A stretch of 64,000 nucleotides of DNA, from positions 640,001-704,000 of the forward strand of contig CAVWLP010000002.1 in assembly GCA_963755915.1 (NCBI GenBank), given 5' to 3'. The DNA is from an uncultured Phycisphaerales bacterium (GTDB lineage Bacteria > Planctomycetota > Phycisphaerae > Tepidisphaerales > Tepidisphaeraceae). The stretch's first letter is position 1, and each line of letters starts with the position of its first letter. Both the position numbers and the translations under genes were made by a program. Positions 1-64,000 of this stretch are shown here, piece by piece. The notes below the pieces were generated by a model, which had not been told where the DNA came from, searched no databases, and saw only the letters and a list, made by a program, of their open reading frames with translations.

Positions 1-681
1 TCCGCCGCAGCAGACGATGAAGATACGGGCGCGGACGGTGAGGCGTTTTCCGTCGAGCGAGCGCACTTTCACCTCATGCGCGGCCGAGGCGTCGGGAGTG
101 CTTTCGATGGACGTGACATTCGCGTCGGTGAGGACCTGGATATTTTCGGCGGCGCGTATCGCAGCGCCATGCGCGCGCGCGAAGTTCGGCATGGGGGAAA
201 AAGTGGAGTAATACGTTTCGATCTCGCCGGGCAGATATTCGGGCGGCTTGGCAACCGAATCGGGCCAGTCGGCAATATCGTGAGAACCGGGGGCCAATTG
301 CATGACCTCATGGGCGCGGGGATAGAAGGGGGCGAGATCGCTGCGTGAAATCGGCCACCCGCTGTGCTCGACCCAGTCGCGCTTTTGGAAGTCGATGTCG
401 AAAAGCGGCAGGCACTGCCCGGCCCAGAGCGTGGTGGTTCCCCCAAGAGCGCGCACCCGGCCGATGTGGATTCCGTTGTGCCTGAGGCCGACGACTTCGC
501 TGCGGTATGGGTCCTGGTATCGGCTGTCGATGGTGGCGCCGCCGGCTTCAAGGACGATCACCTGGTGGGGCGAGTTGATGAACTCGCGCGCGATTGTAAT
601 TCCCGCTGCGCCGCTGCCGATGATGCAGAGGTCGGTGGGCAGGCAATCGACGGATCCGATTTCGCCCAGGGTTTTGATCAT
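1..681 (-). CDS. GMC-family / FAD-dependent oxidoreductase, N-terminal part (runs off window edge)
   Basis: Manual translation from ATG at 681: MIKTLGEIGSVDCLPTDLCIIGSGAAGITIAREF...VIVLEAGG...GRVRALGGTTTLWAGQC. Shows the GxGxxG Rossmann motif and a GMC-type LGG(T/S) motif. Not in the ORF track because it is truncated. Confidence 0.8.
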   Translation of the reverse strand, partial: MIKTLGEIGSVDCLPTDLCIIGSGAAGITIAREFINSPHQVIVLEAGGATIDSRYQDPYRSEVVGLRHNGIHIGRVRALGGTTTLWAGQCLPLFDIDFQKRDWVEHSGWPISRSDLAPFYPRAHEVMQLAPGSHDIADWPDSVAKPPEYLPGEIETYYSTFSPMPNFARAHGAAIRAAENIQVLTDANVTSIESTPDASAAHEVKVRSLDGKRLTVRARIFIVCCGG

Positions 682-709
682 AAGATTGTCCCTCTCGCGC
701 TTGCGATCT

Positions 710-2047
710 TCAGCCGTTTTCCAGCGGGGCGCCGGCCAGGTCGTCGAATCGATTTATCGTGCGAGGTTCTTCCGCGCCGTCGAATGCTTTTTCGTAGACG
801 CGGTGGATTTTCCTGACCATTTGATCGATCGTGAAATGGCTGAGAATGCGCTGGCGGCCAAGGCGGCCGGTTTTTTCGCGGAATTCGCGGTCGGCGAGGA
901 ACCGTAGGATGGCCTGGGCCATGGCGGTCACGTCGCCCATGGGAACGAGAAGCCCCGTCACCCCGTGCAGCACGATTTCCGGCACCCCCCCGCCGTTGGT
1001 GGCGACGATCGGTTTTCCCGCTTCCATTCCTTCGATGATGACCTGCCCGAACGGCTCGCCGGTGATCGAGGCGTGGACGAGCAGATCCATTTTGGCGATG
1101 AGGCGCTTGGCATCGGGCACGTGGCCTGTCATTTCCATGACATCTTCAAGTTCACGCAGCGTCACGAGCTGGCGGATTTCGTCCTCGTAGTCCCCTTCGT
1201 TGAACAGCGCCCCGCCGATGATCTGGAACCGCACGTTGGCGAATTCGCGGCGCACGATGGCCGCGGCTTCGATAAAAATGTGCTGGCCCTTCCATGGAGT
1301 GATGCGGCCGACGAGGCCGACGGTGAGGATTCTGCCTGGCTCGTCAACCGGGGCCGGCGGAAGTTCACGGAGATTAATGCCATCATGTATGACGTGGAAA
1401 CGGCGCGCCAGGGCGGGAGCATTGGGCGACACGTGCGCATCGCGATACGATTTGAGCCGCAGCGTTTTCAGCGTCGCCATCGAATTTGCGATCACTTGCT
1501 GTGGAATGATGTGCGCGAGCCGGCGAAAAACGCGGGCAACGATCGGCGGTAGATAGTCATCGGAAATCCGGTCGCGGAGATGCCAGATGATCGGAACCCG
1601 CGCGAACCGCGCGGCGATGCCGCCGATCAGATTGGCCTTGAGGGAATTGGTGTGCACGATGGCGATCTCATGGCGGCGAATGAACCGTCGCAGTTCGAGA
1701 ATGAAGAGGAAAATCCTGACGAGCCCGAATATCCGCAGCAGGCTCCCGAGCCCCAGCGAATCCTTGCGCGCGTCGGTGACCGACCGGTCGAGCGGAAGAA
1801 CGTGCGTCTCGATGCCCATCGCCAGGAGCCGATCAACGAGGGGCCCTTCGGAAAACACCGCGACGACCGGTTGATATCTGGGCCCGATGTTGGCGACCAT
1901 ATGGATCAGGGCGAGTTCAGCGCCGCCGAGCTTGGCAGTGTGATCGATGTAGAGGACGCGGCGCTGCGCAGCCGGCGGAAGGACCGGATCGGCAAGAGGC
2001 CGATGCATCGGCAGGCGCAAATTGATGCTGGCGACGTTTAACATCAT
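710..2047 (-). CDS. GT4 glycosyltransferase
   Basis: C-terminal half of ORF 710..3229: HTAKLGGAE, VGRITPWKGQ, EPFGQVIIEGMEAGKPIVATNGGGVPE. ATG at 2047 overlaps the upstream stop. Confidence 0.9.
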   Translation of the reverse strand: MMLNVASINLRLPMHRPLADPVLPPAAQRRVLYIDHTAKLGGAELALIHMVANIGPRYQPVVAVFSEGPLVDRLLAMGIETHVLPLDRSVTDARKDSLGLGSLLRIFGLVRIFLFILELRRFIRRHEIAIVHTNSLKANLIGGIAARFARVPIIWHLRDRISDDYLPPIVARVFRRLAHIIPQQVIANSMATLKTLRLKSYRDAHVSPNAPALARRFHVIHDGINLRELPPAPVDEPGRILTVGLVGRITPWKGQHIFIEAAAIVRREFANVRFQIIGGALFNEGDYEDEIRQLVTLRELEDVMEMTGHVPDAKRLIAKMDLLVHASITGEPFGQVIIEGMEAGKPIVATNGGGVPEIVLHGVTGLLVPMGDVTAMAQAILRFLADREFREKTGRLGRQRILSHFTIDQMVRKIHRVYEKAFDGAEEPRTINRFDDLAGAPLENG

Positions 2048-3229
2048 GATGCGAGCGGCCTTGTCTGTTGCAGGATGATGATCAGACGGTTGGCGATGGC
2101 CGGCCAGGAATAGAGCCGATTGAACATTTCCAATCCGGCGGCGCCGATCTGGGCGCGAAGCTGCGCATCGGAGGCGAGGCGCAGGACGGCGGCGTCGAAG
2201 GCGGCATCGTCGCTCGCGGGGGTCAGGAGCATTGCCTTGCCGTCGGCGGCGATGAGCTGCGGATCGGTGTGATGTCCGCGCGTGCCGACGACGGGGATTC
2301 CATGCTGAAGCGCCGCCATCATCGCGCCGCGGCGCGTCGAAACGCCGTCGGAATAGGTGGCCAGGAAAATGTCCAGAGCTGCCAAACGCCGTGAGACTTC
2401 GGCGCGGGGAAAGGCCCGTCGGCGATGAGGGGCACATCGCGGATGGCGCTGCGAACGGCCGCGGCGTGCGGGCCGATGTAAATGAGGCGCACGCGGCGTC
2501 CGGTCGCGGCGATGGCGCGGCGCTGGATTGCAGCGGCTCAAGAAGCCGGGAAACGTGCGCCGTGCCGAAGACTCCCAGGGCGATCTCATCGTCCTGGAGC
2601 CCGAGCTTTGCGCGGGCTTCGGCGCGGCTGATCTGCTCGCGGGGAATATTCGAGCCGACGGGAAGGTGATGCACGGCGCCGCGGCAGAAGCCATTCTGGC
2701 GGCGATCCGCCCAGGGCTCGATCGAGAAACAGACGCTGTCGGCGATGCGTCCAAGCTGGAAGAACTGCCAGCGCTGCCAGGGAGTCATCACCAGGAACTT
2801 CCAGTTGGACATGGGGACGTAGATTTCGTGCATCATGACGACGATGGGAATCACCGGCGCGTGCTTGCGGATGCATTTGAGCACGCGGGGAAGCTCCAGG
2901 TTCAGGCCCCACCGGCCGTAGGCGAAGGGGTTGTATTGAAGCAGCAGGGCATCGGGCAGGTCGCCGATGACCGTGTCGGCGATTTTCCAGACCGAGCGGC
3001 GCTGATCGGGATTGAAGGTGGGGAGAACCTGCACGCCGGGAATCGGATCGGCGGTTTCGTGCGAATTACCGACGATGGTGACGTCCAGCGATTTGGAGAG
3101 TTCCGTCGCGAGAAGGGCCGTGTAATCACCGATGCCGTCGAGCATCGGCGGCAGTGCCGGGGCGACGATGTAGAGCTTGCGCTTCGTGCGAGTTTTTGCG
3201 GGGATCGCGGAATACTCGGTCTTGCGCAA
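2044..3229 (-). CDS. GT4 glycosyltransferase (frameshifted at ~2400-2520)
   Basis: N-terminus LPPMLDGIGDYTALL...LQYNPFAYGRWG in one frame. C-terminus DIFLATYSDGVSTRRGAMMAALQHGIPVV in ORF 2044..2754. Confidence 0.8.
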
Positions 3230-3279
3230 TCTGGGTGGCGACTTCGAGGGGAACGTGGAGTGCCGATATTGTGGGTGTA

Positions 3280-4311
3280 TTAGTCAGCATAGGCGGATGT
3301 ACTCAGTGATGGAGAGCGGACCTGGTTGGTTTCGTTGCTCGCCGTGCGTTTGCGGCGCACGATCGACGTGCCGAGGTTTCCACACACCGCCAAAGTCATC
3401 GCGCCAACGGCGCGCCCCGTGGGGCCCATGGCCAGGGAATCGGCCAATGCTCGGCGCGCTTCGGCGCGGCGGCCCAAATGCACGAGGTGTAACCCTTTGT
3501 CCGCCAGCGCCCTCCTGCGAAGCGCCCACAGCTTCGGATGGATCGGCTCCAGTGCCGGATCGGCAAGCATCGCCTCCAGGCGGAACAGATGTCCTTCGAC
3601 CATGTAGAGCGGCGCTTCGGCGCTCATGCCGCCCGCATCGGCGCGATAATTGGCCAGCCGTCGCGGAACATAAAATGCTCCGCGCCCGGTTCGAAGGCAT
3701 TGATAAAACAGCCACAGATCGTTGCTCCCCGTGGCCTTTTCGGAAACATATTGGGGCGAAAGATCGTGGCTTCGGAAAAGACAGGCGGCAATCGAAATGC
3801 TGCAATCGACCAGCGCCGATCGCAGCGGGTCGGGCAGCCGGCCCGGGGGAAGCAGATTTCGCATGAACCGCGCGGACATCTCATTGCTTTCGCCGTTGCA
3901 GCGCCGGCCGCCGACATCCATCACCCATTGATCGCAGAAGGAAACGGACAGCGCCGGATCAGACAGCAGCGGAGCCAATAATTCTTCGACGAAGGTCGGC
4001 TCCAGGGCATCGTCGTCGTGGAGAATGGCGAGGAATTCCCCGCGCACGGTTTCGAGGCCAAATTTCCAGTTGCCCGGCAGGCCGAGGTTCACGCCGTGGC
4101 GAATTAATCGAACGCGCGGATCGCCGGTGAAAGGGGCGGCCGACGCGGCGGTGTCGTCGGGGGAGCAATCGTCCAGGATCAGGATCTCGAGATTCGCATA
4201 GGTCTGCCCGACGGCGCTGCGAACGGCCTGCGGCAAGAGCGCGGCTCGCTTAAAGGTGGGGATCAGAATTGTGACCAGCGGGGTGTTCATCTGGAATAAT
4301 GTGTCAGGCAT
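3280..4311 (-). CDS. GT2 glycosyltransferase
   Basis: VTILIPTFKR...ILILDDCSPD...ILHDDD (DxD motif). Confidence 0.9.
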   Translation of the reverse strand: MPDTLFQMNTPLVTILIPTFKRAALLPQAVRSAVGQTYANLEILILDDCSPDDTAASAAPFTGDPRVRLIRHGVNLGLPGNWKFGLETVRGEFLAILHDDDALEPTFVEELLAPLLSDPALSVSFCDQWVMDVGGRRCNGESNEMSARFMRNLLPPGRLPDPLRSALVDCSISIAACLFRSHDLSPQYVSEKATGSNDLWLFYQCLRTGRGAFYVPRRLANYRADAGGMSAEAPLYMVEGHLFRLEAMLADPALEPIHPKLWALRRRALADKGLHLVHLGRRAEARRALADSLAMGPTGRAVGAMTLAVCGNLGTSIVRRKRTASNETNQVRSPSLSTSAYAD

Positions 4312-5287
4312 TGAGCCGATCGCGGTGCAGATAACGGAAGAGCCAATATCCCGGCGACCCGCCGGACAGCAGCACGCGGTCGATGATCGCCTTGGGCGTG
4401 AGGCGCACGTGCCCGCAGATTTCCTCGGCGCGGCGCATCAGCTTTTCGCCCTTGTCGCGATCGCCGTTGGTGCTGGCAGTGATTCCGGCGGAGAGGACCC
4501 CCTCGGCGGCGACCCTGCGGAGCGTAGGCAATTCGCTTGCGAGTTCGGGCCGGGCACGGGCCCACTGGGCGATGACGTCGGGAAACTCCTGCATTTCGCG
4601 GAGCATATCGCCGTCGCGGGCGCTGCGGGTTGTGACGCTCTGTTCGTGGACGCGATAAACCGTGAAGGCCTTGGGAATGGCGCGAACGTAGCGGGCGCTG
4701 GCGGCGAGGCGAAGATGGTACTCGATGTCGACATGAACGCGCAGATCGGGACGCGGTTTGCCGACTGTTTTGATCAGCGTCCGGCGGACAAACATCGCCG
4801 AGGGAAGCCAGAGGTTTCGGGTGATCTGATGCTTAAAGGCCTGGAGGCCGGTGAAAAGCTCATTAAACACCTGCCGGGCCGGCTTCAGCGGATTGATCTT
4901 TTCGCGGGAGACGAGCCAGTTTCCGTAGACCATGTCGATTTCCGAATCGGCCGCGAATTCGTCGCGGGCGGTTTGGAGCGCTTCGGGAAGCCAGTAGTCG
5001 TCGGCGTGCAAAATGCCGACGATCGGCGCGGTTCCCAGATCCAGCGCGCTGGCCCAGTTTGCGGCTTGGCCGATGTTGGTCTCGTGGCGGAGATATTTGA
5101 TGCGGGGATTTTCCCGGTATGGCTCGAGAACGGTTTGCGTGTCATCCGATGACGCGTCATCACAGATGAACAGTTCCCACGAAGAGCAGGTTTGCTGCAA
5201 AACGCTGTCGATGGCCTGGCGGAGGTATCGGCCATAGTTGCGTGTGAGGATGATGACGGTGAAAACCGGCGAAGCGGAGGAGCTCAT
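4304..5287 (-). CDS. GT2 glycosyltransferase
   Basis: FTVIILTRNYGRYL...ICDDASSD...ILHADD. Start taken at the ATG at 5287. Confidence 0.9.
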   Translation of the reverse strand: MSSSASPVFTVIILTRNYGRYLRQAIDSVLQQTCSSWELFICDDASSDDTQTVLEPYRENPRIKYLRHETNIGQAANWASALDLGTAPIVGILHADDYWLPEALQTARDEFAADSEIDMVYGNWLVSREKINPLKPARQVFNELFTGLQAFKHQITRNLWLPSAMFVRRTLIKTVGKPRPDLRVHVDIEYHLRLAASARYVRAIPKAFTVYRVHEQSVTTRSARDGDMLREMQEFPDVIAQWARARPELASELPTLRRVAAEGVLSAGITASTNGDRDKGEKLMRRAEEICGHVRLTPKAIIDRVLLSGGSPGYWLFRYLHRDRLNA

Positions 5288-6252
5288 TTTCCACCCTCCG
5301 ATTCGGTCTTGAAGCCGCGCTTGACGGTTCCGAATCCCCGCCAGGCGAGGCGCAGCGCGGCGGCGACAATCCGCGTGAGGGGGGCGGGCCGGGTTTGAGC
5401 TTGCACCACGCCCGCGTTCTTGGCCAGCTCCCAATGCTTGGCCCAGGTGAGATAGTTGTAGTAGGCGAACATCACGGACATGAGCAAACCGAACACGCCT
5501 TCGCGATAACTTTCAAGATAGATATATCGATGCAGAAAGTTCTTCAGCATTCCCGGAACCGGATTTCTGGGCGGGAGGGGATTTTTCTTAAATGCTTCCA
5601 CCGCTTCCAGGGAGGTGTAGCGGTTCATGGTTTCGACATATTGGGCAATCGAGTCCTTGGAGTAATGCTGGAGATATTCGTTCAACTCGCCGACGGCGCC
5701 ATCGACGCGCAATTGCTCGTGGACGGCCCGCGAACTCCAGCGACCCGCGTCGCGGCGTACCAGACGTGTTTGCCAGGAGGGACCTTGCGTGTAATGCGTG
5801 GGGACGCCGAAGAAGTTTTCGCGGCGGCGCATCATGAACGCGGCGGGACTTTCGGGGCCGCTGGCGTTAACTATCGCGCGAATCTCCGCGGCGAGGGCGG
5901 GCGTGACGCGCTCATCGGCATCGACATAAAGCACCCAGTCGCCGGTCGTCTTCTCCATCGCGAAGTTGCGCTGGTCGGAATATCCGCCGGGTTTGTTGGG
6001 CCCGAGCAGGTCGCTGCGGTAAACCAGCGAGGTGTAGCATTGTGCGACCTGCACCGTGTCGTCGGTGCTGAAGCTGTCGACGACAATCGTTTCGTCGGCC
6101 CAGAGAAGACTTTCCAGGCACGGCCCCACCCGCTTGGCTTCGTTAAAGGTGAGGACAATCGCGGAGATGCGCGGGCGGGCGACCTGGGGCACGGATGGGC
6201 CGGCGGCGGTTTCGGCGATTTCGGTAACGGCTTGCGAGTTTAAAATGCGCAT
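5284..6252 (-). CDS. GT2 glycosyltransferase (beta-1,4-glucosyltransferase/WaaE-like)
   Basis: ISAIVLTFNEA...VVDSFSTDDT...WVLYVDADER...VHEQL. Confidence 0.88.
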   Translation of the reverse strand: MRILNSQAVTEIAETAAGPSVPQVARPRISAIVLTFNEAKRVGPCLESLLWADETIVVDSFSTDDTVQVAQCYTSLVYRSDLLGPNKPGGYSDQRNFAMEKTTGDWVLYVDADERVTPALAAEIRAIVNASGPESPAAFMMRRRENFFGVPTHYTQGPSWQTRLVRRDAGRWSSRAVHEQLRVDGAVGELNEYLQHYSKDSIAQYVETMNRYTSLEAVEAFKKNPLPPRNPVPGMLKNFLHRYIYLESYREGVFGLLMSVMFAYYNYLTWAKHWELAKNAGVVQAQTRPAPLTRIVAAALRLAWRGFGTVKRGFKTESEGGK

Positions 6253-7493
6253 GATGGTGCGAGCGAGGTTGCTCGGTATCCCGTCAATGAATGAAAAACG
6301 TCAAGATGAAGCTGGGTAACGGCGGGCCAGTTATATCGTGTTGACTGAATTTCACGGCCGGCGGCGCCGAGGCGATTGCGCAGGTTTTCGTCCTCAAGAA
6401 GCCTGACCAGTGCCGTAGCGATCGCCGAAGGATCCTGCTCGACGCAGAATCCCGTTTCGCCGTCGGCGATCAGCTCGCGAACCGCCGGAGCAAGCCCTCC
6501 GACGACGGGCTTCCCATAGCTCCACGCCTCGACGTAAACGATGCCGAAGGCCTCGGTGGTTGAGGGCATGCAGAAAACGTCGCAGGCGGCGAGTGCATCG
6601 GCCTTTTCAGATTCGCCGGCGATGCCCAGATCGAGATACGCCCGGGCCGGCACGGGCGGATAAGGCATATCGCATTTGGGTCCAATCGCAATTAAGCATG
6701 CGTCTGGGATGGTTTCGAGAACTTTTGTCATCGCCTCGCACAGCGAGTGAAAACCCTTGTGCGCATCCGGCGGCCGACGAACAGGACAACCGGCCGCTTT
6801 CCAAGCCCGTGTTTCTGGCGGAACGCGTGGCCATCGCCGCTGGCATCGGCTACAGGCGCAAGCCACACGCGCACGAGGCGATCGCGCGAAACGCCCAGCG
6901 ATTGCAGATGCTGAATCTCGTGCTGCGACTGGCAAAAGACCGCGTCGGCCTGGCAATATAGATCGACGTCCAGCGGGCTGTCCCCCCAGGTCCGCGGATG
7001 CACGGCCGGCAAGATGGTGAAAGCCGCTCCCCGCCTGCGCGGCGTCGAGCGCGGCGAAGCCCAGAAGCTCGCGACCCGCGCCGATAAAGTGAATCACGTC
7101 ACACTCCGCCGGCAACGCGCGGGCCAGCGAACGCTCAAACGCCCGTGAAAATATCTTCGGCGGCAACATTCGAAGCGCGCGGCGATCGGTCATGTGATGA
7201 AGCTGCCGGAGAATCGGCGCCCAGGCGGGCGACGGACCGACGAGGTTCGTTGGAATGCCGTCAATGGGCGCGCCATCGCCCGATGACGGCGCGGCATAAT
7301 CCATCGGCCCCGCTTCGACACGATCGAAACGGGCCACGGTGGAAACGGTGATTGATTCCGATTGAAGCTCGCGCACGAGCATCCGGGCATAGGCCGAGAG
7401 GCCGCCTGCGGTCGAGCGGCTTTCGCCCGAGACGATGCAGACTCGTAGCGGGGGAAGATCATGACCGGGATTTGCGGCGGCAGTCAGAGGCAT
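6240..7493 (-). CDS. GT4 glycosyltransferase (compensating frameshifts at ~6760-7030)
   Basis: DVFCMPSTTEAFGIVYVEAWSYGKPVV. The middle part is in ORF 6728..7012 (PVVLFVGRR). Confidence 0.82.
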   Translation of the reverse strand: MPLTAAANPGHDLPPLRVCIVSGESRSTAGGLSAYARMLVRELQSESITVSTVARFDRVEAGPMDYAAPSSGDGAPIDGIPTNLVGPSPAWAPILRQLHHMTDRRALRMLPPKIFSRAFERSLARALPAECDVIHFIGAGRELLGFAALDAAQAGSGFHHLAGRASADLGGQPAGRRSILPGRRGLLPVAARDSASAIAGRFARSPRARVACACSRCQRRWPRVPPETRAWKAAGCPVRRPPDAHKGFHSLCEAMTKVLETIPDACLIAIGPKCDMPYPPVPARAYLDLGIAGESEKADALAACDVFCMPSTTEAFGIVYVEAWSYGKPVVGGLAPAVRELIADGETGFCVEQDPSAIATALVRLLEDENLRNRLGAAGREIQSTRYNWPAVTQLHLDVFHSLTGYRATSLAPSCAF

Positions 7494-7509
7494 AGTCGCC
7501 TTTGCGATT

Positions 7510-8702
7510 TCAGTTCACTTGCGGCTCAAGGATCGGATCCCGTGGCATCAACGCAGGCGCCGGCTGCTCGCCGGCCTGGGCGGCCGCGAGAATCTGCTGC
7601 ATCACGCGGCGTTGCGAAAGGCGCGGACGCCAGTATCGCGCGATATCTTTTGGCGAGCGGCGGCCGTCTTCCCACGCTTCAAGCTCCTCTTCGAGGGCTT
7701 CGTGAAGCGATGAGGCGCGATGACTCGCCGAAGCCGTGCCGAATGGGCCTGCCCGGGCGATTTCGAGAAATGCCGGGATCGGCGTCCCCACGACACTGCA
7801 CCCGGACGCCAGCGCTTCATTGGCCGAGATCGGCGCACCTTCCCACCGCGATGCAAATAGCAGCACGCGGGCGGCCATCAGGTGCCTGGGAATTTCGTTA
7901 AGCGGAATCTGCTCGTGACAATCGATTCTCCCCGTTTGGCGGGCCAAATCTCCGCATAGGGCATTTGCCCCCGGACCGATGATCGTGAATCGTGTATCGC
8001 TGGACCTCGCGAGTTGCCGCCGGATGATCGCCCGCAAAAGCCGCGGATTTTTCTGGGGCGCTGTCCAACGTCCGATGGCGACGACTGCTTTCGGACGCTC
8101 GGTCGGCACATCTGCCTTCAAGAACAGATCATCCACGCAATGCGGCGCGACGACGATCTTCCGGGCCAGATAACCGCGTCCCAGATGCTTCAGCACCCGG
8201 CGCAGATTCTTAGCAGCCTCGTGCGTTTCGATCGCGACCGCGTGCGACGCCGCGATCGTGCGAACGAGCGACTGATCTTCCGCTCGATGCCGAATCAGAT
8301 AGCGATGAACGAAGCTCTTAAATTCAACAAACTTTCGCCCTGCCGGCGCCGCTTCAACCATGCAGCGGAAAAAGCTGCGGGGAAAGGCCCGGATGCTTTG
8401 CATGCCGTCGCTATCGGCGCGGGAGACGACGCGGCGCCTGCGGCGCTGAGGGCCTCTGATATCTGCGGATGTTGGAACCACAGAAACGTCACCGCGACAT
8501 CGATTCCGAGCTGCCGCCAGGTCGATGGATCAGCCATCTGCTCCATGGATTGCTCGACGATCGAAATCTCGGTCGGCCCGCGCAGATATTTGGAGGTCAC
8601 GAGCAGGCTCTCGTGTCCCATTTCCTCGAAGTGCCGCACATAAGCGGCGATATCGATGGTGCCCGGCACGAGTGGAATTGGATGAACGACGGCGATCTTC
8701 AT
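7510..8702 (-). CDS. GT4-like glycosyltransferase (frameshift at ~8440)
   Basis: Starts MKIAVVHPIP at 8702. C-terminus IGRWTAPQKN...FASRWEGAPISANEALASGCSVV. Confidence 0.78.
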
Positions 8703-8706
8703 TTTG

Positions 8707-9960
8707 TCATCGCTGCATGGCCAGGGCGTTATCGCTTTCAGATTGCGGGGCATCGATCGACCACCCAAAGTCGGCAAATACGGTTCCCTTCGCCGTGCCG
8801 TCCTCGCCGGCGGAATGTGCGTAGGGCACGACGGGGCTGACAGCGATTTCGCAGGCGTCTTCGAAGGTGTCGATGATCCCGCAGCCGCACAGATACATGT
8901 CGACGCGATATTTTCCCGGCCGAAGCCAGGGGGAATTGATTCGGAAGGAGCCGGAGATTTGCGGATCGTCGCCAAGCCAGACACCGACGAGGCGCGAATC
9001 GCACTGGCAGACGACGTTTCCCATGTTGTCCACGACATGGGCCGAGACGAACATCCGCCCCACCGCCGAGCGGAACCGCTTGATCTTGAAGGCAATTTCC
9101 TTGGTTTCGTCTGAATCGAAGAGCCGCTTGGAGGGACTGACTTCGACGAAGCGGTATTCGCCGGAGCCGGGCCGGGCGCGGGTCGGAAGTGTTGTGATGC
9201 GCCGCTGACTGAAGCGCTTCCATATACATCGCCGCGCCGGATGTCACGTTGCCGTCGTAGGCGATTTCGCCGCGATTCATCACCAGCACACGGTTGCAAA
9301 GCTGGGTTACCGAAGACATGTTGTGGCTAACGAAAAGAACCGTGCGGCCATTTCGCGCGACTTCACGAATCCGGCCCAAGCATTTTCCTGGAATTCGGCG
9401 TCCCCGACGCTAAGCACTTCATCAACAATGAGAATCTCCGGATCGAGATGAGCCGCCACGGCAAACGCCAAACGAACGTACATGCCGCTGCTGTAGCGCT
9501 TCACCGGGGTATCGAGGAATGCGTGAACACCGGAGAATTCGACGATTTCGTCGAACCGGTCGCGGATTTCACTGCGCTTCATGCCGAGGATCGTGCCGTT
9601 GAGATAAATGTTTTCCCGGCCGGTGAGTTCGGCGCTGAAACCAGTTCCTACTTCGAGCAAGCTGCCGACGCGGCCGAAGAGATCGATCCCCCCCGCCGTC
9701 GGCGGGGTGATGCGGCTCAGCAGCTTGAAGAGGGTGCTCTTGCCGGCGCCGTTTCGCCCGATCACACCCACGACATCTCCCCGCTTCACATCGAACGAAA
9801 CGTCCTTGACCGCCCAGAACGTCTCTTGCTCGACGCGGCGCAGGGGATGGCGCAGCCGGTGTACGACCGCCTCGGCCAGGGTTGTGGCGCGCTGCGATGC
9901 ATGCGCAATGGTGTATGCCTTGGAGAGCCCGCGCACCGAGATCATCGTTTCAGATGACAT
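8707..9960 (-). CDS. wzt: Polysaccharide ABC exporter ATP-binding subunit with C-terminal Wzt_C-like domain (frameshifts at ~9380 and ~9170)
   Basis: GRNGAGKST Walker A, YSSGMYVRLAF signature, ILIVDEVLSVGD Walker B, then VLFVSHN in the next frame. Confidence 0.9.
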
Positions 9961-10848
9961 CCGCGAACCTCCTTTCCATGCGTTTGAATGCGATAATCGA
10001 AAAGACCAGCAACGAAATACATACGACGGCGGAATAGATCAGCCATTTGAGCGGGGGTGGCGCCGTGCCCAGCAGCGACCACCGGCACGCCTCCAGGGGC
10101 GCGCTCAGGGGATTCAGGTAATAAATCTTCAGCAGCTTCTTCGGCACGGCCGAGGCGCCATACGGAATCGGGCTGGCCATGAGGAAAAACTGGATGAAAA
10201 CCGGAAGCACGTATTGAACGTCGCGATAGCTTACCGAGAGCGCCGTCGCCCAGAGCCCCATCCCCAGCCCACCTGCGACGAACATCAACAGCCAGATGGG
10301 AAGCAGCAGGAGCGCGTGGGTCGGCGGCGTGCGATAGCAGAGCATGAGCAGCGCCATCATGCCGCAGGAAACTCCGAAATCGACCAGCGACGAGCCGAGG
10401 CAGGAAAGCGGCAGAACCAGCCGGGGGAAAAAGATCTTTGAGATCAGGTTGGAATTGGTCACCAGGCACGTTCCGGCGCGGGTGACAATGTTGCTGAACA
10501 GATTCCACCCCAACATTCCGGCGAATGAAAAGAGGAAATAGGGAACCCCATCGCTGGGAAGCTTGGCGACGAGGCCGAAGACGAAGGTGAAGATTCCCGC
10601 GGCCATCAGCGGCTGCAATACGACCCAGGAAACTCCCAGGGCCGTCTGCTTATAGCGCAGCTTGACGTCGCGCACGGTCAGCGATCCCAGCAGATCGCGG
10701 AACTCGACGATTTCACCGAGCCCAAGGCTCGTCCACCGCGAAGGGGGCCGAATGCGCACCAGCGGGGGCGCTGATTCTGCTGCGCAGGCGGGGCCTCCGA
10801 TGCGATTGACTCTGTCTCAGATGAATCCAGTACGCTGCTCATTCTCAT
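9950..10848 (-). CDS. wzm: Polysaccharide ABC exporter permease
   Basis: RDVKLRYKQTALGVSWVVLQPL...LISKIFFPR...YRDVQY...LNPL. The core ORF is 9950..10759. Probable true start is 10848 with a frameshift near 10765. Confidence 0.9.
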
Positions 10849-12125
10849 GTTTCGCTGCCTGTCTGAAACGGAAGCGTTTTTCCCGCCGCGCGGACGAGGT
10901 CGAGGACATTCTCAACCACCCGCCGGGCGAAGCTTCCGGAACAAAATCGCGCCGCCTTGTTTCGCGCTGCCCGTCCGATGCGGTGCCGCAGGTCCCGGTC
11001 TGCCAGAAGCTCGAGCACCGTGAGGCGAAGTGAATCCGCGTTGCCGGCAGTCCATAAAAGTCCGTCAACTCCGGGGCAGATAATCTCGGTCGGGCCGGCG
11101 GTGTTGGTCGCGGCAACTGGTTTCCCAAGCGCCATGGCTTCCACGACGACAATCCCAAACGGCTCCTGATTCGATGCGTGAACCACGACGTCCATCGCCT
11201 GCATCCAGTGCGGCACATTGTGCTGTAGCCCGGCGAAGCTCACGTGATCCACAAGATTCGCCTCCGCCACGCGGCGTTTGAGAAACGCGGGATAATCCGG
11301 CTCCAACGCGTGCTCGCCGCCGACGATGACGCAATGACAATCGGGAAACTCCCGCAGGATTCCCGGCATCGCGTCGATGAGATGATGCATCCCCTTCCAT
11401 CGCTGAAGGCGTCCGACGATTCCGATGAGCGCCCCGCGCACCGGCAGCCCGAGCTGCCGACGGCATTCCAGCGGCGATGGCAGCCGATCGGGATCGAATC
11501 GCTGAAGGCTTACGCCGGGATAGACGGTCCGCACGGCCCGATTCGGCCACAATCTTTGCTGGGCCTGCCGGGCGCTATCGGAACAGGTGAGAATCCCGCA
11601 CGCGGGCACGACAGTCGCGAGCCGTTCCTGAATGCTCGGCGGATCGGGATACCCAAGCTGATACCAAACGGAAGGTACACCTGCCAACGCGGCGGCGATT
11701 CCGCCGTACAGATGGCTCTTGGCGATCCAGTTAATCACGACATCGACATGATGGCTGCGAATCAGCCGGCGGATTTTCAGGATTGCCAGCGCCACGCGAT
11801 GCGGCTGGCGCAGCCTGCCCGTGTCGATCACGAGGGCTTCGACGCCCCACTTGCGCACGGTCTGCACCATCGGGCCATCCGACATGAAGACGGCCAGCCA
11901 ATCGATGTTCAGGCCGCGGCCGTGTTCGATGAGATCGAGGAACATCAGCTCCCCCCCGCCGCGCTGTGAGGAGAGGGGCATCAACACCATGATTTTGCAT
12001 CGCGGCGGCACCGTGGACTCGGCGGGCCGGCCGGGGTCGCGCGAAATCTCGCCCAGGCCGCTCCCGATGCGCGGATTTGGAGGTAGTTCGAACATCGCGT
12101 CAAATGAACGTGATTCGAGAAACAT
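10845..12125 (-). CDS. GT4 glycosyltransferase
   Basis: RGGGE, VGRLQRWKG, EPFGIVVVEAMALGKPV. Confidence 0.9.
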   Translation of the reverse strand: MFLESRSFDAMFELPPNPRIGSGLGEISRDPGRPAESTVPPRCKIMVLMPLSSQRGGGELMFLDLIEHGRGLNIDWLAVFMSDGPMVQTVRKWGVEALVIDTGRLRQPHRVALAILKIRRLIRSHHVDVVINWIAKSHLYGGIAAALAGVPSVWYQLGYPDPPSIQERLATVVPACGILTCSDSARQAQQRLWPNRAVRTVYPGVSLQRFDPDRLPSPLECRRQLGLPVRGALIGIVGRLQRWKGMHHLIDAMPGILREFPDCHCVIVGGEHALEPDYPAFLKRRVAEANLVDHVSFAGLQHNVPHWMQAMDVVVHASNQEPFGIVVVEAMALGKPVAATNTAGPTEIICPGVDGLLWTAGNADSLRLTVLELLADRDLRHRIGRAARNKAARFCSGSFARRVVENVLDLVRAAGKTLPFQTGSET

Positions 12126-13284
12126 CAGCTTAGAGCGGCCTCGTAAACTCCGCGGATCTGGCGGGCGATCACCGGCCAGTGAAATCTGCCGCGGGCGTAG
12201 CGTGCGCACGCGTCGCCGGCGGGCAAGACGCTGGGATTGAGGATCGCCTCCGAAATTGCATCCGCCAGCGCCCGCGCGTCGAAGCCGCGGGTCACCAGCC
12301 GGGAGTCCAGATCACGAACCACCTCCGGCAGCCCCCCCACCGGGGTTACCAGCACGGGCGTCCCCGCGGCCAGCGATTCGACGGCGGAAAGGCCGAAGCC
12401 TTCGAGCGATTGCGAAGGCATCACCGAAAAATCGGCCGCTCGATAAATCAGCGGCAACTTGTCGTCCGGGACGAAACCCAGCAGGCGAACATTCTTCTCA
12501 AGATTCAGCCGCGAGATCCGCGCCTGAAGCTGGTCCGCAAGCCTTCCCTTGCCCACCAGCACGCAAAGCGCCTCCGGCGCTGTTTCGTGAACCCGTTGCA
12601 TGGCGTCGATCAGGCTCTCCAGTCCCATCCGGCTCACCAGCCGGCGAACCGACAGAATGATCGGCCGATCGACCGGCAGATCAAACTCGCGTCGGGCATC
12701 GGCGCAGGTATCCGGACCACCGAGTCAAACCGCCCGAAATCCACGCCACCAGGAATCACATGCACGCGTTGCGAATCGATTCCATATTGCTGGCAGAGCA
12801 GATTCCGAAACGCCGCGGAAAGCGTGATGAACGCCACCGCGCGGCGGTAGACGCTGCGCTCGACCCAGCGCTTCATCCAGGTTGTCATCCGCGCCTCCCC
12901 CTCGCGGCGCGATTCGCCCGCCCACGGCCCATGAAAATGCACCACCATCCGCCGACCCTGCGCCACCAGCGCCTTCATGGCCGGATGGGCATACAGAGAA
13001 AAATGCGCCGAGACCAGACAGCGCTGGCCCAGCTCCGCCAGAATCTGCGCCGTGGCGTTTCGGCACGCGAACCAGCGTTTGACCAGGCTGTCTCCGCGGT
13101 TGGCGAAGGCACGGACCTGGCCATTCGATTCGGCCGCGACTCGACCCGTTCCGATCACCAGCCCCCGGCAATCGACGTTGACCCCCGGCAGCGCGCGGAG
13201 GAGCTCGTAATAATAGCGGTCCAGTCCGCCCGGATTCTCGGGAAACCAACCGGCGCCGATCTGTAATGTACTTAGAGATGTCAT
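12125..13284 (-). CDS. GT4 glycosyltransferase (frameshift at ~12700)
   Basis: ORF 12634..13284 (WFPENPGGLDRYY, HFHGPWAGES) plus ORF 12125..12637 (SLEGFGLSAVESLAAGTPV). Confidence 0.87.
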
Positions 13285-13300
13285 CGTGATGCCGCGGATT

Positions 13301-14650
13301 TCACGCGTTCAAGGTCGTCGGCTCTTTCTCGGCCGAAGTCGTGGGCCCTTCCAACGGGTCCGACGAAACGAGGTCACTCAAGGATTTCTGCGAGGTTGCC
13401 CTGTGGAGAAGGCCGATCAGTTCGTCGGCGATTTTTCCGGCGTCGAAGGCCGCCAGCGCCGCGTGGCGAGCCTGTTGGCGAAGCGTGGTCCTGTTTTGCA
13501 AAGCACGAGAGACGGCGTCGGCGACCGACTCTGCGCTGTACTGCCCGAATTGAACCCCGCCGTCGCCCATATAGTCGCCCGTTCCATTCGTGGGGCCCAA
13601 AACCACCGGTGTCCCGCATGCCAGCGCTTCGGCGATCGTTGACCCGAAATTCTCATCCTCGCTCGGTTGCACGACTACCGAAGCCGATTGAAGCAGCGCA
13701 ATGACCTGCTCGCGCGGAAGACTCGGAATATGCCGCAGCCGATGCGGGGAGGGGAATTGTTCCAGCAGCTTTGCGTATCCCGGGGTGAAATCGAATCCAC
13801 CGACGACCAGAACATCGGGATCGACACCGCTCCTTGTCAGCTCGCAGCAGGCATCGAGGAAAAGATCCAGCCGCTTGCGCGGAACCGTGCGGCCAATCCA
13901 GAGAATCGTCGGTCGGACGTCCGAGGCGCCTTCCTCCGCTGCCGGTGAAAACTGTTTGAGATCAACCGGATACGCCATCGCGTGGATCAACTGCGAGGGG
14001 ATTCCATAGCTCGAGAGAATTTTCCGCGACCATTCGCTGCCCACGATGAATAGATCGGTGCAATCGAAACGCGGAAGTCCCAGCGTTCCGCGATAAGCGG
14101 CGTATAGCCGCAGGGGCAGATAACTTCGCCATCCACACAACCGCAGAATCTGTTTTCTGTGTCGCACGACCGAGCTGGCATCGGTTTGGGGCGGTCCCTG
14201 CACCCAGCTCACGACCGGAATGTCGCCGATGCGTCCCCACGACCAGTCCCCGAGCCAAAGCTGCACGTCGTACGGACTTTCGACATGATGCCGGCGCATC
14301 GCGGCCAGGACTTTTGCCGCGAAGATGTGATGGGCGATCTGTCCCAGAAGATGCCGCAGGACCGTCCCGCCGCGCTTGGGGCAGCGGCGGATGATTCGGT
14401 CGGACGTCGGCGTTGGGACCTCGACGAACCGGTAATTGGGAAGCGACTCGAATTCGCGCGGGCGTACGAAAGACGTCTTATTGAAAAAATCGATCTGATG
14501 CCCGCGTTCCAGGAGCTGGCGGAGGATCAGGAACCCCGCGGTGGAAACGCTGCCGGCGCGCGGATCGGCGAAGCCGTAACAGGCGATGCGAAGCGGCGAA
14601 TTTCGTCGGTTGGTTGTCATGCGATTAAAGCGATGCCCCGGCCGGTTCAA
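13301..14650 (-). CDS. GT4 glycosyltransferase
   Basis: WIGRTVPRKR, EDENFGSTIAEALACGTPVV. Confidence 0.87.
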   Translation of the reverse strand: MNRPGHRFNRMTTNRRNSPLRIACYGFADPRAGSVSTAGFLILRQLLERGHQIDFFNKTSFVRPREFESLPNYRFVEVPTPTSDRIIRRCPKRGGTVLRHLLGQIAHHIFAAKVLAAMRRHHVESPYDVQLWLGDWSWGRIGDIPVVSWVQGPPQTDASSVVRHRKQILRLCGWRSYLPLRLYAAYRGTLGLPRFDCTDLFIVGSEWSRKILSSYGIPSQLIHAMAYPVDLKQFSPAAEEGASDVRPTILWIGRTVPRKRLDLFLDACCELTRSGVDPDVLVVGGFDFTPGYAKLLEQFPSPHRLRHIPSLPREQVIALLQSASVVVQPSEDENFGSTIAEALACGTPVVLGPTNGTGDYMGDGGVQFGQYSAESVADAVSRALQNRTTLRQQARHAALAAFDAGKIADELIGLLHRATSQKSLSDLVSSDPLEGPTTSAEKEPTTLNA

Positions 14651-15792
14651 GCGCCGGCGCCTCGTTTTGTTCCGCCGCGCCGGCGCGCGGGAATTTCATC
14701 GGCAAGGCCCAGAATATCTCGAATGAATTCGGTGACGCGCCGGACCTGACGATCGCGATCGAATTCCTGCATCGCCGTGGGAATCGCCCGCTGTTTCTCG
14801 GCGATTTGGGTCCGGTCCATTCGGGCCATCAGCCGGGAAAGTTGCTGGATAAACTGCTCTTCCCAGGGCGTGCGTCCGGCCAGCCGCCAGAGCCAGCCGT
14901 CGTCCAGGTCGTACGCCATCGGAATCCGTCCGGTGATCACCGGTAATCCGGCGGCCAGGTATTCGCTGAGCTTCGTCGTGTAACGGAAACTGCCGACGCC
15001 ATCGACGCTTTGCGGGAGGCTTGCGACATCGAACGCCGCCAGATGATCCGCCACCTGAGAGCCCGGCACTTCGCCGAGGAGGAAAATATCTTTTCCGAGG
15101 CGATCGGCGGCGATTTCGCGCAACCGATCCAAACCGCACCCGCCGCCAACAACAACGACCGCGACTCGCCGCGAGGGCGATAGTTGCAGAATCGCCCTCA
15201 CCAGTTCCGAGCCATAGCAGTAAGCAAGGCGGCGATTCCAGACCAGCGATCCCAGAAGCCCGAAGACAATCGTTTCGTCGTCGATGCCCAGACGTCCGCG
15301 CAACCTGGCCCGCGCTTCGGCGCGATGCGCCGGATCACTCGGCGGCCCCCAGCCCGCGGCAGTCATCGCGCACGGCGCACCCAGCGTCAGCGCCCGTCCT
15401 GCAAGGTACGGCGTCCATCCAATGAATCCGGACGACAACCGGCAGAGCATCCGCTCGTATATCGCAAATGCCGGCCCCAGCACCGGCCGAATCGCGGCCA
15501 CGAACCGCGCGACCGCATCACCGCTGCTGACCACGAATCGCGTTCCTAGCAGGATTCGCGCCAGCAGAACCGGCACGCCGCCCGCAACCCCGGTCCCTTC
15601 CATCACCACCAGGTCGGGCCGCTCACGCCAAAGCGTTTTGAGAAACTCGACGGCGCTCCTGCGTTTATTCGCCTTATCAAATCGCACAAATTCCGCGCCC
15701 ACCGCGCTCATTAGCGTGCGCAAGCGATCCTCTTCGTTGGTGCCCGTCCCCTTGGTGGCGAGAGCCAGGATTTTTGGACGCCCGCTCAGCAT
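14647..15792 (-). CDS. GT4-like glycosyltransferase
   Basis: FDVASLPQ...RYTTKLSEYLAAGLPVI (GT-B C-terminal motif). Start taken at the ATG at 15792. Confidence 0.78.
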   Translation of the reverse strand: MLSGRPKILALATKGTGTNEEDRLRTLMSAVGAEFVRFDKANKRRSAVEFLKTLWRERPDLVVMEGTGVAGGVPVLLARILLGTRFVVSSGDAVARFVAAIRPVLGPAFAIYERMLCRLSSGFIGWTPYLAGRALTLGAPCAMTAAGWGPPSDPAHRAEARARLRGRLGIDDETIVFGLLGSLVWNRRLAYCYGSELVRAILQLSPSRRVAVVVVGGGCGLDRLREIAADRLGKDIFLLGEVPGSQVADHLAAFDVASLPQSVDGVGSFRYTTKLSEYLAAGLPVITGRIPMAYDLDDGWLWRLAGRTPWEEQFIQQLSRLMARMDRTQIAEKQRAIPTAMQEFDRDRQVRRVTEFIRDILGLADEIPARRRGGTKRGAGA

Positions 15793-16988
15793 GCCAGCGC
15801 CTCGGAATTCGATTCCGCCGGCTCGGCTTGGCCCAGCGGGGAAACTTCGCGCGGGCGATTCTTCGCCGCCGCCGCGAAAAGCTCCAGGTACGCCCGCGAC
15901 ATCGACTCCCACGAATATCGTTCCGCGATCCCCCGTGCGGCGATCCCCGCCGCGCGGCGCTGCTGTGGAGATTGAATCAATTTCCGCAGCGCCGCCGCAA
16001 GTGCTCGAAAATCATTCGGGTCTTCCAAGATTTGCGCCGCGGCGGAATCGAGCACCTCGCATCCGCCGGCGCTGCGAGCCGTGATGATCGGTACGCCGGA
16101 CGCGGCCGCCTCGAGCAGCACGAGCGTTCCGGCCTCATATCGGGATGGAAACACAAACATGTCGCACGCCCGCATGAACTGGGAGACGTTTGTCCGGAAC
16201 CCCATGAAATGCGCCCGCTCGGCAACCTGTAGCGTTGTCGCCATCGCCGGAAACGGGCTATTTCTCTCGGCCCCCAGAATCGCCAAATGAAGCCCGGGCA
16301 CGAGAACCAGCGCCTTCAGCACGGTATCCAAATTCTTGCGCGGGGTGCGGATGTCCCCGACGAACAGTGCCAGCGGAACATCCGCCTTTAGCCCCAGTTC
16401 ACTGCGCAACTGCGAATTCGATTCAATCTGCGGCGTGAATTCGTTGAGGTCTACGCCGTTGTAAATCACGCGTATCCGCTCGCCCGGAACTCCGATCGAA
16501 ATCAGCTCCTCCCGAATCTTCTCCGACGGGGCTACGACCATTCCCGCGTTGCGATAGGCCCGTTTTTCCCAGCTCGTGTTCAGCCGCGAATAGAGATATT
16601 GATACCAGCCATACGGCCCCCTCTCGAACCGCGACGTATGCACCGGCGACTTGATCCACGCTCCATGCACGAACTGGCAGAGATTTACATCATGCGGCAC
16701 GTCCAGCGTGAAGCCGGCACCGACAATCACATCCGCCTCGTGCCCGCGTTCGGCAATCACACGATTTGCCGACCTTGCGAAAACGCGCACGCCGAGCACG
16801 TTTGGCCGGTGTGGATGCTGCGCGACATACGTCCATTTCGCGCCGTCCGAGATCAATTCCGGCGCAACCTGGTCGGCGATCAACTCCACGCTGTGCCCAC
16901 TGCGTACCGCGTGGCGGACGATCTCGTAATTGATCCGCCCCTGGCCATTCCCGCGGATGAAATTGTGAGCGACAAATTGAATCTTCAT
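15786..16988 (-). CDS. GT4 glycosyltransferase
   Basis: IYNGVD, FVGDIRTPRKN, FPSRYEAGTLVLLEAAASGVP. Confidence 0.9.
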   Translation of the reverse strand: MKIQFVAHNFIRGNGQGRINYEIVRHAVRSGHSVELIADQVAPELISDGAKWTYVAQHPHRPNVLGVRVFARSANRVIAERGHEADVIVGAGFTLDVPHDVNLCQFVHGAWIKSPVHTSRFERGPYGWYQYLYSRLNTSWEKRAYRNAGMVVAPSEKIREELISIGVPGERIRVIYNGVDLNEFTPQIESNSQLRSELGLKADVPLALFVGDIRTPRKNLDTVLKALVLVPGLHLAILGAERNSPFPAMATTLQVAERAHFMGFRTNVSQFMRACDMFVFPSRYEAGTLVLLEAAASGVPIITARSAGGCEVLDSAAAQILEDPNDFRALAAALRKLIQSPQQRRAAGIAARGIAERYSWESMSRAYLELFAAAAKNRPREVSPLGQAEPAESNSEALAC

Positions 16989-17005
16989 CGATGAATCAGT
17001 CCGTT

Positions 17006-18456
17006 TCAGGTTGCCGCCAGTTGGGGACCAGCGTTGTCTTCCCCCTCCGGCTCCTGCTGCTCTTCGGGCTCCTCAATTTCGTCGCTCATTACGCTGGCCG
17101 CATGACGCTCGGAATCCGCCGTCAGGCAAACGCCAAACAGGGCCGCGTTGATCAGGAAAACGTCCATCCCCTCCTGATTGGAGAAGATCGGAAAGACGAA
17201 CGTGGCCGCCGTGGCGGCAAGCGTGTAACCGAAGACCACCCCCGCCCAGCAACCGAGATCTCCATCGCGCTGCCACAGCGCATGCGCCAGCGCCGTTCGC
17301 ATGAGTACCAGCAGCAATGCAATGTAAAGCAGGATCAGCGGAATGCCGCCGTCATAAAGCAGCGACTGCCACATCATCTCTGCCCAGAGGGGGTCGGTGC
17401 CGTTCCCGAAATAGTGGCACATCATTCCCCATCGCCCCAGGCCGGCACCAGGGGGTATTCATGCGTCGCGTCGTGAATCACATCTTCAAGGAACCCGCCG
17501 CGGTTGGCGTAAAAAACGGTCGTGGGATCCGAGGCGATGAGGGTGAGAAACCGATCGACCGTCGATTGGCCGCCGATATTGAACGCCGCCGTCGCCCCAA
17601 CCAGCACCACGCCGAACGCGATCCCAAGAAACAGGCTCGCCCGTCCATAGGACCTTCGAAAGAGCAGCACCATCACCAGCGCCACTGTGGCGATGCCCGC
17701 GATGATGAGGTTCGTGCGCATCTGGCAAATGAAGATGCAGAAGAGCCCCGCGACCATGCCGCAAACCGACGCGACGCGGATAAACGTGCTGCGGCTTGTC
17801 AGCAGCAGCCCGGTGCCGAGGATGATCGAATAGACGCCGCCCGTTGACGCTCCGCCGGGAACGTCGGTGAGCCCCTTGGGCCGGATGACTTTCGTCCCAT
17901 CCGCCAGCACGAAAATGTGGGGCATCAGGGATTGATCGTCGTAATTCGCCGACAGGGCTCCGTCGAATTTTCCGGGATACTGCACTTGCAGCACGCCCAT
18001 CACCGCGCTGGCCGTATAGAAGAGCCACATCACCAGCATGAGCTGTTGAAAAGTTCGCCGGGTAATTTGGAGCTTTCCGACCCAGATCAGCGGCGCAAGG
18101 ATCGAAAAGTACAGACCAATCTGCGCAACCCGGGCGACCATCGCATTGCCGTTTGGATTGATCAGCGAGATCGCCAGCACCGCAAGGATATATTGAATCA
18201 GCTTCGTCGCTGGATGGGCCTCCCCATTGCCGCGGATCAGCATTGCGAAGACCAGGCTGATGAGATACATCCCGACGCGGAGGGGCAGCCGCAGCGCGGT
18301 GTCCCCGGCGGTGAACAGTCCCAGCTCAAAGAGAAAGCTGGTGATCACGAAGACCAGCAGCCAGCGATCGCCCAATCTGCCGCCCGACTCGGACGTGCGC
18401 GCGGATTGTCCCTCCTCCTGGCGAGCGAGGGTCGGATTGGCCAGACTCATCGTCAT
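17006..18456 (-). CDS. Polytopic membrane protein, putative Wzy/O-antigen-ligase-like polymerase (frameshift at ~17440)
   Basis: Many hydrophobic TM-like segments across ORFs 17422..18456 and 17006..17425. Periplasmic RPKGL loop. Located within the GT cluster. Confidence 0.6.
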
Positions 18457-21256
18457 TGGATCAGCTCAGGCTGCTCCTTCCGTGCCTTCTGCTTAGCGGC
18501 CCCCGACATCTCCATGGTTGCGATCGCCGCTTCGGTCATCTCCCCATCCGACAACCCGAACATGCTGTTGCGGTTGCTCTCCAGCCGCTGGACGAGGAAA
18601 TCGGTCCACTCTTTGCGGGTGACGCCGGCAAATTTCTCGCGGAAACGAGCGATCGAAAATCGCTCCGCGTTGGCGCGGATCGCCTTGGGATCCCACTGCC
18701 GCCCCTCGAAGTCTTCGATTGCCTCCATCAGGGCTTCGGCCGTCTGATCCTTGAACAGAAGCCCCGTGACTCCGTGGATCACGCTTTCCGTCACACCGCC
18801 GCGACCGTATGCGATGACCGGCGTTCCGCAGGCCTGTGCCTCCACTGGTGTGATGCCAAAATCTTCTTCGGCCGCAAAAACAAACGCCCGCGCCCGCTGC
18901 ATATATTGCCGCAGCCGGTCCGGCGTCTGATATCCCAGGAGCCGAACATTCGGTGAGATGTTGGCGCGGTATTTCTCCAACTCTGGCCCTTCGCCGATCA
19001 CCAGCAGCCGCCGGTTCGGCATCCTCTTGAAGGCCTCGATTGCCAGATCGATCCGCTTATAGGGAACCAGGCGTGAAGCCGTCAGATAAAAATCTTCCTT
19101 CTCCTCGCAAAGCGTGAACCGTTCGGTATCCACGGGCGGATAGACCGTTGTCGTAAATCGCCGGTAGAGCTTCCGCACGCGCCTGCCCACAAAATCTGAA
19201 TTGGTCACAAACACGTCCACCCCGTGGGCCGAGCGGATGTCCCAGTTGCGGATGTAATGCAGCAGCACCCGCGCCAGCGCGGTTTTCACCGTCGAAAGCA
19301 ATCCGCCTTCGGACTTATTCAGATACTGGTTTTGCAAATCCCATGCGAACCGCACGGGCGTGTGGCAATAGCAGATGTGAAGCTGGTCGGGCCGGGTCAG
19401 CACGCCCTTGGCCACCAGATACGAACTGGAAATCACGATGTCGTAGCCGGAAATATCGACCTGCTCGATTGCCAGCGGCATCAGCGGCAAATAAGCGCGG
19501 TGGTGCTTGCGCCGCCACGGCATGCGCTGGATGAACGTCGACTGCACCGGCTTGTTGCGGATAAACCCGCGAAGGTGCTCCGGCAGGAAATCAAACAGTG
19601 CAAACAAATCGGCATGCGGAAACAGCGCGATGAGCTGCTCGAGCACCCGCTCCGCGCCGGCGTAGGTGTAGAGAAAATCATGCACGATCGCCACGCGCAG
19701 CTTCGAGAAGACTTCCCCGATTTCGTCGGGAACCGCAACGTCCGGGGCGTGATGAACGACACTTCCACCGGCACTGACGCTTTCCCGGCCCGGCCCGCTG
19801 TCGGGAAGATGCGCCAGACTCGACTCTCCCATCAGCCGCGAAAACAGAGCAATCCGCTGACCGGAAGTCTCCAGGAACTCCCCACCGGAAGCTTCCACAT
19901 AAATCCGCAGCGTCTCCCCGCTGCGGCGCTGGGGAATGGGAATTTCGGCGGTAATCGAATCCGCCTCGGCGATCTCAGTATCCCCTCTCCGCCAGCGCAT
20001 GGTCGTTTTCGATGCATCGCGCCTGGTCAGCGGCATGCTCACCTGGGCGAAATCGAGCTCGTCCGCCGCCTTGCAGACGTGCTGCCACCACGAATCGAAC
20101 GTCATGGCTTCGCGGAATGCCACCTGGAGCGACGCAAAGACTGTCTGATACCGCCTCGCCTCGCGGCGAATCGCATTGTTCCGTCGCACCGCGCTGAGCG
20201 TCTGGCGTGCCTGCACGGAACCGGCCACGCGGAACATGATGCACAAAAGCGAGATGTAGCCCAACGACGCCAGAACGGTCGCCCAGGCATTTCCGATCAT
20301 GCCGAACAGATCCACGCCTGCCGCGGCCAGCGTGACGAGATAAAGCACCAGCACCGCCTGGCGGGGCGCCAGTCCAACATCAAGGAGCCGATGATGAATG
20401 TGCCCCTTCTCCGCGGCAAAAATCGATTGCCTCTGAAGAATCGCCCGCCGCACGAAGGTCAGCAGCGTATCCAGCAGGGGCACGGAAAGGGCAAGGGCCG
20501 GGAAGATCAGGCTGCGCGTCGTCCCAATGGCGTGGTTCGACATCGCGCACGCCCCGGCCAGCAGGAAGCCGATGAACATGCTTCCGCAGTCCCCCATGAA
20601 CACCTTGGCCGGATTCGAATTGAAGACCAGGAACCCCAGCAGCGCTCCGACGAGCGAAATGGCCAGCAGCACGGTCACCGGCGCACCGCCCACGGCCGCC
20701 CCCAGCGCCAAAACGCCGGCGGCGATCGCCACAATTCCGCTCGCAAGCCCGTCGAGGCCGTCAACAAAATTCACCGCCACGGTGACGCCGACGAGCCAGA
20801 GCATCGTCAGGGGCCAGGCAAACGGCCCCAGGTTCAGCACCACCGTTCCGTCGATGACGATCTGCCGCACGGCGCCCCCGCCGCGCAGAAGAGTGCCGAA
20901 ACCGCCAGCAGGACGCACAGCTTGTATTTCGCCGAAACATTGATGATGTCGTCGACCAGCCCGAGCAGAAAAACGCAGATCGCCGCCGCGATCAGGGTGA
21001 TGGTGGTGTTGAAGGGGATCACCGCCGGCCGGCTGGAAACGTAGAGGCTGGCGAAAATCACGAACGAAATGATCGAAGCCTGGGCGATCGCGACGCCCCC
21101 GATTCGCGGAACCGGGGTGCGGTGCACCTTTCGCACCCCCGGCTCATCCACCAGCCCAAACGCCCCGGCCAGCCGAATGCCAAGCGGGGTCAGGGCCAGC
21201 ACCAGCGCGAGGGATCCCCCAAAAGTTAAAATGGCATAGGCAAGTAATGGTGACAT
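18453..21256 (-). CDS. WecA/MraY-family undecaprenyl-phosphate HexNAc-1-P transferase fused to a C-terminal GT4 (frameshift at ~20880)
   Basis: DEPGVRKVHRTPVPRIGG, GLVDD, NFVDGLDGLA, KVFMGDCGS, HIHHRL. Then in the same frame AIVHDFLYTYAGAERV...EEDFGITPVEAQACGTPV. Confidence 0.85.
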
Positions 21257-21341
21257 GAGATCTGTACTCCTTTATCGAAGCTCCAACCGGGATATGAGTT
21301 GAAAAGATGACGCAGGCCTGGGACGGCCGAATCTCTGGGCC

Positions 21342-21890
21342 CTAGGACAGGCTCTCGAGATTTTCAGGGGCGATTTCCAAACTCGCCCCCTGTCCCAGCA
21401 TGCGAATCTGCAAGACAAGGCGCGTCGAAGCGTCCTTGCGAATGACCACGCCTTCAATGCCCCGCAAGGGGCCCCGGACGACGCGGCAGAACGTGCCTAC
21501 CGCGATCGATGGATACGGATCCAGTTTCGTGCCAGACTGGATCGTAAATCGAATTGCCTCCAGCTCGACGAGGAACCGCTCCTTCTGCCGAACCGGAAAT
21601 ACGTGTGCCACCCGGTTCGTGCGCAGGGCCGCCTGGCGGTCCTCCGCATCCCCGGCAAAAAAGACATAAGACTGGAAAAGAGGTGAAAGCACTTTGCGCC
21701 GGCGGCCCCCCCAGACCATCACGCGCTCGTGCATGGGAAGATAGTAGGCGATTTTCTGCGCCAGCAGCTCCCGCACGAATGACTTTTCCGCGCGCGACCG
21801 CGTGTGCGCAACCCACCACTCGCCGGCGATCTCGCTCAGTGAGCCGATCCATTCCGGAATCATGGGTGGATTTTCTTCAAGTAACAGCAT
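21342..21890 (-). CDS. NusG-paralog transcription antiterminator (UpxY/RfaH/LoaP-like)
   Basis: WWVAHTRSRAEK...PLFQSYVF (NGN domain) and VVRGPLRGIEG (KOW). Sits inside a polysaccharide operon. Confidence 0.88.
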   Translation of the reverse strand: MLLLEENPPMIPEWIGSLSEIAGEWWVAHTRSRAEKSFVRELLAQKIAYYLPMHERVMVWGGRRRKVLSPLFQSYVFFAGDAEDRQAALRTNRVAHVFPVRQKERFLVELEAIRFTIQSGTKLDPYPSIAVGTFCRVVRGPLRGIEGVVIRKDASTRLVLQIRMLGQGASLEIAPENLESLS

Positions 21891-22096
21891 GAGTTTTTTC
21901 GATTCAGTATCGGGGGGTCGGTTCGGACTTCGTCCCCGTCGGCGCACCGGCCGTTTTTCTAGCGATAGGATTCACTCAATCGCTCCGCGGGAGCCGACGC
22001 TGGTCGGCGGACGCATCGCGCTCACCCACGCGGGTTTCCGCGCCCTGGGCGCGAAGCTTTTACATCATCGCCGCTGCATTCGATTCGCCCGATGGA

Positions 22097-24394
22097 TCAA
22101 ACCTGTGACCCAACGTCTTCCGAACGCGCCGCGACAATAGCGGTGTCGTTGCCCGCATGACTGTTTCCGTTTCCTGCCCCACTGCCATTGCCCCCCCCAT
22201 TTCCTCCGTTGCCATTCCCCCCATTGCCGTTGCCCGCAAGTGCACCGCCGTGCCGTCACGGCTCGTTGGCGCTGGTGCAAGGCCACATCGTAGAAATTCG
22301 TCATATGACTGGGCCGCGACAGATGGCTCGCGGTCACGTCGTTTACCACGTACCCCATCATGTTGGCGTTGACCGATGTCAGGGCCTCGCGTGCCCGCTC
22401 GGCGATCCGCCGGATCGATTTGTTGGCCCGAAGCACCAGGATCGTCGCGTCGCACGACGCGGCAAGGATCGCGCATCGGCGAAGGGCATGATCGGCGGTG
22501 AGTCGATCAGAACCTGGTCATATTCCGATCCCGCCGCCTGGAGCAGATCAAGAAACGCGTCGCTGTTGAGCAGATCGGCCGGGTTCAGCGGCACGGGCCC
22601 GCACGCGAGGACTTCGAGTCCGCTGATTTTCGTCCGTTGGACCGCTTCGCGCAGGGTTGCACTACCGCTGATCACGCTGGTGACCCCGATTTCGTTGCTC
22701 AGATCAAAGGTCCGATGGAGATCGGGATGCCGCCAGTTGGCGTCGATCAGGAGCACGCGCCGGTCGCTCTGCGCAACCGCGATGGCCAGGTTGCTCGCCA
22801 GCAGCGATTTTCCGTCGCCCGAGGCGGGGGAAGTAATCAGGATGGTCTTGGTATGCTCGCGGGTGCGGAAGCCAAAGTGAATCGCAGTTCGCAATGTGCG
22901 GAACGCCTCGGCAGCGTCCGATCGCGGGCGAAGCTGAACTTCCAGCCCGCGCTTTGCCGTCGACGATCGCGACGAAATCCGGGGAACCATTCCAAGTTCC
23001 GGCAAGCCCAGCAGGGTGGAGAATTCCTCGAGCGAGCGAACCCGCTGGTCGAGCATTTCACGCACGAACCCCAGGCACAGGCCAAGGATCAAACCTGCGA
23101 TAACCCCTTCACCCAATGCCTGTGCCCGGCGCGGCCGCACCGGAATCGGGCCGGGCGTCGCGGCCTCGAGAACCGATACCGTGAGCGCACCGACGTTTTC
23201 CGTGACGTTCACTTCCTTCATCCGGCTGTCGAGAAGATCCAGCTCCGCTTCGATCCGCCGAACTTCTTCGTTCATCTGGTCGTATTCGATCCCCTTGAGA
23301 TTGCTGTCGACCGCCAGGTGACTCTCGGTGATTTCCTGCGCTTTCAGTTCCAGGACGCGCCGATTCTCGACCCGAAGCAGATCCGTGAGATCGCCGAAGA
23401 TTTCCCCCCCAAGCCGCTCAAGGCGGCCCAACTTTTCGATCACCTGGTTGTTTTGAGATCCCAGGCTGTCCGTCAGATCACCCAGGTCCCGCCGCGTCGT
23501 TTCATATTCCTGGATTAAAAGAGGATCCAGGAGCCCCGCAAGACTGCTCAACTGAAGTTGATTGAACAAATGCCCGATCCCCACCTGGTTGGTTGGGTTT
23601 CCCCGGGCCAGCGAGGTCAGATATTCCAGCTCACTTACGGTCTGCTGAGCCTGCAAAAGGTTCGACCTCACCACGGAAAGATGATCCATGGCCGCGGTGC
23701 CCATCCCCGTCTGGAACGACATTTCCGGATTTGCCTTGCGGAAATCCTCGAGACTGCGCTCTACTTTCGCCAGTTCCGCTTCATGCCGGTCCATTTCCTG
23801 CTGGAGGATGTTCAGCACTTCTACCGCCGTCGAGCGGTGCTGTTTGCTTTGATACTCGATGTACGATTGAACGACGCCATTGACGATATCCGCCGCATCT
23901 TGAGGATCGGTTGATTCCATCGACACCGTGGCAAGATTCGCCTGCTTGCCCGGCTCGGCAGTCACCGTCCCCTTGAGGAATCCCACCGGATCGGTCATTC
24001 CCTCCAGCACGTGAGCGTGCGCCACGACAGGCAATTGCGCTGCGCTGCTCAGGTTGGCGGTCGAAGTGATCACCTGGCATTGCGTATACAGGTATCCGCC
24101 CGGAACCGAGTCGTCTTCGCTCAACTGGTCGTTGATGGCCTTGGGAACCGACTGCTGGATGTAAACGACGGCACTGCTGCTGTAGATGGGCGTCGCGTGT
24201 TCGAGATAAAAGAAGCTTCCGATGATGGAGGCAACCAGACATGCGGCGATCAGCCATCGCTGCCGCCAAACGATCGTGAGAATCCCGACCGAAGTTCGAC
24301 CGGGATCACCGGCGTGGTTCGACGAAACGACGATCTTCGACGGCCGCTGCGTCGCCAGCGCCAGGCTGGTTTCAAACCGCTGTGAATTTAGCAT
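22097..24394 (-). CDS. wzc: Wzc-type polysaccharide copolymerase / BY-kinase (frameshifts near the C-terminus, Gly/Asn tail)
   Basis: Wzz-like N-terminal TM, coiled coil, AEAFRTLRT, SPASGDGKS Walker A, LLIDAN, VLIDSPP. Confidence 0.85.
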
Positions 24395-25513
24395 TTCATT
24401 CCCTACTCGAATCGCAAAAGACTACGTCTGTCCAACACTACAGGATGTTTTAAACCGGGAGTCCTTGCGGTCGCAGGCTGTTTGCCCATCCCCGAGCGGT
24501 TCTTCGAACACCCACGGCGGTTGTCAAAAGGTCAGACCCAACCTGCCACCTGAATAATCCCGCTGCCGGCCATCGTGCCGTCTTTCGCGCCGATCCACTG
24601 AATGAATACCCGCCCCGAAAAGCCAGACCCGGCGCACGGCATGCGAAATGACTTTGTTTCTGCAACGAGAAATCCAGCGGGAAACATATGACCGCTGATT
24701 CTGCCCCGAATGTCGGCACGAAATCTCCGAGACTTCGCGCTGGAACATCGGCGCTGCGATAAAGATTCAAGCCCCGAACCGCAGAAAGGTCGAAAAATGA
24801 TCAACGAAACCGCGACTGTGCGCGGAAATGCATTCCCAGCATGCCGACCTTCACCCTCTTAACATTCTTACCCGACGGTGAAGGGCGTCGCATGATCACC
24901 CACTGATTCTTCCACAAACACGGATTCGAAAAGCCCGAACCGCATCACTCCTTGTTTTGATTCAACTGCTTCACCTCCAAAGTTAAACGTGAAATAGAGC
25001 CCAACTGCTCCTTTTCCAAAAGGACACCCGACTTGTTCAATCGTTCACAACGATGTGGGCGCTTTTCACTTAAGCACTCAACGCGCCAATGCGTCCATTC
25101 ACCCAGACTTAAATGCAAATCTCAGACCGTTATAGCACTATTTGTCTCTCCGGCCGCAGATTTTGCGCATTGCAAATACATCGGCCCAGCCCAAAGCCCC
25201 CGGGGCACGCCGCTGCAAACGCCAATATCCGCGATAAAAAGCCAAGCAGAAATGAATTGTCAAAAATCGCGCAAGCACCGCTTGAGGAATATGAATTAGA
25301 ATTCGAATTGCGTGAAAGTGGAGTCTGAGGCGGCGTAAAAGGTACGCTCGAAAACGCCGCGGCTATCGGATTGCAAGCAAAGTAGGCAGACATTTGTCCC
25401 TTCCCAAATCAATCAGGCGAAACTATATCGCTCGAAAATCATATGTGTCAAGCAATATATCCCAACGGGACGCATTTGATTTCGAATCAGCTTCGAATTT
25501 TTCCGGCGCTGAT

Positions 25514-27298
25514 TCAGTACAAACCCACGCGCGGCATTCTCCCGCGCAACCATTCACTCCTGCTTAAGAGCGCACTGTCGAATTGTTCAGACATACCCGA
25601 CCGAAGTTCGGGCAATTGCGCAATTTTGGATTCACCAACTTGCCCCAAGTGCATCTGCGCCGGAAATGGCGTGATTGACCGCACATAGAACCCGGAATCA
25701 TCCTCCCACGAGACCGACCCGCTCGGCTCCGCCTCCGACATCAGTTTGTCCAGGGTCGGTACCACCATTGGTGGGCTCTGCAACCCAAACAAATCCCCAT
25801 ATCCGAGGTACATCCGGCTCAGAAGCAGCCAGGCCTGATATCCCTGCGGCATGTTCCGCGGAAGATCGTTGAACTGGAAGCTGCCGAATTGCGCGGGCGC
25901 CCAGTTCCTTCATTACTGTCTGGTATCGCGGATTATCGAGAATCGACTTCCCATCCGGCTGCCGATTGATCGCGGCCACAATGATCTGCGGATAAAGCGC
26001 GCCATACCACCGCCCATCCTTGATCGCCCAAGACGGAGAAATGAACGGCGTCGCCAGATAATGCACGGTCACGCCGTTGCTCGTGAACTGGCGAATTTCC
26101 AATGTCAGCTTGACGGTCGAATTCGACAGTTGCTGGCGAACCGCGACGTTCGCAATATTCTCCAGTGCCGTGAGCGATGTCTGCAACCGATCCGGATTAC
26201 GCGGCTGATTGATGATCGTCAACCCCAGCGCGCCGCGCCCGCGGTGGCGGGATCAACGTAATAACCCCACTGCGGCCCGATCGCTCCCAGAAAATCCTTC
26301 TGAAGATCAAACCCCAACATCTGACTGACCTGCTGGAGCGCCTGGTGGAATTGATTTGCCGTGTCCGGGCTGATCTGCTGTATGCCATTGTCGATCTGAG
26401 TGAAGAGCGCGCTCAGATCAACCGAACAGCCGCCGGCCATCGTCGCGGACATGGGAATGAGCGAGAGAAAATCCTGCCCGAGCGGCACATTCGCCGCGGG
26501 CGCGAACAATCCCGTTCGCGTTCCCGGCGCGGAAACAAAGAGGCGTGATCCCCAGTTTTTGCCGTCAAATCCGTCCGTCCCAATCGCATATTTGAGCCCG
26601 CCCAATCCCAGCGCATCGCGAATCTGCGGCCACATCGCCGCCGATTGCTGCGGCGCGAACTTCTCGACCAGCCCATCGGTCGTTTTCAAAAGCGCCGCAC
26701 CATCCACGTACATCGCCACCACCGGGTCACTCAATCCGTGCGACATCGCATCCTGGAACTGGGCGTTTTGCGCCAGCGGGTCGGACGGATGTTCCGGATA
26801 ATCAAACGTCGCAACCACCAACAGCGTTCCGAATGTCTGAAGGCGCAGCGGCGTGCCTTGCGGGGCTTGCGAAATGATTTGGGACACCTTCTGCGAAAGC
26901 GCGGCCGCGTCATCCCCGGCATCGCACAGGATCGCGATCCTGGGGACGGGCTGGCCAGTCGCCGGCAGATCCACGCCCCCAAAATAAATTGCCGTCGGGT
27001 GATGCAGGACGGACATCGCCAGGTTCATCACCAGCCGCGCCTGCTGGGCCGCGTCCTCATCGCCGCTGGTGAGCGAATCGACCAGTCTTGGAATCGAATC
27101 CGAAAAGAGCTGCGAAAGCTGGGACGCGTCCATCACCGCTTTCAGATGCGAATTCGCATATCCCGCCCCGAGGTCATCCGACCCCTTGCACCCGATAAAA
27201 ATCTGCGCATCGGCGGGGATTCGATCGGCCAGTGTTTGCGAAAAGGCCGCGACAGGGGTGACGAGGATCGCCAGTAAGGCTACAATGGTTGCCCGCAT
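25514..27298 (-). CDS. Exported hypothetical protein (frameshifts at ~26230 and ~25880)
   Basis: Signal-peptide-like MRATIVALLAILVTPVAAFSQ at 27298. Continues through ORFs 25698..26222 and 25514..25852. Confidence 0.65.
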
Positions 27299-29593
27299 AG
27301 TCTTCTCCAAAAAGGATGGGCACGAATTTTCTTCGAGAGATCTACAAACATCTTGCCGCGCCCTTCCAGCAGCCGCAAGGGGCGGGTATGAGCCGGTCCT
27401 CGCCGGCTCGGCGACACGGCGCTCACCAGGAAAATCGCGGCGATTCCAATCGTCAGCCATCCCAGGTCGGGATGCATGCGGTTCACGATGCCGTGGGTCA
27501 GCGGCGCGATTTCGACCGGCCCGCGCATGACGCGCACAAAAAACGTAATGCATCCGATCACCGTCAGCACCAGGTGCCAGAGGGACATGCGCACGGAAAC
27601 GGCGACCATGATCGCGGTCATCGCGGCCGGAAACATCGGATACCGGGCCGACATCTGCGTGAGAATCGCCGGGAAAATCACCCACGGCGAAATAATCGCG
27701 ATGAGGAAATGCGGATCGCCCCGCCGCAGATGAATCGCCGCCCCAACGCCGCACAGAAATACGCACAAAAAGAAAACCGCCCCCAGGAACTGGCGCATGT
27801 CCGGCTCGATCGGACTGGTATTCAGCGGCGTCTGAAGCGAACCGACGGGATCATGCACGCCCCAGTCAAATCGCTCGTGCAAAATCGCCGCCAGGTTGCT
27901 CAGCGATTCGTTCCCGATTTCCATCTGCGTGTGCTTGATCGTGCCAAACTCAAATCCCACGTCCCACCAGGAGAATTTTCCTCCCAAGCTAAACGCTGTC
28001 AGCCATAGTGAAATCGTAAACACAACCGCGAGCCAAAAGGCAATAAACTGCCGCGGCATGATCCAGGGCAGCACGAGAATCGCCGCGGAAAATAAAATCA
28101 GCACGCATCTCGCGCCCCACCCGACTCGCCCAGACGCGCAACACGAGCAAGGCCGCGCAAAGCATCGCGATCCCAACCGCCGCTGAAACGACCCAGCAGA
28201 GAACCTCCGGCGCGGCTTCGTCGGATGGCTTGCGCCGAATCCGCCGCATCGTCCATGGCAAAACCTCCCGCAAATATCCCGCGATCGGCTCGTGGAAAAA
28301 CGAGAGCAGTACCACCATCACCGCCGCAAAAACCGTCGCAAAAATATAGCTTGATGCAAAGGGCGAAGTCACCAGCCACGGCCAGACGCAAATCCCCGCC
28401 CCCATCGCCATACCGACGACGATCCGCAAAAACCGCATCGGCCAACCTGCGATGAGCGGCGCAAGCACCAGCACCGGCGCGGCGAACAATATCTGCCCCT
28501 TGAACATGCAGCCGATGCCGATCAAAACCCCCGCCGCGAACCACCCATTCACCGAAACCAGGATCGCCGCTCCGAAGAAAGCGGGGAAAATCCACGGATC
28601 CCACTGCGGCCACCCGTGGCTGTCGATGATGATCGCCGGATTCAGCCAGAAAAATGTCGCCGCCACGATTCCACACACCGGCCCTCGAAAAGGCGATGGT
28701 AGAAACCGTGCCAGCGCGACCACCGACACAAACTTCAGCATAACAAACAGCCACCAGGCAAGGCTCGTAAACCGCTCGTCAATCGGCCCTGTCGCAGGCG
28801 CGGGAAGATAAACCGACCAGTTGACGTATCGAGACAGAACCGCACAAATCCCCAGGGCCGCTACGGGCAGCAAAAGCATCGGATCGCCCCACCCGCCGCC
28901 GTCGAACTTCGCGCCGCGCTGCACCCAGATCCAAACGAGCAAAACAATTTCCAGCGCCCCAACGGCCGTGCAGGCGGTATTGCTTGTCAGCAGCGGCCGG
29001 GCAACCTCGTCGGTCACAAGGCGTGTCTTGCCGGTCGCGGGATCATGAAAGATCTGGGGCCGAAATGGAAATCGCGTCAACCCGGGAAATTCCCCCTGCA
29101 CGTGCCAGGTCCAGAGCGTCACGGCCAGCAGGCGCAGGGGCGGATAATCCATCGCCTCCACCCGGTCGGGATAGGGATGGTCGTAATCCCCGACCCAGGC
29201 CTGAATGATCTGCCCGTACACCGGCCGCAAACGTCGCCAGCGCTCGAGGAGATTGTGCAAATTCAGCGGCGGATCGAGCAGCCCGGGTCCGGGAGTGCCG
29301 ACCGTCGCAGAACCTGGCGACGATATTTCTTCCGCGCTTCGCAGGAGCGCATCCGAATGCACGAGCGCATTCTGAATGTCATCGACGCGATAGGCCACCC
29401 AATAGGCCCAGAAATCTTCTCGCACCTGGACGCCAATCACCGCGACCTGATGGGCGAACCAGATCAGCAGGATTGCCACGACAATGGTTGCGCCAAGCAG
29501 GGACAGATTTCCGCGAAGCGGGATGCTCTTGCGGCCCCGCGATGAGCCTGTCGCTTCCAAAACCGTAACCGATAGTTGGTTCCCCTGGCTCAT
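27280..29593 (-). CDS. Large polytopic membrane protein, GT-C-fold glycosyltransferase-like (frameshift at ~28110)
   Basis: MDYPPL motif, LNPAIIIDSHGWPQWD, many TM segments. Confidence 0.55.
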
Positions 29594-29693
29594 TGGCGTG
29601 CCGCCAGTGTACACGCTGTTGGTCCACTGTCGTGCTTCCGCCAATCAATTTCGGCCCGCTCACATTCCTGGCCGGAATCGTCTGCAATTCACG

Positions 29694-31134
29694 CTACAGC
29701 CCGTCGGTCGGCGTTTGCGGGCGAACCCCGATTGAAATCTCCGTTCCATCCGCCCCATGAGCCATGAAGCAAATTCCCGTATCTCCCTTCTGGAAACGGA
29801 TCGGTCCCACCTCCCCAAAAATTTCCGTCGGGGCCTGCGCCAAATACGCCGGAACCAGATCACCAAGGGAATTGGGCCAGGCGCCCTTATCCTGCGCGAT
29901 ACTGCGCGGCCGCGACCAGCGCGCGCGTCATTTGATCTTCCAGCAACTCGGCGCGGCAACGGTCCTCGCATTTCCAGGTGCTGGGCGATGTGGCACTGAT
30001 AATCATGTCGGCGATGCGCTGGCTATAGGCGTCCCTGGTTTCCCCGGGCTGCGGCGCGAGGGTGGGCTGGGCAGCGGCGGCGTTTCGCATGGCGCTGATT
30101 CCAAGATCGAACAATTGGCGAGCGACCACTTCGTCGCGAACGGAGGGTGATTGCAGAATCTTCCGCATCTGGTCCAGCGTGCCGTTGATCGTCCGCATGA
30201 CCGAATCCCAGTCCACCGAGCCCCGATCGATTTGCCGAATACGCCTCAGGAACCGGGCATCATTGCCGGTCCAGGACTGGAAAAGATCGGTTCTGCCCAG
30301 GGCGATCCATTGCGCAAAGTCGAGCATGCTCCAGCGTTCGCCCGAGTCCTCGGCGTCCCATAGCGGGGTCGGCGGCGGCACGCTGTCTAACGCTGCGGCG
30401 AGCTTGGCGCACTGGCGCTGGAAAATATCCCGGTTCCCACGGCAGCACCGATCGCTCGGTCCGCCAGATAATCATTGGCCGCGTCAACCAGGTGGCCGAG
30501 GTAGGTGTACCCATCGCAGCGCCGGGTAAGGCGCTTCGCCGCGATCACGTCGGCGAGGAATCCGTCGAAATCGGCCTGGTTGGCCCGCAGAAGGGCGCGG
30601 GCACAAAGCGCGTTCGACATTAGCCGAATTTGATTGAGCTCCGGCAGAAGGACCATGGCGAACGTCCCGTTGATGGAGACGGCCGGCGCCACCACTGGGG
30701 CTTCGCCGCGGCCTGCTCGGCCAAATCCAGCCAGGGCTTCTGGTTGGTGAGATAATCGGCGTAAGCGGGAAAATCGGCCGCCTTCCACAAATGCTCCTCC
30801 GACTGATCAAACGGGCCTGTCCCGCCGAAGTCCTTCCATGTGGAATCATTTTGGGTCAGATTCGCCGCTCCGAGCAGAACGATTGTTTTTGCGAGCCAGC
30901 TTCGCGGAAATTCCTTTGGACCGACGGCTCGAATGTAATCGATGAATCCATTTTTATCCGGAGTCACGCGTTGCCCAAAGCGGGCATTGAGGGCGGCCAC
31001 ATAATCGACGCTGCCATCCTGCGCAGCGGCCCGGTGATCGCGGTTGTCTCAGGCGAAACCGTAAACGGAGGGTTGGCAATTGCCGCGGCCGAGGAAACGA
31101 GCAGGCAAAAAACTGCCGGGAAAGTAATTTTCAT
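29694..31134 (-). CDS. Exported hypothetical protein (several frameshifts)
   Basis: Signal peptide MKITFPAVFCLLVSSAAAIA. Fragments (VDYVAALN, ALCARALLRA, RALVAAAQY, WPNSLGDLVPAYL) chain across frames. Confidence 0.6.
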
Positions 31135-31220
31135 AATCGAATCCTGCCTCACCTCATATGACGTAATCCCTGACAATTCTTGCTGGATTGGATTAGATCA
31201 ACCCGCCGGGGGGTTATATA

Positions 31221-32300
31221 GTGATGCAAATGCTCAAGAAACCGTTACTGGCCGGGGGGCTGCTTGCAGGGGTGCTTTCCCTCGCAGCCTGGGGCCAGGC
31301 GCCTGCGACCCGCCGCTCTCCTGACGCCATCGTCGCCGATATGGCATCGACCACCGACCAGTTGCAACAGATGTTGCTTGGCGATCCGCTTGAATCGGCC
31401 GAATCCCGCCAAAAGGCCGCGCCGCAGATGATGCCGCTGATCAACCACGTTCTGTCGCTGATCGATGAGCTACAGGTATCGCAGCCGGGCGGCAAGGCCG
31501 AACTCGATGCATCAAAGATGCAGTTCTACACGCTTGCGGCCATCCTCGACGATCCGACTCAGATCGCGGGTCTGAAAACAATTGCCGCCGGAACGGATCT
31601 CGACGCCACCCGCGCCAAGGCCGAGCTGGCGATCGCCGATTTCGACAAGGCCGACAGCGACCCCGAGAGAAACAAAGCCCTCGACCGGTTCGACGCCGCC
31701 GTCCTCGCCGCCCCCGGCGACGACCCCATATTGAATCTGCTTACCAGCGCGACTCTGGATTCGTCCGGCTCTGCTTCCATTTATCAGCACCTGCTCAAAA
31801 TCGTAAAGGACGACGCCTCAGCGGCATCGGCCGACGAGTTGAACATCTTTTACGCCAGTCAATTGCAGCAGCTGCAAATGGTCGGCAAACCTCTCACCGT
31901 CGAAGGGCCAACCCTTGGCGGTCAGAACTTCTCGAGCGCCCAGTGGACAGGTAAAGTAATCCTCGTCGATTTCTGGGCTACCTGGTGTCCCCAGTGCATC
32001 GCCGAAATGCCCAAGGTCAGGAAACTATTCGCCGACTATCACGACAAGGGCCTGGAAGTCCTCGGGGTCAACAACGACAGCAGCGGCGATGACGTGAAAA
32101 AATTTCTCGCCCAGAACCCCAATATGTCCTGGCCCCAGCTTTACGATCAAAAAGGCACGGGCTGGAATCCCATCGCGGTTTCCTACGGTATTCAGCGGTT
32201 GCCCGCGATGTACCTGATCGACCGGAAAGGGATTTTGCGCACAGTGGAGGCCGAGGGCCAGTTGGAGCAACTGATTCCAAAGCTCCTTGCGGAGAAATAG
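31221..32300 (+). CDS. TlpA-like disulfide reductase / redoxin with N-terminal helical domain
   Basis: GKVILVDFWATWCPQC (CxxC) ... YGIQRLPAMYLIDRKG. Has a signal peptide. Confidence 0.9.
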   Translation: MMQMLKKPLLAGGLLAGVLSLAAWGQAPATRRSPDAIVADMASTTDQLQQMLLGDPLESAESRQKAAPQMMPLINHVLSLIDELQVSQPGGKAELDASKMQFYTLAAILDDPTQIAGLKTIAAGTDLDATRAKAELAIADFDKADSDPERNKALDRFDAAVLAAPGDDPILNLLTSATLDSSGSASIYQHLLKIVKDDASAASADELNIFYASQLQQLQMVGKPLTVEGPTLGGQNFSSAQWTGKVILVDFWATWCPQCIAEMPKVRKLFADYHDKGLEVLGVNNDSSGDDVKKFLAQNPNMSWPQLYDQKGTGWNPIAVSYGIQRLPAMYLIDRKGILRTVEAEGQLEQLIPKLLAEK

Positions 32301-32303
32301 GGA

Positions 32304-34076
32304 ATGCGGACCCCATCCCGCGCGATCGCAATTCTGCTGGTTGCAATCTGCGCTTCGGCACGCGCCGGCGACGTTCGAAAGCTGGTCTTCGACGGGGTGA
32401 TCTGCGAGCGAAAGATCGATCTCAAGGATCTTGGCCCGGATTTCACGCCGGACTGGTCCGGGGATTCCTATTTGGTCATGGAGATGCGCACGAGCAGTCC
32501 ACATCGGTTCGCCCTGTGGATCTACACGGATGACGGCCCGCGGAAGATCACGTTTCAACCGTTTGGGCAGAACGCGTGGATGCGCGCCTGCATTCCGCTG
32601 CAATGGTTCGAGGGGATGGACCACCAGGGGACCGACCTGGCGTCGGCATATAACCGCCGGTCGGCAACCTTCTGGGCGATGGTGGGCGGGCCGTTCGGCG
32701 AGCTGAAATCCGTTCGCGGGATCGGATTTCAGATGGACTATCCGATCGACCGCCCTACCCTCGAACTGCGAAACATCCACCTTGCAACGACGGATGAAGG
32801 CTCAAAGTTCCTTGAACCTGGGCCGGTGGTTGATGAATTCGGCCAATGGCGCTGGCTGACTGGCCGGAAAAAATCAAAAGCCGCAATCAGCTCGACCTGG
32901 AACTGGCGGCCGAGGCGAAGTCATGGGGAAGCGCCGCGGATTTCGGATACGACAAATTTAACGGCTACGCCGATACGCAGGCTCCCGCCACGGGATTTTT
33001 CCGGGTGGAGCAGATCGACGGCAAATGGTGGTTCGTCGATCCGCTGGGACACCTTTTTCTCTCCACTGGCATCAATGGCACGGGCGCGGATCGGCGCACG
33101 GCCCGCGCGTGCGGCGACGACGCAATCTATCAGCGCCGCGGGCATGGCGTGGATCAATCACCGGCTGGAATCCTGGGGGATGACGACCGGCGGGTTCGGG
33201 CGGCCCGTTACGCTTTTCCTCTACTGGCCTCTGGATCGGCAGACGACTTTCCTGGGCATTCCCGATGTTTATTCCGTCAGCTTCGCCGACCGAATCGACG
33301 CGGCGGCGAAAGAGCAATGCCTGCCACGGAAAGATGATCCGATGATCCTCGGGTATTTCGTCGGCAACGAACCGCCGTGGGGAGACCGGGAAGATGAGGT
33401 GGTGAAGATGATCCTCGCGGGTCCGGACACAGCCACCAAGGCGAAGCTCGAGGAATTTCTTGCCCAGGGAGATACACCGGCGCGGCGGCGGGAATTTGTG
33501 TCGGACGCGTTTAAGAAATATCTCGAACTGACCTGCGCGGCGACGAGAAAATATGATCCCAACCACCTGATCCTCGGCATTCGGTTCGGCGGGAATCCGT
33601 CGGACGCTATGCTCCGGCTCGGCAGCGCCTTCGACGTTTGCAGCATCAACATCTACGAGTATGAACCCACCCGGCAGATTCACCGCGCTTATCGGCTGAC
33701 CGGCCGGCCGGTGCTTATCGGGGAATTTCATATCGGCGTTCCGGCCAACGGCCTGGGGGCGGGACTTGTGCAGGCGGTGGACCAGTCGGAGCGGGCGAAC
33801 GGGTATCGGTATTACGTCGAGCAGTCGGCGTCGTTGGACGAATTTCTCGGGGCTTACTGGTTCGAGTGGCGCGACGAGCCGGTCCTGGGCCGGTTTGACG
33901 GGGAGAATTACAACATTGGGTTTATCGACGTGACGGATCGGCCTTATCCTGAGATGGTCGAGGCCGCGAAAGCGACGAACAAGGTTCTCAAGGACGTGCA
34001 TCTGGGTAATGTCGAGCCGTTCAATCAGCGGCCGATGGCGTCGGAAGTCGGCTCGCCGGCCACGCCATGGGACTGA
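32304..34076 (+). CDS. GH50 (beta-agarase-like) glycoside hydrolase (compensating frameshifts at ~32850-33100)
   Basis: VDEFGQW, ATGFFRVEQIDGKWWFVDPLG (other frame), GYFVGNE, LIGEFHIG, DGENYNIGFIDVTDRPY. Confidence 0.78.
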   Translation: MRTPSRAIAILLVAICASARAGDVRKLVFDGVICERKIDLKDLGPDFTPDWSGDSYLVMEMRTSSPHRFALWIYTDDGPRKITFQPFGQNAWMRACIPLQWFEGMDHQGTDLASAYNRRSATFWAMVGGPFGELKSVRGIGFQMDYPIDRPTLELRNIHLATTDEGSKFLEPGPVVDEFGQWRWLTGRKKSKAAISSTWNWRPRRSHGEAPRISDTTNLTATPIRRLPPRDFSGWSRSTANGGSSIRWDTFFSPLASMARARIGARPARAATTQSISAAGMAWINHRLESWGMTTGGFGRPVTLFLYWPLDRQTTFLGIPDVYSVSFADRIDAAAKEQCLPRKDDPMILGYFVGNEPPWGDREDEVVKMILAGPDTATKAKLEEFLAQGDTPARRREFVSDAFKKYLELTCAATRKYDPNHLILGIRFGGNPSDAMLRLGSAFDVCSINIYEYEPTRQIHRAYRLTGRPVLIGEFHIGVPANGLGAGLVQAVDQSERANGYRYYVEQSASLDEFLGAYWFEWRDEPVLGRFDGENYNIGFIDVTDRPYPEMVEAAKATNKVLKDVHLGNVEPFNQRPMASEVGSPATPWD

Positions 34077-34098
34077 ATTAATCGAGGAGAAAAAAATC

Positions 34099-34566
34099 AT
34101 GAGTTGCGATCCGGGATTTGAAGGCGTAGCACAAGTGGCAATTGTTTGCCGGGATATCGAAGCGACGGCGAAGCGCTGGTCGGCACTGTTGGGCATGGAA
34201 GTTCCGAAGATTTTTCCGACGAAGCCGGGCTTGGAGACGAAAATGATCTATCGCGGGCGGCCGTCCAATGCCCGGTGCAAGCTGGCGTTCTTCAATCTCA
34301 AGAACTGCCAGATCGAGCTGATCCAGCCGCTGGAGCCCGGCAGCAGTTGGCAGGATGGGCTGGACGAAAACGGCGAGTCGGTGCATCACATCGCCTTCCG
34401 GGTGAATAGCCTTGAGAAATCGGTGAAGCATTGCGCCGATTTGGGCATGCCGGCGATTCACCAGGGGCGTTATGGCAGCGACGACGGGTCTTACACCTAC
34501 CTGGACAGCGGCAAGCAGCTTGGCGTGATGGTGGAGCTGCTGCATTCGGACAAGGACGGCAAATAA
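34099..34566 (+). CDS. VOC/glyoxalase family protein (methylmalonyl-CoA epimerase-like)
   Basis: QVAIVCRDIE...QIELIQP...GESVHHIAF...MVELL. RBS GAGGAG upstream. Confidence 0.85.
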   Translation: MSCDPGFEGVAQVAIVCRDIEATAKRWSALLGMEVPKIFPTKPGLETKMIYRGRPSNARCKLAFFNLKNCQIELIQPLEPGSSWQDGLDENGESVHHIAFRVNSLEKSVKHCADLGMPAIHQGRYGSDDGSYTYLDSGKQLGVMVELLHSDKDGK

Positions 34567-34567
34567 T

Positions 34568-34978
34568 TTGTTCGGCCTTTGGCGCAAACCGCAGGTTCCC
34601 GATGTGAGGAACGTGCGCGAATTTCTCGCCGCCCTGCAGACCAAGGCGACCCGGGCCGAGGGCGGGCATTATGTTTTCGTGGGCGAAGATGGACGGCATG
34701 GGTTCGTGCAGTTCATCATCGAATCGCCGACGCGAATCACCATCCACCGGATTTGGGCGCGGGAGCCGGGCAAGGGGGACGGCACGAACATGATGCGAAT
34801 GCTCTGCGAATTGGCGGATCAATTTGTTGTGGAACTGACGCTCAAAACCATCCCCATTGGTCGAAAGCCTTATCCGATGGACGGCGAGAAATTGGGAAAG
34901 TGGTACGAGCGGTTCGGATTTATCCGCAGGGGAAAGTGGATGCGGCGCATGCCGGGGGGCGCCGGGGAAAAAGGTTAA
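34568..34978 (+). CDS. Small GNAT-like hypothetical protein
   Basis: EPGKGDGTNMM (motif A-like) ... KWYERFGF. Confidence 0.5.
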   Translation: MFGLWRKPQVPDVRNVREFLAALQTKATRAEGGHYVFVGEDGRHGFVQFIIESPTRITIHRIWAREPGKGDGTNMMRMLCELADQFVVELTLKTIPIGRKPYPMDGEKLGKWYERFGFIRRGKWMRRMPGGAGEKG

Positions 34979-35599
34979 TCGAGTCCGCAGGCGACGTGGA
35001 AGGTGATTGACTCGGTTCGCCGGGTGTGGGGGATGCGTCCGCGGGCGGCAATCCCCTGGCCGCGGATTACGCGCCACATGGTGGCATCGGTGAATCCCCA
35101 GGGGGAGCCGTCGCGGGGAAGGCCCTGGAGATCTTCGTGCCAGGCATCGGCTACGAACTGGGGGAGCTTCTGGTCGATCTCGATGACCCCCCCGCCGCGC
35201 GTGCGGCAGCAATATTCCCATTCGGTTTCGCTGAGGAGGCGATAGGCGCGGCCGGAGGCGATGGAAAGCCAGCGAACAAAATGCCCGGCGTCTTCCCAGG
35301 AAACATTGACGATCGGCTTGCGACCCCGGCCGCGGCTGTAGGGGCGATGGGCGTCGGAATCGCCGTCGCAATAAGAATCCCATTGTTCGAAGGTGACCGG
35401 CGTGCGGGAAACGGCGAATGGATACCTTATATGTACCTGGTGCTGTGCCGCGCCTGGATCCTGCGATCCCATCAGAAATTTGCCACCGGGGACGACCACC
35501 ATTTCCGGGAGCATCGGCCCGTCGGAAAAGCAGGAGCCTGGGGCGCATTTCCGTGGCGTATTCCATGGCTGGGGCGGATTGGGAGGTTTCTTTCGTCAT
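34975..35599 (-). CDS. Short FGE-sulfatase (SUMF1/C-type lectin fold) domain protein (frameshift at ~35520)
   Basis: PEMVVVPGGKFLMGS, PVTFEQW, PIVNVSWEDA, YRLLSETEWEY, RVIRG. Confidence 0.78.
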
Positions 35600-35626
35600 G
35601 AGTTTGACCGGCAGGAGCGGGATTTA

Positions 35627-35642
35627 TGCAACACTGGTGCCA
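35627..35642 (-). promoter_or_regulatory. sigma54 (-24/-12) promoter of the FGE-domain gene
   Basis: The minus strand reads TGGCACCAGTGTTGCA = TGGCAC-N5-TTGCA, about 28 nt upstream of the ATG at 35599. Confidence 0.75.
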
Positions 35643-35783
35643 ATGAGCGTTTGGACCAGAAAATTCCAATTTTCGTGCATATTGGGTGGGCAATACAGGA
35701 GCAAAACCGAGCCGGTTGCGGGGGATTTGCGCAAAACTCCTCGAAACGTCGCGAGGGAATGAATTCTGGGTTAATCTGCTGAT

Positions 35784-38052
35784 ATGAGGGCGCTGGTGAA
35801 TTACGCGACCGCGGTTTGGATTCTGCTCGGATGGGCTCTGACGGCCGGCGCACAAACTCCGATGATGCTTTGGTATACGCAACCGGCGAAGGTTTGCATG
35901 AACGATGCGCTGCCGGTCGGCAACGGCCGGCTGGGGGGGATGGTCTTTGGGACGACGGAGACGGAAAGAATCGTCCTTGACGAAGATTCGCTTTGGACGG
36001 GCGGCGAAAACCCCTCGGGCGATTACGATCACATGGGGGCGTATCAATATCTGGGGGACCTTCGGATCAACCTGCCGGGGCATGAGAATGCGCTGAATTA
36101 TCGGCGCGATTTGGATATCAGCGAGGCGATCGCACATGTCAGCTATGACGTGGGGGGTGTGAATTATCAGCGGGAGATTTTTGCGAGCCATGCGGCGCAG
36201 GTTTTGGTTGTCCATCTGACGGCCAGCCAGCCGGGAAGATACACGGGATCGATTGAATATCGCGATTCGCACGGAGCGACGACCAACGCTTCGGGGGATC
36301 GGTTGGCGGTCGCAAGTTCGCTGAGCAATGGATTGAAATACGAGACGCAGCTCGTCGCGCGGCATGCGGGCGGGACGATGCAAAGCTCGGGCGGCAAACT
36401 GCAATTTGCCAACTGCGACAGCGTGACGCTGATCTTTGGAGGCGCGGACGAACTACACGATGGATTATGCGTGCGGCTACCGGGGGCTCGATCCGCATCA
36501 GCCCGTGACGGACGACGTGAACGCGGGGGCGGAGAAGCCGCTGGATGCGCTGCGGGTGGAGCATGTGGCGGATTACCGGCTGCTGTTTGACCGGATGGCG
36601 GTGGATTTCGGGAAGTCTTCGGCGCAGCAGCGGGCGATGCCGACGGACGTTCGCAAGGTTTCGGCGGCGAAGGTGGTCGATCCGGAGCTGGAAGCGCTGA
36701 TGTTTCAGTATGGGAGATATTTGCTGATTTCGTGCTCGCGGCCGGGGGCATTGCCGGCGAATTTGCAGGGGCTTTGGAATGACAGCAATTCGCCGCCGTG
36801 GCATTCGGATTATCACTCGAACATCAACATTGAGATGAACTACTGGGGGGCGGAAGTGGGGAACCTGAGCGAATGTGCCGAGCCGTTGATTGATCTGGTA
36901 CGGAGTCAGCTTGAGCCCTGGCGGCGGGCGACGACACGGGCGTCGGAGTTTGATGTCGATGGGAAGCCGGCGACGTGCGGGTTCGCGATCCGGACCTCGC
37001 ACAACATCATGGGAGGGATGGGGTGGAAGTGGGACAAGACGGCAAACGCCTGGTATTGCCAGCATCTCTGGGCGCATTATGCGTTTGGGATGGACAAGGA
37101 TTATCTGCGGAACGTCGCGTATCCGATCATGAAGGAGACGTGCGAATTCTGGGACGAGCATTTGAAAAAGCTACCGGATGGGAGGCTGGTGGTGCCGGAC
37201 GCGTGGTCGCCGGAGCATGGGCCGACGGAGGACGGGGTTAGCTACGCACAGGAGATCGTGTGGGACCTGTTCAACAACTACGTGCAGGCGAGCGATGCGC
37301 TGGGCGTGGATCAGGATTATGGCGGCCGGATTGCGAAGCTGCGCGATGAGCTGGCTATGCCGGGGATCGGAAGCTGGGGGCAGTTGCTGGAGTGGATGAC
37401 GGAGAAGCACGATCCGAAGGAGCCGGAGCTGGATACGCCGAACGATCATCATCGGCATACTTCGCACCTGTTTGGGGTTTATCCGGGAAGCGAGATGAGC
37501 CCAGAGAAGACGCCGCGGCTGGCGGCGGCGGCGCGGGTTTCGCTGATAGCGCGGGGGGATGGAGGCGATGCGCGGGAGTGGTCGTTCGCGTGGCGGACGG
37601 CGCTGTGGGCGAGGCTGGGAGATCCGGAAGAGGCGTATGGGCAGTTCGTGCAGATTTTTTCGAATCGGAACAGTTGCAAGAATCTTTTCGGGCTGCATCC
37701 GCCGATGCAGATCGACGGGAATTTGGGGATGACCGGGGCGGTGGCGGAGATGCTGGTGCAGAGCCAGGATGGGGATGTGCATTTGCTGCCGGCCCTTCCG
37801 AAGGAATGGCCGGAAGGGAGCGTAAAGGGGCTGAGGGCGCGCGGGGGATTTGAGGTGGATGTGGCGTGGAAGGAGGGGAAGCTTGTGAAGGCGGAGATAC
37901 GGTCGGAAGCGGGAAGCCCGTGCATCCTGCGCGGGCCGGCGGGGATGGAGATCAGCAGCGCGAGCAAGCCGGTGGAGGTGAAGATGGATGGGGATGCGAT
38001 GGAGTTCGCGACGAGTGCCGGGGGGATTTATGAGATCACCGTGGGGAAATGA
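35784..38052 (+). CDS. GH95 alpha-L-fucosidase-like glycoside hydrolase (frameshift at ~36440)
   Basis: [70 protein letters not shown]. Confidence 0.92.
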
Positions 38053-38261
38053 GGAGGATGGTTTCGGGTTTTGCGACGACATATTTAGTTGGGTGGAATT
38101 CAAGGATGTTAGTGGTTGCAAATGCGTTGATTGGGTGGTGTGGCGGGGGGTTTCGTTACCGTTGACAGAATGGAAAAAATTTTTGGGAGGGGTTGGGTAG
38201 TTGCGGGGGTTTTCGCGGATTGCGACCGGGGGGGGTTTGGGGGTGGGGATTTGGGGTCGGG

Positions 38262-38294
38262 GATTTGAGATTTGAAATTTGAGATTTCAGAATT
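38262..38294. repeat. Degenerate heptamer tandem repeat (GATTTGA/AATTTGA/GATTTCA)
   Basis: gatttga gatttga aatttga gatttca gaatt. Confidence 0.6.
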
Positions 38295-38435
38295 GGGGTG
38301 GACATGGGCCCCTTCGGAGGAAAAAACATTACGCCTCTATATACAGGGCCAAAGGTGCACGTTTTGGACGTGTTTTTGAAAAATCGGGGGAGATTTTTTT
38401 TGGAATTTAACGGTCGAGTGGGAAAGGGCTGGGAC

Positions 38436-38633
38436 TTACGCACGGGGCGGCATTATTTTCGCGAGCCATTCTTTTCGAACATCCGCCAAATGCTTATCTA
38501 CTTCCTCGTCGGAGACTTTCTTGCCCGCCCGCATGTCGGCGGAAATCTGATCGAAATGGGCGAGCAGCTCGGGAGTGAAGCGGTGGTCGAAGTTGTCTTC
38601 GGAGTCGGGAAAACTCGGTTCAAGCGGGTCCAT
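38436..38633 (-). CDS. Small acidic hypothetical protein (antitoxin-like size and composition)
   Basis: 65 aa: MDPLEPSF...FDQISADMRAGKKVSDEEVDKHL. Confidence 0.45.
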   Translation of the reverse strand: MDPLEPSFPDSEDNFDHRFTPELLAHFDQISADMRAGKKVSDEEVDKHLADVRKEWLAKIMPPRA

Positions 38634-38737
38634 CGTCCGGTTTCTGTTGTGTCGCTCTATTGTACGAGTTTCGGCTGAGTATTGCTTCGCGATTGTGGGG
38701 CGGGGTGTGACGCTGGATGTCGGCCATCGACAAATCA

Positions 38738-38769
38738 GCCCCCTCCCTAACCCTCCCCCCGGAGTACCT
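38738..38769. repeat. Dispersed REP-like element CCCCCTCCCTAACCCTCCCCCCGGAGTACC (partial copy)
   Basis: Near-identical to 47132-47172. Confidence 0.6.
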
Positions 38770-39316
38770 GACCGCCCGACATTTTTTTGAGTTCGGAGAC
38801 GTAGCGGCCAGCTCTTTTGAGGTAAATGCAATGCAGGGGAGGCGGGAGACAACCCATAAGGCCCCAAGTTTTTTCTCCCGCCTCCCCCGCACCCCCTCCA
38901 CCCTCTTTCCGTTCCCCTAACCGTCCGAGCCCAAAGGCAAAAAGACTGAGCGGTTTGTCGGGAAGCTCATATCTTATTTGCAGTGGCTGCGGGAGGGGAC
39001 TTCGGCAAGCTCAGAGCGTGTGAATTTTTGATTTTCGACCCTCGGTATTCGCGTGGATTCGCGGCTTTTCGAGGTGCTTTTGCCAAAAATTCCCAAACTC
39101 TCAGTCGAGCCGCGAGGGGGAAACTGTTGTCTTCGACCCAGAGTTCAGACTGAGGGGACCGTATGTGGTTCTCTCTCGCCCCCGCTTCGTATTTGTATTT
39201 GGAACATTCGCCGATTTGGATCCAAAATAAAAAAGTGTCGGCGGTCAGCCCGGAGTAGCGGGGGCGGGGACAAAAGAGGCGCGCAGCCAAGATAGAGCGT
39301 TAGACCTTGTGGGCGT

Positions 39317-40542
39317 TTAAGGCTTCTCGCGGGCGTTGATTTTGTGGATTTGGTCGGGGGTGGGGAAGGTTCGAACGCGATATCGGGTCGGGTAGCAGTC
39401 GGGTTCGGGGGTGAAGTCGCTGACGGCCTGGACGACTTTGGTCCAATCGGCGAAGAGGGTTCGCTGTTTTTCGGCGGGAGGGGTCTGGATGCAGAAGGCG
39501 ATGACGTCAGCTTTGGGCATGAGGGTGTCGGTAACGCCTTGCACCCAACTGGTGAGGGAATAGACCTGGCCGTCTTCGCGGCGCATGGTTTTCAGGGAGG
39601 CGACGAAAATATCCTTGCCTTCCTTGCGATGGATCTCGTCGAGGAGGCCCTTTTGTTCGTTGTGCCATTGCTGGTTAGAAATGGCGCGGCAGAGGCTCAT
39701 GGGAACGAAGGCGGGATGGTCGGGTAGGGGGAGGAAGGCGACCCAGTTGCTGTCCTGGAGACGAAAGGCGGCGCCGATCATAGGGCGTTCGTGCTTCTGG
39801 AGCGCTTCCTGGGCGACGCCGGCCATGATGGTCAGGGCCTGGGGGTCGTCGCTGCCGGCGACGAGGAGGGTGTTTCGGTTGGGGATCATGACGACGTGAT
39901 TTCCGCGGACGGGGAGCTGCCAGATCAGATCGTGGAGGAAGATGCGTGAGGCGTCGTGGGTGTCATTGTAGGGGGAGATATATAGCCCACTGGGATGCTT
40001 GTTGAAGTCACGGTTGCTGATGCTCCAGAGGTTTTCTTTGGCGATTTTGAGGGCTTGGTCGAAATCGATGTTCCAGCGACTTAGCATGTCGTCGGAGACG
40101 ATCTGGACGGTGTCGGGCTGGTCGACAACGATTTCCAGAAGCAGATCTGGGGCAAACGGACGGGTGGGCATTCGCACGGGTTTGCCGAGCTTTCCAGGCG
40201 CTGGGCGAGCGACAGGGACTCGTGATAAAAGCGTTCGCGCAGCTTGGGAAGTAGCTTTGGGCGGATCTGGGAAAAGGGCTCATCCGCGGCGGATTTGTTG
40301 GAACTGAGGCCGGCGGCGACGCGAATGGCATTGGCAAGCTGCGCTTGGCCGCCACGGATGTAGGTGTCGTAGATGTTGTGCAGGAAGATGTTCGATTTGC
40401 CGCCGTCGATTTCGAGCCTGAATTGGTCCTTGTGGTATTGGACAGATAGATTGGGGTTGAGTTTGCGGATTTCGGCAGTGACGGAGGCGGCGAAATCGTC
40501 GGGGGAGAGAGGAGTCGATTTGGGCTTGAAGGGGTTCCACAT
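39317..40542 (-). CDS. DUF1444/YtpQ-like protein (frameshift at ~40185)
   Basis: IFLHNIYD...LLPKLRER. Then VVDQPD...WNIDFDQALKIAKENL...DASRIFL...VMIPNRNTLLV. Confidence 0.6.
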
Positions 40543-40580
40543 GATTGAAACCTTCACGGAGTATATCGGCCCCGGTGCGG

Positions 40581-42687
40581 CTATGACGGCCCGCGCACCG
40601 GAACGTCATAAATGCTTACGCTGAACGGGGGAATGGAGACGGTTTGGGGGGCGGCGTCTTGCGAGGACTGATCTACCTTTACGCCGGGGGGTTGGCCGAT
40701 GGTGATGGTTGCGTTGACGTCGGAGGGGGCCATGCGCCAGAGGGTGGTGGTTCCTGCAGGAGTGGCGCCGATGTACGAGAGCGTGATCTGTTGCGCAGGA
40801 TTCGGTGGGGTTGATGATGGCGACGGTGAGGGATTTTTTGTCGTCGGTGAAGGCGGCGGCGACGTCGAGGGGGGACGTGTCGCTGCCGGCGTTGATGGCG
40901 GGGTCGTCGCCGCCTGGGGGGTATTTAGGTTTGGGGGGAGGGGAGTTGCCTTCGACATCCACCGGGATGGTGCCGTAGTGGTCGCGGTACATTTGGAAGA
41001 GGAGGCCGGTGGGGCTTAATTCGGCCTGGGTGCGGGTGGTGCTGATCATTGATGTCGCGAAGGTGAAGGCGCCTAGCTGGAAGAGATCGGAATGGCGGAA
41101 CATTTCGTGGAAGGTCCAGGCGTAGGCGGGGACGACTTTATAGTTGTTGGGGGGGAGGCGGGCGTAGGCCCACTCGTCGAGAGCGATGGGGACGGGGTTT
41201 TGTTTCAGGCCGGGGATGAGGCGCTCGTAAGTTTCGTAGGCTTCGACAGCGTCGCGGATGTGATTGGCGGGGCGGCGCATCCAATCGATGAGGGGCTCGT
41301 GGGGATCGACGGGGACGTTTTTTGCGGAGGCGAGGTCGAAGCGCTCGTTGTTGTAGGAATAGAAGTGCTGGCTGATGAGGTCCATATAGGGGCGGCAGTT
41401 GGCGAGGAGTCCGCCGGACCAGTCGCCGGGGCCGAGGGGGTCGGGGATGAGCTTGCCGCTGAGGCGGAGGGACTGTTTGGAGCCGACCATGGAATCGGGC
41501 ATGGCGCCGCTGGCGACGAGCTTGATGCTCGGGTCGACGCGGCGCATGGCTTTGGCGAAGAGGTTGTTTTTGAGTTCGAATTGGGAGAGGGACATGGCGC
41601 CGAACTGCCAGTCGCCCCAGGCTTCGTTGCCGACGCCCCAGAATTTGACGTTATAGGGATGGGGGTGGCCGTTGGCGGCGCGGAGGCGGCCCATGGGGGT
41701 GGATTGATTGCCGTTGCAATATTCGACATATTCGGCGGCAGAGCGGGCGTCGCCGAAGCCGGCGTTGACGCAGATGTAAGGCTCGACGTCGAGGAGTCGG
41801 CACATGGTGATGAGTTCATCGGTGCCGACGTCGTTGGGCTGGAGGGCGTTCCAGGCGGGGTCCCAGGTGGGTGGGCGGAGGTCGATATCGCCGATGGCGT
41901 CGCGCCAGTCGGCGGCGGAGACATAGTTTCCGCCGGGGAAACGGTAGATGCCGGAGTGAAGTTGCTTGAGCTGGTCGATGACTTCAGCGCGGAAGCCGTC
42001 GATGTTGTTTGAGGGCATCAGGGAGACGGCGCCGATGGAGAAGGAGCCGGGGCCGGTGGCGGTGATTTCGATTCTGCCGTCTTCGGTATCGACGGGGGAG
42101 GCGAAGGCGAGGGGGAATTTGGCGTAATCGGGGGCGAGGGGGCCAACGCGGAGGGATTGGCGATCATCGGGGTTTTTTCCCCAGATGAGGGTGACGGTGA
42201 CCTGGGGGTTTTGGTCGGCGGCGAGAATGATGCGGCCGGTGTAGGACATTCCTTTGACGAGGGCGAGGCCGCTTTGGCGGATGCCGTGGGGATCGGAGGG
42301 GTCGAGGGAGATGCGGGGGGAGTGGTCGCCGACGAAGGGGTGGTCGGCGTCCATGACGACGGCGGCGGCGGGGCCGATGGGATACCAATGGCGGAGGGCG
42401 AGGCGACGCCTGGGGCCGGTATTGGAGGGAGACGTGGCGGGGTGGGAGGTGATGGGGTAGTAGAATTTTCGATCGTCGAGCATTTCGGCCCAGAGGTTGG
42501 AGTTGATGATGTTGCCGAGGTGTTCGAGGAATTGGCCGTAGATATATTTGGAGATGGGGGCGTGGGTGTTGGCGGCGTTGATGGTGGCGGTGAGGGGTTG
42601 GGGCGCGGGGTCGGCGGAGAGGTTTTGGGGTGGGAGGAAGATTATCAGGGAGAGTGCGATGAGGCCGAGGGGAAGGAGGCGGTTCAT
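40581..42687 (-). CDS. GH51 alpha-L-arabinofuranosidase (frameshift at ~40790)
   Basis: IYGQFLEH, RFPGGNY, GTDE, EYVEYCNG, VKFWGVGNEAWG, ALDEW. Confidence 0.9.
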
Positions 42688-42929
42688 GCGGGGATAGTAC
42701 CATGCGCGGAATGGAGGAACTGAAAGGAGGGAGCGGCTTCGAATTGGTGATGTGTATGTGAAGTTGCGCTCGGCAAGGGGCCGATTTTATCAAATTTTTT
42801 CTTGACCTTAAGGAACGCGGTCAGTATAAGTCGGCTCTGCGTCAGCAAGTTCGTGAAATGCGTCAACCGCCGGCGCACTCGGTGTGCGTTCCAATACTGT
42901 GAATCCAAGGGGTGAGATGGGAAGATGCG

Positions 42930-44390
42930 ATGACGGTAAAACTGCGCAAAGCGGTTCATTTAGGGCTGGGATTTGTTATTTCATTGTTATTCGCGAGCGG
43001 TTTGAGGGCGCAGTATATTGGTCCACCCCCAGGGGCACCGACGTATGAGTTGGTCGCGCTCAACGGATCTCAGGCCCCCGGTGAGCCCGCGGGCGTGGAT
43101 TACAATGGGTTTGGAAATCCGGCCTACTCGGGATCGGGAGTTTATGGGTTTGAGGCGGGGTTGACGGGGACGGGGATCACGTCCAGCGTGAACTCGGCGA
43201 TTTTCCTTGGGTCTCCCACAAGCCTTTTGCCGGCAGTGCAGAAGGGGGCGTCAGCGGCGGGAACGCCGGGCGACGTCTTTACGTTTTTGTCAGCGCCGGG
43301 GGTGGCGGCGAATAATAATTTCGCGTTTTTCGCAGAGATCGGCGGGGGAGATGTGGTGGGGACGACGAATTATTCGGGGCTATGGGGAGGGACGCCGGGG
43401 AATTTGAGCCTTCTGTTCCGCAAGGGGAGCCCGGCGGCGGGAACGAGCGGGGCGGCGTATTCGAGTTTTGGGGATCCCGTCATCAGCGACAATGGGCTGG
43501 TGGCGGCGGAAGTGAACCTGACGGGTGGGGATGTGAGCGGAAGCACGAACAACGCGGGGATCTATACGGCGACTTCGACGTCGGTAAACCTGATTGCGCG
43601 AAAGGGAAGTTCGGTGCCGGGACTGGGCTCCGATTTGTATGGGGGGCTGGGGGATCCAACGATCAGCCCGAATGGGATCGTAGCGTGGGAAGGGGCTTTG
43701 AGCGGCGGGGATGTTTCGGGGACGACGAATAACGCGGCGATTTTTACGGCTGTGCCGGCGAATCCAGTTACCGTTGCGGTGCGCAAGGGAGTGACGGTGG
43801 CCCCGGGCACGGTGGGTGGGGATGTGTTTTCGTTTCTGGGGGATCCAGATGTAAACGCCAGCGGGCAGATTGCGTTTTACGCGAATGTTACGGGCGGGGA
43901 TGCGGTGGCGGGCGTGAACGACGAGGGCGTCTGGGCGGGCCCGGCGGGTTCGCTGAGCCTGATCGCGCGGCGCGGCGAATCAGCCCCGGATACGCTCGAT
44001 ACGTTCAACAGTTTTCAGGATCCGATCATCGGTCCCGATGGGTCGACGGCATTCATCTCGACGCTGACCGGTTCGGACGTGGTGACCGGGACGGGCGGAA
44101 ACGATGTGGGATTGTTTGCGGGGACGGGGGATGATTTGCAACTAATCGTGCGCAAGGGAGAAAGCTTTGCGGTGGACCCTTCCAATCCCAACTCGGCGAT
44201 TGAAGATGTAGCCGGGATTGATCTGATCAACGACAGCAGCGGCGTGGTGGCGTATTACCTGGACTTCACGGATGGGTCGAGCGGGGAATATCTTTCTACG
44301 GTGCCGAGTGTTCCAGAGCCGGTGACGGGTATGGGAATGCTGGTCGGGGGGATGGTGTTGATGGGCCGGCGGAAGCGGGTTGGGGTCTGA
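42930..44390 (+). CDS. PEP-CTERM-anchored surface protein with about 7 tandem ~60-aa repeats (NxxGxxAF type)
   Basis: Signal peptide. Repeats of the form RKG..APG...F..P.I...G..AF. C-terminal VPEP + TM + RRKR. Confidence 0.85.
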   Translation: MTVKLRKAVHLGLGFVISLLFASGLRAQYIGPPPGAPTYELVALNGSQAPGEPAGVDYNGFGNPAYSGSGVYGFEAGLTGTGITSSVNSAIFLGSPTSLLPAVQKGASAAGTPGDVFTFLSAPGVAANNNFAFFAEIGGGDVVGTTNYSGLWGGTPGNLSLLFRKGSPAAGTSGAAYSSFGDPVISDNGLVAAEVNLTGGDVSGSTNNAGIYTATSTSVNLIARKGSSVPGLGSDLYGGLGDPTISPNGIVAWEGALSGGDVSGTTNNAAIFTAVPANPVTVAVRKGVTVAPGTVGGDVFSFLGDPDVNASGQIAFYANVTGGDAVAGVNDEGVWAGPAGSLSLIARRGESAPDTLDTFNSFQDPIIGPDGSTAFISTLTGSDVVTGTGGNDVGLFAGTGDDLQLIVRKGESFAVDPSNPNSAIEDVAGIDLINDSSGVVAYYLDFTDGSSGEYLSTVPSVPEPVTGMGMLVGGMVLMGRRKRVGV

Positions 44391-44468
44391 GTGGGCGAGC
44401 CGTCGGCGTTTGGGAATGCTGTCTGATTCGGGGGATGGAGTGAGATTTTTTGACCGCGAAGATTTTTT

Positions 44469-44485
44469 AACCGCCAAGAGCCAAG
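44469..44485. repeat. Left arm of the REP-like inverted repeat targeted by the IS (AACCGCCAAGAGCCAAG)
   Basis: Near reverse complement of the reconstructed empty site CTTGGCGTCTTGGCGGTT (44582-44592 joined to 46078-46084). Confidence 0.7.
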
Positions 44486-44607
44486 GAAGAGCTGGCATCG
44501 TGTATTTTGATGATCAGGGGCGGGGGTTCAGCGTGGGATGCACTTATCCAAGTGATTTGGGGATTTATATTTCTTGGCGCTCTTGGCGTCTTCTATGAGC
44601 CGAGCCT

Positions 44608-44613
44608 TGTCAA
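44608..44613 (-). promoter_or_regulatory. Outward-facing -35 hexamer TTGACA in the IS right end
   Basis: The minus strand reads TTGACA next to the sub-terminal IR, the expected position for an IS1111 circle-junction promoter. Confidence 0.5.
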
Positions 44614-44918
44614 GGGGCGTTGATCGCTCATGCGGTCGATTGGGTGAGCCTTCTATTCAGTGCTCTCGCCTGGCGGCGGGCCTATTCAACTGTACAAATG
44701 GCCAGCCCTATTCTTAGCGGCAAGCTTTGAAGCTTAAGACGCCAACCGGGGTCTGGCCTTGCTCATTCAACCTGCACGAACGCGTCAATTCCACTTCACT
44801 TCAACTCTACTCAATCCCCTGCACAGAAGACAACGGCTTTCTGACACGGTGTCTTCCGGAGGGGAGATACTCCATCGCCTGTACCGACTTGTCGGGACAG
44901 TCATCGCCTTTTCGATTT
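44610..44918 (-). ncRNA. Bridge RNA / seekRNA of the IS1111 element (boundaries approximate)
   Basis: Stem-internal loop-hairpin at 44700-44758 carrying two guides that match the insertion-site flanks. Further hairpins at 44816-44900. Confidence 0.8.
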
Positions 44919-45962
44919 TCAAGTGGCCGCCGTCAGCGATCGCTGGGGTTCTCTCCATCGGGTTCCGTCCCGCAGCATCGCCCACAGCTTCACCAGTAAT
45001 CTCCTGGCTACCGCAACAATCGCGATCTTCTTGCGCTTCTCGCTGTCACGTAGAACCCTCTCGTACACGTCCTTCATCCACGTATTGCGATGAACCCCCA
45101 GCCACGCCACCTCCACCAGCAACTCCCGCAGCAGCGCGTTGCCTGCCTTGCTGATCCGCCCCTGGCGATCGCTGTCGCCGCTCTGCCAGCGCCGCGGCGT
45201 CAGACCCACGTAACATCCCACCTGACGTGCATTCTTGAATCGCCTGGGATCATCAATGATCACCGCCACCGCCTCGCTCAGCCGCGGACCAACGCCGGGC
45301 ACCTCCTGCAATCGTTTCACCGCTTTGTTGGCCTGGCCCAACTCCTGAAGCTTGCTTTCGACAGTTTCGATCTGCTTCTCCAGGTGCTCCAGTTGCGCCA
45401 CCTCACAACCGATCTGAAACAGCCACAGATCTTCCGCCGATGCGGCCGCTGCTTCCTTCCTCATTTCCTCCAGTCGCGCTTTCGTCCACGCCTTGGTCGC
45501 CGAGGGCAAATACAAACCCTGCCGCTCGTAGATTGATCGGATCGAGTTCTTGAGCGCCGTGCGGCGATCCACCAGGCCGTGTCTGTATTCAATCAATGAA
45601 CGCCACTGCCGAACCGATGCCTTGGGCACGTGCACCGTCGGCAGCGAATCCATCTCCGACATCGCCGCCATCTTCAGCGCGTCTTTACGATCACTCTTCT
45701 CCTTCACCGTCTTCCAGCGCCAGCGTTCATCGTTGCCATTGGCCACCTGGACGGGAACATTGTTCCGCTCCGCCAGATCACAAACCCATCCTGCCGCCGG
45801 ACCGGCCTCGATGACCAGTCGATCCGGACGCACCCGCTCGAGTAGTTTTTGCACCTCGTGGGCATTGGTGCCGATCTTGCCGAACGTTCTTTCTCCACCG
45901 CCGGTGACATAATCCACAAAAACGCTCTTGTTCTTTCCCAGGTCCAAAGCGAGAATTCGCAT
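44919..45962 (-). CDS. IS110-family DEDD transposase/recombinase
   Basis: ILALDLGK, LVIEAG, KSDRKDA (D-E-D-D). VPGVGP, YVGLTPRRWQSG (catalytic Ser), GRISKAGN, AIVAVARRL. Intact frame, RBS AAAGGA. Confidence 0.95.
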   Translation of the reverse strand: MRILALDLGKNKSVFVDYVTGGGERTFGKIGTNAHEVQKLLERVRPDRLVIEAGPAAGWVCDLAERNNVPVQVANGNDERWRWKTVKEKSDRKDALKMAAMSEMDSLPTVHVPKASVRQWRSLIEYRHGLVDRRTALKNSIRSIYERQGLYLPSATKAWTKARLEEMRKEAAAASAEDLWLFQIGCEVAQLEHLEKQIETVESKLQELGQANKAVKRLQEVPGVGPRLSEAVAVIIDDPRRFKNARQVGCYVGLTPRRWQSGDSDRQGRISKAGNALLRELLVEVAWLGVHRNTWMKDVYERVLRDSEKRKKIAIVAVARRLLVKLWAMLRDGTRWREPQRSLTAAT

Positions 45963-46103
45963 TGCCGAGTCCTTTCTCAAAAAAGACGTTTGAGCGACCT
46001 ACGCGGTACGCTCGTTCATACTTGGGGCATTTTGACCCCGTTCACGTCCCGAGAAAGGCTCGGCTTCATAGTTTCTTGGCGGTTAGAAGCGTTTAGAGCA
46101 GTT

Positions 46104-47006
46104 TCATTTCTTCGCGTCATAGGCTGGGCTGGCTACATCTTCGATTAGGCCTGGTTGGGTGGGGCGCCAGGCGGTGTGGTGGCGGGTGATGGTGGAGGAG
46201 GAGGGATTTGACATGGCGGCGAAATGGGCGAACCAGCCGAAATGGGCCGCGGCCTCATCGGTCGATTTGCTGACCGTCTGGAGATTCAGGCGGCGGGCGA
46301 TGACGGCGGCGATGTCTCGGAAGGGGATGCCTTCCTCGGCGACGGCGTGAAATCTTTGTCCGGTGGTAAATCCTTTTTCGAGGATGAGGCGGTAGAGTTT
46401 CGCGGCGTCGAGGCGATGGACGGCGGGCCAGGGGTTGGTCCCGTCGGCGACATAGGCGGAGAGGCCTTTTTCGCGGGCGAGGGCGATGAGGTGGGGGACG
46501 AAGCCATGATCGCCCTGGCCGTGGACGGACGGGGGGAGGCGCAGGACGGAGACGTGGATGCCGCGGGCGGCGAGGGAGGCGGCGGCTTCTTCGGAGGCGA
46601 CGCGAGGGAGGGCGCTGGGGCCGGAGGGCGGGGCGTCTTCTTCGGTGGCGACTTTGCTGCCGGAGACGAGGCCGGTTCCGGAGGTGACGATCAGGGGACG
46701 TTGTGAGCCTTGGAGGGCGGAGCCAAGCGATTCAATTGCGCGGCGGTCGATTTCGCAGTTCTCCTTAAATTTCGTGAAATCGTGGATGAAAGCGGTGTGG
46801 ACGACGGCTTCGGAGGCGGCGGCGCCTTGGCGCAGGCTTTCGAGATTTTCGACGTCGCCGCGCTGGACTTTGGCGCCGGCGGCGGAGAGGGATTGGGCGG
46901 ATGAATCGCTGCGGGCGAGGCCGAGGACCTGGTGGCCGGCGGCGATTAGTTCCTTTACCACGGCTGAGCCGACGAAACCTGTTGCTCCAGTGACAAAAAC
47001 TCGCAT
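46104..47006 (-). CDS. Atypical SDR / NAD-dependent epimerase-dehydratase
   Basis: MRVFVTGATGFVGSAVV...VHTAFIHDF...WPAVHRLDAA. Confidence 0.9.
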   Translation of the reverse strand: MRVFVTGATGFVGSAVVKELIAAGHQVLGLARSDSSAQSLSAAGAKVQRGDVENLESLRQGAAASEAVVHTAFIHDFTKFKENCEIDRRAIESLGSALQGSQRPLIVTSGTGLVSGSKVATEEDAPPSGPSALPRVASEEAAASLAARGIHVSVLRLPPSVHGQGDHGFVPHLIALAREKGLSAYVADGTNPWPAVHRLDAAKLYRLILEKGFTTGQRFHAVAEEGIPFRDIAAVIARRLNLQTVSKSTDEAAAHFGWFAHFAAMSNPSSSTITRHHTAWRPTQPGLIEDVASPAYDAKK

Positions 47007-47131
47007 ATGGGCCTCCCGGGGTGAAGATGACTTTTTTTGGACTACGAAGTATACTATACCGTACCGTTTACATTGGCAAGTGGGAAATAATTAAGGGAGA
47101 ATCTAAAGGATGGCTTGATTCAGTAGGGTCG

Positions 47132-47172
47132 GCCCCCACCCCAACCCTCCCCCGGGGTACCAGGGGAGGGGG
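47132..47172. repeat. REP-like hairpin CCCCCACCCCAACCCTCCCCCGGGGTACCAGGGGAGGG
   Basis: Palindromic CCCTCCCC...GGGGAGGG. Second partial copy at 38738. Confidence 0.65.
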
Positions 47173-47198
47173 AAAGAGGAGGCAAGTCGTAGGAGATT

Positions 47199-47818
47199 AT
47201 GGCACGTCGCGGCGGAAAACTTCGGGAGCATATTCTCTGGACGGCGAAGGAAGTCTTTCTGGAGATGGGATTTGAGCGGGCGTCGATGGATGAGGTTGCC
47301 GCGCGGCGCAGACTTCGAAGCGGTCGCTTTATGCGCATTTTGAAAACAAGCAGAAGCTGTTTCTGGCGTTCGTGGAGCTGGTGCGCGGGCTGTTTCTGAG
47401 CAAATTGAAAATGCCGGGGGATTACAGCGACAAGCCGGCGGAGGCGCTGGCGATATTCTGCGGGCGGTATGTTGAGATGCTGCTTTATGAAGGCACGACC
47501 AAGATGTGCCGGGTGTGCATCGCGGAGGCGGGGAGGTTTCCGCAGGGGGCGGCGCAGTATTTTGATGTGATCTTCAGCGAGGTACACGGGCGGTTGAGCG
47601 CCTATCTCAAGGCGACATTCGCGCTTTCGGCCCGGGCCAGCGCGGAAGCGGCGAGCAGGTTGTTGGGGCAGGTGCTTTATCCGAGGTTTCCGCGGGCGCT
47701 TTTCGGGATGGAAAAATTGGCTAAAAGTTTTGACGACAATGCGCTTTCGCCGGAGTTTGATCTTAAGCCGATTCGGAAGGCGGTGGGGGATTTGATGGAA
47801 TCTATGGGGAAAGGGTGA
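47199..47818 (+). CDS. TetR/AcrR-family regulator (frameshift at ~47310), divergent from the SDR gene
   Basis: ILWTAKEVFLEMGFERASMDEVA, then KRSLYAHFENK in the next frame. Confidence 0.85.
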
Positions 47819-47855
47819 AGGGTGTTTGATGTTTTTGGGTTTTTGGGGGACTGGA

Positions 47856-47883
47856 ACGCGCCCCGCAAGCGGGGCCGCTAAAC
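47856..47883. repeat. REP-like hairpin ending in GCTAAAC
   Basis: acgcgccccgcaagcggggccgctaaac. Related copy at 48915-48944. Confidence 0.5.
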
Positions 47884-47989
47884 TGGGCGGGTGGGGGGGG
47901 CGGTTTAGAACTTGGGGGCGCTATTTGGGTCTGCTTTTTTCTTTCGTGGAACTGTGGGCCTATGCTTTGCGATTGAAAGGAACAAAACC

Positions 47990-48892
47990 ATGAGTAACAC
48001 GAAACTTGGCGGGAAGTTCACATTTGCGGGGACATCGTTGACGGTTAATCGGATGGGGTATGGGGCGATGCAGCTTGCGGGGCCGGGGGTGTTTGGGCCG
48101 CCGAAGGATCCGGAGGGGGCGGTGGCGGTTTTGCGGGAGGCGGTGGCGGCGGGAGTGGATCATATCGACACTTCGGATTTTTATGGGCCGCATGTGACCA
48201 ACCAGATTATTCGCAAGGCGCTGCATCCTTATCCGCGGGGGCTGGTGATCGTGACCAAGCTGGGGGCGCGGCGGCCGGCGGATAAGTCGTGGCAGCCGGC
48301 GATTTCGCGGGAGGAACTTATTTCCGGCGTGCATGATAACCTTCGCAATCTGGGGTTGGAGGTGCTGGACGTTGTTAATTATCGCGCGATGGGGGCGATT
48401 CATGGGCCGGCGGAGGGGTCGATTGAGCCGCAGGTGTCGGTGCTGGCGGAACTGAAAAGCAAGGGATTGGTGCGGCATATTGGGCTGAGCAATGTGACGG
48501 CGAAACAGCTTGCCGAGGCGCGGGGGATTACTGAAGTCGTCTGCGTGCAGAACAATTACAATCTTGCGCATCGGGAGGATGATGCGTTCATTGATGATTT
48601 GGCGCGGCAGGGGATTTCGTATGTGCCGTTTTTCCCGCTGGGGGGGTTTACGCCGTTGCAGTCTTCGGAGCTTTCGGCGGTGGCGCACCGGCTGGAAGCG
48701 ACGCCGATGCAGGTGGCGCTGGCGTGGCTGCTGCATCGGTCGCCGAATATTCTGCTGATTCCGGGGACTTCGTCGCTGGGGCATTTGCGGGAGAATCTGG
48801 CGAGCAGCGAGTTGAAGTTGTCGCGGGAGACGCTGGGGGAATTGGATGGGATTGCGGCGGCGGCGAAGGGAAAGAAGGGGTCGGGGCATTGA
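47990..48892 (+). CDS. Aldo/keto reductase (YdbC-like)
   Basis: RMGYGAMQLAGPG, HIDTSDFYG, IVTKLG, HIGLSNV, LLIPGTSS. Confidence 0.92.
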   Translation: MSNTKLGGKFTFAGTSLTVNRMGYGAMQLAGPGVFGPPKDPEGAVAVLREAVAAGVDHIDTSDFYGPHVTNQIIRKALHPYPRGLVIVTKLGARRPADKSWQPAISREELISGVHDNLRNLGLEVLDVVNYRAMGAIHGPAEGSIEPQVSVLAELKSKGLVRHIGLSNVTAKQLAEARGITEVVCVQNNYNLAHREDDAFIDDLARQGISYVPFFPLGGFTPLQSSELSAVAHRLEATPMQVALAWLLHRSPNILLIPGTSSLGHLRENLASSELKLSRETLGELDGIAAAAKGKKGSGH

Positions 48893-48914
48893 AGAAACGA
48901 GCACCCGGTCAAAT

Positions 48915-48944
48915 ACGCGCACCCCTTTGGGGTTGCGGCTAAAC
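48915..48944. repeat. REP-like hairpin ending in GCTAAAC
   Basis: acgcgcacccctttggggttgcggctaaac. Confidence 0.5.
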
Positions 48945-48989
48945 GAGAAGGGTGATGTATCGCAATTAAGAAGAGGTAAAGCGCTGCGC

Positions 48990-50172
48990 TTAGGCGGTAA
49001 CGGGCTCCGGCTCTTCAATGGGATTGCGGTGGCGAAGGGCGTGGGAATAGATTTCGAGCATCCGGTTGTGATTGCGATCGGGGTTAAATTTGGCGAGGAA
49101 TTCTGCGCGGGCTTCTTGGCGCATCTGGGAGAGGGTGGCGGGGTTGTCGAGGAGCCAATGGACGGAGCGGGCGAGGCTTTGGGGGTCATTGGGTGTGAAG
49201 AGGGCGCCGGTGCGGCCGTTTGAGATGAGTTCGGTCATGGAGCCGAGGTCGCTGGCGACGACGGGGGTGCCGCGGGCGAAGGATTCTACGATGGTGCGGG
49301 GAAAGCCTTCGTACCAGAGTGAGGGGAAGATGAGCATTTTGGCACGGCCCATGAGGTCGACCACTTCTGGGAGGGGGCGGCGGCCCAGCCAGTCTACGCC
49401 GGAGTTTTGGACGAGGGGGGCGAGGGGTCCGTCGCCGCAGATTTTGAGGGGGATTTTGTCGCCGATGATTTTCCAGGCGTCGAGCAAGGGGGCGATGCCT
49501 TTTTCCTCGGTAAGGCGGCCGACGAAGAGTGCGAAATTGCCGTCGCCTTTGCCGGGGCCGGGATCGGGGTCGAGGAAATTGGGTTTGAAGTGGAGTTGCT
49601 CGCGAGGGAAACCGCCCTGGACGAATTTTTCGAGGGCGAAGTGTGTCAAGGCAACGATAAATGCATCGACCTGATCGCGGTAGGTGTGCAAGGCGCGGTG
49701 AACCATGAGCATGGTTGCGGTGACGGCGCTGGCGGCGGCGCTGCCGCGATAGCACTTGTGTATCACCGCCGGCGTCGGCAGTCGCCCCAAACATTTCTCG
49801 CATGGCTTACCATCGCGGAACATGGTGGCGGAGGGGCAGAGGAGGCGATAGTTGTGGAGGGTCTGGACGACGGCGGCGCCGGTCTGCCTGGCGGCGGAGT
49901 AGACCGCCGGCGAAAGGAGGGGAAAGGTATTGTGGAAATGGACGATCTGCGCCGGTGAGCGCGGGCGCGGTCGGCGACTTCCTGGGCGGCCTTGCGGTTC
50001 CAGATCGTCGCCGCGGCAAGCTTCAGCGCACCAGGGATTTGACCTGATCGTTGTGGACGGAGAGGGTTTCCACGTCATGGCCGAATCGGCGGAGTAGATT
50101 GGCCTCGGCCAGAAAGATCTGGTCTTCACCGCCGGGCTGCTGATAGAAGTTGTGGCAGATCAGGACGCGCAT
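48990..50172 (-). CDS. GT4 glycosyltransferase (frameshifts at ~49950-50040)
   Basis: MRVLICHNFYQQPGGED, HNTFPLLSP, TLHNYRLLCP, VGRLTEEKG, SLWYEGFP. Confidence 0.9.
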
Positions 50173-51549
50173 GTTCCCATTCCGAGTGCTCTTGCGGCGC
50201 GAGAGGGGGACGCGCTGGGGCTTAGGGGCCGGGGCGTCTTGCATGGTTTCGGGGGCGTTCTGGTAGATCCAGATGGCGCCGATGCCTACGCCGTAGACGC
50301 ACCAGAACCAAATTCCACCGACGGGTCCTTCGAGGAAGACGTCGAAGCTGGCGTTGATGAGATAGGCCAACCAATAGATGAAGAGAAAGGCGAGGAAGCG
50401 GAACCAGTGTGTTTCGCCGCGGCGATGGGCGGAATATGCGGAGGAGATGAGTCCGAAGCCGAGGGTGAGCTGGCAGATAATCCAGAGGCCGAGCATGGGG
50501 ACGCCTCCGCGGGCGAGCATGGTGAGGTGACCGTTGTGGGGGTTGCGGAGGGAGTGGTCGGCCTCGACCTGGAATCCGTCATCGTCGGCGAGGTTGACGC
50601 CGAAGCCTTTGCCTTTCCAGAAGTAGTCTCCGTGGAAGGTGTAGTCAATGATGGTATCCCACCAGCGGAGGCGCCACTGCTTGGAGCCGTCGAGGGTTTC
50701 CTCGTTGGTGTCGTAGAAGATGCTGGTGACGTTGGCGACGATCTGGTCGGCGGAGATATCACGGCCGGCTTCGAGGGCGTCGGTTTCGATGCGGATATTC
50801 AGGAGCCACATGAGGGTGAGGCCGAGGATCAGAGTGGGGAAGAGCCGCCAGGGGAGGGATGAGCGAGGGCGAAGGAGGGTGGCGAGGAATGCGCAGGAGC
50901 AGAAGGTGACCAAGGCGGCGCGGCCTGTAAAGCAGAGGACGAGGTTGAAGATGGTGCAGACGACGACGTACCAGATGTTGATTCCACCGAGGAGTACGAC
51001 GAAGGCGAAGACGCCGGCGAGATGGACGATGAGATCGCCGCCCTTGACGAGGATGAAGGGGACGTCGCCCCAGGGTGCGTTGGGGAGGTAGGGATCGACG
51101 AAGATGGAGATGACGAAGGCGATGGGGCCGAGGATGAGCATGAGCTTTGCGAAGGTTCGGAACTTGGATTCGAGGTAGAGAAGGCGGCGGGGCTGGGCGG
51201 CGAGGAGGCTGGCGAGAACGATGGCGAAGGTTCCCCAGAGGAAGACGGCGGCGTCATGGAGGGCATCGGCGCCGTAGAGGGGGATGAAGGGGATGGTGCG
51301 AATCATTCCCCAGGCCATGAGGGCCAAGAGCGGCCAGAGCCAGGCGGTGCGAAGGACGCGGCTCCAGTTCTCGGTGGTGAAGAGGGCGAAGACGCCGTAG
51401 AGCATGGTGATTTCGCCGATGTAGACTGGGGGCACACCGATGAAGGCGAAGCCCTTGCCCATCACCATGTACCCGAGGAGAAGGATGCAGAGGCATTTGA
51501 GGAAACGGTCGCCGTGAGAACTGATTGAGGAATGGGAGCGGAGGTTCAT
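50170..51549 (-). CDS. O-antigen ligase/Wzy-family polymerase (own stop probably lost to an indel)
   Basis: Multi-TM protein with TGRAA, WRLRWW, GKGFG, RNPHNGHL, FDVFLEGP. Confidence 0.8.
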
Positions 51550-52826
51550 GGATGAAATCCGGCGGTTTGCGCTTCGGGCTCGCGATCGAGAGGCAGAACC
51601 TGGGATTCCTCGGCGATTTTGAAGCACGACTCGAGGAAGGAGGTGATTTTTTCGGCGAAAGTAGCGACATCGAATTTGCGGAGGCAGACCTCGCGGGCGG
51701 CGGCGCCCATTTGGCGGGCGCGGGGCAGATCGGCGCCGAGATACTGGACGCAGTTGGCGAGGTCATTGGGGTCACCGGGGTTAAAAAGCATTCCGGTCTG
51801 TCCGGATTCGATGATCTCGATGAGTGCGCCTTCGCGAGCGCCGGCGAGAGGGAGTCCGGAGAGCATTGCCTCGACGAGGGCGAGGCCGAAGCCTTCCTCG
51901 CGGCCGGGGTGAAGATAGATATCGACGACGCCGAGGATTCTGCGGACATCGGAGCGAGCGCCGAGGAAGTGGATTCGCTGGGCGGCAGGCCCGGCGTCGG
52001 CGAGGGCGCGGACCTGGGAGACGTTTCTGCCAGCGCCGATGAAGAGGAGATGAGCGTCGATGCCGCGGCGAACCAACTCGTGCATGGCCTCGACGGCGGT
52101 GGGATGGTCCTTGCATTCGACGAATTCGGCGACGTAGGCGAGAACCAGGCCGGTGGAGGGGAGGCCGAGGGCCTGGCGGCCTTCGGGGCCGTAGGGGCGG
52201 TTATTGGGGTCGCTGGAGACGTCGGCGACGCCGTTGTAGATGACGGCGGAGCGGGCGCTGTGTCCGGGGGGAAGGTGGGCATTACGCACTGCTTCGGAGA
52301 CGAAGAGCATGGGGTCTTTGTGCCCGAGGGTGCGGACGATCTGTCGGCGTGACCAGCCATTGATGACGCCGCGGACGGCATGAATCCAGAAGACGACGCC
52401 GATGTCGCTTCCGCGGAGTGCCCACTTGGCGCAGAGATAGGTTTTGAAGGTGGTGGCCACGACAACGTCGATGTGCTGCTCGCGAGCAAGCTGGCGGAGG
52501 CGGCGCATGGGCTGGCGATAACCGAGGTCGCCGAGGCAGTGGGGAAAGATATTGAGTTTCTGGAATTCATCGCGCATGGGCTGGGAAGGCTCGACCAGGC
52601 TTGCGACGCGGAGATCGATGCGGGTGCGATCGATGGATTGGGCAAGATAAATCAGACAGCGGGGAATGCCGCCGTGGAACGGGAGGTCTCGATAGAGAAA
52701 AAGGACGCGATGAGCGCCCGGCTGGCGGGCATCGCGGCGGCGGCGGATGAGGGGCGTGAACGACGCGACGAAGGTAACGAGCGCCGCAACCCACAGGGAC
52801 ATTTTTATGAAGAATGCGGAGAACAT
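51546..52826 (-). CDS. GT4 glycosyltransferase
   Basis: VIYNGV, FLGARSDV, EEGFGLALVEAMLSGLP. Confidence 0.9.
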   Translation of the reverse strand: MFSAFFIKMSLWVAALVTFVASFTPLIRRRRDARQPGAHRVLFLYRDLPFHGGIPRCLIYLAQSIDRTRIDLRVASLVEPSQPMRDEFQKLNIFPHCLGDLGYRQPMRRLRQLAREQHIDVVVATTFKTYLCAKWALRGSDIGVVFWIHAVRGVINGWSRRQIVRTLGHKDPMLFVSEAVRNAHLPPGHSARSAVIYNGVADVSSDPNNRPYGPEGRQALGLPSTGLVLAYVAEFVECKDHPTAVEAMHELVRRGIDAHLLFIGAGRNVSQVRALADAGPAAQRIHFLGARSDVRRILGVVDIYLHPGREEGFGLALVEAMLSGLPLAGAREGALIEIIESGQTGMLFNPGDPNDLANCVQYLGADLPRARQMGAAAREVCLRKFDVATFAEKITSFLESCFKIAEESQVLPLDREPEAQTAGFHP

Positions 52827-52829
52827 GTG

Positions 52830-54167
52830 TTAGACCGCCTCCACCTCGACCAGGTTCTCGGGTAATTCCATTTCCGGAGTAATGACGTTTTTGTTAGGGA
52901 GCATGACTCTGCTGAAGATCCAGAGGGTGATGTGATGGAGTCCGTAGGTGATGACGATGCTCCAGCAGACGCCGGCCATTCCATAGAGTTTGGTGAAGAG
53001 GACGCCGAGGGTGACAGCACCGAGAGCAGCGACGACTCCGCCCCAGAAGACGGCGTTGAGTTTTTCGCGGGCGCGGAGGAGAGCGCCGTAGACGCCGCAC
53101 ATTCCTGCGATGATGGGCTGGAGTCCGAGGATCCAGAGGAGGCTGGAGTATTCGCTGTATTTTCCGCCGTAGACGAGGGCGACGACGCGGTGGTCGAAGA
53201 TGCCGAGGATGAGCCAGTAGATGAGGGGTGAACCTGCGAGGAGGAGGAGGGAAAGGCGATGGAGGCGTTTGCCCTCGGCGGTGCCCTTGGTGCGTACGAA
53301 GGCAGGGAGCAGGAGGTTGGTGAGGGCGGTGCCGGCTTGCAAGAGGGGCATGAAGAGATTGGTGAGGGCGCGGAGGGCGCCGGATTCACCGAGGGTGGCC
53401 ATGCTGGGGAGGAGAAAGTAGTAGATGTTGCCGGGGATGAAGCCGAGGAGGAGGGTTGCGGTGGCCCAGCGGCCGTAGCGGAGGTGGTCGATGGAGGCGT
53501 CGCGAAAGAAAGCGCGGTCGGGGCGAAGATTGACGTGCCCGACGCCAAGTCCAAGGCCTGCGAGGAGGCTGCTGGCGGCGATAATGGTGAGGGCGAGGGG
53601 TACGCTGATGACGGTGAACTGATGGACAAGGGCCAGACCGAAGAGCATGAGAAAAAGATACCCGACGCCACCGATGGCGGCGCGGCGGGGATTGAATTCA
53701 CCGTAGCAGGCGCGGCGCATAAGCCAGAGGAAAAGGATGAAGGGTCCGGCGGCGGCAAAACCATAGAGGGCGTTGCCAACAGAATCCTGGCCGCGGAATT
53801 TGAGATACCACCCTGCGGCGACGAGAAGGAGGGATGCGCCGAGGGAAACGACCAGATGCCAATAGACCAGGACGCCGCAATATTCCTTGGCTTTGCCGCG
53901 GTATTTATCGGCGGCGAAGATGAGCATGGGCTCGGTGATGAGTGCGGTGTGAATGATGCCGAGGGTGAGGAAAGCGGCGAAGGCGGTGACGAAGGCGCCG
54001 TATTCGGTGGGAGAAAGCCAGCGGGCGAGCATCACGTTGATGATGCAGTTGGAGCCGGCGAAGAGGCCCTGGTCCATCACGGCCCAGAATCCATGTTGGA
54101 TAAAGGAGGTGATGGAACGGCCTTGCGGCTTAGAGTCGGCGGAATGGATGGCCGCGGCGACGGTCAT
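52830..54167 (-). CDS. wzx: Wzx-like polysaccharide flippase
   Basis: WAVMDQGLFAGSN...LARWLSPTEYGAF. About 12 TM segments. Confidence 0.75.
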   Translation of the reverse strand: MTVAAAIHSADSKPQGRSITSFIQHGFWAVMDQGLFAGSNCIINVMLARWLSPTEYGAFVTAFAAFLTLGIIHTALITEPMLIFAADKYRGKAKEYCGVLVYWHLVVSLGASLLLVAAGWYLKFRGQDSVGNALYGFAAAGPFILFLWLMRRACYGEFNPRRAAIGGVGYLFLMLFGLALVHQFTVISVPLALTIIAASSLLAGLGLGVGHVNLRPDRAFFRDASIDHLRYGRWATATLLLGFIPGNIYYFLLPSMATLGESGALRALTNLFMPLLQAGTALTNLLLPAFVRTKGTAEGKRLHRLSLLLLAGSPLIYWLILGIFDHRVVALVYGGKYSEYSSLLWILGLQPIIAGMCGVYGALLRAREKLNAVFWGGVVAALGAVTLGVLFTKLYGMAGVCWSIVITYGLHHITLWIFSRVMLPNKNVITPEMELPENLVEVEAV

Positions 54168-54976
54168 GCCGGTGCTCCGACCAAACCACCGAAGCGGCGA
54201 CGAGCGAAGCGCTTGATGGCGTTAAGCCCGACCAGCCCGATGAAGATGCTGTTGGTGAAGAGATACCTTTTCCAGAGGCGTTTGGGTTCCTGGGAGAGAC
54301 GGAAGAGCCATTCGAGGCCGTGGCGCTGCATGAATTCGGGGGCGGTTTTTTTGTTTCCGGCGTGGAAATCGAAGGCGGCGCCGACGCAAAGCTGGACGGC
54401 GCGGATTTTTTCGCGATTGAGATCGGCGAAAGCTTCCTGGCGCGGGACACCGAGGCCGACGAAGACGATGGCGGCGCCGCTTTTGTTGATGCGGGCGCAG
54501 AGCTCGTCATTTTCGGCGGGGGTCATGGGTCGGAACGGGGGCGATTCGACGCCGGCGAGCTTAAGGTTGGGGAAGAGCTCGCGGAGACGGGAGGCGAGGA
54601 GGGCGAGGACGGGGCGGGTGCTGCCGCAGAGGAAGATGCTGAGGCCCTGCTTTTCGCAGCGTTCGCAGACGCGGCGCATGATTTCGGGGCCGTAGACGCG
54701 GTCGGCGAGGGCGGCCTGGTGGAAATAGTTGAGTGCCCAGCGGACGGGCTGTCCGTCGGGGGCGACGATGTCGCAGCGGTTGACGCTCTGGCGGAACTCG
54801 CGGTTGGTGGCGGCGGAGACGATGCCATGGACAGCAAGGAAGGTGGCGACACCACCGCGCTCGTTGACGGCGGCATCGAAGATTGCATCGACCGCCTGGT
54901 CGTAGTTGGTCACGCTGACACCGACACCGAAGAGGTCGCGTTTCCGCGGCCACTGAGATACTAAACTGGTTGTCAT
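54164..54976 (-). CDS. WecB/TagA/CpsF-family (GT26) glycosyltransferase
   Basis: APDGQPV, RVYGPE, PPFRP, VGLGVPRQE, VGAAFDF, GLEWLFRLSQEPKRLWKRY. Confidence 0.93.
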   Translation of the reverse strand: MTTSLVSQWPRKRDLFGVGVSVTNYDQAVDAIFDAAVNERGGVATFLAVHGIVSAATNREFRQSVNRCDIVAPDGQPVRWALNYFHQAALADRVYGPEIMRRVCERCEKQGLSIFLCGSTRPVLALLASRLRELFPNLKLAGVESPPFRPMTPAENDELCARINKSGAAIVFVGLGVPRQEAFADLNREKIRAVQLCVGAAFDFHAGNKKTAPEFMQRHGLEWLFRLSQEPKRLWKRYLFTNSIFIGLVGLNAIKRFARRRFGGLVGAPA

Positions 54977-55030
54977 TTTCTCACCCGACGTAAAGAACAA
55001 AATTTGATCGCAATATAGCCCGTTCAATCA

Positions 55031-56248
55031 TCAGCGTCCGCGGCGCAGGAGCACCGAGGGGACGGTCATGATGATGAGTTTTAAATCCTGGAAGATCGAT
55101 TGAGCGCGGATGTAACGGCGGTCCATGCGAATCCACTCGGCGAAGGTGACCTTGGAGCGGCCGTGGACCTGCCAGATGCAGGTGAGGCCGGGAGTTACAT
55201 CGAGGCGGCGGCGATGCCAGGTGGCGCAGCGGTTACTTTCCTCGACGGGGAGAGGGCGTGGTCCGACGAGGGACATGTCGCCGAGGAGGACGTTGAAGAG
55301 CTGGGGGAGCTCGTCGATGCTGGTTTCGCGGAGGAATCGGCCGACGCGGGTGATGCGGGGGTCGTGCTTGAGCTTGAAGGCGGGCCCGTCCTGTTCGCTT
55401 TTTTCGCGGAGCTTGGATTTTTTAAGGTCGGCGTCGAGGACCATGGTGCGGAACTTGAAGATGGTGAAGGGGCGGCCACCGAGGCCGGCGCGGCGCTGGC
55501 GGAAGAAGATGGGGCCGCGGTCGGAGAGCTTGATGGCGACGGCAGCGGCGGCCATGAAGGGGAGTGCCAGCAAAAGGATCGTGCTGCCGAGGACGACGTC
55601 GATAAAGCGTTTCCACCAGGGGAGGGGCTTGAGGAGGAGGCTGGAGACGTCGCCGGCGCTGACGGTGCGAAGGGGTGTCAGGGGGCGGAAATCCGGGACG
55701 CCAACGTCGTGCCCGGCGTATTCGATTCCACGTGCGATCTGGTCGGCGTCCATGCGTTCGTTATCGCTGTGCATTTGCCCTCGGTAGCCAAGAATGTTGC
55801 AGATGGGGGAGATGGCCCGGAAATTGGCGGATTCGGTGATGTCGCGGACGAAAGACATAGCGCCTTCCTCGGCGGTGTCTGGGAGGATGACGCAGAGGCG
55901 GCCTTTTTCGAACCAGCCGACTTCGTCGGTGGCGCGGGCGCGGCGGCAGAGGAGGCGAGCGAGCCTGGAAAGGTGCCTGGGGGTGGTATCGCCGGCGGCC
56001 CAGACGACGACGAGGCAGAACTCGTGGCCGTTGCGCTCGCAACGGGCGCATTCGCGATGGAGGATTGAGTCGATATTTCGGCGGGAATGGATATCGCGGA
56101 TGCGATAGAAATGCCTGGGACGGGCGCGAGCGATGAGCTGGCGCTTTTTGGGGCTACGAATTTTGGCCGGTGAGAATTCCCTGGCCGTCAGCGGCGCATC
56201 GGTGACACGGTGGACCGCTGTATTCTGGGCGATCATTGCTTCTTCCAC
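55031..56248 (-). CDS. Priming sugar transferase (Bac_transf) with N-terminal degenerate GGDEF-like domain
   Basis: KRFIDV, IFKFRTM, DPRITRVGRFLRETSIDELPQLFNVLLGDMSLVGPRP. N-terminal HRECARCER...RATDEVGWF...VILPDT. Confidence 0.88.
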   Translation of the reverse strand: MEEAMIAQNTAVHRVTDAPLTAREFSPAKIRSPKKRQLIARARPRHFYRIRDIHSRRNIDSILHRECARCERNGHEFCLVVVWAAGDTTPRHLSRLARLLCRRARATDEVGWFEKGRLCVILPDTAEEGAMSFVRDITESANFRAISPICNILGYRGQMHSDNERMDADQIARGIEYAGHDVGVPDFRPLTPLRTVSAGDVSSLLLKPLPWWKRFIDVVLGSTILLLALPFMAAAAVAIKLSDRGPIFFRQRRAGLGGRPFTIFKFRTMVLDADLKKSKLREKSEQDGPAFKLKHDPRITRVGRFLRETSIDELPQLFNVLLGDMSLVGPRPLPVEESNRCATWHRRRLDVTPGLTCIWQVHGRSKVTFAEWIRMDRRYIRAQSIFQDLKLIIMTVPSVLLRRGR

Positions 56249-56367
56249 TCCTTAACTACTACCGAACCAAACCCGGTCGGTTACCCACTGACCGGAGACA
56301 TAGTATTCAACATCTGTTGCCCGAAAACCAACGTGTCGCGGAATCACAAGCGAAGGCGATGCCGCGG

Positions 56368-58581
56368 TTACAAATCCTGCCCCTCGTCGTCCGAAGTTAA
56401 AATGGGCTGATACGTTCCTGCGCGTTTGTTGGGCACGATGCCCCTGGGAGCACGCGCACCACCCAATGCCATGGATTTAAGAGGATCGATTTGGCCCGGT
56501 TCGTTGATGACCAGGCCAAGGACGTTTGAGCCGACGCTGCGGAGAAGGCGGAGGCCCTGTCCGATCTGGCGGCGGGCGGTTGGCCGTGCCGCGGTGACGA
56601 GGATGGCGGCGGCGCAATTGGCGGCGAGGATGCGGGCTTCAACCCCGCGGCCGAGGGCCGGCGAATCGACGATAACGCGATCGTAGCGGTCGGACAGTTC
56701 TCCGAGGACGTCGATGAGAGTTTCGTTGTTGAGGAGCTCGACGGCACTGCCGGCGACGGTGCCACAGGGGAGCACGTCGATATTTTCGATGCTGGTGGAA
56801 TGGATGGCCGGATTGTCGTCGGTGCGACCGGAAAGCACGTCAAAAAGTCCGAATGAATTGCTGAGGGAGAATATGTGATGGATTTTGGGTTGGCGGCTGT
56901 TGGCGTCGACGAGGAGGACCTTTTGGCCACTTTGGGCCATGGCGATGGCGAGGTTGGTGGCGAGGGTGGTGCGGCCATCGAGGGGGTTGACGCTGGTGAC
57001 GAGAAGGGTGCGGCCGGTTTCGTCGTCGAGGCCTGTTTCGGCGAGGGCGCGAACGATGGACCTGGAGGCTTCGGCGACGGCGCCGGCCTGCTCGAGGTGC
57101 GTCTGGAGGGCGTGTTCGGCAATTGAACCGCGGGGGTCCATGCTGGGAAGAACGCCGAGGACGGGGGAGCCAAGGTCGGAGGAGAGGCGGCCGGTGTTTC
57201 TGGGGCCGATGGGGAGTTTTTCACGGGCGAGCGCGAGGCCGGCGCCGAGGAGCAATCCGACGAGCAGAGCGCCGGCGAGGGTCTTGGATTTGGAGGGGAA
57301 GCTAGGCTTGGGTGCGGGGATCGCGGGCTGGGTGATCTGGATGTTGAGATTACCGGCGTCCTGGTTGACGCTGACTTCGCCGATGCGTTTTTCGACGGTG
57401 TCGAGATCGTTTTCGATGCGGGTGACGTCGGTTTTGAGGCGGTCGTAGTCGGCGGCGCGATTGGCCTGGGCGAGGACCAACTGATGCTGCTGGTTGAAAG
57501 AATCCTGAAGCGCGTCGAGCTGGGCCTTGGCGGTGAGCCAGCGTTCGCGCTCGGCGCGGACGTAGGCGATGGTGAGCTGGTCGAGGCGATGATGGGTCTG
57601 GAGAACCACGGGGTGGTCGGGGAGATAGGTTCGCTCGAGGTCCTGGACGTTTTCCTGGAGGCGGAAGATTTCGGATTTGATGAGGGTCAATTGTTCGGGG
57701 GAGGCGGCGACGAGATCGCCGGCGGTGTCGGGGGCTTCGATTTGCTTTAGCTTGTCCTGATCGTCGCCGACCATGGCGACGGCCTGGTCGTAGGCGGCCT
57801 TGGAGTTGACGGTGTCGAGACGCGCGGTGGTGAGGGCGGTTGAGAGGGCCGCTTCCTGCTGGACGATGGGATCGGCGGTGGCGCTGTCGTAGGCGGTTTC
57901 GCCGTACATGTCGCGAAGGGCGGCCAATTGCTGGTTTTTAACGGCGAGGGCGTTTTCGTCGCGTTCGCGCTCGCGCTGAAGGAGATCGAGGGCTTCGGCG
58001 GAGGTGCTGTGCTGAATTCTTGTCTGATAAGTAATATAGGCCTGGACGATGGCGTTGACCATGGCGGCGGATTCGACGGGATTGCGGGCTTCGAGAGAGA
58101 CGGAAATGAGCTCGCTGTGCTTGACGACATCGGCGACGACGTTTTTCTGGAGGTAGTCGATGTGGTCGCCGACGTTTTGGAGGATGCTTAGGTCACCTAT
58201 GCCGTCTTGCGCGAGTGCGAGGGCGAGAACGGGGGTGGAGGTGATGAGCCGGCACTGGGTGTCGAGGTAGTCGTCGCTGGTGTCGATGTCGGATTGAGAT
58301 TGCTCGCCGATGACGTGTCCCTGACCCTGGACGATATAGAGCTCCGCGAAGCTGGTATAGCTGCGCGGGGCGACGAGGAGGAAGATGGAGGCGAAGACGA
58401 GCGAGGCAAATACGGACCAGCCGATGATGTTTCTGCGCTTCCAGAGGGAGTGGACAATGGGCTGTTCCGCGTGGCGCTCGGCGGGATGGGCGAGTTGGCG
58501 TGACGGAATCTTGGCGAGCGAATTGTTCGTAAAATCAGAAATGGTCATTACTCCCGGAGAACGCGATTTGGCGCCGGCCAT
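56368..58581 (-). CDS. wzc: Wzc-like copolymerase / BY-kinase with degenerate Walker A
   Basis: Wzz-type TMs, coiled coil, TSVNPLDGRTT, LLVDAN, VIVDSP. Confidence 0.82.
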   Translation of the reverse strand: MAGAKSRSPGVMTISDFTNNSLAKIPSRQLAHPAERHAEQPIVHSLWKRRNIIGWSVFASLVFASIFLLVAPRSYTSFAELYIVQGQGHVIGEQSQSDIDTSDDYLDTQCRLITSTPVLALALAQDGIGDLSILQNVGDHIDYLQKNVVADVVKHSELISVSLEARNPVESAAMVNAIVQAYITYQTRIQHSTSAEALDLLQRERERDENALAVKNQQLAALRDMYGETAYDSATADPIVQQEAALSTALTTARLDTVNSKAAYDQAVAMVGDDQDKLKQIEAPDTAGDLVAASPEQLTLIKSEIFRLQENVQDLERTYLPDHPVVLQTHHRLDQLTIAYVRAERERWLTAKAQLDALQDSFNQQHQLVLAQANRAADYDRLKTDVTRIENDLDTVEKRIGEVSVNQDAGNLNIQITQPAIPAPKPSFPSKSKTLAGALLVGLLLGAGLALAREKLPIGPRNTGRLSSDLGSPVLGVLPSMDPRGSIAEHALQTHLEQAGAVAEASRSIVRALAETGLDDETGRTLLVTSVNPLDGRTTLATNLAIAMAQSGQKVLLVDANSRQPKIHHIFSLSNSFGLFDVLSGRTDDNPAIHSTSIENIDVLPCGTVAGSAVELLNNETLIDVLGELSDRYDRVIVDSPALGRGVEARILAANCAAAILVTAARPTARRQIGQGLRLLRSVGSNVLGLVINEPGQIDPLKSMALGGARAPRGIVPNKRAGTYQPILTSDDEGQDL

Positions 58582-58788
58582 ACAATAGCGGCGTTGGGGA
58601 TATATAACCCGGCTTCGCCTGCCGCGAGAAAAATTCTCTGGTGTTTTAACCGCACACGCGGTCGGCGGCTGTTAAGCTGGAAGAGCTGTAAGGCTTGCTA
58701 GTTCTATAACGATTATGGGAACCAGGCAAATTATTGGACCTTTTTTTCACAGCTTGTATACGCCCGGAAGCTGACTTATATCTATCCC

Positions 58789-59334
58789 ATGATTCACTCC
58801 TGGCATGATGTCACCCCTGGCGAGAATATCCCGCAAGAGTTCGCTGCGATCATAGAAATCCCGTTTGGATCGAGCGTTAAATATGAGCTGGATAAGGAGA
58901 GCGGGCTGATCAAATTGGATCGGGTGCTGTATTCGGCGGTTTATTACCCGGCGAACTACGGATTTATACCGCAGACGCTTGCGGAGGATGGGGACCCGCT
59001 GGACGTGCTAGTGCTGTGCCAGGAGACGGTGGTGCCGCTGACGCTGATTCCGTCGGTGCGGACGATCGGGCTGATGACGATGATCGACGCGGGGAAGAAG
59101 GACCACAAGATCATCGGGGTGGCGACGGAGGACCCGGAATTCAATGTGTATCACGAAGCGGGGCAAATGCCGCCGCACCGGCTGACAATGCTGCGGAGAT
59201 TTTTCCAGGATTACAAGCAGTTGGAGGGAAAGGCGGTGGAGGTGGACGAGATCGAGCCGGCGAAGATGGCGTATCCGATTATTGAGGATGCCCTGCATCG
59301 GTATAGCAAGCAGAGGAGGAAGGGGTTTAAGTGA
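58789..59334 (+). CDS. ppa: Family I inorganic pyrophosphatase
   Basis: [41 protein letters not shown]. Confidence 0.95.
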
Positions 59335-59365
59335 TTGCCGAATGCCGATTGCCGATTGCTGAATG
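59333..59365. repeat. Heptamer tandem repeat (GATTGCC/GAATGCC)
   Basis: gattgcc gaatgcc gattgcc gattgct gaatg. A similar run lies at ~63685-63704. Confidence 0.6.
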
Positions 59366-59379
59366 AAAGGCGCGGCTGG

Positions 59380-59424
59380 AAAACGGGGACGCAGCTAGTT
59401 GCTAACTAGCTGCGTCCCCGTTTT
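59380..59424. terminator. Perfect 21-bp inverted repeat between convergent genes (bidirectional terminator or REP-like element)
   Basis: aaaacggggacgcagctagtt-gct-aactagctgcgtccccgtttt. Confidence 0.75.
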
Positions 59425-59425
59425 T

Positions 59426-60484
59426 TTATGTCTCGATCCGTTTGAATTCCGGGCGTTGGGAGAGGAGGAGCATTCGGCTCCACCAGCGCATAATGATGAC
59501 GGCGGCGTAGGTGACGGGGAGGAACATGAGGATCATGAGTCCTTCGGGGATTCCGACGAAGCAGATGACGAAGGTGGCGTCGTAGACGATGAGCCACATG
59601 AGTCCTGCGAGCATGAGGGATTGTCCGGCGGCGCGGGAGTTGGCGCTGTGCCTGCGGATGTAGAAACCGAGGGCGAAGAATACGGCGGCGGCGAGGGCGG
59701 GGCCGATGAGGGCGGGAGAGAGGGTGAGCGTTCCGCCGACGAATGCGGGGGTGGTATTGTGGCGGCGATAGGCGATCAGACCGACGGCGAGAATATCCAA
59801 CAAAGCCAATCCGGCGACGACGGACCAGAAGTGCCAGCGGCGCAGGGGCGGGCGTTTGTGTTCCCAGAAATAGGCGAGGGTTGAGACGATGGCGACGTGA
59901 TTCATGAGCAGGAGGGGATGCCAGAGGACGGGGAGGCTGGGGGCGGCGATGGCGGCGTGGAAGAAGCGAATGAGGCCGAGGGAGAGCAGGCCGAGAGGGA
60001 CGAGATATTTGGCGGCGAAGTCGTAGAAGACGATCAGAGCGATGGTGAAGACGACGAGCCAGATGCTGAGGTTTGCGCCGGTGACGCTAGTGTAGATTTC
60101 GCCGGCGAAGAGGGCGAGGAGGAAGAGCATGGCGCAGACGATGTGTGCGGTTCCGACACCGATGCGGCCGCTGGGGAGGGGGCGATGGGGAGACATCTGG
60201 CGATCGCGACGGCGGTCGATGATGTCGTTGAGGCTCATGCCGAAGCCATAGAGGCCGATGGAAAGGAATGCGAGGGCGAGGCATTGGCGTGGGTCGAGCT
60301 GGTCCCAGAGGAGGCCATGGTTGAGATAGGCGCGTTGTTTGGCCCAGAGCATGAGTTCGCAGCCACTGTCGGCGAGGGCGGTGAAGACGAGTGCCATGCG
60401 GGTAAGCTGGAGAACGGGCAACAGTTTTTGGGAGAGGGAGGGCACTGCGAAGGGGATGATATCAAAGGGGGGCAGCAGAGCCAT
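59426..60484 (-). CDS. UbiA-family prenyltransferase-like membrane protein
   Basis: LNDIIDRRRD...RPLPSGRI (NDxxD motif). Multi-TM. Confidence 0.8.
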   Translation of the reverse strand: MALLPPFDIIPFAVPSLSQKLLPVLQLTRMALVFTALADSGCELMLWAKQRAYLNHGLLWDQLDPRQCLALAFLSIGLYGFGMSLNDIIDRRRDRQMSPHRPLPSGRIGVGTAHIVCAMLFLLALFAGEIYTSVTGANLSIWLVVFTIALIVFYDFAAKYLVPLGLLSLGLIRFFHAAIAAPSLPVLWHPLLLMNHVAIVSTLAYFWEHKRPPLRRWHFWSVVAGLALLDILAVGLIAYRRHNTTPAFVGGTLTLSPALIGPALAAAVFFALGFYIRRHSANSRAAGQSLMLAGLMWLIVYDATFVICFVGIPEGLMILMFLPVTYAAVIIMRWWSRMLLLSQRPEFKRIET

Positions 60485-60739
60485 GGGTGCGGCTTGTCGC
60501 GAAATATGGATTGGTTGACGTAAACGGGTGTAGATGGGTCAGGGGCTGGCCAAAAAACGGGGCTCTGGAATTGTGGAGTGTAACGGGTTGTCTGGCAGAT
60601 ATTTATCGGCATTTTTTGGTGATTTTGTGGTTCGGAGGAGGGGTATTAACCGCGAAATTGGAGCAAGAATTAAGATAAATTCCAAGGGAGAATTGGTGGA
60701 TTCTTCTTGCAATTTTAGTGAAGCACGGATAATGTGATT

Positions 60740-60950
60740 CGTGGATTTAGGGGAGAGGTTCGCCTCTTGAAGGTGTTTTCGTGGCCGTTGGTATGCAACG
60801 GCGCGGTTTTAGGGGGCGGTAAAGAGATTGAGACAAAAAAACCTGCCACAGTGGGAGCGCATTGTGCCTGTGTTCCCACGAGAATGACTCAAATTCTGGC
60901 AGGAGTTCCCGAGCCCACAGCGTCTTGGCGGCTGTGGGCCTTTTTTTTGC
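60740..60950 (+). ncRNA. Candidate structured small RNA or leader ending in an intrinsic terminator
   Basis: Hairpins AGAGG-TTCG-CCTCT and GCCGTTG-N5-CAACGGC, multibranch CCTGCCA..TGGCAGG, terminator GCCCACAGC..GCTGTGGGC-C-T8. GATAAT just upstream. Confidence 0.45.
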
Positions 60951-60999
60951 GCGGGGAGTCGTGGCTCATCCTTTGTGGGAAGAGCTCACGGCGGCGCGG

Positions 61000-61077
61000 T
61001 TCGACTGTCTTCGACCCTGAGGCTCGATTCGACTGAGGCTCATCGAAGTCAGACCCGAAGGGAGCTCACCGAAGTCC
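61000..61077. repeat. Nested TTCGAC/CGAAGTC palindromic repeat remnant
   Basis: tgtcttcgaccctgaggctc...gagctcaccgaagtcc. Related pieces at 38996-39160 (tgtcttcgacccagagttcagac, ggacttcggcaagctc). Confidence 0.5.
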
Positions 61078-61333
61078 GTGGGCGTTCCGAGAATTCAATG
61101 GGGCGGGAAAAGTGGTCCGGTGTTGATGGATGAGATTGGGGACAACCTGTTGAAAACGCTGGAAAATCCGACGTTTTTTGCAGCGGAGCGTTGAAAACGC
61201 CCGATTATTCCGGTAGTTTTGAGGAGATGTCGCTGGAATGGCCCGGCGATTCGCGGAGAAAAGCGAGCGATGTGCTCGCGGACACCGCGTGTGATGGCTC
61301 CATATAGATGCTCAGGAAAGGAGATTCTATTTT

Positions 61334-61636
61334 ATGGCCAACAAGAGTTTGACGAAGTCCGAGATCGCCGCCCATCTGGCGGAAAAGGTTGGGATCACCA
61401 AGAAGCAGGTGACGCTGCTTCTGGAGGCGCAGGCTGAACTGGCTTACAAGCACGCGAAGAATGTTTTCACGCTGCCGGGGCTGGGGAAGCTGAAGCTGGT
61501 GGATCGGCCAGCGCGGAAGATGATCATGCGATTTGGTCCGGATGCGGGCAAAGAGATCCTGGTTCCGAAGAGCAAGAAGGTAAAATTCAGCATCGCGAAG
61601 GCGGCGCGGGTTGCGATTCTCGGCACGAAGAAGTAA
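61334..61636 (+). CDS. HU-family DNA-binding protein
   Basis: LTKSEIAAHLAEKVGITKKQ...FTLPGLGKL...RPAR...G.EI.VP..KKVKF. Confidence 0.93.
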   Translation: MANKSLTKSEIAAHLAEKVGITKKQVTLLLEAQAELAYKHAKNVFTLPGLGKLKLVDRPARKMIMRFGPDAGKEILVPKSKKVKFSIAKAARVAILGTKK

Positions 61637-61668
61637 TCGCGTCACAACAGGGACAAAAAGGCACTTGC

Positions 61669-61698
61669 AGCCGCGGGCGAAAGCCACGCGGCTTTTTT
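61669..61698 (+). terminator. Intrinsic terminator after HU
   Basis: agccgcg-ggc-gaaa-gcc-a-cgcggct-ttttt. Confidence 0.75.
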
Positions 61699-61750
61699 CA
61701 TTTTGGCGTGAACACGCTGAGCGGGCGGATTTCGGATAATTTGTGGTTGC

Positions 61751-61765
61751 GGGTACGGAGGTTGC
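61751..61765 (+). promoter_or_regulatory. Possible sigma54-like promoter
   Basis: GGGTAC-GGAGG-TTGC keeps the GG-N10-GC spacing, but the -24 element is imperfect. Confidence 0.3.
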
Positions 61766-61801
61766 GGCCATGAAATTTGGAAGTCTGTTCAAGGAGCCGA
61801 C

Positions 61802-62317
61802 GTGGAACTTCAGGCGCAAGGAAATGGCAGCAGCAATCTCGGCAATGAGGGGCGATGGAGCAATAACCCCCAAGGCGAGGAATTCGTGAGCCAGCTCAAT
61901 TCAATTTTGCGCGGGGAGATCGCGGCGGCGGAAACGTATGCGATGGCGATCGAGAAGATGATCGAGGAGGGTCGCCAGCCGGCACACGTGGCGCTGCTGC
62001 GGGCGCTGCGGCAGGAGCATGTGCAGGCGGCGGAGAACATTCGGCGGCGAATAGCGGCGATCGGAGGAATCGCGGAGGGAAGTTCCGGCGCGTGGGGCGC
62101 GTGGGTGAAGTTTGCAATCGGGACGGCGCAGATTTTCGGAGACTCGGCGGTGCTGCGTACGCTGAAGGATGGGGAGACGCATGGACTGAAAGACCTGGAA
62201 GAAGCGGCCAAAACGGTCGATGCGGAATCGGCGGCGATGATTGAGAGCGAACTTGTGCCGGCGCAGGGGCGGCATATTCGGCAGCTCGAAGAGATCATCA
62301 ATCTGCTGAGCAGTTGA
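61802..62317 (+). CDS. PA2169/DUF2383-family ferritin-like four-helix-bundle protein
   Basis: LNSILRGEIAAAETY...EH...SSGAWGAW...LKDGETHGL...Q.RHI. Confidence 0.75.
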   Translation: MELQAQGNGSSNLGNEGRWSNNPQGEEFVSQLNSILRGEIAAAETYAMAIEKMIEEGRQPAHVALLRALRQEHVQAAENIRRRIAAIGGIAEGSSGAWGAWVKFAIGTAQIFGDSAVLRTLKDGETHGLKDLEEAAKTVDAESAAMIESELVPAQGRHIRQLEEIINLLSS

Positions 62318-62334
62318 ATATTTTTCGTTCGGGG

Positions 62335-63540
62335 CTATTGGGGAATAATTTTGACGAACTTTCTGTTGCCGAGTTGAAGGACGGTGGGTTTTTCGAAGGT
62401 GTGTTCCTGGGCGGGGTCGAGAAGTTTCTGGCCATCGATGCGTACGGCGCCTTCGCGGATTTTGCGAATGGCTTCGCTGTTGGAGGCGGCGAGGCCGGCT
62501 TTAACGAGAAGGGGCGGGAGTTTCTGGGGGGTGGGATCGATGGTGATTTCGGGCATTTCGTCGGGAACTCCGCCGTGGGTGGTTTTGACGAATTCGGATT
62601 CGGCGGCGGAGGCGGCGGATGAATCGTGCAGCCAGGTGATGAGGATTTTGGCGAGGGCGACCTTGGCGTCGCGGGGGTTTTTGGAGATGGCGGGGCGGAA
62701 ATGGTCGGGGGATTCGTCGGTTAGGAGGGTGAAGTAGTTTTCGAGCAGGGCATCGGGGAGGCTCATGATTTTGCCAAACATTCCATCCGGGCCGGAGGGG
62801 GGATCGGTGACGGCGATATGGTTGCCTTTGCTCTTGGACATTTTGGCTTTGCCGTCGAGGCCGATGAGGAGGGGCGTGACCATGACGACCTGGGGGTCTT
62901 TGCCTTCCTCCTTCTGGAATTCGCGGCCGACGAGGCTGTTGAAGAGCTGGTCGGAGCCGCCCATTTCAACGTCGGCGTCGATGACGACGCTGTCCCAGCC
63001 CTGGAGGAGTGGGTAGAGGAATTCGTGGATGCGGATGTCGCCGCCGGCCTGGTAACGCTCCTTGAAGCTGTCGCGCTCGAGCATTTGAGCGACAGACTTT
63101 CGGCTGGCGAGCTTGATGAGGTCGATGAGGTTCATGGCGCCGAGCCATTGGCCGTTGTAGCGGACTTCGAGATGTTCGACATCCGTGAGAAGGATTTTGG
63201 CAATTTGGGCGACGTAGGTTTTTGCGTTGGCGTCGATCTGCTGGCCGCTGAGGACGGGTCGGGTGGCGTTTCTGCCGGAGGGATCACCGACGCGGGCGGT
63301 GTAGTCGCCGATGATGAGGACGGCTTTGTGTCCGAATTCCTGGAACTGGCGAATGACTTTGAGAGGGACGACGTGGCCGAGGGTGACGTCGGGTGCGGTG
63401 GGGTCCATGCCGAACTTGATGCGGAGGGGCTTGGCGGATTTTTCGGCGGCGAGGAGTTTTCGACGGAGGTCGTCTTCGGTGAAGATGCGCTCGCAACGGC
63501 GGGAGAGGAGGCGGAGTTGATCGTCGATGGAAGGGGGCAT
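62335..63540 (-). CDS. tyrS: Tyrosyl-tRNA synthetase
   Basis: IKFGMDPTAPDVTLGH, IGDYTARVGDPSGR, YPLLQGWDS, GGSDQLFN, KMSKS, C-terminal S4 domain. Confidence 0.96.
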   Translation of the reverse strand: MPPSIDDQLRLLSRRCERIFTEDDLRRKLLAAEKSAKPLRIKFGMDPTAPDVTLGHVVPLKVIRQFQEFGHKAVLIIGDYTARVGDPSGRNATRPVLSGQQIDANAKTYVAQIAKILLTDVEHLEVRYNGQWLGAMNLIDLIKLASRKSVAQMLERDSFKERYQAGGDIRIHEFLYPLLQGWDSVVIDADVEMGGSDQLFNSLVGREFQKEEGKDPQVVMVTPLLIGLDGKAKMSKSKGNHIAVTDPPSGPDGMFGKIMSLPDALLENYFTLLTDESPDHFRPAISKNPRDAKVALAKILITWLHDSSAASAAESEFVKTTHGGVPDEMPEITIDPTPQKLPPLLVKAGLAASNSEAIRKIREGAVRIDGQKLLDPAQEHTFEKPTVLQLGNRKFVKIIPQ

Positions 63541-63637
63541 AGGAGGAGGGGATTTTAGGGGTTGGGGATGGGGGGGGCAAACGGGGGAATGCCGGGTAAT
63601 GGGTTAGTTTGGAATCGATGATGGGAATGCGAGGCAT

Positions 63638-63656
63638 CCCACGGCGGCGCCGTGGG
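63638..63656. repeat. REP-like palindrome CCCACGGCG-G-CGCCGTGGG
   Basis: Perfect inverted repeat in an intergenic region. Confidence 0.5.
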
Positions 63657-63774
63657 CGTTCCGGGATCAAACTGACTCCCCTACCGATTGCCAAATGCCG
63701 AATGGGAAGGCGGGGGAAATGGCGCGGGGTTGTGGCTGGCTTGCGGAGGAGAGTGGATCGCTTATTCTGCGGCG

Positions 63775-64000
63775 ATGGGTCTGGCGCGGGCGGTGATTTT
63801 TGATTTGGATGAGACGCTGACGGATCGGGGGCTTTCGATCGAGCGATTTGCGCCCTATTTTGCGGCGAAATTTCGATCGGAGCTGGGGGAGGGGGAATTG
63901 GGGGAGATCGTGCGGTGCATTCGGGCGGCGGATGGGAATGGATATGCGTCGAGGGAGGAGTTGTGCGCATATTCAATCGGCGTTGCCGTGGAGGGAGCGG
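63775..64000 (+). CDS. HAD-family hydrolase, N-terminal part (runs off window edge)
   Basis: MGLARAVIFDLDETLTDR (DxDxT motif I). Confidence 0.8.
   Translation, partial: MGLARAVIFDLDETLTDRGLSIERFAPYFAAKFRSELGEGELGEIVRCIRAADGNGYASREELCAYSIGVAVEGA

Follow-up and report, generated by a model that had tools for sequence, protein, structure and literature searches.

A predicted target-reading RNA hairpin downstream of an IS1111-type transposase in a planctomycete genome and a natural guide/target series among its relatives

Insertion sequences of the IS1111 group are defined by subterminal inverted repeats and by a longer non-coding region 3' of the transposase gene (tnp) (PMC11187229, PMC11208160). 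In the account of Siddiquee et al. (2024; PMC11187229), the seekRNAs of the IS1111 elements ISEc11, ISPa11 and ISKpn4 come from the non-coding region downstream of tnp and carry a match to the target's top strand 5' of a match to the bottom strand, the two overlapping at the insertion point. The same account describes subterminal inverted repeats, transposases of ~340 aa with a GL-P----SG motif, a REP target for ISPa11 (REP targeting by this family has long been known) and natural retargeting in the pair ISEc11/ISXne4. The bridge RNA of IS621, a member of the IS110 group, is described as bearing internal-loop guides to both strands over a core dinucleotide and a second loop that reads the donor, and among the IS1111 elements of ISfinder the same study predicts bridge RNAs for 93.0% (Durrant et al. 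2024; PMC11208160). A further point of comparison is provided by ISPpu9 and ISPpu10 of Pseudomonas putida, which reportedly occupy a fixed position of a REP palindrome and have AG conserved at both sides of the element (PMC12288879).

Here we describe an IS1111-type insertion sequence on the minus strand of the window, by which we mean the whole 64,000-nucleotide stretch of DNA that was analysed, and its relatives in other genomes. We consider it very probable that a hairpin encoded at 44700-44758, downstream of the transposase gene, is the target-reading part of an IS1111 guide RNA whose two guides would specify a repeat target. The element resembles the IS1111 seekRNA systems as described in PMC11187229 in each of the respects listed above, down to a REP-like target and a naturally retargeted sister element (G124), and differs from them in host lineage and target sequence; its retargeting, unlike that of ISEc11/ISXne4 in the same report, is a 9-bp hop inside one tandem-octamer repeat via 3 guide bases. 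With IS621 it shares the arrangement of internal-loop guides to both strands over a core dinucleotide, a recombinase with a homologous C-terminal domain (8wt6, 1.3e-16) and, putatively, a donor module. In contrast to IS621 as described in PMC11208160, its RNA would lie 3' rather than 5' of the gene, its 5' loop strand would read the top rather than the bottom strand (a mirror order), its core in the sense of the insertion sequence (IS sense) is AG rather than CT, and its donor module is not a simple two-guide loop. The fixed REP-palindrome position and the AG at both sides are also found in ISPpu9/ISPpu10, which according to PMC12288879 belong to the IS110 group and, unlike our element, are without subterminal inverted repeats and have their RNA upstream of tnp. 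Since the class has been known since 2024 and predictions cover 93.0% of ISfinder IS1111 elements, we regard the element as a new decoded member and not as a new mechanism. A literature search with IS1111 and Planctomyc* returned nothing on the subject among the matches listed (titles and abstracts); supplements of the 2024 papers may list relatives.

The ends of the insertion sequence were set by alignment with intact target sites, which gave a body of 1483 bp (44592-46074, minus strand), or 1485 bp including one copy of the core. The transposase/recombinase gene (44919-45962, minus strand) encodes 347 aa with Pfam matches to PF02371 (2e-24) and PF01548 (2.9e-10), that is, a DEDD, RuvC-like N-terminal domain and a PF02371 C-terminal domain, and scores 216.6 bits against the NCBIfam model NF033542 ('IS110 family RNA-guided transposase'; cut-off 140). 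Its motif residues are D7, E52, D91 and D94. The C-terminal domain aligns with those of ISCro4 (9t56, 3e-18) and IS621 (8wt6), and residues 253-262 (GLTPRRWQSG) fall over GLTPRRYESG of ISCro4 and fit the GL-P----S/TG motif. The subterminal inverted repeat, CTATGA(A)GCCGAGCC, has a right-end arm at 44593-44606 (CTATGAGCCGAGCC on the plus strand), which is kept in relatives, and a left-end arm at 46057-46071 (GGCTCGGCTTCATAG on the plus strand). The arms agree at 14/15 bp with one indel, a length within the IS1111 range of 7-17 bp, and are inset by 1 nt at the right end and 3 nt at the left end. Downstream of tnp the non-coding region measures about 327 nt, as against 112 nt upstream. In all features tested (domains, repeats, non-coding layout, the 347-aa length, which falls inside the 330-350 aa of the group, and site- and orientation-specific insertion) the element is a member of the IS1111 group. 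The original prediction had made the same assignment and had called the system class known; the family features agree with the first, and the class was indeed established in 2024.

At the two junctions, the core dinucleotide stands at 44590-44591 (right end) and 46075-46076 (left end), CT on the plus strand and AG in IS sense. Next to it lie the right target RT (44583-44589; ACGCCAA in IS sense, minus strand), the proposed target of guide 1, and the left target LT (46077-46082; CCGCCA in IS sense, minus strand), the proposed target of guide 2, both the same in 9/9 copies in the host genome.

The predicted target-binding hairpin of the seekRNA or bridge RNA (44700-44758, minus strand) begins 160 nt past the transposase stop. 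Read along the minus strand it runs GGCCAGACCCCGG-UUGGCGUCUU-AAGCUUCAAAGCUU-G-CCGCUAAGA-AUA-GGGCUGGCC, with an outer stem, an internal loop and an inner hairpin (AAGCUU(CA)AAGCUU, 44722-44735) that sits between both guides. Guide 1, the 5' loop strand (UUGGCGUCUU; 44736-44745, minus strand), is a 10/10 complement of core plus RT: read from 44745 to 44736 it equals the plus strand at 44583-44592, and in IS orientation its match to the top strand is 10/10 over A-AG-ACGCCAA. Guide 2, the 3' loop strand (CCGCUAAGA; 44712-44720, minus strand), has the sense of LT-AG-A and would pair with the bottom strand. Read from 44720 to 44712 it complements 46074-46082 with one G-U, and over CCGCCA-AG-A the match covers 9-10 nt with one or two G-U. 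When the 3' region was searched for complements to the 28-nt target, the best were guide 1 and guide 2. The coordinates and letters of the hairpin and its guides are exactly those of the original prediction, which had also given guide 1 its 10/10 match and guide 2 its match with a single G-U, both of which hold; the complement search likewise bears out its claim that the guides read opposite strands and both cover the core. Its TCTT core survives in part: TCTT is duplicated at the site, but the relatives place the crossover core at CT (AG in IS sense). Taken as a prediction from the letters, the hairpin is a target loop of the IS1111 kind, with opposite-strand guides overlapping at the core, an internal loop, covariation and the IS1111 guide order.

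The 59-mer hairpin folds at -28.1 kcal/mol (z -3.33; 1/200 shuffles equal), and the whole 3' region (about 326 nt) reaches z -4.39 with 0/100 shuffles equal. In the minimum-energy fold, guides 1 and 2 are partly paired with each other, a consequence of the tandem-repeat nature of the target. Relatives do not keep those pairs: in an RNAalifold analysis of five hairpins the guide-strand 'pairs' break and the stems covary, with compensatory changes in 5/6 distal outer-stem pairs and in 12/22 predicted pairs overall. Dinucleotide shuffles of the non-coding region reached the observed 18 Watson-Crick pairs in 8/3000 cases under a deliberately loose statistic (a top- and a bottom-strand guide, both touching the core, at most 45 nt apart). 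Chance is therefore unlikely for a single element, yet the result is not overwhelming, and we treat it as suggestive rather than conclusive. It is the copies and the relatives, and not single-element statistics, that settle the guide reading. An Rfam scan of 44300-46400 gave 4 chance-level matches (E 0.05-5.1), all under their gathering scores and none at the hairpin.

The host genome (G000) is a metagenome-assembled genome (MAG; 81% complete, 8% contamination) with nine copies of the insertion sequence. Over 1481 bp, seven match the window copy exactly and two depart from it by a single base each. Both changes fall in the transposase gene, and the 347-aa frame is open in 9/9 copies. Every copy is flanked by TTGGCGTCTT before and TCTTGGCGGTTA after the insertion point (plus strand), and beyond the repeat the sequences are unrelated to one another, which identifies the copies as nine separate events at a single type of site. 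All nine occupy one position of one 15-mer; insertion is site- and orientation-specific. In G000, 22 intact 15-mers remain (both strands), 3 of which are the opposite arm of an occupied repeat. The landing site is one arm of a REP-like palindrome consisting of three octamer units, an AT-rich loop and an inverted arm, and the outer part of the arm in the window, with octamer units TCTTGGCG, is split by the insertion sequence (44569-44591). Each guide sequence is itself present in the repeat, where one arm has TTGGCGTCTT and the other CCGCCAAGA.

The palindrome family is seen in the window at 44569-44591 and 46075-46085, as tandem octamers TCTTGGCG with three units per arm, and the octamer occurs 443 times in G000. 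The family is common to G000 and the sister genome G124 and hosts two differently guided variants of the insertion sequence. The window copy lies in an intergenic repeat between a 492-aa open reading frame (42912-44390) and a 300-aa open reading frame on the other strand (46104-47006). The 492-aa product ends in what we take to be a PEP-CTERM-like tail (..VPEPVTGMGMLVGGMVLMGRRKR).

The sister element in G124 (90% aa identity, 4 copies) provides a natural case of retargeting. Its guide 1 is UUGGCGCUCU, three bases changed from the UUGGCGUCUU of the window element, and its guide 2 is the same. Within the repeat used by the window element, the 4/4 G124 copies are displaced outward by one octamer unit (9 bp), to CGCCA-AG-AGCGCCAA, and guide 1 matches 10/10 in 3 copies, the fourth having a diverged flank. 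Each genome retains intact sites of both types (G000 22 and 22, G124 47 and 35), and the window element (9/9) and the G124 element (4/4) are each found at the site that matches their own guide 1. In a separate sample, one RNA-library contig combines the guide of the G124 type with a flank of that type. In G124 (L063) and a further element, G138 (L035), the core-pairing bases of guide 1 stand 1 nt nearer the inner hairpin than at 44736-44745 of the window and in the remaining relatives.

More distant relatives were sought in 141 genomes of the same order, 16 of which had homologues. Four element types carry the ends and the RNA scaffold of the window element, and a fifth (L092) came from another MAG; G037, whose contigs are without the hairpin, was left out of the guide tests. 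The G123 element (73% identity) is represented by 15 right ends, 14 of them with both flanks. These flanks read CAGGCC-AG-CCARC, and the guides GUUGGCUU and AGGCCAGA fit them in 14/14 both-flank copies. The predicted empty site, CAGGCCAGCCARC, occurs 29 times, compared with 0 for a reversed control. AG is the sole sequence common to both junctions in G123-type copies, and these junctions together with the empty sites narrow the core to AG. G138 (68% identity) has two copies. In one, AGCTAC-AG-GGACGAC is matched by the guides GUCGUCCCU and GCUACAGA; in the other, the right flank has diverged and matches poorly. The single copy of L092 (51% identity) has guides AAUUGAAC and GAAAAAGA that fit AAAA-AG-TTCAATT, a junction confirmed by three empty sites in the same genome. 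When the loop strands of the five elements were set against the five targets, the diagonal of the 5x5 matrix was the unique maximum (1/120 permutations). When guides were searched without constraint over the whole non-coding region and G-U was permitted, the cross-matrix was noisy and the best matches for G138 and L092 were spurious; structure-anchored tests were used instead.

A scan of metagenome contigs with a conserved 19-mer of the second module of the RNA (see below) found 23 loci. Six were set aside, four because they are without insertion sequence context (L123, L132, L134 and L135) and two because they end before its terminus (L125 and L133), and the 17 remaining elements plus the five decoded ones make a covariation set of 22 with about 16 right-target classes. 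For guide 1, the score was the longest stretch of the hairpin's 5' half that is exactly complementary to the right flank of the same element, with the core G counted. By this measure the own match is 4-10 nt long and at least 7 nt in 16/22 elements, whereas only 10/454 cross pairs (different right-target hexamer) reach 7 nt, mostly between near-related targets. The own exact match falls below 7 nt in the other 6/22: 4 nt in L127, 5 nt in L126, L118 and the G123 representative, and 6 nt in L119 and L124. Guide 2 was compared in a fixed register, as the six bases 5' of a constant AGA, and agrees with the own left flank at 4.87/6 positions on average (15 elements with a left flank), compared with 1.85/6 for 202 cross pairs; L128 fits its own left flank at 3/6 positions. 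Single-base co-changes are seen in both guides. In L128/L129, guide 1 and RT change together (CUACAACCUU/CUACGACCUU with GGTTGTA/GGTCGTA), and in L119/L124 guide 2 and LT change together (CAGGCC/CAGGCA in guide and target alike). The original prediction had offered the fold of the 3' region, the flanks of other copies and guide/target covariation as checks on its reading, and all three speak for it: the region is more stably folded than any of its 100 shuffles, the nine G000 copies share the guide-matching target halves, and the loop strands follow the flanks in the 22 scaffold-sharing elements.

Opposite the first core position, L092, L121 and L131 carry a mismatched base (A). A set of elements at 39-48% aa identity with other ends and another scaffold (L036-L042, L050, L052-L054 and L060) falls outside the decoded set. 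Among them, a distant IS1111-like group from other genera of the same order (L038-L042 and L052-L054) has the ends AACCCATGCAATCCCGC and GCGGGATTCATAG and an RNA scaffold with repeated UGAAUGAG-like motifs, and sits in a repeat between CCACAGCAAAG and TTGGTTGGTTAT.

We weighed the guide reading against an explanation in which the hairpin serves the transposase mRNA in a structural or regulatory capacity (as a 3' stabiliser, a processing site, a terminator or a protein-binding site) and the protein chooses the target. The hairpin is a stable one in the 3' UTR, followed by AUUUGU, and RNA-DNA pairing in this element is predicted from sequence matches, both of which such an explanation would accommodate. 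A protein-only code, however, leaves unexplained why a 3-base loop change accompanies a 9-bp shift when both sites are present in both genomes, and it does not account for base-for-base co-changes across 22 elements. In addition, a terminator-like site was not called, and an RNA requirement has been shown experimentally for IS1111 members according to PMC11187229. We judge this explanation very unlikely.

It is just as improbable, in our view, that the element is of the RNA-guided type and that its G000 copies are no longer mobile. A scan of the linear element for promoters and terminators called no complete sigma-70-like promoter and no terminator-like site, and the run contigs compared, in which rare forms drop out, contained no joints, circle junctions, empty-site alleles, or start or end pile-ups, and no loose ends besides two flank pieces (uncovered parts of the element in runs X5, X9 and X20 were not read as absence). 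These results would suit immobile copies, but the nine copies, at nine independent sites, differ by 0-1 bases across 1481 bp and all keep the 347-aa frame open, and this near-identity points to recent spread. A conserved TTGACA (44608-44613, minus strand; TTGAC is kept in relatives) stands in the right end at a distance of 16 nt from the core, with no clear -10 alongside, and it is possible that it serves as the -35 of a junction promoter formed upon circularisation. Contigs over the 3' region came from two RNA-library runs: one contig is identical to the window over 44755-44959 and another, of a G124-type relative and with the guide bases and flank of that relative, covers 44589-44787; such contigs indicate presence in the library rather than transcription or transcript ends.

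Least credible of all is an origin of the hairpin from the REP-like repeat, as a captured or degenerate piece whose identity to the flanks would reflect shared ancestry and not guide function. The repeat does contain both TTGGCGTCTT and CCGCCAAGA, and the minimum-energy fold does pair the two guides together, but the internal loop that holds the guide strings is enclosed by stems that are not related to the repeat. Relatives that share scaffold and ends insert elsewhere (CAGGCC-AG-CCARC, AGCTAC-AG-GGACGAC, AAAA-AG-TTCAATTGG and about 12 more), and these relatives carry their own target-matching strings at the same two loop positions.

The 3' non-coding region contains another strong hairpin, in a stretch of 58 bp at 44824-44879 that is 84-86% identical to the tail of an istB-like open reading frame of an IS21-type element with about 43 copies in G000. 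A similar hairpin follows the transposase stop in L037 (46% identity, another genus).

Between the target-binding hairpin and the right end lies a second conserved module (44638-44699, minus strand), putatively the donor-binding part of the RNA, which is kept in all relatives. It contains the strings ACAGUU (44693 to 44688) and AUAGAAG (44656 to 44650). AUAGAAG equals the last five nucleotides of the right end plus the core, and in L092 the module has AUAGGAG where the right end reads CATAGG-AG, one covarying base. These matches suggest that the module probably recognises the right end as the donor. For ACAGUU, agreement with the left end AACTAT is 5/6, and the string changes to AUAGUU in G124, L117 and L131 with the DNA end unchanged. 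Since the left-end guide reaches only 5/6 without covariation, we term the module a putative donor reader only. Many IS1111 elements reportedly seem to carry donor-binding bases in a multi-loop (PMC11208160). Two other candidates were rejected. The 9 nt at RNA position 92 that complement the right end belong to an unrelated hairpin and were attributed to chance, and the motif CAGUUGAAU, which could pair with the right flank of L092 (9 Watson-Crick plus 2 G-U), was considered a coincidence because it is invariant across elements with other targets.

The guide reading suggests the following course of events. The RNA would be made within the 3' untranslated region of the transposase transcript and would probably be processed from it. 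Guide 1 would pair with the top strand and the 3' loop strand with the bottom strand over CCGCCA-AG-A, so that both guides would overlap the AG core, and strand exchange would take place at AG (CT on the plus strand, 44590-44591 and 46075-46076). Through this pairing the element would enter the REP-like palindrome in one orientation, between octamer units two and three, and the second module at 44638-44699 would probably supply the donor side by reading the right end. The guides also match both junctions of an inserted copy, which would fit a role in excision. In G123 the guides match the junctions of an inserted copy over one base more than they match the empty site, which fits the report that correct flanks are needed on the donor (PMC11187229). 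In using the labels 'intact' and 'RNA-guided' for the window element we infer the RNA species, its binding and the chemistry of the reaction; the anatomy of the element, its site specificity and the covariation of guide and target are seen directly.

A broader reading, which we offer tentatively and which as a whole seems to us somewhat doubtful, is that in this clade one RNA scaffold has been naturally reprogrammed in series, with at least 16 target classes spread over 22 elements, and that these elements, from Planctomycetota MAGs and from soil and peat-type metagenomes, display targeting rules of IS1111 not yet worked out experimentally. Within this joint reading, the alignments of guides and flanks suggest an AG core; a 3' guide in a fixed register that covers 5-6 nt of the left target, AG and A; and a 5' guide of 7-10 nt whose register may slip by one base. 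They further suggest that G-U pairs are tolerated and that a mismatch is permitted opposite the first core position. The donor side of the same reading suggests that the RNA reads the donor only at the right-end side (AUAGAAG) and that the protein reads the subterminal repeats, and the comparison with G124 suggests that a 3-base guide edit suffices for a 9-bp hop within one repeat.

Overall, the window element is a recombinase, RNA-guided by our reading, from a poorly studied phylum that could be decoded from sequence with respect to target, core, guides and scaffold. Additional value lies in the series of natural guide/target pairs on one scaffold and in the 9-bp hop within one repeat. Such a series is what design rules for IS1111 systems need; these systems, of which less is known than of IS621, attract interest as compact programmable tools for DNA insertion. 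For genome annotation, the guide reading would explain why the element is restricted to one repeat family, and it predicts 22 next landing sites.
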